A stretch of 63,582 nt of DNA, counting the filler, from Stramenopiles sp. TOSAG23-2 (lineage: Eukaryota): assembly GCA_900128395.1 (NCBI GenBank). It is 20 parts of 20 records of this genome, joined end to end, with 100 filler letters (N's around TTAATTAATTAA, not from the genome) between each part and the next. Parts side by side here need not be neighbours in the genome. Positions count along the whole stretch, not along the records: positions 47,858 to 50,928 come from LT651382.1; 19 more parts are not named here. The stretch is one strand, 5' to 3'. Position numbers and translations under genes: made by a program. Position 1 is the stretch's first letter, and each line of letters opens with the position of its first letter. The notes below the pieces were generated by a model that was not told the DNA's origin, ran no database searches, and saw only the letters and a program-made list of their open reading frames with translations. Shown piece by piece: positions 1 through 63,582 of the stretch.

Positions 1-120
1 TAAAAACTAATTATAAAATATCTATTTTTTAATACGCACTCTAAATTTATAAGAATATAATTTATATGATGTGTGTCTTTGTCACAAAATATATATAATT
101 TTTATAAAAATGTTTTGTAG

Positions 121-647
121 TTTATGAGAAAAACTTCATGTTGAGCAAAAACTATCGATGTCGTACTGATAATTATTTAAGAGCATTAAATAGCAGAGGA
201 CAATGTGTACCTAATGTATTCGTTGCTGGTGATTGTGCCGGTACACCTTCAAATGATGGCGAAGGTGATTGTGCGACACTTACATTTGGTTTGGCACATG
301 TAGAAGTTATCGTGAAAAATATTAAAAAATGTATTAAAGTTGGCTCAAACACTGGATTTCAATTACCAAAAGAATACGTAGCACCTCCTCCAATTATTTG
401 TGTTTCTACTGGACGTTATGGTGGCGTGGCTGGACAAGGGACAAAAAATGGTGACGGAAAACTTTTATTTAATTTCTGTGGAATGAATAATTACATATCA
501 AAGACATTAAAGTCGACGCATTTGTATACTGATGGAACACATAAATTATTTAAAGCCGGTAAACCAAAGCCATTAGAAGTGCCAAGACCAAAGAAAACTC
601 ATATAAAATCAGCTAAAGTTCAGCCAAGTAAACAATACGAAGTGTAG
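121..647 (+). CDS. 3' exon of an FAD-dependent pyridine nucleotide-disulfide oxidoreductase (AIFM2/FSP1-like), partial
   Basis: NVFVAGDCA second FAD-binding motif. The frame is open back to an acceptor-like tttgtag ending at 120, after an AT-rich intron-like stretch. Confidence 0.65.
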
Positions 648-940
648 AGAGACACGTGTGTGTGTGTGTGTGTGTAAAGAAGAGTGTGCGGTCAATTTTT
701 TTACATTGTGTTTACTTGATGCCCCGGTGTATGTGAAGAGATTTTGTTTGGTTGCAGAGCGTAAAAATTTTATGAAAAAAAGTATCTTATTTTATCATAT
801 TATATATTTTACGAACGTATATTTTAATATTAAAATACGAACGCGTATAAAAAGAAGTATTTACCCGCGATCGTTTAATTTTTTTAATATACGTACGAAA
901 GTAAAATTATTTTATATATTATATTTTATTCCTTTTTTTA

Positions 941-2479
941 TCATTCTCGATGATGTACCCTTGATGTTGGACCACCTAAACATCTAAATAATGATGGAAA
1001 GCAACCAACCATTTCCCCACCTTCTTCATCTTCATCAATAGTAGTAAGTCCTTCATAACCTTCCCAAAATTCTTTGCTTTGTTTGATCCATAAGAAAAAA
1101 TGACATCCTCGATGTATTGACCAACTAGTTGGAAAACGATCATTCAATGATTTATTAACAGACATTTGTCTAAATATACTATTTGCACCTTTAAATAATG
1201 TTCCTAAGTTTAAATATGTCAACAAACGACAATCTGTTTTTAAACGCATTAAAAAATCACATAATTTCAAATGTGTCTCGGCTGGAAAATTAGTTTGCAA
1301 AATAGCAATATCAGCTAATTCTACGTTTGGAAATTCAAAAACATCACCGCGATAAAAAGATAATGTGCGTTCAGACATGTGTTTATCACGTATGATAATA
1401 TAATCGCCCTTCTTTTTAGAAATCAATTCATAATCATCCGGTTTAATATTTATTAGTGTTAATAATGCTTGCTCACCAATAACATACCGTGATACAGCTA
1501 ATTCAATACCTACTACTTTTTTTAAATTACTAAATTGCAACCATGCTTGTAATGCTAGCTTTCCTGTTCCCATCCCACAATCATACAATGTTTCACAACT
1601 TGCCGCATCTAAATGCAATGAATCTAACATTTTATTTACCCCACGTGGCAAAACTTCTCCATATAACAAGCTACTACCACTGTCATTTGCTAAGATTCTA
1701 TCTTGCTCCGTTATACATAAATGCCCATCCGTACGATATCCTACTTGTTGTGCACTATTGCCAAATGCGCTATGTACTAATGATTGTGCAATTAAATACT
1801 CATCGGATAATGGTTCATCGTATATACTTTTTTCTTCCAATTCCAATTCTGTTTTTGATTCTTTCAATGCCTTGTCGCGTGATACTATGTAAAATGTTTT
1901 ACTAGCCATTTGATACCATTTTTCTTCACTATCATCATATAAAACACAATGTTTGCTTGTAACTAAATCATATTGCGTGACTGTACCGTCGTACCATTTA
2001 TTATGAGCCCACATGACTGATATTCTACAACCTAATAAACTTCTATCGGTCCAAATTGTTTTATGACTTATATGCTTTTGCAATGTTTTTAAATCTGCAA
2101 ATCGCAATCCACATTCTATACAAGAGTATGAGTCAGATGCTTGCTGCAACTTTTCATCTTGTGCTATTGCTATTTGTTCGGAGTCTACTGTGCAACTAAC
2201 ATGCGTGATCACACCTGACCTTGCACCAACATATTGTCTAGGTATAGTTGAATATATAACACGATTACTAGTTGTTGTACCGTTTACTTTACTTTTTTTC
2301 ACTGTTGATGATGTATTATTACTAGTCGTTGTATCATTTTCCTCCACACTACGTTGGTTTCCCCCCCCCTCTTCTTCTTGGACCCCATCTTCATCACTAT
2401 GAGTTGTTTTAGTCACTCGCTCAATATCTTTTGCTTTTATTATTAAGCTTTGTTCATCATATTCTGACGTATCTGACAT
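941..2479 (-). CDS. DOT1: DOT1-family histone H3K79 methyltransferase with N-terminal C2H2 zinc finger and Tudor domain
   Basis: LYGEV, DCGMGTGK (SAM motif I) and GIELAVSRY (post-I); CIECGLRF...HISH zinc finger; GCRISVMWAHNKWYDGTVTQYD...HCVLYDD Tudor fold. Confidence 0.8.
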   Translation of the reverse strand: MSDTSEYDEQSLIIKAKDIERVTKTTHSDEDGVQEEEGGGNQRSVEENDTTTSNNTSSTVKKSKVNGTTTSNRVIYSTIPRQYVGARSGVITHVSCTVDSEQIAIAQDEKLQQASDSYSCIECGLRFADLKTLQKHISHKTIWTDRSLLGCRISVMWAHNKWYDGTVTQYDLVTSKHCVLYDDSEEKWYQMASKTFYIVSRDKALKESKTELELEEKSIYDEPLSDEYLIAQSLVHSAFGNSAQQVGYRTDGHLCITEQDRILANDSGSSLLYGEVLPRGVNKMLDSLHLDAASCETLYDCGMGTGKLALQAWLQFSNLKKVVGIELAVSRYVIGEQALLTLINIKPDDYELISKKKGDYIIIRDKHMSERTLSFYRGDVFEFPNVELADIAILQTNFPAETHLKLCDFLMRLKTDCRLLTYLNLGTLFKGANSIFRQMSVNKSLNDRFPTSWSIHRGCHFFLWIKQSKEFWEGYEGLTTIDEDEEGGEMVGCFPSLFRCLGGPTSRVHHRE

Positions 2480-2990
2480 TTTGTTTTTATAGATAAATAT
2501 TTACAGTGTCACAACCAAGACAAAATGATTGGATTGATGTATTGATAAAACGATTTCTTTGTTTTTTTTTTAATATATATGTATATATGTAATATGTAAT
2601 ATGGAACACGTATATATGAAATTATGAAATGTAAATTACATGTAAGAAAGTTTGTATTTAATAGTATTTTATATATGAAATGTAACATCTTTTTCTGTTC
2701 TGCTTCTGTGTCTATTCTGAAACTAAAAACATATAGTGTCGTCTATGGATTATTAAATACAACAATAACAACAATGGGGTGCAATGGTGCAATCTGGCAA
2801 TCCAGGCAATCCAATGATGAAACTAAAAAAAAAAATAGAAATGCTACAAAATAAGATTTGTTTTATTTATTATTTTAAGCCTATTTATATGCTAATTGGC
2901 TAAATGAAAAAGATCGATGCCCAAGTTAGAGCGTGTGCTTTACTTTAATGCTCTATCTGTCTTTCACTCCCGGTGATTGATGTGTGCCCC

Positions 2991-3107
2991 CCACCATCTC
3001 CTATTCATACACTACAAAACAAGTACAGTACATTCTACCATTCTACCACCATCTCCTATTCATACACTACAAAACAAGTACATTTTACCATTCTTCCACC
3101 ATCTCCG
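2991..3107. repeat. Imperfect tandem duplication at contig end
   Basis: ccaccatctcctattcatacactacaaaacaagtaca occurs twice, followed by a partial third copy. Confidence 0.75.
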
Positions 3108-3207
3108 NNNNNNNNNNNNNNNNNNNNNNNNNNNNNNNNNNNNNNNNNNNNTTAATTAATTAANNNNNNNNNNNNNNNNNNNNNNNNNNNNNNNNNNNNN
3201 NNNNNNN
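3108..3207. other. Artificial contig linker (N-run + TTAATTAATTAA + N-run); 19 such linkers recur about every 3.2 kb up to 60425-60524
   Basis: Identical 100-nt spacer with stops in all six frames. Contig lengths fall monotonically from 3107 to about 3060. Confidence 0.99.
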
Positions 3208-3942
3208 CGGTTGAATTGTTATTAAATATGGAAGAGGAGAAGGTAGTAGTGGAGGAGGAAGAAGAAGTGGTAGTGGAGAGAGGAGATGCGTGAACTTAGA
3301 GAGAGAGAGCGTGTATCTACAGTTCTTGTTAGAGGTGTGTGTGTTATATAAAAAAAATAAAATTTTACCTTCTTGAAAACAACATGTTTATTTTTGTATA
3401 AAAAACTCTAAAACTCTAGTATTTTATAACGGTGCTGTGTGGTGCTGTCCAGGCTGTGGTAATGCTGTCTACAGCCTTTTTTTTTTATTTTTATTTAAAA
3501 AAAAATACAAGTAAATAGCATTAATATAGTGGCACAACGGATTGCAGTTCTAGCTTAAGCTGCTGGGATTCAAAAAAAATAGATAAATGCGTACCCTTCA
3601 TCAATCTATGGTTAAATTTATTTCCATATCATCTTTTAATGACAATCATAATACATGCTACTATAAAATCAGTTTAAAACTATTTTTGTTCGAAAATATA
3701 TGGAGTAGTTGCAATTATTAACAACTAGTATATATGATATAACGAGTATTGTTATTAATATTACAAAGAAACAGTTTTCTCCTTCTACATTACAAATAAT
3801 ACACAACTAATCTAACTTTACATAAAAATACGAAACACAACTTTTATACAACAAACCTAAAGATACATTAAAATAAAATAAAGAAATACATACTTATATA
3901 TACACATATACATATATCACTACACAATAAATATTATATACA

Positions 3943-4414
3943 ATGTCGAAAAAGAAAATAGCAAATTTAGTTACAAATATACAAGAGACAGAAGAACTCA
4001 ATGTAATTATTGAAGAAAATCCAAAACATTTATTAGGTATGTATATTATAACATAATAACAATACGTCTACTTATAAACACGAAAACACTAACAAACACT
4101 TACAACTACATAAATAAACAATACAACATACCACAGTCATAGAAGCATTTAAAGATTGGTGTGGTCCGTGTGAAGTATTAAATCCAACATATGAGCAAAT
4201 ATATATTAAAACTGAAAGTGCTGAAAAACGTGTAATGTTTTTAACTTGTTCTAGAAAAAAACATGAATTATTGCAAAATGTGGATAAAACAGATAGTTGC
4301 AAACCAATTATTGTTTTATATAAAAATGGTAAAATTGTTGCAAGAATTGCAGGTGCAAATGCACCAGAATTAGTTGCACAATGTGAAGAATTTATGCCAA
4401 TATTAGAAAATTAA
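3943..4414 (+). CDS. Thioredoxin, axonemal dynein light-chain/NME8-type; 2 exons (3943-4036, 4137-4414); absent from the ORF track
   Basis: Intron 4037-4136 (gtatgt...actaac...cacag). Spliced product MSKKKIANL...LLVIEAFKDWCGPCEVLNP...DSCKPIIVLYKNG...IAGANAPEL...PILEN*, with WCGPC active site. Confidence 0.9.
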
Positions 4415-4742
4415 ATAAATGTCATGAAAAACGTGTGTGTGTGATGTATTTAAAAAAAATATGATACGAGAATTATTTGGATAAAAAAAAATATTATATA
4501 CGAGAGAGTAAAAAATTAATTACTCTCGCTAAAACGCAAAACTTTAATAAACTTTTGTAAACATCCTCTCTCCTCTAATTTAAAATAGATCTCGAATATA
4601 TTTATTATAATAGTGTTTAATAATATATTTTAATGCGCGCGCTCTCTCTCTTTTGTGTCTCTTAAGATCTACTTCTAATAACTGTTATCATCGTGATACT
4701 GATCTTTCTTACAACACACACACCCGAAATTAGAAGATTTTT

Positions 4743-5714
4743 TTAAAATTCTTTAAATGGATCAACACCATCTGCAAATGTTGGTGGTTGTGGTGCTTCT
4801 GTTGATTCTGGATATGGATCGAAATTTGATGTATCTGTATCATCTTTCACATCTGGTATAATAGGGGCAACCACTTTTTTTGCCAACATATCATCCCAAT
4901 TGACTGCATCTGGTTCCGTTGCTAACCATTTATGACCTTTTAATAATGCAACACCTGGAAATTTCGTTCCTAAACGTTTGGTGGTATCTATTTTTAACAA
5001 ACCTTTGATAAATAATTTTGCACTACGTTCAAAATAACGTGGAAATGCAACTTTACCAGCTAAAATTTGTTGGTATATACCCATTGGATCGCTATCGACG
5101 AATGGTGGTTGCCCATGCAACGATTCAAAGACTAATATACCTAATGTCCACCAATCAACTGGTTTACCATGTCCTTTATTTAATAATACTTCTGGTGCAA
5201 TGTATTCTGGTGTACCACATAACGTATATGTTTTATCAGGTACTTTTTTTGCAAAACCAAAATCAGTAATTTTTAAATAACCAACTTTATCTAATAATAA
5301 ATTTTCAGGCTTTAAATCACGATAGATAATATCTAAATTATGTATGTATTCAAATACCATCACAATTTGAGAGGCATAAAAACGTGCTGTGGAATTATCA
5401 AAACGTCCTTTTTTACGTAAATGTGTAAAAAATTCACCACCTACAATATATTCCAATACCATGTATAAATATAATTGATCTTGAAACGTACCAGCCATTT
5501 TTACAATATATGGAAAATCCAATGCTTCTAAAATCGCCTTTTCGCTTTGTATATGCTCCACTTGCTCCAAACGCACTACTTCTATTTTTTTTAACATTTT
5601 AATAGCATATGGTGCACCAGTTTCCATATCAGTTGCAAAACGTACACGTCCAAACGAACCAGTACCTAACGTTACACCAACATTATAATCTTGTAAATTT
5701 TGTTTTTTTGCCAT
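4743..5714 (-). CDS. PRKAC: cAMP-dependent protein kinase catalytic subunit
   Basis: LGTGSFGRV, YRDLKPEN, DFGFAK, TYTLCGTPEY, DTSNFD and C-terminal FxxF. Confidence 0.96.
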   Translation of the reverse strand: MAKKQNLQDYNVGVTLGTGSFGRVRFATDMETGAPYAIKMLKKIEVVRLEQVEHIQSEKAILEALDFPYIVKMAGTFQDQLYLYMVLEYIVGGEFFTHLRKKGRFDNSTARFYASQIVMVFEYIHNLDIIYRDLKPENLLLDKVGYLKITDFGFAKKVPDKTYTLCGTPEYIAPEVLLNKGHGKPVDWWTLGILVFESLHGQPPFVDSDPMGIYQQILAGKVAFPRYFERSAKLFIKGLLKIDTTKRLGTKFPGVALLKGHKWLATEPDAVNWDDMLAKKVVAPIIPDVKDDTDTSNFDPYPESTEAPQPPTFADGVDPFKEF

Positions 5715-7297
5715 GGTACGTATGTGTGTGTGTGTTTGTGTATAAATGATATATTTATTCGATATATCTGTACACAGGTGTTTAATGTGAGGCTATTATA
5801 TACCTATTTGTATATATATATAAATAAATCACACAATCAAGGTGATGGGAATGTATATATATTTGTGTGTGTGTGTGCGTGTGTGTGTTTATTTATGTGT
5901 GTTTATTTATTATTATTAGAAGAAGAACGAAATATTGTAATGGAGAGTAGTAGTTTATTGTTATTTCATTATTACACTGTTTATCATTGGATCTAACAGA
6001 TTATTATTAATAGTTAGTACGTTAGTTATTAATAGTACCAAGTATAATACAAAGTACAAGCCATAAAGCAACCAAACAAAACAACCAAAACGTACAACGA
6101 TAAAAGATAAAAGATAAAAAAAGGCTGGAAAAGAAATTGCGGATATAGAGAATAGATAGAGAGCGATAGAAAGCGATAGAAAGGGACCGAGTACTAGATA
6201 TATAGTCTAACACTCCAATTCCACAGTCCACAGTATTCACCTGCTATATGGTATACAAGATACAAGATAGACATATACCCAATAAGATATAAATTTGGAC
6301 ACTCGGACCCAGCCNNNNNNNNNNNNNNNNNNNNNNNNNNNNNNNNNNNNNNNNNNNNTTAATTAATTAANNNNNNNNNNNNNNNNNNNNNNNNNNNNNN
6401 NNNNNNNNNNNNNNTGTGGTGGGCGTGTTTGTGTGTGTACAAACATACTGAAATATATTTTATGCTCATATGTACGTAGTAGATTGTAGAAAAGAAGAAA
6501 GGAACGCGCAAGGGGCTTGTTATGTGTATTGTATTTTAATTATATATAGGTACTATGATATGGTTTTAAATATGATAGATGATGATTAAAATCTTAAGTG
6601 TTATATTTTTAATTTAATTAAATGAAATCTTAAAGTTAGATTAAATAAAATTTATCAATACTCCACCCTACCGCCCACACAAAATACAAAATCTCCATTA
6701 AGCCCATCATTACGCATAATTTTTTTTTAATTTACTCATGATAATTCCTACTCGTCAAAAGAATAAAATAACTGAAATAATCTATCTCACACAAGTGTGT
6801 TGATATTCTCATAATCGAAAATACCAATGAAGGTAAATAGATAGTATCAACTACTCATAATAGCTGATGGAAAACGTGTTATATATCATATATAAAAATT
6901 TCTCTTCTTTATAATTTAAAGATTTTATTTACCCATATATATATACTTCGTATATAATAATTTTACACTAAAAAATATTAATAATATAGATTTTATCATA
7001 TCATATGCATATTTATTTTATATTTTATTTTTACTCGTATAATTTTACCTTCATTTGGTGGTAATTCGTAAATCATCTGGTACAGTAATCTGATAATCTA
7101 ATGCGGATAGAGTTATTAGTCTGCCACAGTCGTCTGCGAAAGTGGTGCAGAGGTGATGTGGTTTTACTTTTACATTTAGTTTTTAATCTCATCAAAGAGA
7201 GAGAGTTCTTTCTGCACTTCTGTTTACTTTATATACTGTACGTATCATAGCTGTACTGAGACCAATTTGAAAATTATTTTTCTTTTTTTGCTGTGTG

Positions 7298-8815
7298 TTA
7301 TTTTTTATCCAAGGGAAGTTCATTTTGAGGAGATACACTGGGAGAAATTGGTAGCATTGTTACCTCTTTATTGTTTGTATTTCGTACTTTTGTATTTTTC
7401 TGTTTATATTTATATAGACGTTTACAGCAGCAGAAAATCAAAATACACAAAGCAGCTGCAGCACCACCAAAAATGTACAATAGCGTATTGCTGATACCAG
7501 GTAGCAAATTTTTGGTGGTGCTTGAAGAGGTGTTGTCAATACTTTCCGGGTTGCCTGTAGTCTCATTGTGGCTATTATTATCTTCATTGCTGGAAGTATC
7601 AATTTCATTGTGGCCATTATTATCTCCATTGCTTGGAGTATAAATTACACTGTCACCACAAGGTTGTGTATTTGTTTCCAAGCGACGCCCTGCTGTAGTT
7701 TTGCAGACATCTTTAATGTTGGAATACGAAGCTTCTAGTGAAGCTACTTTGGCTAAAAGGGCACCCAATGTCACATTCATAGATTGTATTGTCAGAGATA
7801 GTAATGTGTTGTTTCTTTGTAATTGATCAAGTAACACTTCGTTTGAATTTGCTTTTGCTTCATTTGAAGATGATTTTGCTTCATTTTCTTGTATTTTCAG
7901 ATATAATGAAGTGTCGTTTCTATGTAGATTACCAAGTAACACTTCGTTTGAATTTGCTTTTGCTTCATTTTCTTGTATTTTCAGATATAATGCAGTGTCG
8001 TTTCTATGTAGATTACCAAGCAACACTTCGTTTGCATTTGCTTTTGCTTCGTTTGCATTTGCTTTTATTTGAATATTTTGAATATTTGAATTTGTATTGC
8101 TCATATTTACACCTTCTACGATGCAAGTTGCTGCGCCAGCGGCGGACGTTTTCCCGCTATCACACGCAATGCAGCTGGAAGCGTTTGCGTGGAAATTTAC
8201 ATCTGTACCTGGATCACTTAAGTATTTTCCAGCGACGCAAAATTCACAATCGCCTATAGAGCGTTTATCTGCATTGATTCCGGTATATGTACCAGCAGGA
8301 CAAATGCTGCATTCTGATGATCCTTTCGTTGCAAATTTTCCAGCTGGGCATTCGGTGCATTCAAGGTCTCCACTAGCACTAAAAAATCCTGCGCCACATT
8401 CGCTACATTGTTTTTTACAAATACATGTATAACCATTGCTGCATGCTGTACCAGGAAGTACTGAAGCATCACTTGTAAACCTGTATTCAAATGTCAAAAG
8501 TGCGTTTCCTCCAGGAGATGGTGCCCCGCCACTAAAATAGCATCCTTGGGGTTGGCTACTACCAAAACTGAGGGTAGCAGAAGTTGTTGGGGCTTGGTTG
8601 TAATCTTCAGCAAATCGTAAACCAGGCTGTTGTACCCATTTATAGAAGTTAAAACATTCCGCAGAACTTGAAGGCCGGTCATCAGCAGAACTACCGCATG
8701 TCCCAGACGTAATCACTGGACCGAAATAAGCCTCTCCAGCTGGGCAACTAGTAATCGTTGCATCCGATACTTTGGATAGTAAGAAAGCAATGAACCAAAT
8801 GCTACATAAATACAT
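7298..8815 (-). CDS. Type I membrane surface protein: signal peptide, Cys-rich (GCC2_GCC3/ephrin-receptor-like) repeats, repetitive coiled-coil stalk, TM helix
   Basis: Hydrophobic N-terminus; repeated CxxCPAG(K/T)(F/Y); NEAKANSNEVLLGNLHRNDTxLYLKIQE repeats; TM LLYIFGGAAAALCILIFCCC followed by basic residues. Confidence 0.8.
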   Translation of the reverse strand: MYLCSIWFIAFLLSKVSDATITSCPAGEAYFGPVITSGTCGSSADDRPSSSAECFNFYKWVQQPGLRFAEDYNQAPTTSATLSFGSSQPQGCYFSGGAPSPGGNALLTFEYRFTSDASVLPGTACSNGYTCICKKQCSECGAGFFSASGDLECTECPAGKFATKGSSECSICPAGTYTGINADKRSIGDCEFCVAGKYLSDPGTDVNFHANASSCIACDSGKTSAAGAATCIVEGVNMSNTNSNIQNIQIKANANEAKANANEVLLGNLHRNDTALYLKIQENEAKANSNEVLLGNLHRNDTSLYLKIQENEAKSSSNEAKANSNEVLLDQLQRNNTLLSLTIQSMNVTLGALLAKVASLEASYSNIKDVCKTTAGRRLETNTQPCGDSVIYTPSNGDNNGHNEIDTSSNEDNNSHNETTGNPESIDNTSSSTTKNLLPGISNTLLYIFGGAAAALCILIFCCCKRLYKYKQKNTKVRNTNNKEVTMLPISPSVSPQNELPLDKK

Positions 8816-10134
8816 GTATCCAATAATAACCTAAATAGTTGTATTGGTGTATGCTGGAGTAAAGCCTCCAAATCTATTTTTCTGTAGTATAACGTAATTT
8901 ATTTTAATCATTAATTCTGCAATAGCGTAATGCGTAATTGTTTCTCTGGGCACCATAGATCTTCAGGTCCAAATCTACGTTTTCCATTTCCCAGAGAGAA
9001 GACTTAATTGAGACGTAGACGATAGACGATAGACGACTCTTCTCTAAAAAACATAAACAACACAGCGTTTTTTTTTTTTTTTCACACTAAGCACCTAACC
9101 ATACCAGGTACATACTGGCAAGGAAAATCTTTGGTGTCCACCAGCTAACCGGCTAACCAGCTAACAAGCTAACCTGGCTAACCATGTTAATGTAGCTCTA
9201 ACTCTCTCTCTTCTTACCTGTATTGTGTCTTTCCAGTTCCAGCATAATTTTCAATTATTCAGGGATTTCGTTATTTGATAGGTGATCTGCATATACTAAT
9301 TTCCCTTCCAAGTAGAAATAAAGGGAAGAAACCCTACTCACATCATAATTATTATTTTTTTTTAAAATTACAAAGCACACAAGCACACAAAATGAATAAA
9401 TAGAATATATGCATATGTATATAATTGAAACAATACAATCAAGGTAAATTGAATATATAATATATATATATAAGATCAATCTTCCGTTGTATTTTGTATT
9501 CATCTAATTGAATTTTTTNNNNNNNNNNNNNNNNNNNNNNNNNNNNNNNNNNNNNNNNNNNNTTAATTAATTAANNNNNNNNNNNNNNNNNNNNNNNNNN
9601 NNNNNNNNNNNNNNNNNNTCACCCATACAAAGAAAAATAAAAAATGTTTTACATAATACGTTTTAAAAGCGAGGTTTAGATTTGAATTAAAATGATGTTT
9701 GTTGAAATTGAGTAAATAATATATCTCTTTTTTAGAGAGGAAAGAGAGGCATTTTTTTTCGTCGTGGGCACAATTTCATTGTTGGGCAGCGCGGAAAATG
9801 TAATATCGTGTACGTATCTGTATATTAATATATACACGAGTACAAATATATATATGATGGTATCATACAAATATAATAATCATGGTTAAAATCTAAGTTA
9901 TAATATTTTTACACTTCTCGTGTTAAAGTAATATGACCATCAAGAACCACCATGATGAGGCCTACTATTTCTCATTTAAAAAGAATTTAAAAATATTTTA
10001 ACGACATTAGTATACTGATATCGAACGCAATGTATATTTAAAAAAAAAAAAATACTCTTTTACCTATTGGAAAATACAAGTACAAAAATGCAAAATTATC
10101 GCGTGTGTGGTATGTAGTTGTTTTTACTCCCCAG

Positions 10135-12135
10135 TTATTTACTTTTTAAAAAAACAATTGAAGCAAGCGCAGCAATGCCTACTGCAATTGCACCATAACC
10201 AACATAATCATTAAAGCTTAAATCATTTGAATCTGATTTTTTCTTTTTCTTTTTCTTCTTTTTTTTTTTGCTACCGGGTACTTTTGATTTTTTATTTTTA
10301 CTATTATTATTATCATTACTTCTTAATGTTTTCTTATTTGTATTCTGGATAGTAGATGACGTATTAGTACTATTTTGTTGAGGCGGGTGTCCACCTAAAA
10401 ATGATGGTGGTAATACATTTTGTAACGGTGATGGTGCTGTTGATTGCTGAGCTTGTAATTTTGCTGCTTGTTCAGCTGCACGTGCTTCTTTTCCTCTCGT
10501 ATCATCTCCAAAGCGTTTTCCCGTTTTATTAGCCTTTCTTAATTTTTTCCCCAACTTCATTTTTTGTTTCTTATCACGCTGTAAACGTTCTTTAATATTA
10601 ACTCTTAATTTTTTCAATAAATCTACTCGTTTTTCATTATACAACAAACTTCCTTTTACTGCCCATAAATTACTTAATTCACTTTTTACCTTTTTAATAT
10701 CTCCACTATCGTTCCTTTCTACCATTGCTAGTGCCTTTTGTAACCTTGCATCATCAACTTGCTGTAAAAGGTTCATGCTCCTCTTTAATTTAAATGCAGC
10801 TATTTTATTTATGTAGTTGATATGTTGAACAATAATTTTATCTTGAATCATCGTAGTCAATTCTTCATTTGGTGGTACATTTATTGAGGCGGTACCATTA
10901 TCTTTTTCTAATATCAAATTGTTCAAATCTGTAACAAATGTTTGTAACAATTTTATAGATTTTTTTACATTATTGCTTTTGCTAGTATCATCTGAAGTAG
11001 AAGTATCATCTTTTGATTTCTCTTCTTCTTTAGCAGCAGTTGCAGCAGCATTACTTTTCTTCAATTTTGCCTTCAATGAACGATGATATTTCTCAATATC
11101 ACGATATGCTTGAAATAACTTTACATCATCGCTATCCGATGGTTTACAATATTTATCTATAACCTCGCTGCATCCAAAAATTGACATAGATACTGCTTTT
11201 TCAATATTGTCTTTACCTAAAATATTTGCGCATATAGCTAAATTTAAATGAATTTCATTGAGTAATATTTTGCGTTTACTTGCATATGGTTCACCCCATT
11301 TCAACGCGCCTCGCGCTGGAAATTTCGATTTAATAGTATATCCATGTAAAAAATCAATTCCAATTTGATATTGTTTTACCGCTTCGAACACAGCTGCTAA
11401 ATACATTTTGGTTCCTTGCACATCAGGTGGCGGTGAAGTTTGCCATTTTTTCTCCCATAGCTTATTTGCTGATACCAATGCCTCTTTTGCACGGCTTATT
11501 TTCTCCTCTCGCAACATACGTTTTCTACCAGGTACATGGAATTGAACTTGATCAGGTTTGACATGTAAAATTCCACTTTCATATTTTCGTTGATTTGCTA
11601 GTTTTAAATCTTTGCCATTTCCGTCATTTCCCCAGTCTAAATGTACTACATATTCATCGCACACTTGGTTTTGAGCACGTCCTAATCCTTTCAATCCTGG
11701 CTTTTTTCCACCAACATCCCCATTATCATCGTCTAATGCGACGTAAACTTCATTGACGGGATCCCATACGCGACCTTCCACAAATTTTCCAGCACCATAC
11801 GGTGGTACTTTAACATAAACATCTTTTGTTTGACCAGTTTCTTTCAACATTAATTTTTCCAAAATTTCTCTTCCCAATGCCGGTATCGATGGTCCTCTTT
11901 TTTGCAATCTACGAGTAGTACTATAACCATAGAAAATAGGGGATGATTTTTCAAATATATTTGCATCATTTCCTTTGTCATTATTATTGGTGGTATTGTT
12001 ATTTGATAAATCCCGCGAAAGCCATATACCATTTGCTATTGCTGGATGTCGTTTTTTGGTATGTTCAATTCTTCGCTGTTTGGCAGCATCAACCCTGTTA
12101 TATTGATTCATGTTAAAATTTTGCATCATATTCAT
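10135..12135 (-). CDS. Hypothetical tail-anchored protein with a TPR-like helical region
   Basis: 666-aa ORF; TPR-like segment IHLNLAICANILG...CSEVI; Lys tract followed by C-terminal TM YVGYGAIAVGIAALASIVFLKSK. Confidence 0.65.
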   Translation of the reverse strand: MNMMQNFNMNQYNRVDAAKQRRIEHTKKRHPAIANGIWLSRDLSNNNTTNNNDKGNDANIFEKSSPIFYGYSTTRRLQKRGPSIPALGREILEKLMLKETGQTKDVYVKVPPYGAGKFVEGRVWDPVNEVYVALDDDNGDVGGKKPGLKGLGRAQNQVCDEYVVHLDWGNDGNGKDLKLANQRKYESGILHVKPDQVQFHVPGRKRMLREEKISRAKEALVSANKLWEKKWQTSPPPDVQGTKMYLAAVFEAVKQYQIGIDFLHGYTIKSKFPARGALKWGEPYASKRKILLNEIHLNLAICANILGKDNIEKAVSMSIFGCSEVIDKYCKPSDSDDVKLFQAYRDIEKYHRSLKAKLKKSNAAATAAKEEEKSKDDTSTSDDTSKSNNVKKSIKLLQTFVTDLNNLILEKDNGTASINVPPNEELTTMIQDKIIVQHINYINKIAAFKLKRSMNLLQQVDDARLQKALAMVERNDSGDIKKVKSELSNLWAVKGSLLYNEKRVDLLKKLRVNIKERLQRDKKQKMKLGKKLRKANKTGKRFGDDTRGKEARAAEQAAKLQAQQSTAPSPLQNVLPPSFLGGHPPQQNSTNTSSTIQNTNKKTLRSNDNNNSKNKKSKVPGSKKKKKKKKKKKSDSNDLSFNDYVGYGAIAVGIAALASIVFLKSK

Positions 12136-13072
12136 GATAATGAATTGTAATCAATATTATTATTATTATTATTGTTGTTGTTGTTGTAGTTCTATTTTTT
12201 TTTTTCTTTCTTTATTGAAGTCAATGTCTGTATCTATATATATGTATAATCAATAGTTTCTTCTTTCGCTTTTTCTTCTATTCTGTTTAAATTCTATATT
12301 CTCTTTTTGTTTTATTATATACCTGGTAAAGCTTTAAATATTCCTGGTATATATCGATGTGTGGCAGAGAAGTGCATCACAACAATGCCAGGAATGCCAG
12401 GAATGCAGAAGACGAGCCAGAATTTTCTGGAAATTCTCTGTGTTCCACACCTGTGTATGATTGAAATGATTATAATTAGCTTATTCGAGCTCCCAGAGCT
12501 GTGTTTGCGATGAATTACGATGGCAATGATGCTGGGTCCGCCTTGCCCTTACTTACTAAAGTAGCTACCTCCTAGTACTAGAGCTATAAGCTGATACACT
12601 TAAGGGTTGCCAGGTTGCTACAGTATTATGAAAATACTATTACACAGCACGTTGCCATAATACCTGGTAGAGCCGCTCCGTTTTATGTCGGGTGGTCCCC
12701 TGCACCTGTGTGCACGCCTTGNNNNNNNNNNNNNNNNNNNNNNNNNNNNNNNNNNNNNNNNNNNNTTAATTAATTAANNNNNNNNNNNNNNNNNNNNNNN
12801 NNNNNNNNNNNNNNNNNNNNNTAAATCATTTTTTAATATATACTACAGCTTTTATATATGTAAGAAATAAACAAAACAGATGATAATCATTTAAATTTGT
12901 AAAAGAGCAGAGAAAAGTAAATTTCACTAGAATCTTGTGTGTAACAACAGTTGCTTGTGGTATCAATCAATTGTTCGTTATATTTTCTTTTTTATTATTG
13001 TTATTAACTTTATTTGTTTGATTTCTACACTTTTGCAATTTCTTCAATATTTGTTTTATTAATTAATTTTGG

Positions 13073-13645
13073 ATGAGTGCATTTGCGAAAAGTCTAGTGA
13101 CAACTATATCTCCATCTATAATAGAGTGTGACGCGCAGCTAGATAATGTCATTTCAGCGCAAAATATATTATTAAGTAAATTGGATACAGTATCAAAAGA
13201 ATTAGATCAATTATCAACGTCTAATAAAAGTAATAATAATAGCGAAGCTCCGTTGCCTGATTTGGAACCACATACAAATAAAATAATTGCAATTAAAAAA
13301 CGTGTATCAGGAACTATAAAAAAAATCACTAGTATTAAACAACGTTTGGAATACATTGAAAGGGGGTTAAATAAAAGAAAAAATAGTTTGAAAATTCACG
13401 AAACAAACTTAAATAACGCATTGTCGGGTAATACTACCAATACAAATACTGAAGCAATTACCACTACTACGACTAATAATAATAATAATAATAATACCGA
13501 AGAAAAAACAACAGAAGAAGAACAACAACAACAAGATAAAAGTAATAATAAAAAAGAAGAAGAAATTGATAATAATAATACAACAACTGAATCGGAAACA
13601 ACAGCTGTGATAAAAGAAGGTGAAGCGACTACGTCTACAGAATAA
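13073..13645 (+). CDS. SNAPIN: Snapin-like BLOC-1/BORC coiled-coil subunit
   Basis: LDNVISAQNILLSKLD...PDLEPHTNKIIAIKKRV...IKQRL matches the Snapin pattern; low-complexity tail. Confidence 0.7.
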   Translation: MSAFAKSLVTTISPSIIECDAQLDNVISAQNILLSKLDTVSKELDQLSTSNKSNNNSEAPLPDLEPHTNKIIAIKKRVSGTIKKITSIKQRLEYIERGLNKRKNSLKIHETNLNNALSGNTTNTNTEAITTTTTNNNNNNNTEEKTTEEEQQQQDKSNNKKEEEIDNNNTTTESETTAVIKEGEATTSTE

Positions 13646-13666
13646 ATTACATATATAATTACAAAT

Positions 13667-14500
13667 ATGAATACAGCGCCAGGAAATACATCTGTTGATA
13701 AAATCCCGCCACCTCCACCTTTACCACCACCATTTAAAATTCAACCAACAAATTATAATTTAAATTATTTCAATTGTGAATTTTGTATAATGCAAAGAAA
13801 TGACAATATTACCAATGCAATGTGGAACAGTGGGCACATTTTATTAAAATATCTTGAACAGAGCAATAATGATTATATAACGGAAATTACTAATGTGATT
13901 GCATCTAAAGATACAACGAGTGATATGAATAAAGCTTTGGAAAAATATTCTATGAGCGATTCGGTAATATTAGAACTAGGTTCAGGTGTCGGGCATGTTG
14001 GTATTGCAATATCACTTGGACTTCAACCAAAAGAGTATATATTTACTGATTATCAAACTGATGAAATACGTAAGAATGTCATTGAAAACATGGTGATGTG
14101 TGACGACAAGTTCGATGGTGATCAAAATAAATTTACATGTGGAAATACGAAAGTGAGTATAGTAAATGTGGATTGGAAGCAGTCACCAGAGATATGTTAT
14201 AACGATTCTAGCGTTCCAGATGTTCTGTTATGTATTGATTGTGTGTGGATGTCAGATTTGTACATTCCACTTTTAAATCATATATTGTATTTATCAATAT
14301 TGAATCCAAATTTAATTATAATATTAGCACATGAACATCGACAACAAGATTCTTATAAGGATTTTTTTAAAGTGTTAATTGATAATAATATGATCGTGCG
14401 TAAAATTTATGATGAAGATTTGGTAGCAAAGTCACCAATTGTTGGTTTGTTTTTGATTTGTAAGACAAAATTCGATGATAAAACGAGATTAATGGAATAA
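13667..14500 (+). CDS. METTL21/Methyltransf_16-family protein-lysine methyltransferase
   Basis: MWNSGHILLKYL, VILELGSGVG, IFTD, VDW and DVLLCIDCVW (DxxY-like). Confidence 0.88.
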   Translation: MNTAPGNTSVDKIPPPPPLPPPFKIQPTNYNLNYFNCEFCIMQRNDNITNAMWNSGHILLKYLEQSNNDYITEITNVIASKDTTSDMNKALEKYSMSDSVILELGSGVGHVGIAISLGLQPKEYIFTDYQTDEIRKNVIENMVMCDDKFDGDQNKFTCGNTKVSIVNVDWKQSPEICYNDSSVPDVLLCIDCVWMSDLYIPLLNHILYLSILNPNLIIILAHEHRQQDSYKDFFKVLIDNNMIVRKIYDEDLVAKSPIVGLFLICKTKFDDKTRLME

Positions 14501-15296
14501 CACTATTTACAATGGGAAACACAATCTACAGCCAATAATTGCGCATATTTTCCTCTTAAAAACACTAAAATTAGTATTTATGACCTAAATTTTAATAATT
14601 CATTGTTGTGATGATGGATTTTTCATTTCATTACATGAAAACAAAGGAAAAACATTGAAAATACCTTTTTAAACTTAGGCTCCACTAGTATACCATTTTT
14701 CCTATCAATTGGCAAAATAATTTTGACATTTCTTGTTTTCAGAAATTAGGGATAGCAGAATTTCTGGCATCAAATTTATACATTAAAATTTGTACTTACA
14801 AAAATTATTAATTTACAGAAATGACTAAAAAAAATTATAAAATTCATAAAAATCATTACATTATAAAAATATCCATTTTATAAAACACAAAAACATGTAA
14901 AAATTACATCGTCATTTGAACAATTTCATCCTTTTCTTAAAATAATATATAAATACCATCAAATATGAAATTATACAAAATATCATATTTTAGATGGAAA
15001 TGTCATTTTTTACATAAATTGTAAATTTCGTTTTTGGAATATTGAAGCCTATCAATAACTTAGTATGATATTTTTGTACTAAATAATGTAAGAAAGAGTC
15101 GACACTACAAGTGAAAATCGCCTATCAAGTAGAGTTACAGCTATAGGGTTACGCGTTTTTTTCAACTTTTAACAGTTATTCAAATATGAAGTAGATACAT
15201 AAATATTAATATATCTCGTACATTTATTAATAATCATATCAAAATTGATCGTGGATACTTATTTTGGTAGATTAATGTATATATATATGTAAAAAA

Positions 15297-15632
15297 CTAC
15301 CTTTTGCAATTTTCAAATTTGCCATTTTTAGTCAAGCCTATGTCAATGCTAATTTGAAAAAAAATCATCATTTTGAAAACATTTTGTTACATTGTCAGTT
15401 TCATTTAAAACATAATTAGATCAAAATATTCATGTACTTCTTTCCTTTAGNNNNNNNNNNNNNNNNNNNNNNNNNNNNNCTACCTTTTGTAATTTTGAAA
15501 TTTTCCATTTTTAGTCCAGCCTATGCCCCTGCTAATTTCGAAAAAAATCACCATTTTGAAAAAATTTCAATACCTTGTCAGTTTCATTTAAAACATAATT
15601 AGATCAAAATATTCATGTACTTCTTTCCTTTA
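15297..15632. repeat. Two diverged ~155-bp copies flanking an internal scaffold gap, within an ORF-free AT-rich region (14501-15923)
   Basis: ctaccttttg...tcagtttcatttaaaacataattagatcaaaatattcatgtacttctttcctttag lies both before and after the N-gap at 15451-15479, with several substitutions. Confidence 0.8.
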
Positions 15633-16023
15633 GGGGTATGTTAAGAGATGTGTCTTATAACGAATTAATTTGTAGAAGATTTAGATAGAAAAATTTGACA
15701 TATTGTATTTTGGTGATATTTCTGATAATTTTTCAATATTTTGGTGATTTTTTGCTCTGTAACCCTAAACTAACCCGATCTTGAAAATCACATATCAGTG
15801 TAAAGCTTGACTTATATGCGGTGCATGGACAGGAGAAGGATCGGGAAATGTTTAGGTGATCAGTATATGACTTTTAGGTATTGGTTTCAGCTTTGTATAT
15901 AATGGGAAAGTGTAGAAATGGCANNNNNNNNNNNNNNNNNNNNNNNNNNNNNNNNNNNNNNNNNNNNTTAATTAATTAANNNNNNNNNNNNNNNNNNNNN
16001 NNNNNNNNNNNNNNNNNNNNNNN

Positions 16024-17502
16024 GGTACAGGAGGTAACGTCGAGAGTGAGAAAGAAATTAGTTTTGTTCCAAATGTTGGCGATATAATTTCGATAAAGTT
16101 AAAACCTCAAGAGGTTAAAATTGGTATTTATTTGGGAGATGTCCCAGATATAAAAAAAAAAAATGATGATAATCAAGCTGCTGAAATATATTTTCGAGAA
16201 ATAAAAACAAAAAACAACAAAAAGGAAAAAGGAGGAAATGATGAAGCGGAAGAAACCAACTGTTGTTCGTACTGTAAACGAAAGGGGGAAAATAAAGTTG
16301 ATAGCATAGAGCTGAATGCAAACGAAAATATTTACAAGCATCCTGGGCAATTAAATTTGTTAACGACACTCGAAAAGGATGAGATGCATCTCCCTAGGTA
16401 TGAGAATATTTACAAGCATCCTGGGCAATTAAATTTGTTTACGACACTCGAAAAGGATGAGATTAAGATGCATCTCCCTAGGTATGAGATCGAAAAAAAC
16501 ATCCAAATATTGACCAATAATAAAAGCATTTTATATGGATTTCACGTTTATCCTATAGAATCTTGGTGGGATTCAAAAGAGAGCTACCGGGAATACTCTG
16601 ATTTTCAAATGTTATATCGAGTAATAAACAATATTTTTCGTGTCGCTGTAGGTATTATATCGTATACTTATTTTTTGGTGGCAACTTTATGGTGTACACT
16701 GGGACTATTTTTATTGCCTGAGCGAGTTGGTCCATACTCTACAGCAATATTTGTTGTGGTGGGTAATGCAAAATCAATCTATTCTTATCTAATAAATCAG
16801 GTAGAATCAGTAGAAGCACGTTTTGTGGAGGCTATTAGGAAAACTGTGGAGGAAAAAGAGTTAGTTAAATTGTTGAAAGAAGTTAAAATATGCAAAAGTA
16901 ATATTGAAAGAGAGGAAAAAAAACGCAAAAAACAAACTGAACTACAAAATGAACTAGCACAAATACGGGAATGTCTATCACTCTTAAAGGACTTCATTGA
17001 CAAACCAAGCCCAATACTCGCTGCTCGTTTAATAGCATCTAAGGACGTTGGCAGTCCATTAAAGAAACATTTAGAGGAGTATCATGATTTAACTTTGCAG
17101 CTCACCGAGATAGATAAATCAATTCAAACATTGAACAAAAACAAGGTTTTAAAGAAGTTTGGATTCTCAAGGCGAGGTATCATTGTAAGCGTACTATTAG
17201 CAACTTTTGCCCTTCTTGTTGTTTTAATTTTTTTAATACTTGGAATGAATACGTTTAGTAGTGAAGACGCATTTTCAGCTGCGTTGACTTCAACACTTAG
17301 TGTAATAACAGGATTTTTAGTTAATTTGAGAGCTAGGAAAACACAATTTTTAGATGCATCTCTAATAGAGAAAAAAGTAAATCAAATGCTGAAACTGTAC
17401 TTAGATTTATCTAAACATTCTGGTAATATAACTCCAGATGATGAATTAAATTTACAAGGTCTAAATAAACGAATAAACGAAATGGGAGGAGACGATAATT
17501 AA
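16024..17502 (+). CDS. Hypothetical multi-pass membrane protein, 5'-partial
   Basis: Frame open from the contig start; two TM pairs separated by a coiled coil; internal 26-aa duplication. Confidence 0.65.
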   Translation, partial: GTGGNVESEKEISFVPNVGDIISIKLKPQEVKIGIYLGDVPDIKKKNDDNQAAEIYFREIKTKNNKKEKGGNDEAEETNCCSYCKRKGENKVDSIELNANENIYKHPGQLNLLTTLEKDEMHLPRYENIYKHPGQLNLFTTLEKDEIKMHLPRYEIEKNIQILTNNKSILYGFHVYPIESWWDSKESYREYSDFQMLYRVINNIFRVAVGIISYTYFLVATLWCTLGLFLLPERVGPYSTAIFVVVGNAKSIYSYLINQVESVEARFVEAIRKTVEEKELVKLLKEVKICKSNIEREEKKRKKQTELQNELAQIRECLSLLKDFIDKPSPILAARLIASKDVGSPLKKHLEEYHDLTLQLTEIDKSIQTLNKNKVLKKFGFSRRGIIVSVLLATFALLVVLIFLILGMNTFSSEDAFSAALTSTLSVITGFLVNLRARKTQFLDASLIEKKVNQMLKLYLDLSKHSGNITPDDELNLQGLNKRINEMGGDDN

Positions 17503-17741
17503 AATAATATTCGTTAATAATGATGGTTCGTAATTATGATATGATATAATATTTTATGATACGTAGATAATACGACTCCGTATATATATTTTCTTAAATT
17601 GAGGATTGACTATATTATTCCCCCTGAGATAGAGTATTGAGAGCATATAGTATTTTCCACACGGGAAGTAAAATTATTATTAACTTTACGAACGTAGATT
17701 TTAACCATCATTATAATTTTTTAGTAGAGTACAGAAAAAAA

Positions 17742-19064
<1,323 letters not shown>

Positions 19065-19331
19065 TTATTCTTTTTTTTTTTTTCCCTGTGATCACGTGTT
19101 CTCCTCTCGTCCCATGTACTANNNNNNNNNNNNNNNNNNNNNNNNNNNNNNNNNNNNNNNNNNNNTTAATTAATTAANNNNNNNNNNNNNNNNNNNNNNN
19201 NNNNNNNNNNNNNNNNNNNNNGGCGGTGTTGCCTGCAATCGCGGTTCGCCTTTTTTATTTATAGATGCATACGCCACCATATCCTCATGCAACTCCTTAT
19301 ACATATACACATATATATACTGAATACAAAA

Positions 19332-20837
19332 TTAATTTCTGTTTCTTTTCGGTACAGTAAAGAATTGAATGCCTAATGCATTGCTTAAAGCCAAACCCAT
19401 TGTGCTACAAAATTCGTAGTGCGAGTAATACGCTAAAACGGTAATCATACACGCAAAATAAAATGCTTCTTGAATATACAAACCATCATTGTAATTTTTA
19501 ATATACATGGCAACGTTCAAGCCAATTAACCAGAGCCAACTGCGATGTCTATAAAATGCGGGAAAATTAATTCTTGCTACACGTACTATTAGTAAATGAT
19601 TCGCAAAATCTCCAAATGACCATGTTACAGTAACGAAAAATGGCAAGAAAAACTTGACATCTCTTTTTCCTACTTCACCACCATTTAATAAAACCCACGC
19701 ATTGGTTGATAAAATACAAAATATAGCACAAGAAATAACTTGCGAAAATAAGTTATTGAAACCACGCCCCACTAAATTACCTTTTGTAGTTTTCTTTGGC
19801 AATTCATTTTGAGAATAATACATGCACAAGCTAGATATTAACTTTATTGCATTCAACCAAATTGAAAAGTATGATGCAGTTACAAGAAGCCATACAAAAT
19901 TTAGGCCAATTGTACCATTGCTACTACCATTTTCAAAACATGGTACATCTGATATTATCGAGCATGTTGTTGGCAATCCAATATACTCATGATATTCAAT
20001 CAATTTGTTCACAATCATAATTTGTTGATCTGATGAAACAAATGATGGAAATGGTATAATGAAATTTTGATATAATCCACGGCCTTCAATACCATGGTAC
20101 ACGTTATAACAATATAAAATAAACAATACCATTTGTCCTGCTTGTTGCGCCTCTTGTGCATCAATGTCTTGGAACTCTTGTTTTTGTTTGTGCAATAATG
20201 TCATATTGCTGGTAAAGAATGCCATCATTCCACCGATGTACATCAATAGAAAATATGGGGAATCCATGCCCAGCCCTACAACCTCTGCCATGGCAAATGG
20301 AAATATACCCGTGACAATTGCGTCAGCGCCATGATCAACTAATTCACCCAACGCCGAGCCGCATTTTAAACGCCTTGCTTGCGGCCCGTCGGAACCGTCC
20401 GCATGTTGGTATATAAAATGGCATATCCACGCTAACAACAGCCACCAATTGGGGCACGTGCCATCACCTTGTGTAAAACCAGCTACAAAAGCAGCTATTA
20501 CGGGCATTCCAAAACATATATAACCAACAAGTGTAATAGTATTCGGTGCAAGCCAGTTTGGATACATTTCTGCCAACATGTCCCAAAATTTGTTCAAATA
20601 CACACGTTCAAATAATGTTTTAGGCGGTGAAATATATTTATATTCTTTTACGGCTTTCTTTAGTTTTTCATGATCAATACAGTTAGACGTAAAGGCAAAT
20701 AATGGAGTGCTTGTTGAAGTATTCGAAGGCTTGCTAGATTTATTACTTTTTTTTGATTTTGAACGCGGTGTTGTCTTTTTATTTTTCTTGCCCTTGATAG
20801 CGCTACTTTCACTTCGCGTTGATCTATTAGACACCAT
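19332..20837 (-). CDS. CEPT1: Choline/ethanolamine phosphotransferase (CDP-alcohol phosphotransferase)
   Basis: WLAPNTITL plus the CDP-alcohol motif DGSDGPQARRLKCGSALGELVDHGAD; multiple TM segments. Confidence 0.88.
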   Translation of the reverse strand: MVSNRSTRSESSAIKGKKNKKTTPRSKSKKSNKSSKPSNTSTSTPLFAFTSNCIDHEKLKKAVKEYKYISPPKTLFERVYLNKFWDMLAEMYPNWLAPNTITLVGYICFGMPVIAAFVAGFTQGDGTCPNWWLLLAWICHFIYQHADGSDGPQARRLKCGSALGELVDHGADAIVTGIFPFAMAEVVGLGMDSPYFLLMYIGGMMAFFTSNMTLLHKQKQEFQDIDAQEAQQAGQMVLFILYCYNVYHGIEGRGLYQNFIIPFPSFVSSDQQIMIVNKLIEYHEYIGLPTTCSIISDVPCFENGSSNGTIGLNFVWLLVTASYFSIWLNAIKLISSLCMYYSQNELPKKTTKGNLVGRGFNNLFSQVISCAIFCILSTNAWVLLNGGEVGKRDVKFFLPFFVTVTWSFGDFANHLLIVRVARINFPAFYRHRSWLWLIGLNVAMYIKNYNDGLYIQEAFYFACMITVLAYYSHYEFCSTMGLALSNALGIQFFTVPKRNRN

Positions 20838-21572
20838 ACTGTTTTATCCCTCTGTCTATCCGTATATAAAATAATACACACAATAATTTAAAATGCATCT
20901 TATACTTTAATATAAGAAATTGATAATATTTGTAATTTAATATTATAATATAGACGGCTGCACCATATATTATTAATATCTTTTTGCTAAGAAGTGTGAA
21001 TGTGTGCCAGTAGTGTGGTACAGTAGTGACAGTAAACGGTCATAATGGCGGTCTATACCTGGTATCCTAATTAAAATTGTGGCAAACCAGTCAATCGCAC
21101 AATCCAGCCCGCCCAGCCCGCCAGCATCCAGCAATAATACCTTTATTATTATTGCTGGACGGGCAAACCACTTAAAATACTAATTTCACAATTGTATGCA
21201 GTGGTAATGGTACAGCCCAGCAACCAATTGCAACAGAAAAAACATCAAAAAACCTGTGAAATTTTTTTTTTCCCTGTCTGTAGTACTAACCTGGCTAACC
21301 CGTAAGCACGTAAGCATGGTAGTAGACACTAACGCTTGCTGGGCTTGCTAAAACCGGTCATTCTTATGAGCGGTTTTAGAAAATTATTAAGTATAATTAT
21401 ATTTTAATATCATATTTGTTTACTATACTATTGATGTGCTTTTACAAATTTTTGTAGTCTTAATTGTACTTAATTATACATAATAAAAATATAATAAACG
21501 TCACTAATTAAAAAAAATGATGTGTGTAATATATTTTTATACTTGACGAGTTCGTAAAAAAATACGCCAACA

Positions 21573-22317
21573 CTACAATTTTGCCATCGATGTATCATCC
21601 TCATATCCACTTGGTGGATTATATTTAAATCCAAGATTTTCTAACATTTTACCAACTTCAATTGTTTGTAAATCTTTATATCTATCGCTAACAATTTGCA
21701 TTCCAAATGGCATATTATTTTTATCAAATCCAACTGGTACTACAGTAGACGGCAAGTCACTAACTATGATAAGCCCGGCCCAGATCGTTCCAGTTCTCCA
21801 ATAATTACGTTCCTTTCCATTAACTTTCCATGTTCGATTCATACCCTTTTCTGAACGATAATCATGATCATTTTTATGTTTAAATGCTCCAGTTGGCATA
21901 ATAGGACAAAATAGAACGTCATAATCTTTAAAAAAATTGGACCATTTCGTCTTTTGATAATTTCTTCTTATTTGTGCTCTTTGCCATGTATTAAAGGAAT
22001 CCTTCAGAAACTCTGGATTCATATCTGCGTTAGAAATAATCTGCCAACATGAAAAGCCTTCTTGTAATGTCAACGTAGGCCTAGCATTATAATCAATAAC
22101 AGCACCTGCAGCTTCTAATTTCTCACATGCCGTTTTCATCAATGCAACACATTCTGTAGAGACAGGATTAAATGGATCATCCAACCAAGCAGCAATTTTC
22201 AATCCTTTTGGCGATGTTTTCTCGGGCTGTGGCAATTGAAAGGAAAAACCACCTGCTTTCTGATGCAAATCAGGCTCAGCTAAAATATTCATTGCCAATT
22301 CTAAATCATCACACTTA
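21573..22317 (-). CDS. Amidase-signature family enzyme, C-terminal part, with PTS1-like AKL
   Basis: FFKDYDVLFCPIMPTGAF, LPSTVVPVG...MPFGMQIV; ends in -AKL; truncated by the contig end. Confidence 0.85.
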
Positions 22318-22898
22318 NNNNNNNNNNNNNNNNNNNNNNNNNNNNNNNNNNNNNNNNNNNNTTAATTAATTAANNNNNNNNNNNNNNNNNNNNNNNNNNN
22401 NNNNNNNNNNNNNNNNNTAAAATACTTTTTAGCCAAAACGTACAGAAATTATATATTTTATATGTTTAAAAAATAATTATAAATACAATGAACTTAATTG
22501 GAAGTGTAAGTGTGTTTGAATAAATATTTTTTTACAATTTTTGCAAAAAAATATTTTAATGAGATACTGTACGCACACATCAGTACATGGCGGGGGTATA
22601 TTATAATATAAAATAAAGATTACAAAACATAATATTATATAATATACTCGTACGACGTACGCATCAGTACAACTTTTTAAAAAACATATCTCTCTACGAG
22701 ACAAATTATTTTTAATCTACACACCCACGTATATATCAGCATTTGTTAACGAATCGGTGCGTAAAACACTATTACTTTTTATGATACAACAGATATGTAT
22801 ATATAATGTACATACCACACCCACAAAAAGAAAACACCAAATCTCCCTGTGCTCTAAAATCATATACGTATATACATTCTCCAAAATGCAAAAAAAAA

Positions 22899-23858
22899 TC
22901 AAAATAATATTAAACATATCAATACAAACATACCTAAACCTTTAATCAATCTAGATAAAAAAACTTGTTGTTCATAATGTTCTAATGGTTGTCTGCCATC
23001 ATGGTTTCTAGGTTGAATATTTTGAAATTGTAATGCAAATAATGATGGAAAAAAACCACGGCCCATATCCATACGCCAATTACCTACTTGCGTTGGAAAT
23101 CGTTGTTCATTATTATTATTATTATTATCATTTCCATTGTTATTATTATTATCATTATTTAAAACTTCTTCTCTTTGGCGTCTTCGTTCCAATCTAGCTT
23201 CATTTTCTTCTTCTATTTTTTGTTGTTGCTCTTTCGTTGCAATTTCTAATATATTATATATATCATTCAAACGTCGTTTCTTTGCTATTGTTAATGCAGT
23301 ATCACCAATTTCATTGGTTTTTAAAACATCGGCATTACTTGTAATTAATAATTCGACTAAATCTATACGTCCCATTTTTGTACAAATTGAAACGGGTGTA
23401 TTTCCATTATTATCTCTTAAATTTAAATCTGCGCCTTTCTCAATCATTGCTGATATTGCATTATAAGTTGTACGATTCGATATTTCATTATTATTATTAT
23501 TGGATAAATTTGTACACGCAACCACTAACTCTTCACCTAATTTAATTCTTCGTGCACTTATCATTTTACGAAGCGCGTGGTTCGTATATAATTTTTGTGA
23601 ATCTAATGATTCATTCGTTACTGGGGACGTATTATGCCCAGTATCAATCCAATATTGTATAGCACTTCGTTCATATGTATGTCCATCACTAGCAGTTACA
23701 GGATCATTCATTAACGATTGTGTTATTGGACAGTCATATTCACGTGGGTATTCACGTATATCTTCTTGATTATTATTATTATTATCTGATTTTTCCTCCG
23801 TCGTTCCAATACTATCATTGTTCAACAAGGATAAATTTACATCATTCATCTTGTCCAT
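22899..23858 (-). CDS. U-box E3 ligase with ankyrin repeats and an RNF5/RNF185-like membrane tail
   Basis: U-box PREYDCPITQSLMNDPVTASDGHTYERSAI...TSPVT...NHALR; ankyrin GADLNLRDNNGNTP and GDTAL; tail FFPSLFALQF...QQVFLSRL plus TM. Confidence 0.88.
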   Translation of the reverse strand: MDKMNDVNLSLLNNDSIGTTEEKSDNNNNNQEDIREYPREYDCPITQSLMNDPVTASDGHTYERSAIQYWIDTGHNTSPVTNESLDSQKLYTNHALRKMISARRIKLGEELVVACTNLSNNNNNEISNRTTYNAISAMIEKGADLNLRDNNGNTPVSICTKMGRIDLVELLITSNADVLKTNEIGDTALTIAKKRRLNDIYNILEIATKEQQQKIEEENEARLERRRQREEVLNNDNNNNNGNDNNNNNNEQRFPTQVGNWRMDMGRGFFPSLFALQFQNIQPRNHDGRQPLEHYEQQVFLSRLIKGLGMFVLICLILF

Positions 23859-24455
23859 ATCTTTCTATCTGCCTACATATATATGTATACACACACACAG
23901 AGAGAGAGAGAGAGATTACTATTTAGATATGATATTTTGATATAATCATCTTTCCTTCTCTCTCTCTTTTCCCCATCTATACTGAACTAATAAAATACAT
24001 GTAAATATCTCTGAGGATATATATAGTCATTCCAGGCATTCTACTTTCTACTTTTTTGCACTTTTTGTAGTAAGGTAAAAATTTTTAAAAAATCTATTTA
24101 CCTATCAAATGACTACATGTATAAGTTGTACTTACTTATAATAAACAGGAATCCTGCGGAGGTTTTTTTTTTAATATCCTTGTTGCACAATCTGGCAATA
24201 TGTAAATGCCCTTAATTCTTTCCTTCTTCAGTACAGGTATAGCAAAGAGAACTTCTCTTTGGTACTATTAGAACGTACCTAGTATTATGAAAAGATACGG
24301 AGATATAAAAAGATAATGTTGCATGGGGTTGGATCGATTTGTGTTCAGAGAGAGATAGACATATATATATATATATAACAGAGACATACGTATGTGCATA
24401 ACAGCGGGGCTTGTATATATCGAAAGAAGATAATACGGAGAGAATCGAAAAGAAT

Positions 24456-25259
24456 ATGAATTTTTTGAAAAGAAAATCAACTATTTATAAACAAAATAAT
24501 AATTATAATCAAATGCTAAACGATACTCCATCTTCATTTCAATCTTCACAAAATGCAAAATCACCCTCGACAATATTGTCTTTCAATAACAATAAAAATA
24601 TTTCGCAAAATAGTATGAATCCCTCCCCAAAACATGTCAAAAATCCAAGCAGCAGCATGAAAACATATAGCGATAGTAATAATATTGATGACGATCAAAG
24701 AAAGCAGAAAAACGAGAAGAAAAACGATACTATATATATACCAAACGATAAACAAATGGAAATATGGGGATGGATACGAAATAATAAAACAAACTATTTA
24801 AGTGGTAAAATTGATGAACGAGTACGTAACAATAATTTTATGAATGTTGGAAATAATACTTGGGTAAAACGATTTTTTGTTTTTGATAATTATGGTATAA
24901 CAATGATAAAATTGGAAAAATCTGGTCTTCCATCAACATCTATTTTTGATAAAAAAAATATTAGTTTTGACAATAATTTGGAAATTGGTGACATTTATCA
25001 ACAAAAAACATTTTCACTTTTACAAAAACAAACTGTAAAAGGATATTATTGTTTCAAAGTATTTGTAGGGGCAAATGATGTTGACAAGGATAACTTAATG
25101 ATGATGAAAAATCAAAAATGTCCCTCTCAAGAACAATTGCAATCCCCTCCATCATCACCACAGAGAAAAGAAAGAAGGAAAGAATTGATCAAGTTTGGTA
25201 GTACAAGTGAGAAACAAGTAATATTATTTAGAAATGAGTTTCTACAGATGATGAGATGA
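24456..25259 (+). CDS. PH-like domain protein
   Basis: IWGWI...TWVKRFFVFDNYGITMIK...YCFKV and a C-terminal helix resemble a PH fold; ATG at 24456. Confidence 0.5.
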   Translation: MNFLKRKSTIYKQNNNYNQMLNDTPSSFQSSQNAKSPSTILSFNNNKNISQNSMNPSPKHVKNPSSSMKTYSDSNNIDDDQRKQKNEKKNDTIYIPNDKQMEIWGWIRNNKTNYLSGKIDERVRNNNFMNVGNNTWVKRFFVFDNYGITMIKLEKSGLPSTSIFDKKNISFDNNLEIGDIYQQKTFSLLQKQTVKGYYCFKVFVGANDVDKDNLMMMKNQKCPSQEQLQSPPSSPQRKERRKELIKFGSTSEKQVILFRNEFLQMMR

Positions 25260-25826
25260 AATATTAAAAAAGTGTTATATTAAAAAAATCATTGGTGCGT
25301 GCACAGTGTGTGTATATTGTTGTATCATATGTGTTTATGTGTTGAAAAATCTAAAAATTAAAAATTCGTAATTTTTTACATTTTCAATGCTTTATATTTA
25401 TAAAAAGCATTGATGAGAGGATATAATAATAATATTTTATATTTTTACGAAAGTAAAGGAGAGTAAAAAAACAAATATATATTTTAAAAAAATAAGTTTC
25501 ATATTTTNNNNNNNNNNNNNNNNNNNNNNNNNNNNNNNNNNNNNNNNNNNNTTAATTAATTAANNNNNNNNNNNNNNNNNNNNNNNNNNNNNNNNNNNNN
25601 NNNNNNNAATATCAAAGAAGATTTTCCAAATTCGACTAAAATGTTTTTCTCAAAATAACTGTGGAGTGTACGAAATGTTTATTAATTTTTAAATTTTTAA
25701 ATGTGTGTTTAATTTTTAAAATATTTTATATGTATGTACACACTCTCACGTAAAAAATATCGAATAAATTAAGACATGCCACATATTGTACACATGTGCA
25801 CCCGCGTGTGTTGAATATATACTCTT

Positions 25827-26843
25827 TTAAAATCGTTTCTTTTTTCTTTTACGGAATGTTCTGTTTTTATTCATTTCATCATCGTCATCACCTTTTGATC
25901 CACATAAACCAAAACATCCACATAAACAATTGCAACAATAACAACATGTGCCTAAATATAATAGTTTAAATGTAGCTGGAATTGCTAAATAAAAACATCC
26001 ACATAAACAATTGCAACAATAACAACATGTGCCTAAATATAATAGTTTAAATGTAGCTGGAATTGCTAAATAAAAACCAGCATAAAAAATAATAGCAAAG
26101 ATGACTGTAAATAAAAACAAATCCACTATATATGCAGCACCTTCATTTGAGATATTATCTTGATTTGATAAAAATTCAATCAATTGTTGACGATAATACA
26201 TAAACAAATATTGAACTTTATCAGACATCGTTTCCATCCAACTTTTTGTTTTTTCCATGTAAGATTTTGCCATAGGTGCATATTTTTTAGCATGTGGTTC
26301 GACAAATTCCTCTGCATTTTTTTTTAATTGTTCAACTGCAGGTTTTAATGTTTCCTCATATGCTTCTGCAGTTTGTTCTTTTATATTCTCAAAATATTCT
26401 TGTGTTGTCTCACTAGCATCTTTCAAAGTTTTTGTTGTCATATCAGCAACTTCAGTTGCTTTATCACCAACGTATTTTACATATTCACCCATGGAATTTT
26501 TATTTTCTTTTAAACGTTTTACTTCTGCTCGTAAACTATCTTCAATTTCAGCTGCTGCTTCAATTGTTTTTTGATGCTTTTCTTCTTGTTCATCCAATTT
26601 CTTCTCATATTCCTCTTTCACAATATCTTCCCTAACACGTTTTGTTTCGCTATTGCTACCACTATTACTTGCTGCGTTAGTATTATTGATAATAACTAAT
26701 GCTAATATTAACGTTATGAAAATTAATTTGTTCATTTTTTTATTTTGTTTTGTTTCGCTATTGCTACCACTATTACTTGCTGCGTTAGTATTATTGATTA
26801 CAACTAATGCTAATATTAACGTTATGAAAATTAATTTGTTCAT
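25827..26843 (-). CDS. Signal-peptide, coiled-coil/apolipoprotein-like membrane protein with Cys-rich tail
   Basis: Signal peptide MNKLIFITLILALV (duplicated), amphipathic helical repeats, TM, CCYCCNCLCGC (duplicated), basic C-terminus. Confidence 0.7.
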   Translation of the reverse strand: MNKLIFITLILALVVINNTNAASNSGSNSETKQNKKMNKLIFITLILALVIINNTNAASNSGSNSETKRVREDIVKEEYEKKLDEQEEKHQKTIEAAAEIEDSLRAEVKRLKENKNSMGEYVKYVGDKATEVADMTTKTLKDASETTQEYFENIKEQTAEAYEETLKPAVEQLKKNAEEFVEPHAKKYAPMAKSYMEKTKSWMETMSDKVQYLFMYYRQQLIEFLSNQDNISNEGAAYIVDLFLFTVIFAIIFYAGFYLAIPATFKLLYLGTCCYCCNCLCGCFYLAIPATFKLLYLGTCCYCCNCLCGCFGLCGSKGDDDDEMNKNRTFRKRKKKRF

Positions 26844-27225
26844 TTTTTTATTTTTATATATATATATGGTCCTCAAATCTGTTTATATGTATGAAATATT
26901 ATCTCTGTTTTTATACTAGAATGATGTATGTATGTATGTATATATATAACTGAATATTCTTGATCGATTAGTATTTTATAGGCAATGAATATATATATAT
27001 AAAACAATATATATATATACGACGATACCCCTCACCAACAAGCAACAATATATATTTATCATGATTGATATTGAATTGTGTGTGAGTGGCGGCAACAGTG
27101 ATGATTTTTTTTTGTTTTTAGACGATTTGTGGTGGTGGCATTTAGTCCCCAGAGCACTAATTTCTTGCTATTTATATGCTATGATCAAATTTAATGCTAT
27201 TTATATATTAATTTTATAACTAAAC

Positions 27226-27774
27226 CTAATTTGTGTCTCTCTCTTGCATGACTATATATATAATAAATAAAATTAATTGCAACATATGTTGCAACCAATA
27301 CATCATCAAGGATATTGTATATCCTTTTTGCTTTAATTGGTGGTTTTCAATATGAGATTTGCTGTCAAAAATTCCAGCCTCCAATTGCATTGGGTCACCT
27401 GCAAATACAACATGGTTTGGTTTCATTATTTTAATGTATTATCTAGTCGCAATGGCCTCTATATCTTTCTGTCAAATTTCTATATCTTTCTGTTTCATTA
27501 TTTTAATGCAGCTAATAGTTGTGCCAGCTGGAGCATTGCCACCTTCATCAACTACTAGAAGATCAACATCTTGTTCTACCTCCTCTAATCTCTTCATCAG
27601 TTTCCGACCAAAACTACTAGTTGATGTATCTAATGTCATCAACAACACAACAGAATTGTGGTTGGCATCAATAAAATCAAGAATACAACCAAGCTGTTGG
27701 TCCCATCCTACAGTGTACCAAATGTCCTTGTTAATTTGTTTTTCAATCATATTATTAATATGATATTGTTTCAA
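27226..27774 (-). pseudogene. Degraded superfamily-1 (Upf1/DNA2-like) helicase fragment
   Basis: Walker B DLLVVDEGG and motif III VVFAGDPMQL are in the same frame, separated by a 72-bp stop-containing insertion. Confidence 0.65.
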
Positions 27775-28849
27775 ATTCCCATGTTTTTTATGTATCTAAT
27801 AATGGTATCTAGAGAACACAAGCATTCAAATCTACTGCCAATAAGGTGTATAATCAAACTCATCATTTTGTTGTTGTTCCTTTGTCCTCTTATTTATTAT
27901 ATAGTCTGTAAAAGAATTTTAAAAAAAAAGGTGGTAGTGTTGTAAATGAACAAATCTTTTGGAACTAGTTTTGTTAAAATAGCCTGTAAAAGAATAGGTA
28001 TGGATGTAATGGAAATAATTGAATGATCTTTTGCAACTATAAATAATATAGTCCGTAAAAGAATATTATTTACAGCATACAATTCCGGTCCATTAAAAAT
28101 GTTAGATGAATGGTTCATGTTGCTTGGTAAACCACTCCAGGACATTAAGAAGGAGTTTCCTGTGACAAAAATGATTGATTATATGCAATATATTTGGAAT
28201 GATATTGCTGTCCAAATCTTAACTTGTTACCAATTCACCTATCCAGAATGGCAACAGCCATTGCAACAAATATACGATCGAAAACCAACAAAATTTGATG
28301 TTGAAAATCATCTGTGCAATTTATGATGGGGTTACAACCCTTTTGGTACAATTTCATTTTTAACATTGCATGATAAAAATGGATAATATTTATTAAAAAG
28401 TGTTATAATGAACTAGATTTTGTTAAATTACATTCTTCTTCCTTCATTCATGTTCCCCAATAGGGTTTTTCACAAATAGCATAGAAATAGCATTAATGAA
28501 ATTAAACAATTTCAAAAAAGAAGGAAATTAGCATTAGTGGAAAAGGAAAGAAAGTTAAATGATGTCCAGTAAAGTAGTGCTCCAATTCAAATATTTTTTG
28601 CTGGTTAATTTGCATTATTTATGTGCAAGGCACAGTGTATTGATACATATATAAATTCTATGTACAAAACGCAAATATACTTTTTCAAATAAAANNNNNN
28701 NNNNNNNNNNNNNNNNNNNNNNNNNNNNNNNNNNNNNNTTAATTAATTAANNNNNNNNNNNNNNNNNNNNNNNNNNNNNNNNNNNNNNNNNNNNAAAGCA
28801 GATGTACGACGTGAAGCATCATTACGTGATATATTTAATCGTACGGTTG

Positions 28850-29967
28850 TAGTAGCAGAAGTAAATGAACCAAATAGTAAATTATTACCATACCTTGGAA
28901 GAGGGAAAGGACATGAAGAGTGTGATATGGTGTATCAATTTGCTTCATATGCAATGGCAACACATGCAGTTTTACGTGAGAGTAGTGAATGGTATCGTAG
29001 TTTAGTAAATATATCAGCACAATTTCGTGGTTGTCAATATGTTACCTTACTTGGTAGTCATGATGGAATGGCAATGAAACAAGCAGGTGAATTGTTACCA
29101 AGTGATGAACTTTCATGGCTTGGAATGAAACTTAGTGATGCACCACGTAATTGTTTAGTGAATTATGCAACTAAACCTGGAGGTAAGAAAATAGTGTATG
29201 AATGTTGCGGTACACCATGGGCTATTATCAACGGGGATGGGGAAATGAAAGATGATACAATGGATTCAAGAGTGATGAAACTTGCACGTTATCTTGCAGT
29301 CGTAGGAGCTGGTCTTTCATTACGAGGTATGCCTGCAATTTATTTCAATGGATTGTTATGTTCTAGCAATTTCCGTCCAAATGAAGGTCTTGATGAAAAT
29401 AGAACTATTTTACGACAACGAATTGATCCAACACAACTTCAATCGTTAACTGAACATGGAACATATGGTAATCAAGGAATCAAAGGTATTATGTATCTAT
29501 TTAAAATGTTAAATCATCCAGATGTGAAAACACATTTCATGTCATCTGCACCAGATCCAATACCACTTGTTGCACAAACTCATGATGGTACTAGGGAAAA
29601 AAACGAGAAAGTACTTTGTGTTCGTTTAGATGATAGTAGTAGTAGTAGTAGTAATAATAATAATAATAATGTTGCTGTTTCTACCACTTTGTTACTTGTT
29701 GTAAATATGAGTACAACACAACAAAAAGTAATACTTTCCAATACATTATTGTTTAATGATGATATGATGCAACAACAGCAACAAATGATTGCTCGAGATA
29801 TTTTAAAATTGGATGAAGAAATGTTTATTGGTGATGATGATAATGATAAGAAACGTTCTAATACAGTTTCGTTTGATGCAAACAATTCATCTATTGTGAT
29901 TGATGTAGCACCATACGGACAAATGTGGATCAAAGTTGAGAAAGGAAATAGTAAAAATGATTTGTAA
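28850..29967 (+). CDS. GH13_18 sucrose/glucosylglycerate phosphorylase-like enzyme, 5'-partial
   Basis: VVAEVNEP (acid/base Glu), EECDMVYQF, LGSHDG, YE, LSLRGMPAIYFNGLL and ENRTILR. The first 55 nt of the contig are chimeric. Confidence 0.8.
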
Positions 29968-30311
29968 AAATTTAAAAAATTAGTGGAGAAGAGTTGGGAG
30001 ATAGAAAAAGTTTTCCCAAAAACATTTGTACCACATACCACATCCTCTTGTATTTTACGCGTAATTAGAATTTTTAATACCCTTCTCGTATTTTTTGTTT
30101 TTTAAAAATATGTACAATATACGTTTTTAAACTAAAAACATTTTTATAAAAAATATTCGTACGAACTTCGTACTCGAACTCGTATTTTTTTTTGCTTTCC
30201 CGCTTTCCTCCCTTTTATGTTTTTTTATGTTTTATACACAATACACACTATGTAACACACCACATTTTATATACTCGCATCATTATTACAACATTTTCTC
30301 ACAACAAATTA

Positions 30312-31820
30312 TTATTCGTTGACCGATGATGTAATATGATTATGTAAATCATTATCTAATAATGATTCTTCTTGATCTTCCATAAATGAACCACCACGAC
30401 TATGTTTTGTACTTCGTTTGGAGTTGGAACCAAAAATATAATCTGGTTTTACAGTAGACCAATCCGTTTCATATAACATATTTAAAAATCCATTTGCTAA
30501 AATGGCACTTAAAAATGATACACCAGCATAAAAACTCCATACCCAAAACCAACCAAGGTATTCCACCATAGGTGTTAACACGGCAACGAAAAAGAGACTA
30601 CCAAATGCATATCCAACAATATCCATCAATGCAGATACAGTTGCAGTATCTTCTTTTCCAATTTTCACGACAAAAATACCAATTGGTATATAATATGCTA
30701 AACCAACACCAGTAGCAAATATAACGACTAAACCACCACGAAATACTAACATGGCAGCACTATTTGTTACATGTACACCAACAATAACTAATGCAACACC
30801 AGCACCAGTACTCATTAATAAAAGTGTTAATACCAACCCTTTTTTTTTTATATTTGATATCGAATTATATAAATAACCACCACCAAAGATACCAATTAAT
30901 AAACCACATTGAAAAATAGTACCAAGCCAAGATGCAATACCAGTATTTACTAATTTTGGATCGGATGTATTTAAAAAATACACCGGAATCAATTGTCCAC
31001 TTTTTTTCAAAACAGTTAATAACATATATACACCAACTGCTTGCCAATATCGTTTTCTACATAAAATATCAACCGTACGATTAAATATATCACGTAATGA
31101 TGCTTCACGTCGTACATCTGCTTTTTGATGTGAATCACGATGTTGCGAGGATAAGACAGCACCAACAATACATAATGCAGCTGCTAAACGTGCAACCCAT
31201 CTCCATGATATACCAACATACAAGATAGAACCATACATCAATTTACCAACCATATCACTACTACGTGAGGATAATGAAATGGTTTGTATACCTTTTCCTA
31301 ACATATTTGATCCAAAATGTCCACGTACAATTTCATTATGCGATGGCCATGCACTACCTGCACTGAATTCAATGAAAAATTGCACAATGGCAATCGTCCC
31401 AACACTATTGCATATCGATAATGTACTACATAACAAACCTAATGTTAATATTAAAAACAAATATGTTTTTCTAGCACCAAATCTTGCTACTAAATATCCT
31501 GGTAATATTTTACCTAATCCAGTACCAGCAGTTGCAACACCAATAACAAAAAAAGAGGAACTTTGATCAAAACCAGGAACATCTTTTTGCATAGCTGGAT
31601 AACTTGTTAATGGGGAGGATATGGCAAAAATAACACATGCATATGTTGTAAAAATCAATGCTTTTCTTGCAAATGTTGGTTCAAAATTTTCAGGTAATAA
31701 CATGGTTGAATTGTTATCGTTGTTTTTTTCATCTTCTTCTTCGTTGTTATAATTTATTATTTCTTCTTCTTCTAGTGAATTATTTCCATCACTACGGTTT
31801 GAAAAACTTGACATTTCCAT
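30312..31820 (-). CDS. MFS transporter, OPA/SLC37 (sugar-phosphate)-like
   Basis: About 12 hydrophobic segments; GKILPGYLVARFGARK (motif A), AWP, SWRW and TATVSALMDIVGY. Confidence 0.8.
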   Translation of the reverse strand: MEMSSFSNRSDGNNSLEEEEIINYNNEEEDEKNNDNNSTMLLPENFEPTFARKALIFTTYACVIFAISSPLTSYPAMQKDVPGFDQSSSFFVIGVATAGTGLGKILPGYLVARFGARKTYLFLILTLGLLCSTLSICNSVGTIAIVQFFIEFSAGSAWPSHNEIVRGHFGSNMLGKGIQTISLSSRSSDMVGKLMYGSILYVGISWRWVARLAAALCIVGAVLSSQHRDSHQKADVRREASLRDIFNRTVDILCRKRYWQAVGVYMLLTVLKKSGQLIPVYFLNTSDPKLVNTGIASWLGTIFQCGLLIGIFGGGYLYNSISNIKKKGLVLTLLLMSTGAGVALVIVGVHVTNSAAMLVFRGGLVVIFATGVGLAYYIPIGIFVVKIGKEDTATVSALMDIVGYAFGSLFFVAVLTPMVEYLGWFWVWSFYAGVSFLSAILANGFLNMLYETDWSTVKPDYIFGSNSKRSTKHSRGGSFMEDQEESLLDNDLHNHITSSVNE

Positions 31821-32757
31821 TCGTATATAGGACGTGGTGATACATTTGGCGAAGCTGCATTGATGATAAATATGATGTNNNNNNNNNNNNNNNNNNNNNN
31901 NNNNNNNNNNNNNNNNNNNNNNTTAATTAATTAANNNNNNNNNNNNNNNNNNNNNNNNNNNNNNNNNNNNNNNNNNNNGTAATTTTGTATATTTATATAT
32001 ATATAAATAGACCGGTGTTTTGTGTGTGGATGTGTGGTTGTTGTGTGGATGTGGAGAGTAGATTGTGGATGTGGAGTGTATTACTGTATGATGTGTAGAG
32101 AGGAGCATAATGATGTGTATATAGATTCAATTAATAAAAATTTGCGCTGCGATGGTTTAAAAGTATAATATTAGTATACTATATTTGTAAGGGTTGATAG
32201 GGAAATGTGTAGAAATACCTCGAAAGTGAGCTATTCCTATCCTAATATTTTCGGCCCATTGGTACCGATTTAATAATCTGCCGGGCAAGCATTTCAGAAG
32301 AAAAATAATAGTGTGGTTTTTGTTTTTTTTTTTTTTGCTAAAAAACCTGTGGTGCTGTGATAGAGACAGTTATTCAAATTTTTTAACTTTGTTTATTATT
32401 AACTTATTACAAAATATTATACTTAGTAGTATACAAACATATTTAAACAAACGATGTTTAGAGGCACATACCATTAAATGTGTTGTAACAATTTTTTCCA
32501 TTAACATGGTTATACCATTACGACATCCAATACACACGGATGCTCCAGTTCATTTTATTTCATTTTTCTCAACGCAGGATTTTTAGCACCTATCTAATTT
32601 ACAAGGTACATACCATTAAATTCATTGAAAAAAAAAAATATATATATACTATATACAAATACCAAAAGAGGAACAGATCAATACAAGGAAACAAAAACAA
32701 AAAATTAAACACTTAAAGATTTAACAAAGAAACAACAACAAAGACGATAATTTAATC

Positions 32758-34011
32758 ATGCCAAAATTCATTAAAAATGATAAAATACATAACCCTGCAC
32801 TAAAAAGATGCAGATGTGCAACTTGTTTACACAAAAGTAAGATGGGAAGATATAAAAGAAACAATGCAGCTAAAAAGAAAAAAAGAGCACAGAAGAAGAA
32901 GAAGAAGATCATGAAGATAGACAGATCGATTTCATTCGGCAAAAATGGACTACGCTCGGAGAGGACGAAAAATTTGAGCAGCGTTATGACGGGAAAAAAT
33001 TGCGACTTGATCGAACGTGAATTAGAGCAGGTGTATGATCATATTGGTGCAAAAAAAAACCGCTCTATCGAAATCAATGGAAACAAAATCATTTCGAAAT
33101 TCATAACCGTAGATTTAAATGCTGGTTTGAATCTTGGCTTCATGCCAACCAGTAGAATTTTACAGGAAGGATACGTTCCATTCGACAAATACTGCCACGG
33201 CAATGCAAAAGGGGTAAAAGTCTATTCGTACGAGGACTTGCTCACGGTACGAGGAAAAGCAAATGTTGTAATGTCGGATCCGCCATATGGTATGAAAAGT
33301 GGCGGACATACCTTATGGAATGTTAATGATTACCTCAAAAATAAATCGTTCATTAACATGGACAATCGTTTTGGGGTAAATATTTCCATGAAGGTGGCGG
33401 AGGTACAACATTTCTATGACTTAGCTTTTCAACGCGCTTGTCAATTGTTGGATGCTGGTGGATATTTTTTCGTTAAATGTCAAAATTCACCAAGCCAAAA
33501 GTTCCATGCAAGTGGTTATGTTGCATACTTGGCGAAGCAGTATGACTTTGAGTATGTGGGCTCAAGAGTTTTGGTAACGCCAACAAAAAATACCAAACAA
33601 AAAAACCCAAAAATACAAAACAATTTTTCTTGTTTGGAAATTTTTAAAAAATCGAAAAAAACGAAAAATAATACTGTTACGAAGAGTATAATTGAGACGG
33701 CAGTGGAACAAGCTCAGAACCAGACGAGGTTGGAGCAGGAAAAGAAGAAAGAATTCGCAATGTTACTCGCAAAGGTAATTACATCCAATGTAATAAGTGA
33801 TGGGATAATTGATGAAAAGAAACGAAAAGAAATTTTCGATATTGTTTCATCTGTGAAAAAAGACAATAAGTTTGTTTATAAAAAATCGTATGAGAAGTTT
33901 AGTCATACAATTGATCAAACAAGAATAATGATGGATGAAGAGAAAGAGAAAACGAAAGAAAATTTGAATCAAGGTAAAATTACACAATTTTTTTTGAGTC
34001 GTACGAAGTAA
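32758..34011 (+). CDS. Putative N6-adenine/N4-cytosine DNA methyltransferase (DPPY), prokaryote/phage-like
   Basis: VDLNAG (degenerate motif I), VVMSDPPY (motif IV), RACQLLDAGGYFFVKCQN; basic N-terminus with CRCATC. Confidence 0.72.
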   Translation: MPKFIKNDKIHNPALKRCRCATCLHKSKMGRYKRNNAAKKKKRAQKKKKKIMKIDRSISFGKNGLRSERTKNLSSVMTGKNCDLIERELEQVYDHIGAKKNRSIEINGNKIISKFITVDLNAGLNLGFMPTSRILQEGYVPFDKYCHGNAKGVKVYSYEDLLTVRGKANVVMSDPPYGMKSGGHTLWNVNDYLKNKSFINMDNRFGVNISMKVAEVQHFYDLAFQRACQLLDAGGYFFVKCQNSPSQKFHASGYVAYLAKQYDFEYVGSRVLVTPTKNTKQKNPKIQNNFSCLEIFKKSKKTKNNTVTKSIIETAVEQAQNQTRLEQEKKKEFAMLLAKVITSNVISDGIIDEKKRKEIFDIVSSVKKDNKFVYKKSYEKFSHTIDQTRIMMDEEKEKTKENLNQGKITQFFLSRTK

Positions 34012-34060
34012 AATTATTATACGAGTATTTAACTTTAAAATTTTGTATATATATATCATA

Positions 34061-34318
34061 TCTTTTTCTTCATCTTTTTCTTCATCTTTTTCTTCATCTT
34101 TTTCTTCATCTTTTTCTTCATCTTTTTCTTCATCTTTTTCTTCATCTTTTTCTTCATCTTTTTCTTCATCTTTTTCTTCATCTTTTTCTTCATCTTTTTC
34201 TTCATCTTTTTCTTCATCTTTTTCTTCATCTTTTTTCTTCATCTTTTTTCTTCATCTTTTTCTTCATCTTTTTCTTCATCTTTTTTCTTCATCTTTTTCT
34301 TCATCTTTTTCTTCATCA
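34061..34318. repeat. 12-bp minisatellite (tttttcttcatc)n, about 21 copies
   Basis: Directly visible near-perfect array, with a few 13-bp units at the right end. Confidence 0.97.
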
Positions 34319-34329
34319 TTTCCTTCTGG

Positions 34330-34533
34330 TTACTCCACATCAACACCTCTTTTACGTTCCCCCATCATCGAATTTAATATCATACGTTCCATTATCGTTT
34401 ACACGTGTTACTTCGCCACCATAATATTTCGTCGATCCATTTACTTTTGCTTCTACACGATCTCCTTTATTATAGGATTTGCTGCTGCTGCTGCTGCTAC
34501 TACTGCCACTGGATCTTTTATTTTTCGATCGAT
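34330..34533 (-). pseudogene. Orphan Tudor/Agenet-like domain fragment (absent from the ORF track)
   Basis: Minus frame reads RSSGSSSSSSSSKSYNKGDRVEAKVNGSTKYYGGEVTRVNDNGTYDIKFDDGERKRGVDVE*. An in-frame TGA lies just upstream. Confidence 0.7.
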
Positions 34534-34574
34534 ATCACATGCACTTTCTCTCTCTCTCTCTCTCTCTGTCTGTT

Positions 34575-35060
34575 TTAATGGTTTAAATCACCATTACCTT
34601 CTCCTACTGGATTACCATTTTCATTTCCTATTCCACCTTTTGAACGTAAAAGTGCAATGATTTCTTGGCGAAGTGTGCTGTCATTAGCAAAGGCAAAGTC
34701 CAGCGGTGTATAATCACCGCTGGACTCTACCTTATTAATACTGTCAAGAGACATATGCGTTAACAACAACTCAATCAACTCAGTATTCGTACTGTTATGA
34801 TATGCTGCTAAATGTAATGCATTCGATCCATGGCTATTTGCAATATTAGGATCAGCTTCACCATGTTCAATTAAAAATTGAACTACGTGGAAATGTTCGT
34901 TGTATGCAGCTGTCATTAAAGGTGTCCATTCATTACCATTACTATCTCTACCGACTTGATTCACCATATCTTTTAATGTCATATCATCTCTGTAGCCATT
35001 CACACCACGATTAGTAATATACTTGTGAAAAGGATGAAGATTCACAAATAATTGTACATC
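34575..35060 (-). CDS. Ankyrin-repeat protein, 5'-partial
   Basis: WTPLMTAA...GEADPNIANSHGSNALHLAA...YTPLDFA. Confidence 0.9.
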   Translation of the reverse strand, partial: DVQLFVNLHPFHKYITNRGVNGYRDDMTLKDMVNQVGRDSNGNEWTPLMTAAYNEHFHVVQFLIEHGEADPNIANSHGSNALHLAAYHNSTNTELIELLLTHMSLDSINKVESSGDYTPLDFAFANDSTLRQEIIALLRSKGGIGNENGNPVGEGNGDLNH

Positions 35061-35948
35061 NNNNNNNNNNNNNNNNNNNNNNNNNNNNNNNNNNNNNNNN
35101 NNNNTTAATTAATTAANNNNNNNNNNNNNNNNNNNNNNNNNNNNNNNNNNNNNNNNNNNNTTGAAAAGACCAGATAACAGCCGCCTACGCGGCACTTGTC
35201 CGGTTAGGGGATATATTTGTAGTAAAAAATAATAATAATAATAAAAGGCAAGCCCGGCAAGCCTGGCAAGAGGTGCTACAAGAAGGGTATCGCTATGTCT
35301 ATGTTGCATGCTAAGGGCATGCTATATATTATATAGTGGTTCAAAGCCTTATAGGCAAGATGAAATATTATTGAAAGATATTTTGCTTGTACTCGTATGA
35401 TGTACCAGATAGTCTATAATACTATCTCGTATCTCGTATCTCGTATCTGTACAGTACGTGCGTATAATACCGCCGCCATAGTTTACTACATCATACAGAA
35501 TAGTTCGTATGGCAGTATTACCCAGGTTTAGTATGTAATAATCTACTCGGTCCCTTCACACTAATGGTGTCTCCTCTAGTCTATACTGTCGTCTGCTTCA
35601 CTCCTTTTAAAATGGAGCAAGCTGGCAAGCCGGCAAGCTGGCAAGCCAGCCCTAAGGCCAGGCAAGGAGCGTAGCGACGTATATAGAGTAATAATCGGCA
35701 CCACAATTATTTGAATATTAGACGTATATCGATACAGGTATGTGCGTATGTGCGTATTAGTTTGGAAATGTAAGTCGTTTTCAGTCGTTCAGAAGTTCAA
35801 ATATATATAAATATATTAGCAGTGCAATAATACTATCGATACGAGAGTACATCCCTTTAGAAGATACTATTACTATTATTATTATCATCATATTGTTAAG
35901 ACACAAAAAAATCTATTGAATACAAAGAAGACGAAGAAAAGAAACAAG

Positions 35949-38081
35949 ATGTATAGTTTCATTTCCATGACGAAAAAAATATTCCTCTTCCTAGCAATTA
36001 TTTCGTTTATTACATTTAATGTTCAGGCTAACTTACATAGAGTAACAACAATTGGTAGGTCTCTTGCCGCACAAAAGTCTACTAAACCGGAATGCCAAGA
36101 CGTAAAGGTAGAGGGGAATGCGGCTAAAGTGACAGAAGCTGGGGGAGATGTTACGTTAAATCAATTGAAGAAACAGCGACTAGAACGAGTAAAATGCAAT
36201 TTAGATTGTATGCTAAAAACAAAAAGTAATGACTGGGTTGGATATATGAATAGTTTTCCCCAAGGTATTTTCGCATTTATACCGCTTTTTGCTATCTGTT
36301 TCCTTACATTTTTATGTTGGTTTAGTTGCAGATGTTGTAGCAGATGTTGCGGGAAAAAATGTGGATATGGCTGCTTGTGCAAGTGCTGTTGCTTTATGCC
36401 TCAAAAAAGTGGGCCATATACAAGAGGTCAAAGTAGTCTTGTGGTCATTCTCTATTTGGGCTTTGCACTTGCTACGTTCATTTCTGCTATAGTTGGTCTT
36501 GCTTCTGGTACTGGATTTGGTGTAAGTTTAGTGAAAACTGCTTGCCAATTTGACTCTACTAGAATAAGTGCAAATATTATTTTGGGCCGCGTATTAGACC
36601 CTGCAAAAGCAGTTAATCGAGATATGGATATGATCCTGAAAGATGTTGATGATGAAACGGCACGTGCATTGGCAGCACGTGATGGCCGGTTAACAGAAGA
36701 TGCGCAAAAAGTTTTGATTGCATCATTGGAAGATGTATCTAAAGAAGCGATTAAAGTTGCCGATAAGACATGTGGCTATTCCAAGATCAATGTTGATACC
36801 AAATATTGGAAAAATGGCAATTATTCATGTGAAATTTGTGAGTATAAGAAAAAACACCCTGCAAAAGAAGCGTTGGATGAGTTAGACACTGCTACTGGGG
36901 AGATGGCACAACAAGTTGAAACAGATCGTGTAACTGTTAACGAGTACATTGTTTTAGCTGGTAGCACTATTAAAGATGTGGTAAAATCATTTACTGATGG
37001 TATGCAGAGTGTTGTTGATTTTGTTGATGAGGATGGAGAATGGGATCAAATGGGACAAGAGGGAATTACGGGTGCTAGCACTGCGAAGGCATACGCTCCC
37101 ATAGCAGCTGGAGTTCCATTCAGTGTACTTATTGTAGGTATTGTATTAACTATAATTGGAGTTGTTTTTATGCGCCTACATCCTGGAAAAAGGACAGATA
37201 AGTGTAATGTAGTGAAATGCGCTGGTAGTTATTGTGTTGGATTTAGTTGGTGTTCAACGTGTCTTTCAATTTTGATTACTTTCTTGGTTCTACAAATATT
37301 ATGGCCATTCATTTTTATCGTTGCAGATGTATGCATAGTGTTGGACAATGTTCCAAAAAGCGTAACTTCTTATGTTCCGATGGACGATTATTCAGCTTCC
37401 ATGCTACAATCATGTTTTGACAATACAACTGTATTGCCACCTGGAGCGGAAGGTGAAGGAAACTCGACTGGTGGTCTTGATTTCGCTTCTAACGTTGGCT
37501 TTGGTTCTGCTTCAAAACCACTAAGTGAGGTAGATGCAGACTTAGACGACATGTTTGATTGGCCATGGCTTGATGAAGAATTAGATTACGTGAATAAAAT
37601 GGGCTTAAATTTGACTAGATCACCAAAGAGCTGTGCTGGTAGCAGTAATGTTACGCAATGCACTTGCCTTAACGATCGAATGAAAGGAATCTTTAAGATC
37701 AAAGACATGTATGAAAATATTACAAAGGAGAAGGCAATATTTAAAGACTATATGAATATTTCTATACGGTCTATGTATAAGATTAAAGACGCTACCAAAC
37801 CTATGTTCAGTATCGGGGACAAGATGAAAGCTGGTTTCCAGTGTGGAGAAGTTGGTGAAGAGTATTACGCAATGACAGGTATACTTTGTGGAGACATGCT
37901 TGCAAGTATATCAAATTTAGTATCTGCTTGGACTGCAGCGGCTCTCTTTGGGATGGTTTTAGCATATCTTGGTCTAAAAATCAATCAACGATATGGTGGA
38001 CATGGTTGGCATCCTGATTCCGATGATGGTGATGAAGAAGGTTTTGAAATGACTATTAATGACGATTTTAAAAAAGTTTAA
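35949..38081 (+). CDS. Prominin/Tweety-like pentaspan membrane glycoprotein
   Basis: Signal peptide, TM1 followed by a Cys cluster (CRCCSRCC), five TMs with two large helical loops, ADVCIVLD motif after TM4. Confidence 0.65.
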   Translation: MYSFISMTKKIFLFLAIISFITFNVQANLHRVTTIGRSLAAQKSTKPECQDVKVEGNAAKVTEAGGDVTLNQLKKQRLERVKCNLDCMLKTKSNDWVGYMNSFPQGIFAFIPLFAICFLTFLCWFSCRCCSRCCGKKCGYGCLCKCCCFMPQKSGPYTRGQSSLVVILYLGFALATFISAIVGLASGTGFGVSLVKTACQFDSTRISANIILGRVLDPAKAVNRDMDMILKDVDDETARALAARDGRLTEDAQKVLIASLEDVSKEAIKVADKTCGYSKINVDTKYWKNGNYSCEICEYKKKHPAKEALDELDTATGEMAQQVETDRVTVNEYIVLAGSTIKDVVKSFTDGMQSVVDFVDEDGEWDQMGQEGITGASTAKAYAPIAAGVPFSVLIVGIVLTIIGVVFMRLHPGKRTDKCNVVKCAGSYCVGFSWCSTCLSILITFLVLQILWPFIFIVADVCIVLDNVPKSVTSYVPMDDYSASMLQSCFDNTTVLPPGAEGEGNSTGGLDFASNVGFGSASKPLSEVDADLDDMFDWPWLDEELDYVNKMGLNLTRSPKSCAGSSNVTQCTCLNDRMKGIFKIKDMYENITKEKAIFKDYMNISIRSMYKIKDATKPMFSIGDKMKAGFQCGEVGEEYYAMTGILCGDMLASISNLVSAWTAAALFGMVLAYLGLKINQRYGGHGWHPDSDDGDEEGFEMTINDDFKKV

Positions 38082-38517
38082 AACAGCATGTGTTCATATA
38101 TATATATTTAGAGATAGATATAGATATATATATATATATATACGTGTATTATATACACGTATCGTATCATGATGTGGTAAATGATGAGAAGATAAAAATT
38201 ATTAACGACGTTCGGCACTTCGTTAATTTTTTACGTANNNNNNNNNNNNNNNNNNNNNNNNNNNNNNNNNNNNNNNNNNNNTTAATTAATTAANNNNNNN
38301 NNNNNNNNNNNNNNNNNNNNNNNNNNNNNNNNNNNNNAACAAAATATATAATACATGTTAGTGGAGAGAGTAAAAGTAAATCATATACTAAATATAATAC
38401 TGTAGTACCAAATGTACTAAATCAATATAATTAGAAACAAATATAGACAAAATCAACAACTATATAAAGAAAATTTTTTCATTATTATTGTCAATAATTA
38501 TTGACAATACAAACAAG

Positions 38518-40710
38518 ATGGAAGAAAATAACAATCCATTGGAAATGGAAAGGCAACGTGCCACTTTTCCAATACAGGAAATGAATTTATTATTGAATAA
38601 TAACAAAACATTTCCAGACCGTGATAAAATTATTAAATTATTAAGAGAAGATACAGCACTACAGCAACTCAGAGACAATGAACCTTTTAATAATAAAACA
38701 CAAAATATGAAAGATATGATGTTAAAAACGAAGCGTATACAAGAAATATTAGCAAGCGACTTTCCAGAATTACGTGGTTCATTAGCACGTTTAGCAAACA
38801 AAGCAAATTTAACATATGATTATGCATTTCCACCTTTCAACTCGACGTTATTAAGTGCTGGCGGTAATGGTATGTTTGTTAATGTTATTCGTTCACAAAT
38901 GACGCTGGAACAATCGAAAAAATGGTTATTGCCTGCTATTAAAGGTGAAATTTGGGGTACATATGCACAAACAGAAATGGGGCATGGGAGCAATGTTCGT
39001 GGTTTAGAAACAACTGGTACCTACAACCCATCTACAGAAGAATTTATCATACATTCTCCAACATTATCCTCCACTAAATGGTGGCCAGCACATCTTGGTT
39101 TTGGTTGTACACATGCTGTTGTATATGCAAGGCTTATTGTTGGTGATGTAGATCGTGGTGTGGTTCCTTTCATGGTACAATTAAGAGATACAAAAACATA
39201 TGAACCATTACCTGGTGTACAATTAGGGACCTCTGGACCTACAATAGGCCATTATGCAAATGAACATGGACGTTGTCGCTTTAACAATGTCCGCATTCCG
39301 CGAGACCAATTATGTATGAGATGGCATCAAGTATCACCAGATGGAACATATTTTGCACCAAAAAAAGAAGCAAAAAAAACATCGTATATCACAATGTAAG
39401 TAACTCCTATTCCCCTAAAGCTAGAAAAAGGACATCCTCTCTAACAACACATTGCTGATTCATACGCTACGCTCCACAGGACAAATACCAGAGTTGGTTT
39501 TGTTACCACAGCATATAAGAATTTATCAAAAGCATTGACTATTGGTGTTCGTTATTCATGTTGTAGGAAACAAGGTTTCCCTGCACCTGGTGTACCAGAG
39601 CAAACAATTATGGATTATGGTATGCAACAACATATCATGTTAACATTATTGTCATGTAGTTATGCATTGAAATTTACTTCGTTATATGTAGTAAACTTTT
39701 CCAGCAAAGCAATGGCGCAATTGGATGCCAATACAAGTGAAGGAACGGAAAGTTTTTTAACACAAATGCCTGAATTACATGCAACAACATCTGGTTTAAA
39801 AGCATTAAGTACAAAATTAGCATGTGAAGGGATTGAAGTAATACGTAAAGCTTGTGGGGGACATGGATATGGCCTTTTCAGTGGATTGCCACAATTGTAT
39901 TTAAATACATTAAGAAGCCAAACTGTTGAAGGGGATAATAATGTATTATGTTTGCAAACATCACGATTTTTAGTCAAAGCAATTGAGGAGGCAAAAAGCG
40001 ATGGTGGAGTAAATTTATCTCCGATCTTAGCATATTTAAAACGTGAGTTTACTGGTAACAAAGCACATTGCTCAGTGAAAAATGGATATGATTGGAGAAA
40101 TCGTGATGTTCAATTGAATTGCTTTGGACATTGGGCTTTACGTGAAGTTAGTACAGCAACGGAAAATTATTTAAAAGGCCAAGAAACCATGCCAGAGTAT
40201 CAATCAAAAAACGAAAATATGTATGAATTAGTACAAATGGCATATACACATAGTTATTTCTCTATTTTAACTTCGTTTGCTGGTGCAATTGAAAATTATA
40301 AAGAATCGAATACGATGAATTCTGATGTATTAAGAGTAATGGAACGATTGTGTGATTTATTTGCATTATCTACTTTGCAACAAAATATTGGTGGAATCAC
40401 GATGGATGGTTTTGTTGATCAACAGCAAGTTATGTTATTGAACCAAGAAGTGAAAAGTTTAATGAATGAAATACGGCCTGATGCAGTTGCATTAGTTGAT
40501 TCATTTGGTTTCGACGATATATTAGAATTACATCAAACCGCAATTGGTCGATATGATGGTAATTATACAAAACATTTATGGGAATGGAGTCAAAAAGATC
40601 CAAACAATAATGCAAAAGGAAATAAGAAAACTGGTGATTTCCCACCTGAATTTGATGAAAATTGGGGACCAGTATTGAGTTATTTCAGGAGAAATGCTGG
40701 GAGTTTGTAA
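38518..40710 (+). CDS. ACOX: Acyl-CoA oxidase; 2 exons (38518-39395, 39480-40710)
   Basis: GTYAQTEMGHGSNVRGLETT, KWWP, RKACGGHGY, TVEGDNNV and IGRYDG. Intron 39396-39479 (gtaagt...ctaac...cacag) restores SYITMTNTRV. Confidence 0.95.
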
Positions 40711-40838
40711 AAGAAGGGTATGTGAAATTTATTATTACTCTCATGCGCCGCTGTATATAGCTACACGTAAAAAAATATGAATATTATACACCGTACGTAT
40801 ATTTTTATACAATTCATCTTAAAACACTCTCGCGCACT

Positions 40839-41165
40839 CTACTTTCTTTTCGGGATTACCTCACCGATATTAATCAATGTTTTTACTGTATCTGTCAACG
40901 TTTCATCTAAAGATCTAAATTTCAAATTTACACGATTTTTAATTTTATCATTGCATACATGCATGTACCAATGGATGATCTGGTAGTAGTTGTTTTAAAC
41001 CTTTTGATTTAGCTACACGAACGGTTGATGGTAAATCATATTGCTCATTTGGAAATAATCTCATAATTTCAGGTCCGAAATGTTTAGGGTACCAGGTATA
41101 AAATATCACCACTAAAAAGGAGAAATCGTTCACCAGATTGTACCATCTTTGATTCAGCTAATACT
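40839..41165 (-). pseudogene. Frameshifted C-terminal fragment of an extended SDR (DFR/CCR-like NAD-dependent epimerase/reductase)
   Basis: Across three frames: LAESKMVQSGERFLL / WYPKHFGPEIMRLFP / VCNDKIKNRVNLKFRSLDETLTDTVKTLINIG*. The last segment matches the family's C-terminal FRxLxETLxDTVxSL pattern. Confidence 0.55.
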
Positions 41166-42420
41166 CCGGCACCTTCACTCTAATATTTTCGATTAAGGAG
41201 CCTGCCCAGCCTGCCTCAGGCATGGAAAATAAAATATTTCAATTATAATACGTTTTATTTTTTGATGCAAAAACAATATCTTAATTATCCCATAGTGATA
41301 CAATTTAATTTTGGATACCAACCACAGGAAAAAATGATCATATCCATCGGAAAAATGCACAAAACCACTTTCCTGTGGTCCAAAATGAAAAAAGAAAGAA
41401 CGGTTAGTATGGGNNNNNNNNNNNNNNNNNNNNNNNNNNNNNNNNNNNNNNNNNNNNTTAATTAATTAANNNNNNNNNNNNNNNNNNNNNNNNNNNNNNN
41501 NNNNNNNNNNNNNTTTCGGCCCAAATACATAAAAAATAAAACTAATTATAATTAAAATTTTGTGGCACCCGTTTTTTTTCACGTGCCACCTCGTTTTTCC
41601 TATATATGATTTTTGCTGTGTACTAGACACTACTAGTGCATAGTTACCTGCTAAAAGTGATATCCGCACTATGAGTTATTCTTTTTGTATATCCATAAAT
41701 ATTTCTTCTTTCATATGGATGCTTTTTTCTTACCTCTTTTTGTCCAAATTTATGTGAATGTTTATCATTATCTCTTGCATTCTTAGTTAATTCATTTACT
41801 AAATCCTGTGTAGATATAACTTTTATTTTCTTAATATTATTAACTTTAAAATTCGTCATAAAATCTTCATATCCATCGTCCTTTGCATCAAAGCTATTAT
41901 TATTAAATACAATCGTCAAAAGATATTGAAAAGAAACGAAGTATGTTGGAGAAACAATTAAAAGATGAAGAATTAAAACAAAGAGATTTACAAATTGAAT
42001 TATCAAAATCGAAAGAAATCTTGAGTAATTTAGATGAAAAGTTATTCGATTTAAGTGCGATATTAATTGAAGAAAATCAACATTCAAATGTAAATCTTAA
42101 AAAACAACAAATATTGAAATTGAATCAAAAGAAAGCAACATTAGAACGTCGATACAATCAATTACAATCTGAATACAATCGTATCTGAATTTATTTCCCT
42201 GTAATTTAAAATGTTATTGAAATAGCTTCCCCTCCTGCACATATAATGCAGCCCGTAGAGGGAGATTAACTTTTTGTACGAACGTAAAAAAAATTTCCTT
42301 TTTCCTTAGTTTTATTAAAGCGCAGATGTGTAAAATAGCAGACTTCACTACAGACAGTATCATTAACCACAATTTATGTTAATATTTTAATAAATTATTT
42401 TAAAAAATACACTGTATATA

Positions 42421-43422
42421 TCATTGATCCAAGAACGATGGTTTAAAATAACGCAATGGGGTATATGGCATATCAAATTTATTTGGAAATATAAACCAAA
42501 ATATTTTAAAAATGATTAAAACGAAATAACCTATAATTTTGTATGGAAAATATGGTGTATCTTCAAATATTCCAACCCAATCTCTGACTAATCGTTGATT
42601 TGTATTTAAATGTTTCATTGCAATCATATCACCTTCGACTAATTTTTCACAAATTTTCGTTGATTCAATATTTTCTAAAATATGTTTTTCACTTGATGAA
42701 CGAGGGACTGGCGATATACCACGTTTCAAATGCCATGCAATGACAATTTGTGTTTTTGTACAATTATATTTCAACGAAAGTAAATCCAATGTTGGATTTT
42801 TATGATAAATAGAAGGATGCATTTTTCCAAGTGGACTCCATGCAGTTACTATTATATTATTTTCTGTACAGATACGCAACATATTTTCTTGTTGCATAAG
42901 TGGATGGCATTCGATTTGATTTACTACCGGTTTAATCTTTCCAAATTTATTTAAATCTAATAATTCATTCTTTGAAAAATTACTAACACCTATACTACGT
43001 ACTAAACCTTTCTCCACCAATTCTTCCATTTTCTTCCATGTATCATAAACGGTAAAACTATTATCTTCACATCCTAACGTACCTTTTTTCCAATTCAAAG
43101 GCCAATGTAATAAATATAAATTCAAATACGATAAATCAAGTCGTTTCAATGTTAAACGTATTGCTTTTTCAACATTATCAGGATGTTTATCATCGTTCCA
43201 TATTTTGGATGTAATAAATATTTCTTCTCTTTTTATTTTTGATTCTTTTATTGCTTTACCAACTAATATTTCGTTTCCATATACTTTTGCACAATCTAAA
43301 TGACGTATACCATTTTGTAATGCGGTTATAATACCTTTTTTACCTTTCTCACCAAATAAACGTGCTGTACCAAATCCTAAAATAGGCATAGTTTTTCCAT
43401 CGTTTAATTTCACCGTCGTCAT
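42421..43422 (-). CDS. Aldo-keto reductase
   Basis: Catalytic tetrad: DCAKVYGNE, ITSKIW, LLHWP; also SIGVSNF and NQIECHP. Confidence 0.95.
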   Translation of the reverse strand: MTTVKLNDGKTMPILGFGTARLFGEKGKKGIITALQNGIRHLDCAKVYGNEILVGKAIKESKIKREEIFITSKIWNDDKHPDNVEKAIRLTLKRLDLSYLNLYLLHWPLNWKKGTLGCEDNSFTVYDTWKKMEELVEKGLVRSIGVSNFSKNELLDLNKFGKIKPVVNQIECHPLMQQENMLRICTENNIIVTAWSPLGKMHPSIYHKNPTLDLLSLKYNCTKTQIVIAWHLKRGISPVPRSSSEKHILENIESTKICEKLVEGDMIAMKHLNTNQRLVRDWVGIFEDTPYFPYKIIGYFVLIIFKIFWFIFPNKFDMPYTPLRYFKPSFLDQ

Positions 43423-43796
43423 GTGTTGTATTTGTATTTAATGTATCTCTCTATATATATTTATATTATCGAGACAAAGAAATATATAAGATTTGATTGG
43501 AAGGAGAGGAGAGAGGAAAATGAGTGATTTCAAAATCAAGCATTAATTGAATTAATATATTGCACTATTTGCACATTTATTTGCATGCATTTGTGCAGGA
43601 CAATTTCCCTACCAGGTATAGTGCTATACTTGAAATAATAAATAAGAGGTGGAAAAATAATAATAATTTCAATAATGGAATGTGCGAATAGCGTGCAATA
43701 GGAAATAAATCTGGAAATCTATATAATATAATTTATTGATGTTTTTTAGCCCATGCTGTGTGTCTGGTACGGCCAATTTTGAACTTAGCATGGAAT

Positions 43797-43977
43797 AGCA
43801 TTACTAATGGTGTGTATATGCTAGCAAATTGTAGTGAGTGCTGTGTGATGCTATCTCGTGGCCATTATTTGGCCATTTTTGAAACCCGGCCTTAGGGCTA
43901 GCATTAATAATGGTGTGTAGATGCTAGCAAATTGTAGTGAATGCTGTGTGATGCTAGCTCGTGGCCATTATTTGGCC
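43797..43977. repeat. Diverged tandem repeat, ~102-bp period
   Basis: tagcatta(c/a)taatggtgtgta(t/g)atgctagcaaattgtagtga...cgtggccattatttggcc occurs twice. Confidence 0.85.
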
Positions 43978-45315
43978 TTATCTTAAGGTGATAATAGTCG
44001 TCTATTATAATGCTTTAAAAAAGAGTTCTTACAACGGTGTGGTTGGCAGGCTGGGCAGGCCCGCAGGGCAAGAGGCAAGAGGTGAACTTTTCGATGGTAA
44101 TGTACTAATAAAGGATGGCAATATGGCAGCGCTTGAAAATTTCACTGTTTGGAAAAGTGACCGGTCTTTTTTATTGTCTATATTGGAAATTTTTTAACAT
44201 CATACACGGGGCAAAATCACCCTACGATTATTTTAAAAAATTATTCATTACGCAACATACAAACGCCGGAACGCAACAACCAATATATCAAATATCAAAT
44301 ACAGTTATTATTATTATTGGAAACAAATAAAAGCTGCTGGCATTGTCGAAACCCACGATATACATTAAAATAAGCGCAGGATCTGTGTCGGATTTTTATT
44401 TGCCGGTATTTCAAAAGAGCTACCCGCAGTAAACAAAAGAAAAGTGGTTTTGGCCCTAAAGTATTTTTGATTGTTCCAGTGCACTTGTTATAAATGCTTA
44501 GAGGAAGTTTCAACTCCTAAGAAACTTTAAATACATCACTATACAAAAAGACAATCCCAAATCTACAGCAATCCCCGAAAAGATANNNNNNNNNNNNNNN
44601 NNNNNNNNNNNNNNNNNNNNNNNNNNNNNTTAATTAATTAANNNNNNNNNNNNNNNNNNNNNNNNNNNNNNNNNNNNNNNNNNNNATATTTGTTCATATA
44701 CAAAATTTTCCTTAAAATATGATTGATAATAAAAATCTTGTTTTTTTATATTATTTTTGTAATGTGAAAAAATGCGGCACACTTGTCCATAGTGGACTTG
44801 ACCTGCAATTGAATTCCAGGAATTTCAAATAGCGTTTCAATGCTATTTACCTGCTTATAATAATCATCTAAAAATAATAGATAAAAAAATCTTTGTTGTG
44901 AAGACTGTATAAATAAACTGGTAAAGTTTAAGTCAGAATAATAATATATTGTTTAATGTGTATGTGTGTTGTTCAATATTTTACTTACTTGTTTTTTCNN
45001 NNNNNNNNNNNNNNNNNNNNNNNNNNNNNNNNNNNNNNNNNNNNNNNNNNNNNNNNNNNNNNNNNNNNNNNNNNNNNNNNNNNNNNNNNNNNNNNNNNNN
45101 NNNNNNNNNNNNNNNNNNNNNNNNNNNNNNNNNNNNNNNNNNNNNNNNNNNNNNNNNNNNNNNNNNNNNNATATATATATATATAATCGTGTTAACGAGA
45201 AAAAAAAAAGAAGAAAAAAACACGCAGAAAAAAAAACGTATTATTATTATTAGTGAAAAAATAACAGAGGAGTTAGAATATATATATATACAATTAGTAG
45301 ATATATCTAAATAAA

Positions 45316-46811
45316 ATGATGATGAAATATATATCGTTTATAATAGCAGTATCACTATTGTTCATATCTACAACATATTTCGTATCAGCAGAAAAAATCA
45401 GAGCAGCAGCGTATCTATCTCCAGTAGATAAGGCTGGAGGAAAAGCTAAATATGGACGTGTTATATTTGAACAAGATACTATGACTAATCCAGAGGACAA
45501 AAACATTAATCCAGTCAAAGTAGACGTGTCGGAGTTAAAAGGTTTTCCAGAAGGATTATATGGATTTCATATTCACCAGTTTGGTGATTTAATTCAACCT
45601 GGAACACATTTTATACCAATATGCACCGGCCCAGATCCTACTGATCCAACAACAACAACTGCCGCGCCAAGCTCTTGCCAAGATGATGCCACACACGGTT
45701 TTCCTTTGAACCCAAATAACAACGTATATCAAGCAGGTGACCTAGGTAATATAAAATGCAAAGCTGATGGCACTTGTCAAATTTGTGTATGTACAACTAA
45801 AGAAGCTATCGAAAAAGGTCTTGAAGGTATTACGAAGATAAAATATAACGAGCCAGATTGTAATAATTGCCAAGATTCTCAATATTTTAAAGGTGAAAAG
45901 TTTACATTACGTCCGCCTCCTGTTAGTGTAACGAATGATATTGATCGTAGTGTTGTTGCAAGAGCATTAGTCGTTCATTCTCAAGTGGATCATGGTGGGC
46001 CACCATTTGGAAATGTATGTATACCTCTCTCTCTCTTTCTTCTTTTTTTTTGTTTTGTACACAATATATATATATATATATAACTAACATATATGATGAT
46101 ACATATCTACATGAATAAATAAAACAGGCTGGACCACCTATGTCGCGTGGCGTCATTGGACCTGTTGCATTGGATCCAGGACAGACATCCATTGCAACAA
46201 GTGAACCACCACGAAATCCTCCAATATCAGCATTAATCTGCGCATTTGATGAGTATTTAAATACTCAATATGTCGATACAAACCAAAAAATTAGTGGCGA
46301 AGCATTGATTATGATATCAAATGTAAATAATATTAATGGGGAGTGTGAAATGCATGCAGAATTTACAGGATTGCGCCTTGGTGACCATTCATTTCATTTT
46401 CATGCATATTCAACTAATTTAAGTGATCCAAATAGTCAAGTATTAGGTCCTATTTATAATGGACCAGACCCAAATAAAAACCAATTAGAAGTTAAATTAT
46501 TAAATGTTAAATCGGAGGCAGATAAAGCAATTTTTGAAGCAAAATGTTCTTTAGCAGATTTATATAGCTATGCCGGTAGATCATTAACAATACACAAAGG
46601 CCCAGAGATATCAGATCCAACAATTGCTGTTGCGGTTTGTGGCATGGCTAATCCAGATACGTGTTTTAAAGGATCAACCGGGCCAGTTGGATGCTTAAAA
46701 GCTATGAACGTAGCCGATGGTCCCACGACTGCAAATAATGGTAGTGAAATTTACCATTCACTTGTTGTTATTTTGTTATCTGCTTTGATGTTTATTCAAT
46801 TGCAATTTTAA
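45316..46811 (+). CDS. Secreted, probably GPI-anchored, tandem Cu/Zn-SOD-like protein; 2 exons (45316-46014, 46128-46811)
   Basis: Domain 1: GFHIH, GTHF, AGDLGNI, RALVVH. Intron 46015-46127 (gtatgt...actaac...acag) restores GNAGPPMSRGVIG. Domain 2: HSFHFH, GRSLTIH. Signal peptide and hydrophobic C-terminus. Confidence 0.85.
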
Positions 46812-47183
46812 AATTGCTACACACGCACATATTGGTTTTATTTTATTTTACGGAAATAATGTTGTGTGGTACTTCGTATCATATTTATATTTTTAGTTAA
46901 ATATTATCTATATCATACATGCGCAGTATCATATATATATATAATATGAAAGAGAGAGAGATTTTTTGTCTGTTTTTGTTTGTGTATGGTATTATATATG
47001 TAATTTTCTTTTTAATCTCTATCAAAATATAAAATGTACGCGTATTTTAATATAACATTTTTTAAAAAATAAAATTTTAACAATCTATGCCTATATTATA
47101 TTTAATTTACGCATGTAATATGAATGCATTTTAGTATATTATATATCGTATTTGATAATATAATTTGAACATCATGTACTCTC

Positions 47184-47757
47184 TTAATAGACCCATAAAA
47201 TTTTTTTGCTCATATCTGTTCTAGAAGATTTATATGCATTCATTTTCTTTACATTAGATACACCTAAATAAAATGCACCAAGAATAAGATCCTCTTCACC
47301 ATTCAAAGACTCATTCATATTTAAAATAGTTCTAACACGACTATCCATTAACCAATTATTCCAACCACTTGATGACCAATACCCTCCATATCCTTCGTTC
47401 CAATAGGCTGTCAATTGAAGATGTAGATTTTCGACAGCCATAGCAACCGATGCATTTTCTTCCCATTGCGGCATCATTTTATCACGAGCATTTAATACAC
47501 GCTTGACACATATGAAAATGATCGCACTACATTTTTGTAATTCCTTTCTTTTACGTTCGATTTTTGATTTAATTTTCTTTTTTTTAACTTCATCATCAAC
47601 AGAATTCAAAGAGACTTCTAATCGAATGTCTAATAATTTTTTCATCGTTTCAGGTCCAATGACGCAAAATCGCCATGGTTCTGTTTTACCATGAGTAGGT
47701 GCCCAATTCGCCGATGCAAGAATATCTTTTATAACATCCAATGGTACTTTTTTCGTT
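47184..47757 (-). CDS. Nitroreductase family protein (YdjA-like), 5'-partial
   Basis: ANWAPTHGKTEPWRF, AMAVENLHL, GGYWSS and LGAFYLG. Confidence 0.88.
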
Positions 47758-47859
47758 NNNNNNNNNNNNNNNNNNNNNNNNNNNNNNNNNNNNNNNNNNN
47801 NTTAATTAATTAANNNNNNNNNNNNNNNNNNNNNNNNNNNNNNNNNNNNNNNNNNNNGT

Positions 47860-50172
47860 ACTGGATTGGATGCAGTAGAATGGGCAAAGAAAGGTGTTAG
47901 TTTAGGTGCAGGAGAAATTTTATTAACAAGTTTTGATGAAGATGGCCAAGGCAAAGGATTTGATTGTAAACTTTTAAATGCCGTTTCAACTGCCGTGGAT
48001 GTACCAGTCATTGCATCTGGTGGTGCAAAAACGGCACAGCATATGATCAATGCCTTTGAGAGCGGAGCAGATGCGGTATTAGCTGCAACAATTTTTCATT
48101 TTGGGGAGACAACAGTTGGTAAATTAAAGTTGGAAATTGGTGATTCTTTTCCAGTTCGCATGACATCAAATTTAACAAAAAATATTGCAAAATTAGAAAA
48201 GAAAGCACAGACAATTATTCCAAGTATCGATTTGATGGGTGGCAATGCTGTACAATTAGTAGGTGGTGATCCAAATAAATTGGAAGTGGATGGTGGCAAT
48301 CCTATGAAATTAGTCAATCGTTTTGGTATTGCAGGGGAAGTTGCCGTGATTGATTTAGATAGTGCATTTGGGAAAGGTAAAGATAATGTCGAAGTTGTAC
48401 ATAATTTAATCAAATCTGGTGTCCAATGCCGAGTTGGTGGTGGTATACGATCAAAAGAAAAGGCACTTGATTATTTAAATGCAGGTGCGACGCAAGTAAT
48501 CGTAGGCACAGCAGCATCGCCAGAATTTTGCAAAGAATTACCACGTGATCGTATTATGGTAGCATTAGATGCACGCCATGGTGAAGTTGTTACACATGGA
48601 TGGACGACTAAAACTGGTGCAACCGTGAAAGATCGTTTGAAGGAATTATGCCCATATGCATCTTCTTTTTTAATTACATTTGTTGAACGGGAAGGTCGAT
48701 TGAAAGGCTGTGACTTCCCTGCAATACAAGAATTAGTTGATATTGCAAAGGCATCTGAAATTCAACCTGTTTCGTTAACTATAGCTGGTGGCATTACAAC
48801 AACAAGTGACATTGCAAGGTTAGATGCCATGGGTGTACAAGCACAAGTTGGAATGGCATTGTATACTAAGAAATTGCATTTAGGTGATGCCATATTTGCA
48901 CCTATGAAATCTGACAGACCAGATCGTATGATACCAACTGTAGTTGCAGATCAAAGTAATCGTGTTTTAGGATTAGCGTTTTCAAACGAGGCGAGTATAC
49001 GAGCATGTATTGATAATTGTGCTGGCGCATATTGGTCGCGTTCAAGAAATAATTTATGGATTAAAGGTGCAACCAGTGGAGACACCCAAGAGTTAGTTCG
49101 TATCGATATGGATTGTGATCGTGATGCATTTCGTTTCATAGTCAAACCAAAATCAAGAACTAGTGGGTTTTGCCATGTGCCGGGGCAACCGGAGTGTTTT
49201 GGTAAAGCACGTGGATTAGCACATCTAGAAGCATCTGTATTTTCACGTTTGGAAAATGCACCGGAAGGTTCTTATACCATGCGCTTATTTAAAGACAAAG
49301 CGTTGTTGGAAAATAAATTATTAGAAGAGGCTGGAGAATTAGCTGAAGCGGAAGAACCAGCTCATGTTGCAGAGGAATATGCGGATGTTTTATATTTTGC
49401 AATGGTTAAAGCTGTTAGCAAAGGTGTTAGTATCGCTGATTTAGAAAGATGTTTAGATCGACGTGCATTGAGGGTATCGCGTAGAAAAGGAAATGCAAAA
49501 CCAGGATCCTATAAAAAGCAAAAAGAACAAAAAGAAAAAAGGATAACTGATAAGAAGAAAAGTTCTAAAATTTCAACTAGCAAAAATCGCACATCAGGAA
49601 CATTGTCACGTAAATCTGCGGAGACGGAAATAGTAGTCTCAGTTGATATTGATGGTACTGGCAAGGCAAAGGTTGATACTGGTTTAGGATTTTTAGACCA
49701 TATGATATCCGCATTAGCAAAACATTCATCGATGGACATAGCATTAAAAGCAAAGGGTGATTTATATGTTGATGATCATCACACTGCTGAAGATTGTGGT
49801 ATAATGTTAGGTAAAGCTATTGATGCAGCATTGGGGCAACGTAAAGATATTGCACGTTGGGGATGGGGTTTATGCCCATTGGATGAAGCATTATCAAGAG
49901 CCGTTGTTGATGTTAGTGGTAGACCACATGCACATGTAAAATTAAATTTAAAACGTGAAATGATTGGGGAAATATCAACTGAAATGTTGACTCATTTTAT
50001 TGAATCCGTAGTAACAGCCGCGCGTTTAACCGTACATGTAACCAATTTAGAAGGTACAAATGATCATCATCGTAGTGAAAGTGCATTTAAAGCATTAGCA
50101 GTTGCGTTGAAAATGGCATTTGCTTATAAGGCTGGTGCTGGTGTATTATCAACAAAAGATTTAATCGATTAA
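47860..50172 (+). CDS. hisF-hisA-hisI-hisE-hisB: Multifunctional histidine biosynthesis fusion HisF(C-terminal half)-HisA-like-HisI-HisE-HisB(IGPD), 5'-partial
   Basis: His[11 protein letters not shown]...GAGEILLTS...VIASGGA. HisA: IIPSIDL, VGGGIR, VALD, AGGI. HisI: YWSRSR...WIKGATSG...DCDRD...FCH...C. HisE: SYT...KLLEEAGE...[35 protein letters not shown]. Confidence 0.95.
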
Positions 50173-50549
50173 ATAAAGAGAGAGAGAGAGAGAGAGAATA
50201 AGGGTATTTGAAGGGTGAGAAAATGTAGATTAATATATATTACAAATCTGGATATAAATATATATGTGCGGGAATGTAATATAGTTTTTTTGATATTTTT
50301 ATATACCACGCGTGTTTTTATAAAAATATATAAAGCCTTTTGTTCCAATTTTAAAAATTGACATAATAAATACAAATTGCCTTTTATTTGATATCACAAT
50401 AAATTGGATACACATCGATTTCACCTATCACATGACAATACTTTATACTTAAAAGGGAAATTAGAATATGTCAAAAAATACCAGAAATATACAGTATCAT
50501 ATGAAATAGAATTTAATACACACCTATAAATTATATATATTTACATAAA

Positions 50550-50928
50550 TTAAGAAATGTTTTACATCATTCAATCAATGAAGAAAATGTTGGAACAGTT
50601 AGAAAATTATTTCAATCTATTGATACTAAAGGAAGAGGAGTTGTATCTCGTAAAGATTTTTACAAAGTATTAAAACATGTTTCCAATAAACAAATACCGA
50701 TGGCAGATATTGATAAAGTTGTTCGACATCTTCCATCAAGAGGTGTTGGGGAAGGTATTCCATATGAACATTTTACAAATCAAATGTTAGGGAAAACGGA
50801 GAGAAATAAATTATCACCATATAAAGTGAAATGGCTTGCAGATCAAGGTGAATTTTTTGAAGCCACATCACCAAAAAAGAATAATTATTCACCAGTAACA
50901 GGTCGTGGCATTATATTACCAAGGTCGT
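50550..50928 (+). CDS. EF-hand-like protein fragment (start unresolved, 3'-truncated)
   Basis: Frame reads VRKLFQSIDTKGRGVVSRKDFYKVL...IPYEHF. Confidence 0.5.
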
Positions 50929-51028
50929 NNNNNNNNNNNNNNNNNNNNNNNNNNNNNNNNNNNNNNNNNNNNTTAATTAATTAANNNNNNNNNNNNNNNN
51001 NNNNNNNNNNNNNNNNNNNNNNNNNNNN

Positions 51029-52315
51029 AAACAAAGCATAGCAGAAACATTTGCAAAGAAAAACACACCACATATATTTTATAAAACAGATTTTGAAACA
51101 TGGAAAGCACGCAAAGAACCGTGGGATGGTATATATTTCAAAAAGAAAATTATGGAATCATTAACTGGAATATATATGAAAGTAAACAATCCACACTTTG
51201 GCCCATATTTTGATCCAGCTCGGCCATATAATAGATTACAACAAGTAAAACCAAAACATGCATATTTTGACAATCATACAATGCTAATGTCGACATTTAT
51301 AAATCATGTACAAAGTGATGATGATATGTTATCAACTGATAATGCCGATGAGAAAGCAAAGAGCCACCACCACCACCATTATTATTATTTATCAAAAGAA
51401 ATTGATAATATTGATAAATCATTAATTCAAGATATTTATCCGTATCATGAATTATTACGCCTGAATCCACAAAAAACATCTATCAACTGTTGGATAGGAC
51501 AAAGTGGAGTTGTCACACCATGCCATTATGATGGTTATCATAATATTTATGTACAATTATCAGGATATAAAATGTTTTACTTGGCACCGCCGACTCTAAG
51601 AAATTCTGTTAAACCATATCCATTTTTGCACCCGTCCCAAGGGCAATGTCAAATTGACAATTATATGTTTGCAGATGATAATCCTACAATTGCATTATTA
51701 AAACCTGGTGATGTTTTATATATCCCACCATTATGGTTCCATAGTGTTGTTTCAATATCACCATCGTACAGTGTAAATGCATGGACAGAGGATGTAAACG
51801 TGGCACATGTAAATGAAATATTTCATACAAAGCTACCATACATTTTACGCAACAGTAAGGAAAATAATAATAAAGAATTGCAAGAAGAAAATGAAAATAT
51901 ATTAAATATACTGATGGTAATATATAAAATTACATATTTAATATTTGAAAAAGACGATTCTACAACATTGATGTATTTTAAACAATTAAACAATAGACGA
52001 TACGATGCATTAATAGAAAACCAAGAACTACCAAATATTGAAATACCTCATACTAATAAAGATTGGTTAATAAATATATGTTCGAAAGGTAATTTGAATA
52101 AATATCACATCTTTCAAATCAGAGATGTACAAAATTACGTTAAAACCATTGTAAATAAATTTATGAGTGATAAGATATCATCTGTAACCCGGGAAACTTG
52201 GCTAAGCAATTATGTTGAATATGTACTAATTAATAGCCTTGGCATGGAATATTTAAAGTATATCCCAAGACTTATTTCAATAGATATGGTAAAATGTGGT
52301 GAAAAGCTGTTTTGA
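51029..52315 (+). CDS. JmjC/Cupin_8 2OG-Fe(II) hydroxylase, 5'-partial
   Basis: NCWIG...TPCHYDGYHNIYVQLSGYK...LKPGDVLYIPPLWFHSV (HxD...H triad). Confidence 0.9.
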   Translation, partial: KQSIAETFAKKNTPHIFYKTDFETWKARKEPWDGIYFKKKIMESLTGIYMKVNNPHFGPYFDPARPYNRLQQVKPKHAYFDNHTMLMSTFINHVQSDDDMLSTDNADEKAKSHHHHHYYYLSKEIDNIDKSLIQDIYPYHELLRLNPQKTSINCWIGQSGVVTPCHYDGYHNIYVQLSGYKMFYLAPPTLRNSVKPYPFLHPSQGQCQIDNYMFADDNPTIALLKPGDVLYIPPLWFHSVVSISPSYSVNAWTEDVNVAHVNEIFHTKLPYILRNSKENNNKELQEENENILNILMVIYKITYLIFEKDDSTTLMYFKQLNNRRYDALIENQELPNIEIPHTNKDWLINICSKGNLNKYHIFQIRDVQNYVKTIVNKFMSDKISSVTRETWLSNYVEYVLINSLGMEYLKYIPRLISIDMVKCGEKLF

Positions 52316-52562
52316 AAAAAATTAGGATAATGATACCTCTCTAGGTATCATATTATAATATATATCTATTAAAATAACGGTGTGCAGTGTGTGCATCATT
52401 TACGAAGTATTAACAAAAAGGATAATAATATCTCTCTCATTAAATATCCATAAAATTTTTACGAAATCGTACACTATTATGATCGATAACCTCTCTCTGA
52501 CTAATTATTTCTTATCTCCTCCATATTTTTTTATATTATCGTGTGTGACGACACAGCTCCTT

Positions 52563-53948
52563 TCAAAATGGAGCGCCACCATGAGTTATTGGACACCATC
52601 TCATCTCAACCATTTTTAACTCATGTTGATTTTGAAATCTTTGCAATATTGCTAGATCTTCCCCTTTTTTCTCTGCTTCTTCCAACATCTTCCAACTATT
52701 CAAATAATGCAATACATAATATGCAGTTGCCATTGTATAACGATCATCATCAGTTTTTGATATAGATTCCATTGCAGTATATATTGCATTTTGTTGTTCA
52801 TTTGACATGATAAAATTTGCTTTAGCAAAAGTTAATAATGCATAGCACATATTTTGCCTTGTCGTCGTGGTTAAGTATACATTATCTTGTGAGATATATT
52901 TTAAACATATATCTATCAATTTCTCTGCACATTTTGCATTTTTATTATATACAATGCGTTGTGCTATACCCCAAATGGCTTGTGATACTAAACTTATTCC
53001 TAATGATTCTTTTCGAATTGTAAAGTCAAATTTATAATATTTGCTACTTTGTTTAATACTACGTCTCCACATATTTTTCATATCTTCATCCGATACGACT
53101 TTTCCAGTACGTTCATTGATTGGTTTACCACCTTGTTCAACTGCAATTTGCAAACGTTCCATTAATGTACCAATTTCTTTCACAATATTCAAGTTGACTG
53201 TTTCAATACCTTCACCAATAGCAATCGCAGCACGCGATGCTACTGGAAATGATTTATGTCGAAGCAATGGTAGTAAAATAGGTATGGCAGCATCTCCACT
53301 TTCAGCCAATGCCCAAATAGTTGCACGATGTAAAGCAATTTGCCGATCACCATTATCTACAGCCATCCATTCTTTTCTAGTCTCTGGCATCATGTTTTTA
53401 CTATAATCTGTAATCATGATTTCTTTCAATATTTCAAATATTTTGGCTTTTCTAGAATAACTTATATCTTGATTGTCATCATGTAAAGCAGCACCTATTG
53501 CATATGCAGCACCAATTCTTTCTTTTTCCGTATATGTTTCTTTCATATTGAATAAATATAGTAATTGATCAATAGTTCTGACTTTTACTGGTGCTCTTGT
53601 TGGTATTACCTTCTTATCATCATCGTTTGCATTTAAAATGCTATTATTATATATTTTGCCACCTTTCATCCAATTGTATATTGAACGCCATACATTTAAC
53701 ATTGGATTTGTCAATGTTGCATTTGGAAATGGTAAAAATTTTGGATTATGATTCCAGGTAGGTTTGGTTGGTATTTGTGTAGTAAAAAATTGAAATTTTA
53801 CCATGGGTCTTGCTGGATGTTCTTTTGTAAATTCTTCTATCAACCGTTTTGTACCACGATGCCATATATGGAAATGAATCATTACTGCAAATGCTTGACC
53901 AGTTTTTAATGTATTTAATTTAATGGGGACAGGGGGACACAGTAGCAA
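52563..53948 (-). CDS. PhyH-like dioxygenase C-terminus fused to HEAT-like repeats, 5'-partial
   Basis: IHFHIWHRG...RPMVKFQF, then helical repeats (AAYAIG, WALAESGDAAIPILLPLL), ending RWCPITHGGAPF. Confidence 0.65.
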   Translation of the reverse strand: MLLCPPVPIKLNTLKTGQAFAVMIHFHIWHRGTKRLIEEFTKEHPARPMVKFQFFTTQIPTKPTWNHNPKFLPFPNATLTNPMLNVWRSIYNWMKGGKIYNNSILNANDDDKKVIPTRAPVKVRTIDQLLYLFNMKETYTEKERIGAAYAIGAALHDDNQDISYSRKAKIFEILKEIMITDYSKNMMPETRKEWMAVDNGDRQIALHRATIWALAESGDAAIPILLPLLRHKSFPVASRAAIAIGEGIETVNLNIVKEIGTLMERLQIAVEQGGKPINERTGKVVSDEDMKNMWRRSIKQSSKYYKFDFTIRKESLGISLVSQAIWGIAQRIVYNKNAKCAEKLIDICLKYISQDNVYLTTTTRQNMCYALLTFAKANFIMSNEQQNAIYTAMESISKTDDDRYTMATAYYVLHYLNSWKMLEEAEKKGEDLAILQRFQNQHELKMVEMRWCPITHGGAPF

Positions 53949-54199
53949 CAGTAAATATGATGAATGTTTTAAAAATCAACACAAAATTTAACCCTACATT
54001 TACTACTATGATGTATTATGTATTATCATTATTTAATACAAATAGTTTGCGATAACATGACTATACCTGGAAAAACACAACACCAACTCCCCACACTGNN
54101 NNNNNNNNNNNNNNNNNNNNNNNNNNNNNNNNNNNNNNNNNNTTAATTAATTAANNNNNNNNNNNNNNNNNNNNNNNNNNNNNNNNNNNNNNNNNNNNG

Positions 54200-55123
54200 A
54201 AAAGAAGAAATTATAATAAAAAAACAAAAATTAATAATAATAATGACTTTTATATAGATGTAATGAAACCTGGTAATGAATACGAAGAATGTTTAGAAAT
54301 TGCAATTGATGCTTTTAAAAATCGTAATCCATGCGTTAAATTATTAAAACCAAAAGAGAAAGAATTAAGGGAAATGTTTATTGATGGAAGTAAAAATGGG
54401 ATTAATAATGGTTTATGCCTTGTTTGTCGTGATCGAAATAACAATAATGACTTGGCAGGATTTCTATTTAATCAACAATTAAATGTTTACAATGGCCATT
54501 TCAAAGAACCAGTCAAAGGCAAAGATAAGTTATACTACATGTTTAAATTTGCAGAATATTTATATTATAAATGTGCATTAGATATTAATTGTGATATAGG
54601 TATAGGTTCAGTAATTACAGGGAAGACATTGCATGTATCTGCTGGCGGGACAGCAAAAGGTTATGAAGGTAAAGGTGTAGGAACGATGTTACGTAAATAT
54701 GTGCTTATGCATGCAGAAAAACATTGTTTTGATCGTGTAGTGGTTGAGCCAGCAAATGGTGCAACGATGCACATATGGACGAACAAATGCGGCCCAGGAT
54801 ATCACTTGAGAACAAAAGAACATTTTTTACCGTTTAAAATCGATAATCATCAACCATTTGCTGGTATAGATAAAAAAGAAGAAATGGGAATTGTGGAAGG
54901 AATTGTAAATGATGATGAATTTGATCTGAAAAATAGTGTATGTTGCAAATATTGTAACTTTGGTTTCTTAATGTGTAATTGCTATTTGTGTTGTTTTCGG
55001 GAATATAAAAATGAAAATGCTGCCAACCAAGATTATGTAATAAATAACAATACTGGTGTTACAGGTAAAGATGGAGCACCAAAAGGGATTTCTATGTCAA
55101 GAAATGATAAAAAAAATGATTAA
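54200..55123 (+). CDS. GNAT-family acetyltransferase with Cys-rich tail, probably 5'-partial
   Basis: LHVSAGGTAKGYEGKGVGTML (motif A) and VVEPANGATMHIW; frame open from the contig start. Confidence 0.7.
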   Translation, partial: KRRNYNKKTKINNNNDFYIDVMKPGNEYEECLEIAIDAFKNRNPCVKLLKPKEKELREMFIDGSKNGINNGLCLVCRDRNNNNDLAGFLFNQQLNVYNGHFKEPVKGKDKLYYMFKFAEYLYYKCALDINCDIGIGSVITGKTLHVSAGGTAKGYEGKGVGTMLRKYVLMHAEKHCFDRVVVEPANGATMHIWTNKCGPGYHLRTKEHFLPFKIDNHQPFAGIDKKEEMGIVEGIVNDDEFDLKNSVCCKYCNFGFLMCNCYLCCFREYKNENAANQDYVINNNTGVTGKDGAPKGISMSRNDKKND

Positions 55124-55314
55124 AAAGAATCAAGAAGGATAGGAGAGAAGAGAGTGAGAAATAAAAAATGTGTACATGCAATATAATATATATACTCGTA
55201 AAAAATCAATTCCCTCTGTGTATATAATATTTTTGATATTTGTAATTTGATAAAATATTGATATTTTGTACTTAATATCTCTCAAATTGAAAGACAACTA
55301 TGCATATGCATTAG

Positions 55315-56610
55315 CTACTTTTTTCTCATGGACCTTCTTCTTCGTCTATTTGATATATATGATGATGTTATATTTTTTTCTTCACGACTTGTAGCATGAT
55401 TTCTTTTTTTTAATCTACCACGATCAGTTAAATTGTATCCAACAAATTCTGACAATAAGTAATAACAAATATCATTTGGTAATTCCAGTCTTTTTGAAAA
55501 TACTTCAACAATATCACGAGTTTTACATATTACATACTGTGCAAGGTATAATTCATTTTTCATATTATATCGTTTTTCAAATAAAGTATTAATACACAGA
55601 TCAATTGTATTAATATCATTTGTTTCATGTAAAATAGATGTTGATATATGTTTCAATTCATTTACATCAAACATGACTTTAGTTCCTAAATATTCTTCAT
55701 CTAGTTCTTGTTCGTCATTGCGATCATCAACAATGACAAGATCAGAATCAAATGAAAATGTACGTGTTGGTGAATTAATTACGGCTAATAAAACACTTTC
55801 AGAAATTTTTTTCATATGACGTTTCAAACAATCCCTACAACAATCGTCATCAACAATTGCATCGTATACAATAATGTTTATGATTTTTACTAATTGAATT
55901 GTTTCAAACGATGCTTTTGATATGTAATTATCACATAATAATTCAAATGCATCGTATGATGAAAACCAATAAAATAGAAAGGATTTCCAATATAATATTA
56001 CTGTATGTGTGCCATGTGTTGTATATGGACAAACTGATGATGGTTTTTGATGATTTTGTGCTTCCATTAATAATATATTATATTTTTTTGATATTATTTT
56101 TGTATTATTAAATTCCAAACAAAATTCTAATACGGGTGATGCTAATACTTGTACACATAAATATACATTATTTAATACTTTTGACGATGGCAATAATAAT
56201 AATTTCCTAGGTGATAGCAATGATTTAGTTGTTGTTTTTGATATAGGTGGCCAAATAGATCGACGAGTAGATGAAATGAAATCTAAAAAATTATACTCTA
56301 TGTATTTCAAAATAAATAAAATACCATGTTCAAATTCTCTTATTGGTAAACCATATTCAGCCATATTTAAAGCAATATTTTGTATAAATACGTAATAATC
56401 AGTTGTTTCAAAAATATATGGATGCTTCGTAACAAAATTAAACCATGCATCAATTTCATAATATCGCTCTATTGGTATTAATGCTTTCTTTTTCAATTTA
56501 TTATTATTATTTGTTCTTGTTATTTTGAATTTTTTATTGAAATTATTTGTTAAACATGTTAATGATATAGAAGGTGGTTTTTTAGCTGACGATTTATATA
56601 CATGATTCAT
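55315..56610 (-). CDS. Hypothetical protein
   Basis: 431-aa ATG-initiated ORF; no recognisable motif. Confidence 0.55.
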   Translation of the reverse strand: MNHVYKSSAKKPPSISLTCLTNNFNKKFKITRTNNNNKLKKKALIPIERYYEIDAWFNFVTKHPYIFETTDYYVFIQNIALNMAEYGLPIREFEHGILFILKYIEYNFLDFISSTRRSIWPPISKTTTKSLLSPRKLLLLPSSKVLNNVYLCVQVLASPVLEFCLEFNNTKIISKKYNILLMEAQNHQKPSSVCPYTTHGTHTVILYWKSFLFYWFSSYDAFELLCDNYISKASFETIQLVKIINIIVYDAIVDDDCCRDCLKRHMKKISESVLLAVINSPTRTFSFDSDLVIVDDRNDEQELDEEYLGTKVMFDVNELKHISTSILHETNDINTIDLCINTLFEKRYNMKNELYLAQYVICKTRDIVEVFSKRLELPNDICYYLLSEFVGYNLTDRGRLKKRNHATSREEKNITSSYISNRRRRRSMRKK

Positions 56611-57569
56611 TTGTTATAAATAAACAATACGATATATCAGACAAGAACATCAATTTATATCTATTCTATAAGTATCATATATATTGAAAGAATATTGTTC
56701 TGGTCTATTTGTATCATTGGTGCATTGTGGCCATTTTATTCTATATCTATATTTTGAAATAATAAAAAATATAACGTTTTCAATAATCATAATATAATAT
56801 GTGTGCATATAGTTGCCATACAAAAGTACAAAATTAAGTATACAGTTTTATACTAGGTAACTGGTCCGACTAAATATCAAACATGGAAAAATCTTCTTTC
56901 ATAATGAATGCTCTGTCTATGTTATTGTTCTATATGCTATGTCCATGTATTCAAACAGTCTCTCTGTTCACAGATTTTTTATGATAAAGGCGGGAATAAA
57001 ATGATAACATTGTCAATGTCGTCAGATTAAGATAAAATTCACAAAATAAAATAAATAATAAAAATAAAACGCAGTACTATAGAAAAAATAAGATCATAAA
57101 AACATAGATAGACAAGTATATAAAATATAAATCTAGAATAAAAGAAGAAGGAGAATATTGTCAATCCTTCCTTGGAGCTTTCGAGGGAAAGACTCTGCGC
57201 TTGCCCGCTTGCACAGAGTAGGCTTTGAGCTTTGAGAGCGAAGAGAGAGATGTGCGTCTATNNNNNNNNNNNNNNNNNNNNNNNNNNNNNNNNNNNNNNN
57301 NNNNNTTAATTAATTAANNNNNNNNNNNNNNNNNNNNNNNNNNNNNNNNNNNNNNNNNNNNATTAAGTAATATATCACCACCTTTTCTATGTTCATATTT
57401 GAAGACAGACAGAAACAGATAGGTTGCCAAATTTGTTTTTGTTTCAAATTGCTTAAAACTCATTGGTTCATATCAATTGTAATCTGCAAGCGGCAAGCGG
57501 TGACAATCCAAACTCGGCCTCTTCACATGTATTAATAAAGATGTTGAACTAAAAATAAAATTGTAAAAA

Positions 57570-57752
57570 AAATGTTACAATGTACACAAAGATAAATAGA
57601 AAGGAAAAAGCTGAGAAAATATGCTAAAAAAATTAGTGAAATTGCTTATTATTTGCAATAAAGATTGTCAAAAACAGCACTGGAAAGCTCATAAACATAC
57701 ATGCATAATCCTTACTGATGAATTAAAAATAGAATCAAAAAAATGGCCGTAA
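57570..57752 (+). pseudogene. Degenerate MYND zinc-finger fragment
   Basis: IAYY(+1 frameshift)CNKDCQKQHWKAHKHTC; the upstream Cys pairs are broken by stops. Confidence 0.7.
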
Positions 57753-58757
57753 ATCCAATAAAAAAAGTTTTGCAGGTATGCATGGTGTATATGGAGCAAT
57801 TCAAAGATGTGTACAACAATTTTGGAAATTTCAATCACAACATTTCATGTTAAAAATAGGGTTATCTTGTGTTAAAAGTAGGGTTTATGCCCTCACCGGT
57901 TCTCAAGCAAAAAGATAGTCGGAACACACGACATAGTTCTCTTTGTCTTGAGCGTCGTTAGCTCTCCTGAGCGTCGTGTGTTCCGACTAGAGCGTCGTAT
58001 GTTCGATACAAATACAAAAGATACGTCCATTTTTTTTTTATTTTTTTTACGACGAAACAAACATGGCAAGGTTAACAAACAAAAAAAAAAAAAACCCAAA
58101 CTGCAAAGATACGACACTTTTTCCATTGAATGAATTGGAAATATCCAGACTAGCAATCAATGCCAAACGTATGTAATGAATGGGACCAAGACTCTCTATA
58201 TATATGTATATCACCACATTTTGCGTGTCGTAACATATTTTCATTTTGGCAATTAACCATAATAACAATAATAATAATTATGTACCTGTATTTCTTTTTA
58301 CGTTATGCATTATCAAGAGTATATATATTCTTTTCCATATCATATATATCAATATGGGTTGTTTTAGATTTTTAAAATTAGTTAGATGTTAGATTGTGTT
58401 TTGCCGGGGTCATTACTCCATGAAATAAGGTATTTTGTTTTAGAATAAGGGGGTTTGCTCTTTGTATTATTCTATAATTTTACTACATATAAATCTAGTT
58501 TAAAATTCATTAAAATTCCTATTTGTCACTCGCTATCAGCAATCTGCAATCTTGGCAATCTGCGACAATCCGGGTTTTTTTCTTAACGCAGCATGTTGTT
58601 TTTTTGTACTTTTAAGTTTTTTTTTTAGTTTATTAATAATATATGATGACTTAGAAAAAACAAATAACGGTTTTAACGTTTGCCAGGTTGCATGTAGTAA
58701 TCGATAGATATCAAAATAACAACACGGTACCAACAACCAAACAGTTCGAATGTTAAT

Positions 58758-59052
58758 ACTAGTAAAAGTTTAGATGATGAAATTATTTCATTTTTAAATA
58801 GTTCACCAAGGCCTGAATCATTTCAAACACGTCGTTTGGTGGAAAGTGAGGAGAATACTAATAATAACGGCTGGGGGGGAACATCTCGTATATATAAACT
58901 AGTAAAAGTTTAGATGATGAAATTATTTCATTTTTAAATAGTTCACCAAGGCTTGAATCATTTCAAACATGTAGTTTGGTGGAAAGTGAAAAGAATAAAA
59001 ACTAATAATAACGGATGGGGGGGGGGGGGGGGGGAACATCTCGTATATATAA
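58758..59052. repeat. Diverged ~140-bp tandem duplication in decayed coding-like sequence
   Basis: actagtaaaagtttagatgatgaaattatttc...gggaacatctcgtatatataa occurs twice, with substitutions and different poly-G lengths. Confidence 0.85.
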
Positions 59053-60556
59053 AAATAACAACAATAACAATGACGGGGAACAAGAGGAAACATTTTATAA
59101 TAATAGCGATAGTTTTTTAAATGAAATACGACAAGAGGATGAAAGTTTATATCAAATGGATCAAACATTATTAAATAGCCATGGTAGTGGTGGAGTTACA
59201 TCAGCCTCTGTACGATATGGTGGTATACAATGGAAGATAATAATAATAGTACTATTACTATTATTATTATTATTACTTTTAAACCAATGAATGGTGGTTA
59301 CACTGCCAGGAGGTAATACCCTCCTGGCAGTGACTTGTAACCTTTCATGATCCATCATCTTCTTAACTTTTCCTTTCTATTTATCTATGTGTACATTGTA
59401 ACATTGTTTTTAATAATTTTATTTTTAGTGCAACATTTTTATTATACATGTTTATCGATACATTATCGAGAATAAAAATGTGGACTCTTCGTGTGATGCT
59501 AGCTGGCTAGATTATAGTCGTCTCCTCTGAGGCAAAGATTTAGTGCTGTGTGCCTTGTATATCCCATACAGGTATTTTCAATCCTGTGTCAGCCTAAATT
59601 TCGTTCATATCATATACCATCAGCTTAAGCTGATAAAATATTTTTTATTCTTTTATTATTATTATACCTGGTACAGCTATACAATCGTCCAAGCATCTCC
59701 ACTCAATATAAATAATGAATGACCATTACGAAAATATATATATATATATTTAGTATCCCATTGGCATGTTACAAATAAAAAATAGTCAATCTCTTTTTTT
59801 CTAAAACAAAGTTGACCCAGAATAATTGCACAGTCCAAGGTTACATATAATAGAAGAACATATCATTTATTCAACACCAGCCCTGTGTTGAGATTTTTTT
59901 TATCAAGCACGTTGTACATCATGAAATGTAAGGCCTAATTATTTATATATATTTACTTCATATGGTTCTACATTTAATGGAGATAATTTTAAATATATAT
60001 TTAATACATCATTAAAACTTAATAATAATAGATACAAAGGTAGTAAAATAGATCAAATACATATTATAAAATCATTATAACTAAAAAAGTAACGAAAAAA
60101 ATATATAATTAAAAATTTTATGTCATATTGAAGGTATATTAAATTACAAATTTCTAGGTGATAAACATAGAAATATTGGTTTTTTAAAATGGCAAAGATG
60201 TAAAATGTAGCAACTAAAATCATACAACTACATGTATTAAACTGTATATTTAGGTAAAAACGTTAAGTCTCGACCAATTAATAGTATATGAACGTATGAT
60301 TTAGCCAAAAAATCAGATGTAGATCATAATTTTTGATATTTTTTTGATATTTTTTCATTTTTTTACCATTTACCACGTATGAAATGTTGGAATTATTGGA
60401 TTATATTTGATTGGATCCCCTTATNNNNNNNNNNNNNNNNNNNNNNNNNNNNNNNNNNNNNNNNNNNNTTAATTAATTAANNNNNNNNNNNNNNNNNNNN
60501 NNNNNNNNNNNNNNNNNNNNNNNNAATATCTTTCATTGCATAGTTCCCATCTTTAG

Positions 60557-62037
60557 TTGGTGCACTTGCTGCATTAATGTTAAGCGGACCAAAATATGGT
60601 TATAAAGTTAGACTATATGAAGGTAGAAAAGATTGGAGACCGGAGGAAGTTACAGAAGAGAATGATGTCACGAGACCAGAGGATCAGCATAAAGATGCGA
60701 TTAAACGTAGTATCAATTTAGCATTGTCCTTTCGTGGTCAAAGTGCTTTGAAAAAAGTTGGATTATTAGAAACTGTTATGAAATTTACTGTTCCTATGCG
60801 TTATCGTGCAATACATTCAACAAGTGATGATAATTCAGAAGCTGATTCATTCCAGCCATACGATGAAATTGATCCAACGAATTTCATCAACTCTGTCTCA
60901 CGGGAACGATTGAATAATTTATTAATCAACGAAGCGGAAAAGAATGCCAATTGTGAAATTAGATTTGGTTATAAACTGACGCATATTGATCGAAATGGTG
61001 TTGCACACTTTGAAAATGATGAGGAAAAATTATCAACACGGACAGCGCAACAAAGTACGTATAATGATTATTTACCAGGTAAATATCAAATTAAACCTAC
61101 GTTAATTCTAGGTTGTGATGGTGCATATAGTGCAACCAGAGAAGCTATGTTGCGCCTAGTTCCAATGAACTTTAAACGAGAATATATTGAACATGGATAT
61201 AAAGAATTAACAATACCACCAACTAAAGATGGGAACTATGCAATGAAAGATATTGAAGCGTTACATATATGGCCACGTGGTGAATTCATGATGATTGCAT
61301 TGCCAAATCCTGACAAAAGTTTCACATGTACTATTTTCGCACCATTCCGTAGCAAGAAAGATCCGAAGACAGGGAAAAATGTTCCAGGCATTTTAGATGT
61401 GGAAGAATCATCCGATGAAGACGTTACAAAATATTTTAAAACATATTTTCCAGATGTATTGCCTGTCATGCCAAATTATTTAGGTGATTTTAGACAAAAT
61501 CCAAGTTGTCAATTAGTTCAAACACGTTGCTCGCCATGGAATTACTCTGATAAAATTTTATTGATGGGGGATGCAGCACATGCAATTGTACCATTTTATG
61601 GACAAGGTATGAATGCTGGTATGGAAGATGTATTGGCATTTTCAGAAGTATTAGATAAATTTAAAAATAATTTATCGAAATCAATTCCATATTTTGCACG
61701 TGAACGAAAACCAACTGGTGATGCTATTGGTGATTTAAGTTTACATAATTATGTGGAAATGAGAGATCATACGGCATCAAGTATGTTTTTATTTAAAAAG
61801 AAAATCGAAGGATTATTTAATTGGTTAATGCCAAATACATGGGTACCGTTGTATAAAATGGTTGCATTTACACGTATACCATATCATCATGCGATCGAAC
61901 GTGGTAATAAGCAAGAGAAAACACTTGATAATATATTATTTGGAGCAACTTGCGTCGGTGTTGCCGGTATGGCATTGGGAATTATGTATGGTAGTGGTGT
62001 AAATGATTTAAATCAATTGAAAGAAAAATTGTTTTAA
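60557..62037 (+). CDS. KMO: Kynurenine 3-monooxygenase, 5'-partial
   Basis: VGALAA, RSINLALS, GCDGAYS, HGYKEL, LHIWPRG, MIALPN, GDAAHAIVPFYGQGMNAG, NYVEMR; C-terminal TM. Confidence 0.96.
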
Positions 62038-62426
62038 AATACTTCTTATATAAATTTTAATATTTGTAACAATATTTAGTTGATGTGTGGGTATGTGCGT
62101 GTGTGCGTATAAAAACTGAAAATATCTGCGTGTGACTGGTGAAACATTATTTACGAAGTACAATTTATACGCAAATTTTTAATTCTTACGAATCACTACA
62201 TATCATATCATTATGTATATTTTTTGATTTGGTATTTTTTGATTTTGTTGTAAAAAATATGGCACTAATGGTGTATTGGTGGTGTCTTGTAGTTTACCAG
62301 GTACGTAATATTGCAGCCCGCGCTTAAACCTTAAACAAGACGAAGGATTTTTATTGGTTCCTAGTGCCTAATATTTTATTTTAATTTATTTTGTACCGTG
62401 CTACCCGTCGTGCGCTGTAATCCAGT

Positions 62427-62941
62427 GAATGGGTGTAATACAACCAACACATATATTACATGTTGATGGACAAATTCGTTCGAGTATGTCTACTATTGCA
62501 ACTGCATCTGATCGAGAATGGGTGTAATACAACCAACACATATATTACATGTTGATGGACAAATTCGTTCGAGTATGTCTACTATTGCAACTGCATCTGA
62601 TCGACGTTTAAAGAAAAATATAATATCGGTTGATGAAGATGAGTCATTGAATAACATTTTAAAATTAAATGTACGTGACTATGAATGGAAAAAAAAATGA
62701 TAAAAAACAACGTGGTTTTATCGCACAGGAAGTTGAAAAAATCTTACCAAATGCTGTACAGATAGTGAACGATACTAGTACTGCTGGAAGTCGAAATATA
62801 AGCGATTTGCGCTTACTAAATTTAGATCCTATTATTTTTGACTTGGTTGGCTCTGTACAAGCTTTACAAAATCAAATACTAGCAGAACGAAACAAAAGAA
62901 TTGAGTTGGAAACAGAAATTAAAAACTTAAAGCGACTTTAA
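62427..62941 (+). pseudogene. Peptidase S74 (intramolecular chaperone autoprocessing) domain relic with coiled coil
   Basis: GVIQPTHILHVDG...SDRRLKKNI...YEWK/frameshift/GFIAQEVEKILPNAV...LVGSVQAL; 89-bp tandem duplication at the 5' end. Confidence 0.82.
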
Positions 62942-62961
62942 AAAATGTGGGGATGTGATTA

Positions 62962-63110
62962 AAATAAAAAAGAAAATTTGTGTGTGGTTTTTTACAACTA
63001 GTGACAAAATAAATTTTCTCGGGGTAAAAAATTTAAATAAAAAAGAAAATTTGTGTGTGGTTTTTTACAACTAGTGACAAAATAAATTTTCTCGGGGTAA
63101 AAAATTTAAA
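62962..63110. repeat. Tandem duplication, ~73-bp unit
   Basis: aaataaaaaagaaaatttgtgtgtgg...ctcggggtaaaaaattt occurs twice. Confidence 0.9.
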
Positions 63111-63379
63111 AATACTGAAAGCGTACGGAACGGTTCGGGTAAATGGAAAATTAAATTTTGGCTTTTAAAAAAACTACGAGAGTCGTAAAGGAAAATGTAA
63201 TCTTCATAATACGATATATCTTAGAAATATTTTTTTAAAACAACAAGAAAATACTCGCGTACAACACAAGAGCTGTCTACACATACACGCACATGTGTTA
63301 ACTACGGAGAACATATGATATGATATCATATCATATATATGATTATATACCACACACACATCACGAATTATTTGTACTT

Positions 63380-63582
63380 TTACTCTTTCCAACTCACTTT
63401 AAACGGCAAACCTGTTGAATTATTACTAATACCAGTATCCATTGGCACTGGTGGTGGCTTTCTTTTTGGTTTACTTGAACTACTTGATTTTTTGACAATG
63501 CCAATCGTGTTACTATTAATATCCCCAATTTCATTATTAGAAATATCTTTATTATCATCGGCAAAATTAACATTAATTTTTA
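63380..63582 (-). CDS. 3' end of a hypothetical protein
   Basis: Open minus frame ...KPKRKPPPVPMDTG...LPFKVSWKE*. Confidence 0.45.
   Translation of the reverse strand, partial: KINVNFADDNKDISNNEIGDINSNTIGIVKKSSSSSKPKRKPPPVPMDTGISNNSTGLPFKVSWKE

What the first reader, a model, noticed from the sequence alone, without database searches (positions are those of the whole stretch)
47860..50172. At least five histidine-pathway enzymes in one polypeptide: HisF-HisA-HisI-HisE-HisB
Seen: one intronless frame carries the HisF C-terminal half (~47860-48160), a full HisA-like barrel (~48214-48875), HisI (~48920-49203), HisE (~49210-49500), a Lys-rich linker and IGPD/HisB (~49590-50169). Key motifs are intact: PSID and ALD in HisA (with REG in place of the usual RDG), DCDxD...CH...C in HisI, and both DHHxxE metal motifs in IGPD. 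Established: the familiar eukaryotic fusions are HisH-HisF (His7) and HisI-HisE-HisD (His4), and IGPD is normally standalone or fused as HisNB. These domains cover five consecutive steps, from PR-ATP to imidazole-acetol phosphate. Inference: the missing 5' part may add HisH, giving an AROM-like 'His megasynthase', possibly from a fused, horizontally acquired operon. IGPD forms 24-mers, so the fusion could scaffold a very large enzyme particle. I do not know this architecture from the literature, but cannot exclude it without a search.
Basis: partly seen in the sequence, partly recalled or inferred. Interest (0 to 1): 0.85.

Follow-up and report, generated by a model that had tools for sequence, protein, structure and literature searches.

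The report
Six-domain histidine enzyme ending in IGPD
An uncultured marine protist makes one long protein that carries out five consecutive steps of histidine synthesis; it is a new version, ending in a different enzyme, of a giant fusion already described in Acanthamoeba.

Summary
Window 47860-50172 (+) is one open frame encoding the C-terminal half of HisF, then HisA, HisI, HisE, a Lys-rich linker and IGPD. The window is a string of about 3.1-kb contigs, so the missing 5' part is only a contig end. A public 1148-aa protein that is 769/770 identical supplies it: HisH-HisF-HisA-HisI-HisE-IGPD.

The fusion is real. Contigs from other samples, including RNA libraries, cross every junction. Four further full or partial orthologues and one 55% relative share the layout.

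It is not a wholly new kind. The HisH-F-A-I-E core is collinear with the published Acanthamoeba heptafunctional protein and with Thecamonas. Here IGPD replaces HisD(-HisG). I found no paper describing this variant.

The core's domain order matches a bacterial operon, hisG|C(N)|B|H F|A-IE|D. The E-to-IGPD joint does not match it, and the IGPD is nearest to eukaryotic IGPDs.

Verdict: new variant of a known kind, of moderate interest.

The parts
47858..50928 (.). The single 3071-bp contig that carries the gene. It is bounded on both sides by N44 / 12-base / N44 spacers.
47860..48132 (+). C-terminal part of HisF (cyclase subunit of IGP synthase), cut at the contig end
   Evidence: TIGR00735 residues 1-91 match profile positions 153-244 of 254, E 1e-39. 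The full domain is in P0002.
48133..48210 (+). HisF-HisA linker; its length and part of its sequence are conserved in the Acanthamoeba-type fusions
   Evidence: pLDDT 72-76 over P0002 residues 481-500
48211..48897 (+). HisA (ProFAR isomerase) barrel of the HisA-HisIE subfamily. Asp in PSID at 48220-48234 and in ALDA at 48559-48573; EREG at 48679-48696.
48910..49212 (+). HisI (PR-AMP cyclohydrolase). DCDRD at 49111-49125; Cys/His ligand motifs at 49165-49200.
49216..49467 (+). HisE (PR-ATP pyrophosphohydrolase). Acidic metal motifs at 49321-49350 and 49369-49389.
49480..49593 (+). Lys-rich linker with low model confidence. This is the junction that defines the variant.
   Evidence: Bridged by independent contigs.
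49594..50163 (+). IGPD (HisB dehydratase) as the last domain. Metal motifs at 49771-49794 and 50059-50082; C-terminal S-T-K at 50146-50160.
50170..50172 (+). TAA stop codon, followed by a (GA)n run

Best explanation
This is the 3' two-thirds of a real, expressed, intronless nuclear gene of an uncultured AT-rich marine protist. The complete product is about 1148 aa and 124 kDa, with the domain order HisH-HisF-HisA-HisI-HisE-linker-IGPD.

The protein should convert PR-ATP to imidazole-acetol phosphate through five consecutive steps:
- HisE removes pyrophosphate.
- HisI opens the purine ring.
- HisA isomerises ProFAR.
- HisH/HisF use glutamine to form IGP and AICAR.
- IGPD dehydrates IGP.

In evolutionary terms it is a branch of the eukaryotic HisH-F-A-I-E fusion family, whose published member is the Acanthamoeba heptafunctional protein. 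In this branch the C-terminal HisD(-HisG) module is replaced by a eukaryote-type IGPD.

What is shown: the domains, their order, motif conservation, independent DNA and RNA-library support, and mostly synonymous variation.

What is inferred: that all activities are retained, and that the IGPD end drives assembly into a 24-mer of about 3 MDa, as free IGPDs do. The active site of IGPD is built between subunits, so an active domain would need to assemble.
For: Identity of the domains: all give strong family matches.

Full length: P0002 is 769/770 identical to the window's translation.

Same layout elsewhere:
- P0003, P0005 and P0006 (1153-1160 aa, 73-89% identical).
- P0004, a short gene model, and P0337, a 55%-identical fragment.

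Independent sequencing support:
- 20 of the 24 listed runs, from 12 studies, hold the stretch or part of it; 6 of them are RNA libraries.
- An RNA-library contig covers 47858-49880 with 2 mismatches and runs 303 nt further upstream.
- PolyA-library contigs cover 48439-49278 and 49324-49792.
- DNA contigs of two other runs bridge the junctions, and no joints were seen.

Selection: 16 of 20 variant sites in the frame are synonymous.

Catalytic residues:
- The HisH triad and both HisF Asp are invariant in 9 of 9 aligned fusions.
- The HisI, HisE and IGPD motifs are present.
- The IGPD aligns with Acanthamoeba IGPD (6fwh) over almost its whole length, with both metal motifs kept.

Structure model: AF2 mean pLDDT 90.3. 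Confidence drops only at the three linkers and the last residues.

Family relationship:
- The protein is collinear with the Acanthamoeba and Thecamonas proteins up to RRKGxAKP.
- It falls in a clade with them, SH-aLRT 94-97.
Against: - No activity, oligomeric state or channelling has been measured.
- pTM is 0.59, so the model does not fix how the domains sit relative to one another.
- The HisA part scores below NCBIfam's equivalog cut-offs (198.9 against 243; 187.6 against 228.95). The whole HisA-HisIE subfamily is divergent in this way.
- The tool warns that contigs from RNA libraries may derive from DNA.
- No genome is held, so the other his genes (hisG, hisC, hisN, hisD) were not seen. A second, free IGPD cannot be excluded.
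- All trees are quick searches with SH-aLRT support only. The careful run did not finish.
Confidence: 0.87

Rival explanations
1. Assembly chimera or gene-model artefact: the domains belong to separate genes that were joined by mis-assembly of a fragmented single-cell or metagenome assembly.
For: The assembly is very fragmented, with pieces of about 3.1 kb. The window differs at position 48803 from all four runs laid on it.
Against: - Contigs assembled independently from four other runs cross every junction at 99% identity or more. None shows an alternative continuation inside the frame, except one loose end at 48230 in one low-depth contig.
- Five further database proteins from different sources share the layout.
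Confidence: 0.02
2. Bacterial DNA, that is a his operon from a contaminant, read as one gene.
For: Bacteria with the hisB|H F|A-IE operon are 44-60% identical in each domain. The HisF part matches bacterial HisF structures better than yeast HIS7.
Against: - There are no stops across 2310 bases and five domain borders.
- In 0 of 80 bacterial loci are F and A in one ORF or does B follow IE.
- The stretch occurs in polyA-selected libraries.
- An orthologue comes from EukProt.
- The other pieces of the assembly carry eukaryotic genes: DOT1, KRR1, U-box/ankyrin, JmjC and ACOX.
Confidence: 0.02
3. The fusion is real, but one or more domains are catalytically dead and serve as scaffold or regulator, with the true activity supplied by separate genes.
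For: One related fusion, P0131, has a degenerate HisA (PLVSV for PSIDL, E for the second Asp; 36% identity). Domain decay therefore does occur in this family. The rest of the genome could not be searched.
Against: All motifs checked are intact in the window's protein and in its four close orthologues. Variation is mostly synonymous along the whole frame.
Confidence: 0.08
4. Real and fully active, but the protein does not form an IGPD-type 24-mer. The large N-terminal load would restrict it to trimers or other small assemblies, and the benefit would be only fixed stoichiometry and co-expression, not a particle or channelling.
For: Nothing here measures assembly. pTM 0.59 gives no domain arrangement. 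Twenty-four arms of about 100 kDa around a roughly 500-kDa core may clash.
Against: - IGPD active sites lie between subunits, and all known IGPDs are 24-mers (PMC6029752, passage).
- IGPD tolerates large N-terminal fusions in many natural proteins, always as the last domain.
- The linker of about 35 residues is flexible.
Confidence: 0.3

Closest known systems
Acanthamoeba castellanii heptafunctional histidine protein (1682 aa; Rice et al. 2018, PMC6029752; P0123 here) and its Thecamonas trahens relative (P0127)
   Same: - The same HisH-HisF-HisA-HisI-HisE core in the same order.
- Collinear through both internal linkers up to the motif RRKGxAKP; 46-52% identity over about 80% of the query.
- The same clade in trees.
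   Different: Those proteins continue with HisD and HisG (steps 9, 10 and 1) and keep IGPD as a separate 24-mer. This one ends in IGPD (step 6) and has neither HisD nor HisG, so its steps are consecutive.
Yeast HIS7 / plant HISN4 (HisH-HisF; PDB 1jvn)
   Same: HisH fused upstream of HisF. The catalytic Cys-His-Glu triad and both HisF Asp are conserved.
   Different: HIS7 stops after HisF. The HisF here matches bacterial HisF chains better (E 1e-66 to 1e-84) than 1jvn (1.2e-55).
Yeast HIS4 (HisI-HisE-HisD)
   Same: HisI followed by HisE within a longer multifunctional protein.
   Different: There is no HisD here, and HisA precedes HisI. The HisA-HisIE unit belongs to a separate subfamily that is shared with bacteria.
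IGPD fusions: E. coli-type HisNB, plus the HisC-HAD-IGPD, HAD-IGPD and HisD-HisC-HAD-IGPD proteins seen in the databases (P0176, P0181, P0186, P0205, P0344 and others)
   Same: IGPD is the last domain behind a large N-terminal load. The IGPD here is most similar to these (P0176 70%, P0181 68%) and groups with them, though without strong support.
   Different: The partner domains are HisH-F-A-I-E, not HisN or HisC. Of the best 150 representatives of 1.84 billion, only 1 (P0337) has HisIE and IGPD together.
Bacterial operon hisG | hisC(-HAD) | hisB | hisH hisF | hisA-IE | hisD (Gemmatimonadota, Planctomycetota, Myxococcota, some Alphaproteobacteria, Acidobacteriota and others)
   Same: The same H, F, A-IE order and the same fused HisA-HisIE unit. 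H and F lie in one ORF in 21 of 80 loci.
   Different: These are separate genes. F and A are never in one ORF (0 of 80), and hisB lies before hisH, not after hisIE.
AROM pentafunctional shikimate enzyme (analogy only, recalled)
   Same: One polypeptide for five consecutive steps of an amino-acid pathway.
   Different: The domains and the pathway are unrelated.

Membership tests
Eukaryotic HisH-F-A-I-E mega-fusion family (Acanthamoeba type) | HisH, HisF, HisA, HisI and HisE in this order in one polypeptide | tested here: met
   The window holds the HisF C-terminus through HisE. The full order is in P0002, which is 769/770 identical.
Eukaryotic HisH-F-A-I-E mega-fusion family (Acanthamoeba type) | Collinear homology including linkers; common descent | tested here: met
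   Alignment A1. Clade with SH-aLRT 99, 94 and 97. These are quick trees only.
Eukaryotic HisH-F-A-I-E mega-fusion family (Acanthamoeba type) | C-terminal HisD (and HisG), as in the published heptafunctional protein | tested here: not met
   There is no Histidinol_dh or HisG hit; IGPD follows HisE.
IGPD / HisB dehydratase (PF00475) | Full-length match above the curated cut-offs | tested here: met
   PF00475 190.5 bits (cut-off 27). NF002111 233.2 bits (cut-off 231)..
IGPD / HisB dehydratase (PF00475) | Two (D/N)xHHxxE metal motifs and the C-terminal phosphate-binding loop | tested here: met
   [16 protein letters not shown] and the S-T-K tail all align with 6fwh. The roles of these motifs are taken from PMC6029752.
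IGPD / HisB dehydratase (PF00475) | 24-subunit particle with 432 symmetry | not testable with these tools
   Inferred from homology only.
HisA (ProFAR isomerase) | His_biosynth barrel with the two catalytic Asp | tested here: met
   Pfam residues 119-339. Asp in PSID and in ALDA, kept in 8 of 9 aligned fusions. That these are the catalytic residues is recalled, not tested.
HisA (ProFAR isomerase) | NCBIfam equivalog score | tested here: not met
   NF010112 198.9 bits against cut-off 243. TIGR00007 187.6 against 228.95. This is a divergent HisA-HisIE subfamily.
HisIE (PRA-CH + PRA-PH) | Both domains above the Pfam cut-offs, in the order I then E, with metal ligands present | tested here: met
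   77.3 and 53.4 bits. D796, C797, D798, D800, C816, H817, C824, E867, E868, E871, E884 and D887 of P0002 are invariant in A1.
HIS4 (HisI-E-D) and HisNB | HisD after HisE; or a HAD phosphatase before IGPD | tested here: not met
   There is no PF00815 hit and no HAD hit.

The most novel reading that the evidence does not exclude
The fusion may be a covalent version of the long-proposed histidine 'metabolon'. In this reading the IGPD ends assemble into the usual 24-mer core, which displays 24 flexible arms. Each arm carries HisE, HisI, HisA and HisH/F, giving a particle of about 3 MDa that passes PR-ATP through five steps without releasing intermediates.

Alongside this, the eukaryotic His mega-fusions (H-F-A-I-E-D, C-N-B and this one) may be frozen pieces of a single bacterial operon, hisG|C-N|B|H F|A-IE|D, that was taken up once and then reshuffled. 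This gene's E-to-IGPD joint would be one such reshuffle.
Probability: 0.3. Interest if true: 0.8.

Novelty: new variant of a known kind. Interest (0 to 1): 0.55.

Why it matters
- Among the fusions seen here, this is the only natural histidine protein in which all fused steps are consecutive (steps 2 to 6).
- It physically joins the products that Fani et al. (PMC1963479, passage read) proposed to form a 'hisBHAF core metabolon', plus HisIE. That makes it a ready-made object for testing substrate channelling and IGPD-scaffolded assembly by expression, cryo-EM and isotope-dilution kinetics.
- Together with the Acanthamoeba type, the C-N-B type and the bacterial operon found here, it gives a series of stages for studying how operon order turns into domain order in eukaryotes.
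- It also revises two statements in reviews: that there are only five his fusions, and that eukaryotes have no IGPD fusion.

Tried and rejected
- Own-genome searches were not possible because no genome is held. The other his genes of this organism therefore remain unseen.
The lineage of the host is left open.
- Rfam found nothing in the window.
- The protein atlas returned only HisHF-type clusters at score 0.78, which is a lead only.
- The metagenome scan returned only loci with at most 60% best-segment identity (44-60%), mostly operon-type, and not the close orthologues' contigs. Their neighbours could not be examined.
- A supposed bacterial H-F-A-IE(-D) single-frame fusion in L125 was rejected. 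ORF listing shows a stop between HisHF (6558-8090) and HisA-IE-D (8139-10856).
- Myxococcota (L104, L108) appeared as sister of the eukaryotic clade (SH-aLRT 96), but this did not hold with fewer rows. The donor lineage is unresolved.
- The careful bootstrap tree did not finish in two runs.
- The short element at 50436-50469 has 2 matches in the window against 0.37 expected, and 5 of 100 shuffles reach that count. This is too weak to interpret.
- I did not run complex prediction. A pass for IGPD copies would only reflect the solved 24-mers.
- Supplementary files of the papers were not opened.
Full report
**What the window is.** The 63.6-kb window is not one stretch of chromosome. It holds 19 places where two 44-N runs lie 12 bases apart, which cut it into 20 pieces. 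The piece lengths fall slowly from 3107 to about 3060 bases. At the one spacer I read, the 12 bases are TTAATTAATTAA. The finding therefore lies on its own 3071-bp contig, window 47858-50928. The nitroreductase-like frame to its left sits on a different contig. The frame runs off the 5' end of its contig, so the missing N-terminus is technical. The other pieces carry ordinary eukaryotic genes: DOT1, KRR1, U-box/ankyrin, JmjC, protein kinase and a split acyl-CoA oxidase. Overall G+C is about 30%. No genome is held for the window.

**The observation.** Translation of 47860-50172 gives 770 residues without a stop, ending in TAA. Pfam finds the following:
- His_biosynth, two stretches, E 1.4e-66.
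- PRA-CH, E 7.9e-22.
- PRA-PH, E 3.5e-14.
- IGPD, E 2.1e-56.

NCBIfam places the domains as follows:
- Residues 1-91 on the last 100 or so positions of HisF.
- Residues 118-346 on HisA.
- Residues 351-536 on HisIE.
- Residues 579-768 on HisB (233.2 bits, cut-off 231).

The 'REG for RDG' detail is a family trait: EREG occurs in 86 of 108 HisA-HisIE-type hits.

**The whole protein and its reality.** A word-indexed search found P0002, a 1148-aa protein that is 769/770 identical to the window's translation. Its first 378 residues add HisH (GATase, 5-203) and the rest of HisF.

The single difference is window 48803, C giving Thr. All four runs that I laid read A there, giving Lys, as do P0002-P0004.

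The same six-domain order occurs in P0003 (EukProt, 1157 aa), P0005 (1160 aa) and P0006 (1153 aa). It also occurs, N-terminally short, in P0004.

Sequencing support is independent of this assembly:
- The stretch or part of it is held by 20 of the 24 listed runs, from 12 studies. Six are RNA libraries, several of them polyA-selected marine metatranscriptomes.
- One RNA-library contig of 2326 nt covers 47858-49880 with two mismatches and continues 303 nt upstream.
- PolyA-library contigs cover 48439-49278 (HisA to HisE) and 49324-49792 (HisE through the linker into IGPD).
- DNA contigs of two other runs bridge the HisF/HisA border, and one of them (X3) also bridges the HisE/IGPD border. No joints were reported.

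The tool warns that RNA-library contigs may contain DNA. Taken with the orthologues, however, a chimera is excluded for practical purposes. Of the 20 variant sites inside the frame, 16 are synonymous. Two of the other four lie in one codon of one short contig and together still read Leu; this last point is my reading, table 3.

**State of the domains.** In a nine-sequence alignment with the related fusions, these residues are invariant:
- The HisH Cys-His-Glu triad (C82, H189, E191 of P0002).
- The two HisF Asp (D238, D357).
- The HisI Asp/Cys/His cluster.
- The HisE acidic residues.

The two HisA Asp are kept in 8 of 9 sequences; the exception, P0131, has a degenerate HisA. The roles of these residues are recalled from the literature on the single enzymes, not tested here.

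The IGPD part aligns with Acanthamoeba IGPD (PDB 6fwh) over residues 4-189 of 192. Both metal motifs and the C-terminal S-x-K loop are present.

An AlphaFold2 model of P0002, built on an 87-row alignment, has mean pLDDT 90.3. Confidence drops only at about 210-230, about 480-500 and about 920-955, and at the last five residues. These are the three linkers. pTM is 0.59, so the mutual arrangement of the domains is not predicted.

**What is already known.** A length-restricted census (631-2009 aa) found 101 proteins at E of 1e-20 or better among 8000 scored candidates. After the five IGPD-ending proteins come eukaryotic proteins of 1331-1783 aa, 42-52% identical over 76-89% of the query. Among them are 'histidinol dehydrogenase' of Acanthamoeba castellanii (1682 aa) and of Thecamonas trahens (1720 aa). 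Their Pfam order is HisH-HisF-HisA-HisI-HisE-HisD(-HisG).

This is the 'novel heptafunctional fusion' described by Rice et al. 2018 (PMC6029752; outline and passages read). Those authors also note relatives in Thecamonas and two choanoflagellates. They show that Acanthamoeba IGPD is a separate, canonical 24-mer.

The alignment is collinear through both internal linkers up to the motif RRKGxAKP at the end of HisE. Beyond that point the window's family has a basic linker plus IGPD, and the others have HisD. The core is therefore known; only the tail is new.

**How rare is the tail?** I ran an exhaustive HMMER search of 1.84 billion cluster representatives with HisI-HisE-linker-IGPD as the query. 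Exactly one of the best 150, P0337, matched across the whole query. P0337 is a 566-aa fragment, 55% identical, with a Ser-rich linker and the same HisA-HisI-HisE-IGPD order. Every other hit matched either the HisIE half or the IGPD half.

That search, also show that IGPD is often fused in other ways:
- HisC-HAD-IGPD, HAD-IGPD and HisC-IGPD.
- One HisD-HisC-HAD-IGPD of 1401 aa.
- Separately, HisA-I-E-D-C-HAD proteins of 1501-1586 aa also exist.

In all 13 non-window IGPD fusions that I scanned with a complete IGPD, and in every longer IGPD hit, IGPD is the last domain. That fits the catalytic role of its C-terminal loop (passage).

In print I found nothing on a HisH-F-A-I-E-IGPD protein:
- Five full-text searches returned nothing on it.
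- Passages of Fani 2007 (PMC1963479) list five his fusions and say eukaryotes lack hisNB.
- Passages of PMC7284861, PMC10138114 and PMC3901274 do not mention it.
- Supplements were not opened.

**Origin of the parts.** The HisA-HisIE unit belongs to a tight subfamily. It is 45-56% identical to the window's across both bacteria and eukaryotes, against about 26-36% to canonical HisA and HisIE.

A scan of one genome per prokaryotic species returned 80 named loci from these groups:
- Gemmatimonadota.
- Planctomycetota, especially Phycisphaerales.
- Myxococcota.
- Geminicoccaceae and other Alphaproteobacteria.
- Acidobacteriota.
- Armatimonadota.
- Sumerlaeota.
- Thermodesulfobacteriota.

Nearly all of these loci show the gene order hisG | hisC(-HAD) | hisB | hisH hisF | hisA-IE | hisD. 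Counting by shared stop-to-stop ORF in the 80 loci:
- H and F are in one ORF in 21 and apart in 53.
- A and IE are in one ORF in 61 and apart in 0.
- IE and D are in one ORF in 2.
- C and HAD are in one ORF in 30.
- C and B are in one ORF in 7.
- F and A are in one ORF in 0.
- B never follows IE.

The eukaryotic orders H-F-A-I-E-D and C-N-B are thus runs of neighbouring genes of this operon.

The trees gave the following:
- HisA-IE tree (51 rows) and HisF+HisA+HisIE trees (53 and 39 rows), rooted on H-A-F-IE-type fusions: all eukaryote-labelled fusions form one clade (SH-aLRT 99, 94, 97), nested among the bacterial operon type.
- The IGPD-ending proteins form a clade of their own (98-100) inside that eukaryotic clade. 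They sit next to the Thecamonas branch only weakly (81-88).
- The nearest bacterial group is not stable: Myxococcota, not.
- All are quick searches; the bootstrap run did not finish.

The IGPD domain tells a different story. Its best free-standing relatives are eukaryotic: Diplonema 62%, Ectocarpus 62%, Guillardia 60%, corals and Nuclearia 58%. Its best matches overall are the IGPD ends of HisC-HAD-IGPD proteins, at 68-70%. In two trees it sits with those rather than with the operon-type bacterial IGPDs. Support is only 85-91, on 191-193 columns.

My reading, which is an inference: the lineage inherited the H-F-A-I-E(-D) fusion and then swapped the tail for a eukaryotic IGPD.

**How it most likely works.**
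- Shown: six folded, motif-intact domains on one chain, joined by three flexible linkers.
- From established enzymology of the single enzymes: HisE, HisI, HisA, HisH/F and IGPD catalyse steps 2 to 6. The chain should therefore take PR-ATP to imidazole-acetol phosphate and release AICAR and glutamate on the way.
- Inferred: IGPD active sites are formed between subunits of a 24-mer, and IGPD sits at the free C-terminal end behind a linker of about 35 residues. The fusion therefore probably assembles through IGPD. Twenty-four chains of 123.8 kDa give 2.97 MDa.
- Not known: whether intermediates are channelled. Fixed stoichiometry and co-expression are the minimal benefit.

**Verdict.** This is a real gene and a real fusion. 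The core is already described and the C-terminal IGPD is undescribed. I class it as a new variant of a known kind. Interest is moderate. It rises if the particle and channelling are shown, or if the operon-to-domain-order link holds up.

Noticed in passing
window 1-63582 (spacers, e.g. 47758-47857): The window is 20 separate contigs of about 3.1 kb in order of falling length. They are joined by N44 + 12 bases + N44; the one spacer I read has TTAATTAATTAA. Gene neighbourhood across the spacers therefore means nothing.
   Followed up: yes
window 48803: The window reads C (Thr315 of the fragment). All four other runs, and the database orthologues, read A (Lys). This is probably an error or a rare variant in this assembly.
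   Followed up: yes
window 50436-50469 (and 9291-9308, minus strand): A roughly 34-base element about 100 bases upstream of the next frame is shared by many otherwise unrelated contigs in three metagenome runs, with depth spikes of 55-203 and many loose ends on both sides. A similar 18-mer lies at 9291-9308. It may be a dispersed promoter-like or repeat element of this organism. Within the window the statistics are weak (2 matches against 0.37 expected).
   Followed up: partly
L012:3173-10208: A metagenome contig carries four same-strand ORFs: IGPD | HisH-HisF | HisA-HisIE | HisD-HisG. It also has a peptidyl-tRNA hydrolase split into two ORFs, as if by an intron. In trees it is sister to all eukaryotic fusions (SH-aLRT 98). 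It may be an unfused or spliced intermediate between operon and mega-fusion.
   Followed up: partly
L081-L160 (e.g. L094:6001-9225, L104, L125:4040-10856): Bacterial his operons of several phyla share the order hisG | hisC(-HAD) | hisB | hisH hisF | hisA-IE | hisD. HisA-HisIE is always fused (61 of 61), HisHF is fused in 21 of 80, and HisA-IE-HisD is fused in 2 (L119, L125). I found no paper describing the HisA-HisIE fusion or this operon type.
   Followed up: partly
P0344, P0366, P0397 (database proteins): Further undescribed-looking mega-fusions exist: HisD-HisC-HAD-IGPD (1401 aa) and HisA-HisI-HisE-HisD-HisC-HAD (1501 and 1586 aa). P0013 is HisA-HisIE-HisG, and P0144 is HisF-HisG with a possible HisH.
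   Followed up: no
P0008 (687 aa, database protein): A HisF-HisA-HisIE protein groups with Phycisphaerales sequences in three trees. It is either a bacterial F-A fusion, which none of the 80 genome loci shows, or a gene-calling artefact.
   Followed up: no
window 45301-46811: Two adjacent frames each carry a Cu/Zn superoxide dismutase-like domain (E 3e-13 and 8e-6), and the first has a hydrophobic N-terminus. This is possibly one secreted two-domain protein split by a short intron.
   Followed up: no
window 38431-40710: Acyl-CoA oxidase is split into two frames 45 bases apart (39399/39445). This looks like a very short intron and gives a hint of this organism's intron size.
   Followed up: no
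window 49506-49608: The bin holding the Lys-rich linker shows a depth spike (203.6) in one RNA run. It most likely comes from unrelated low-complexity contigs and not from this gene.
   Followed up: no
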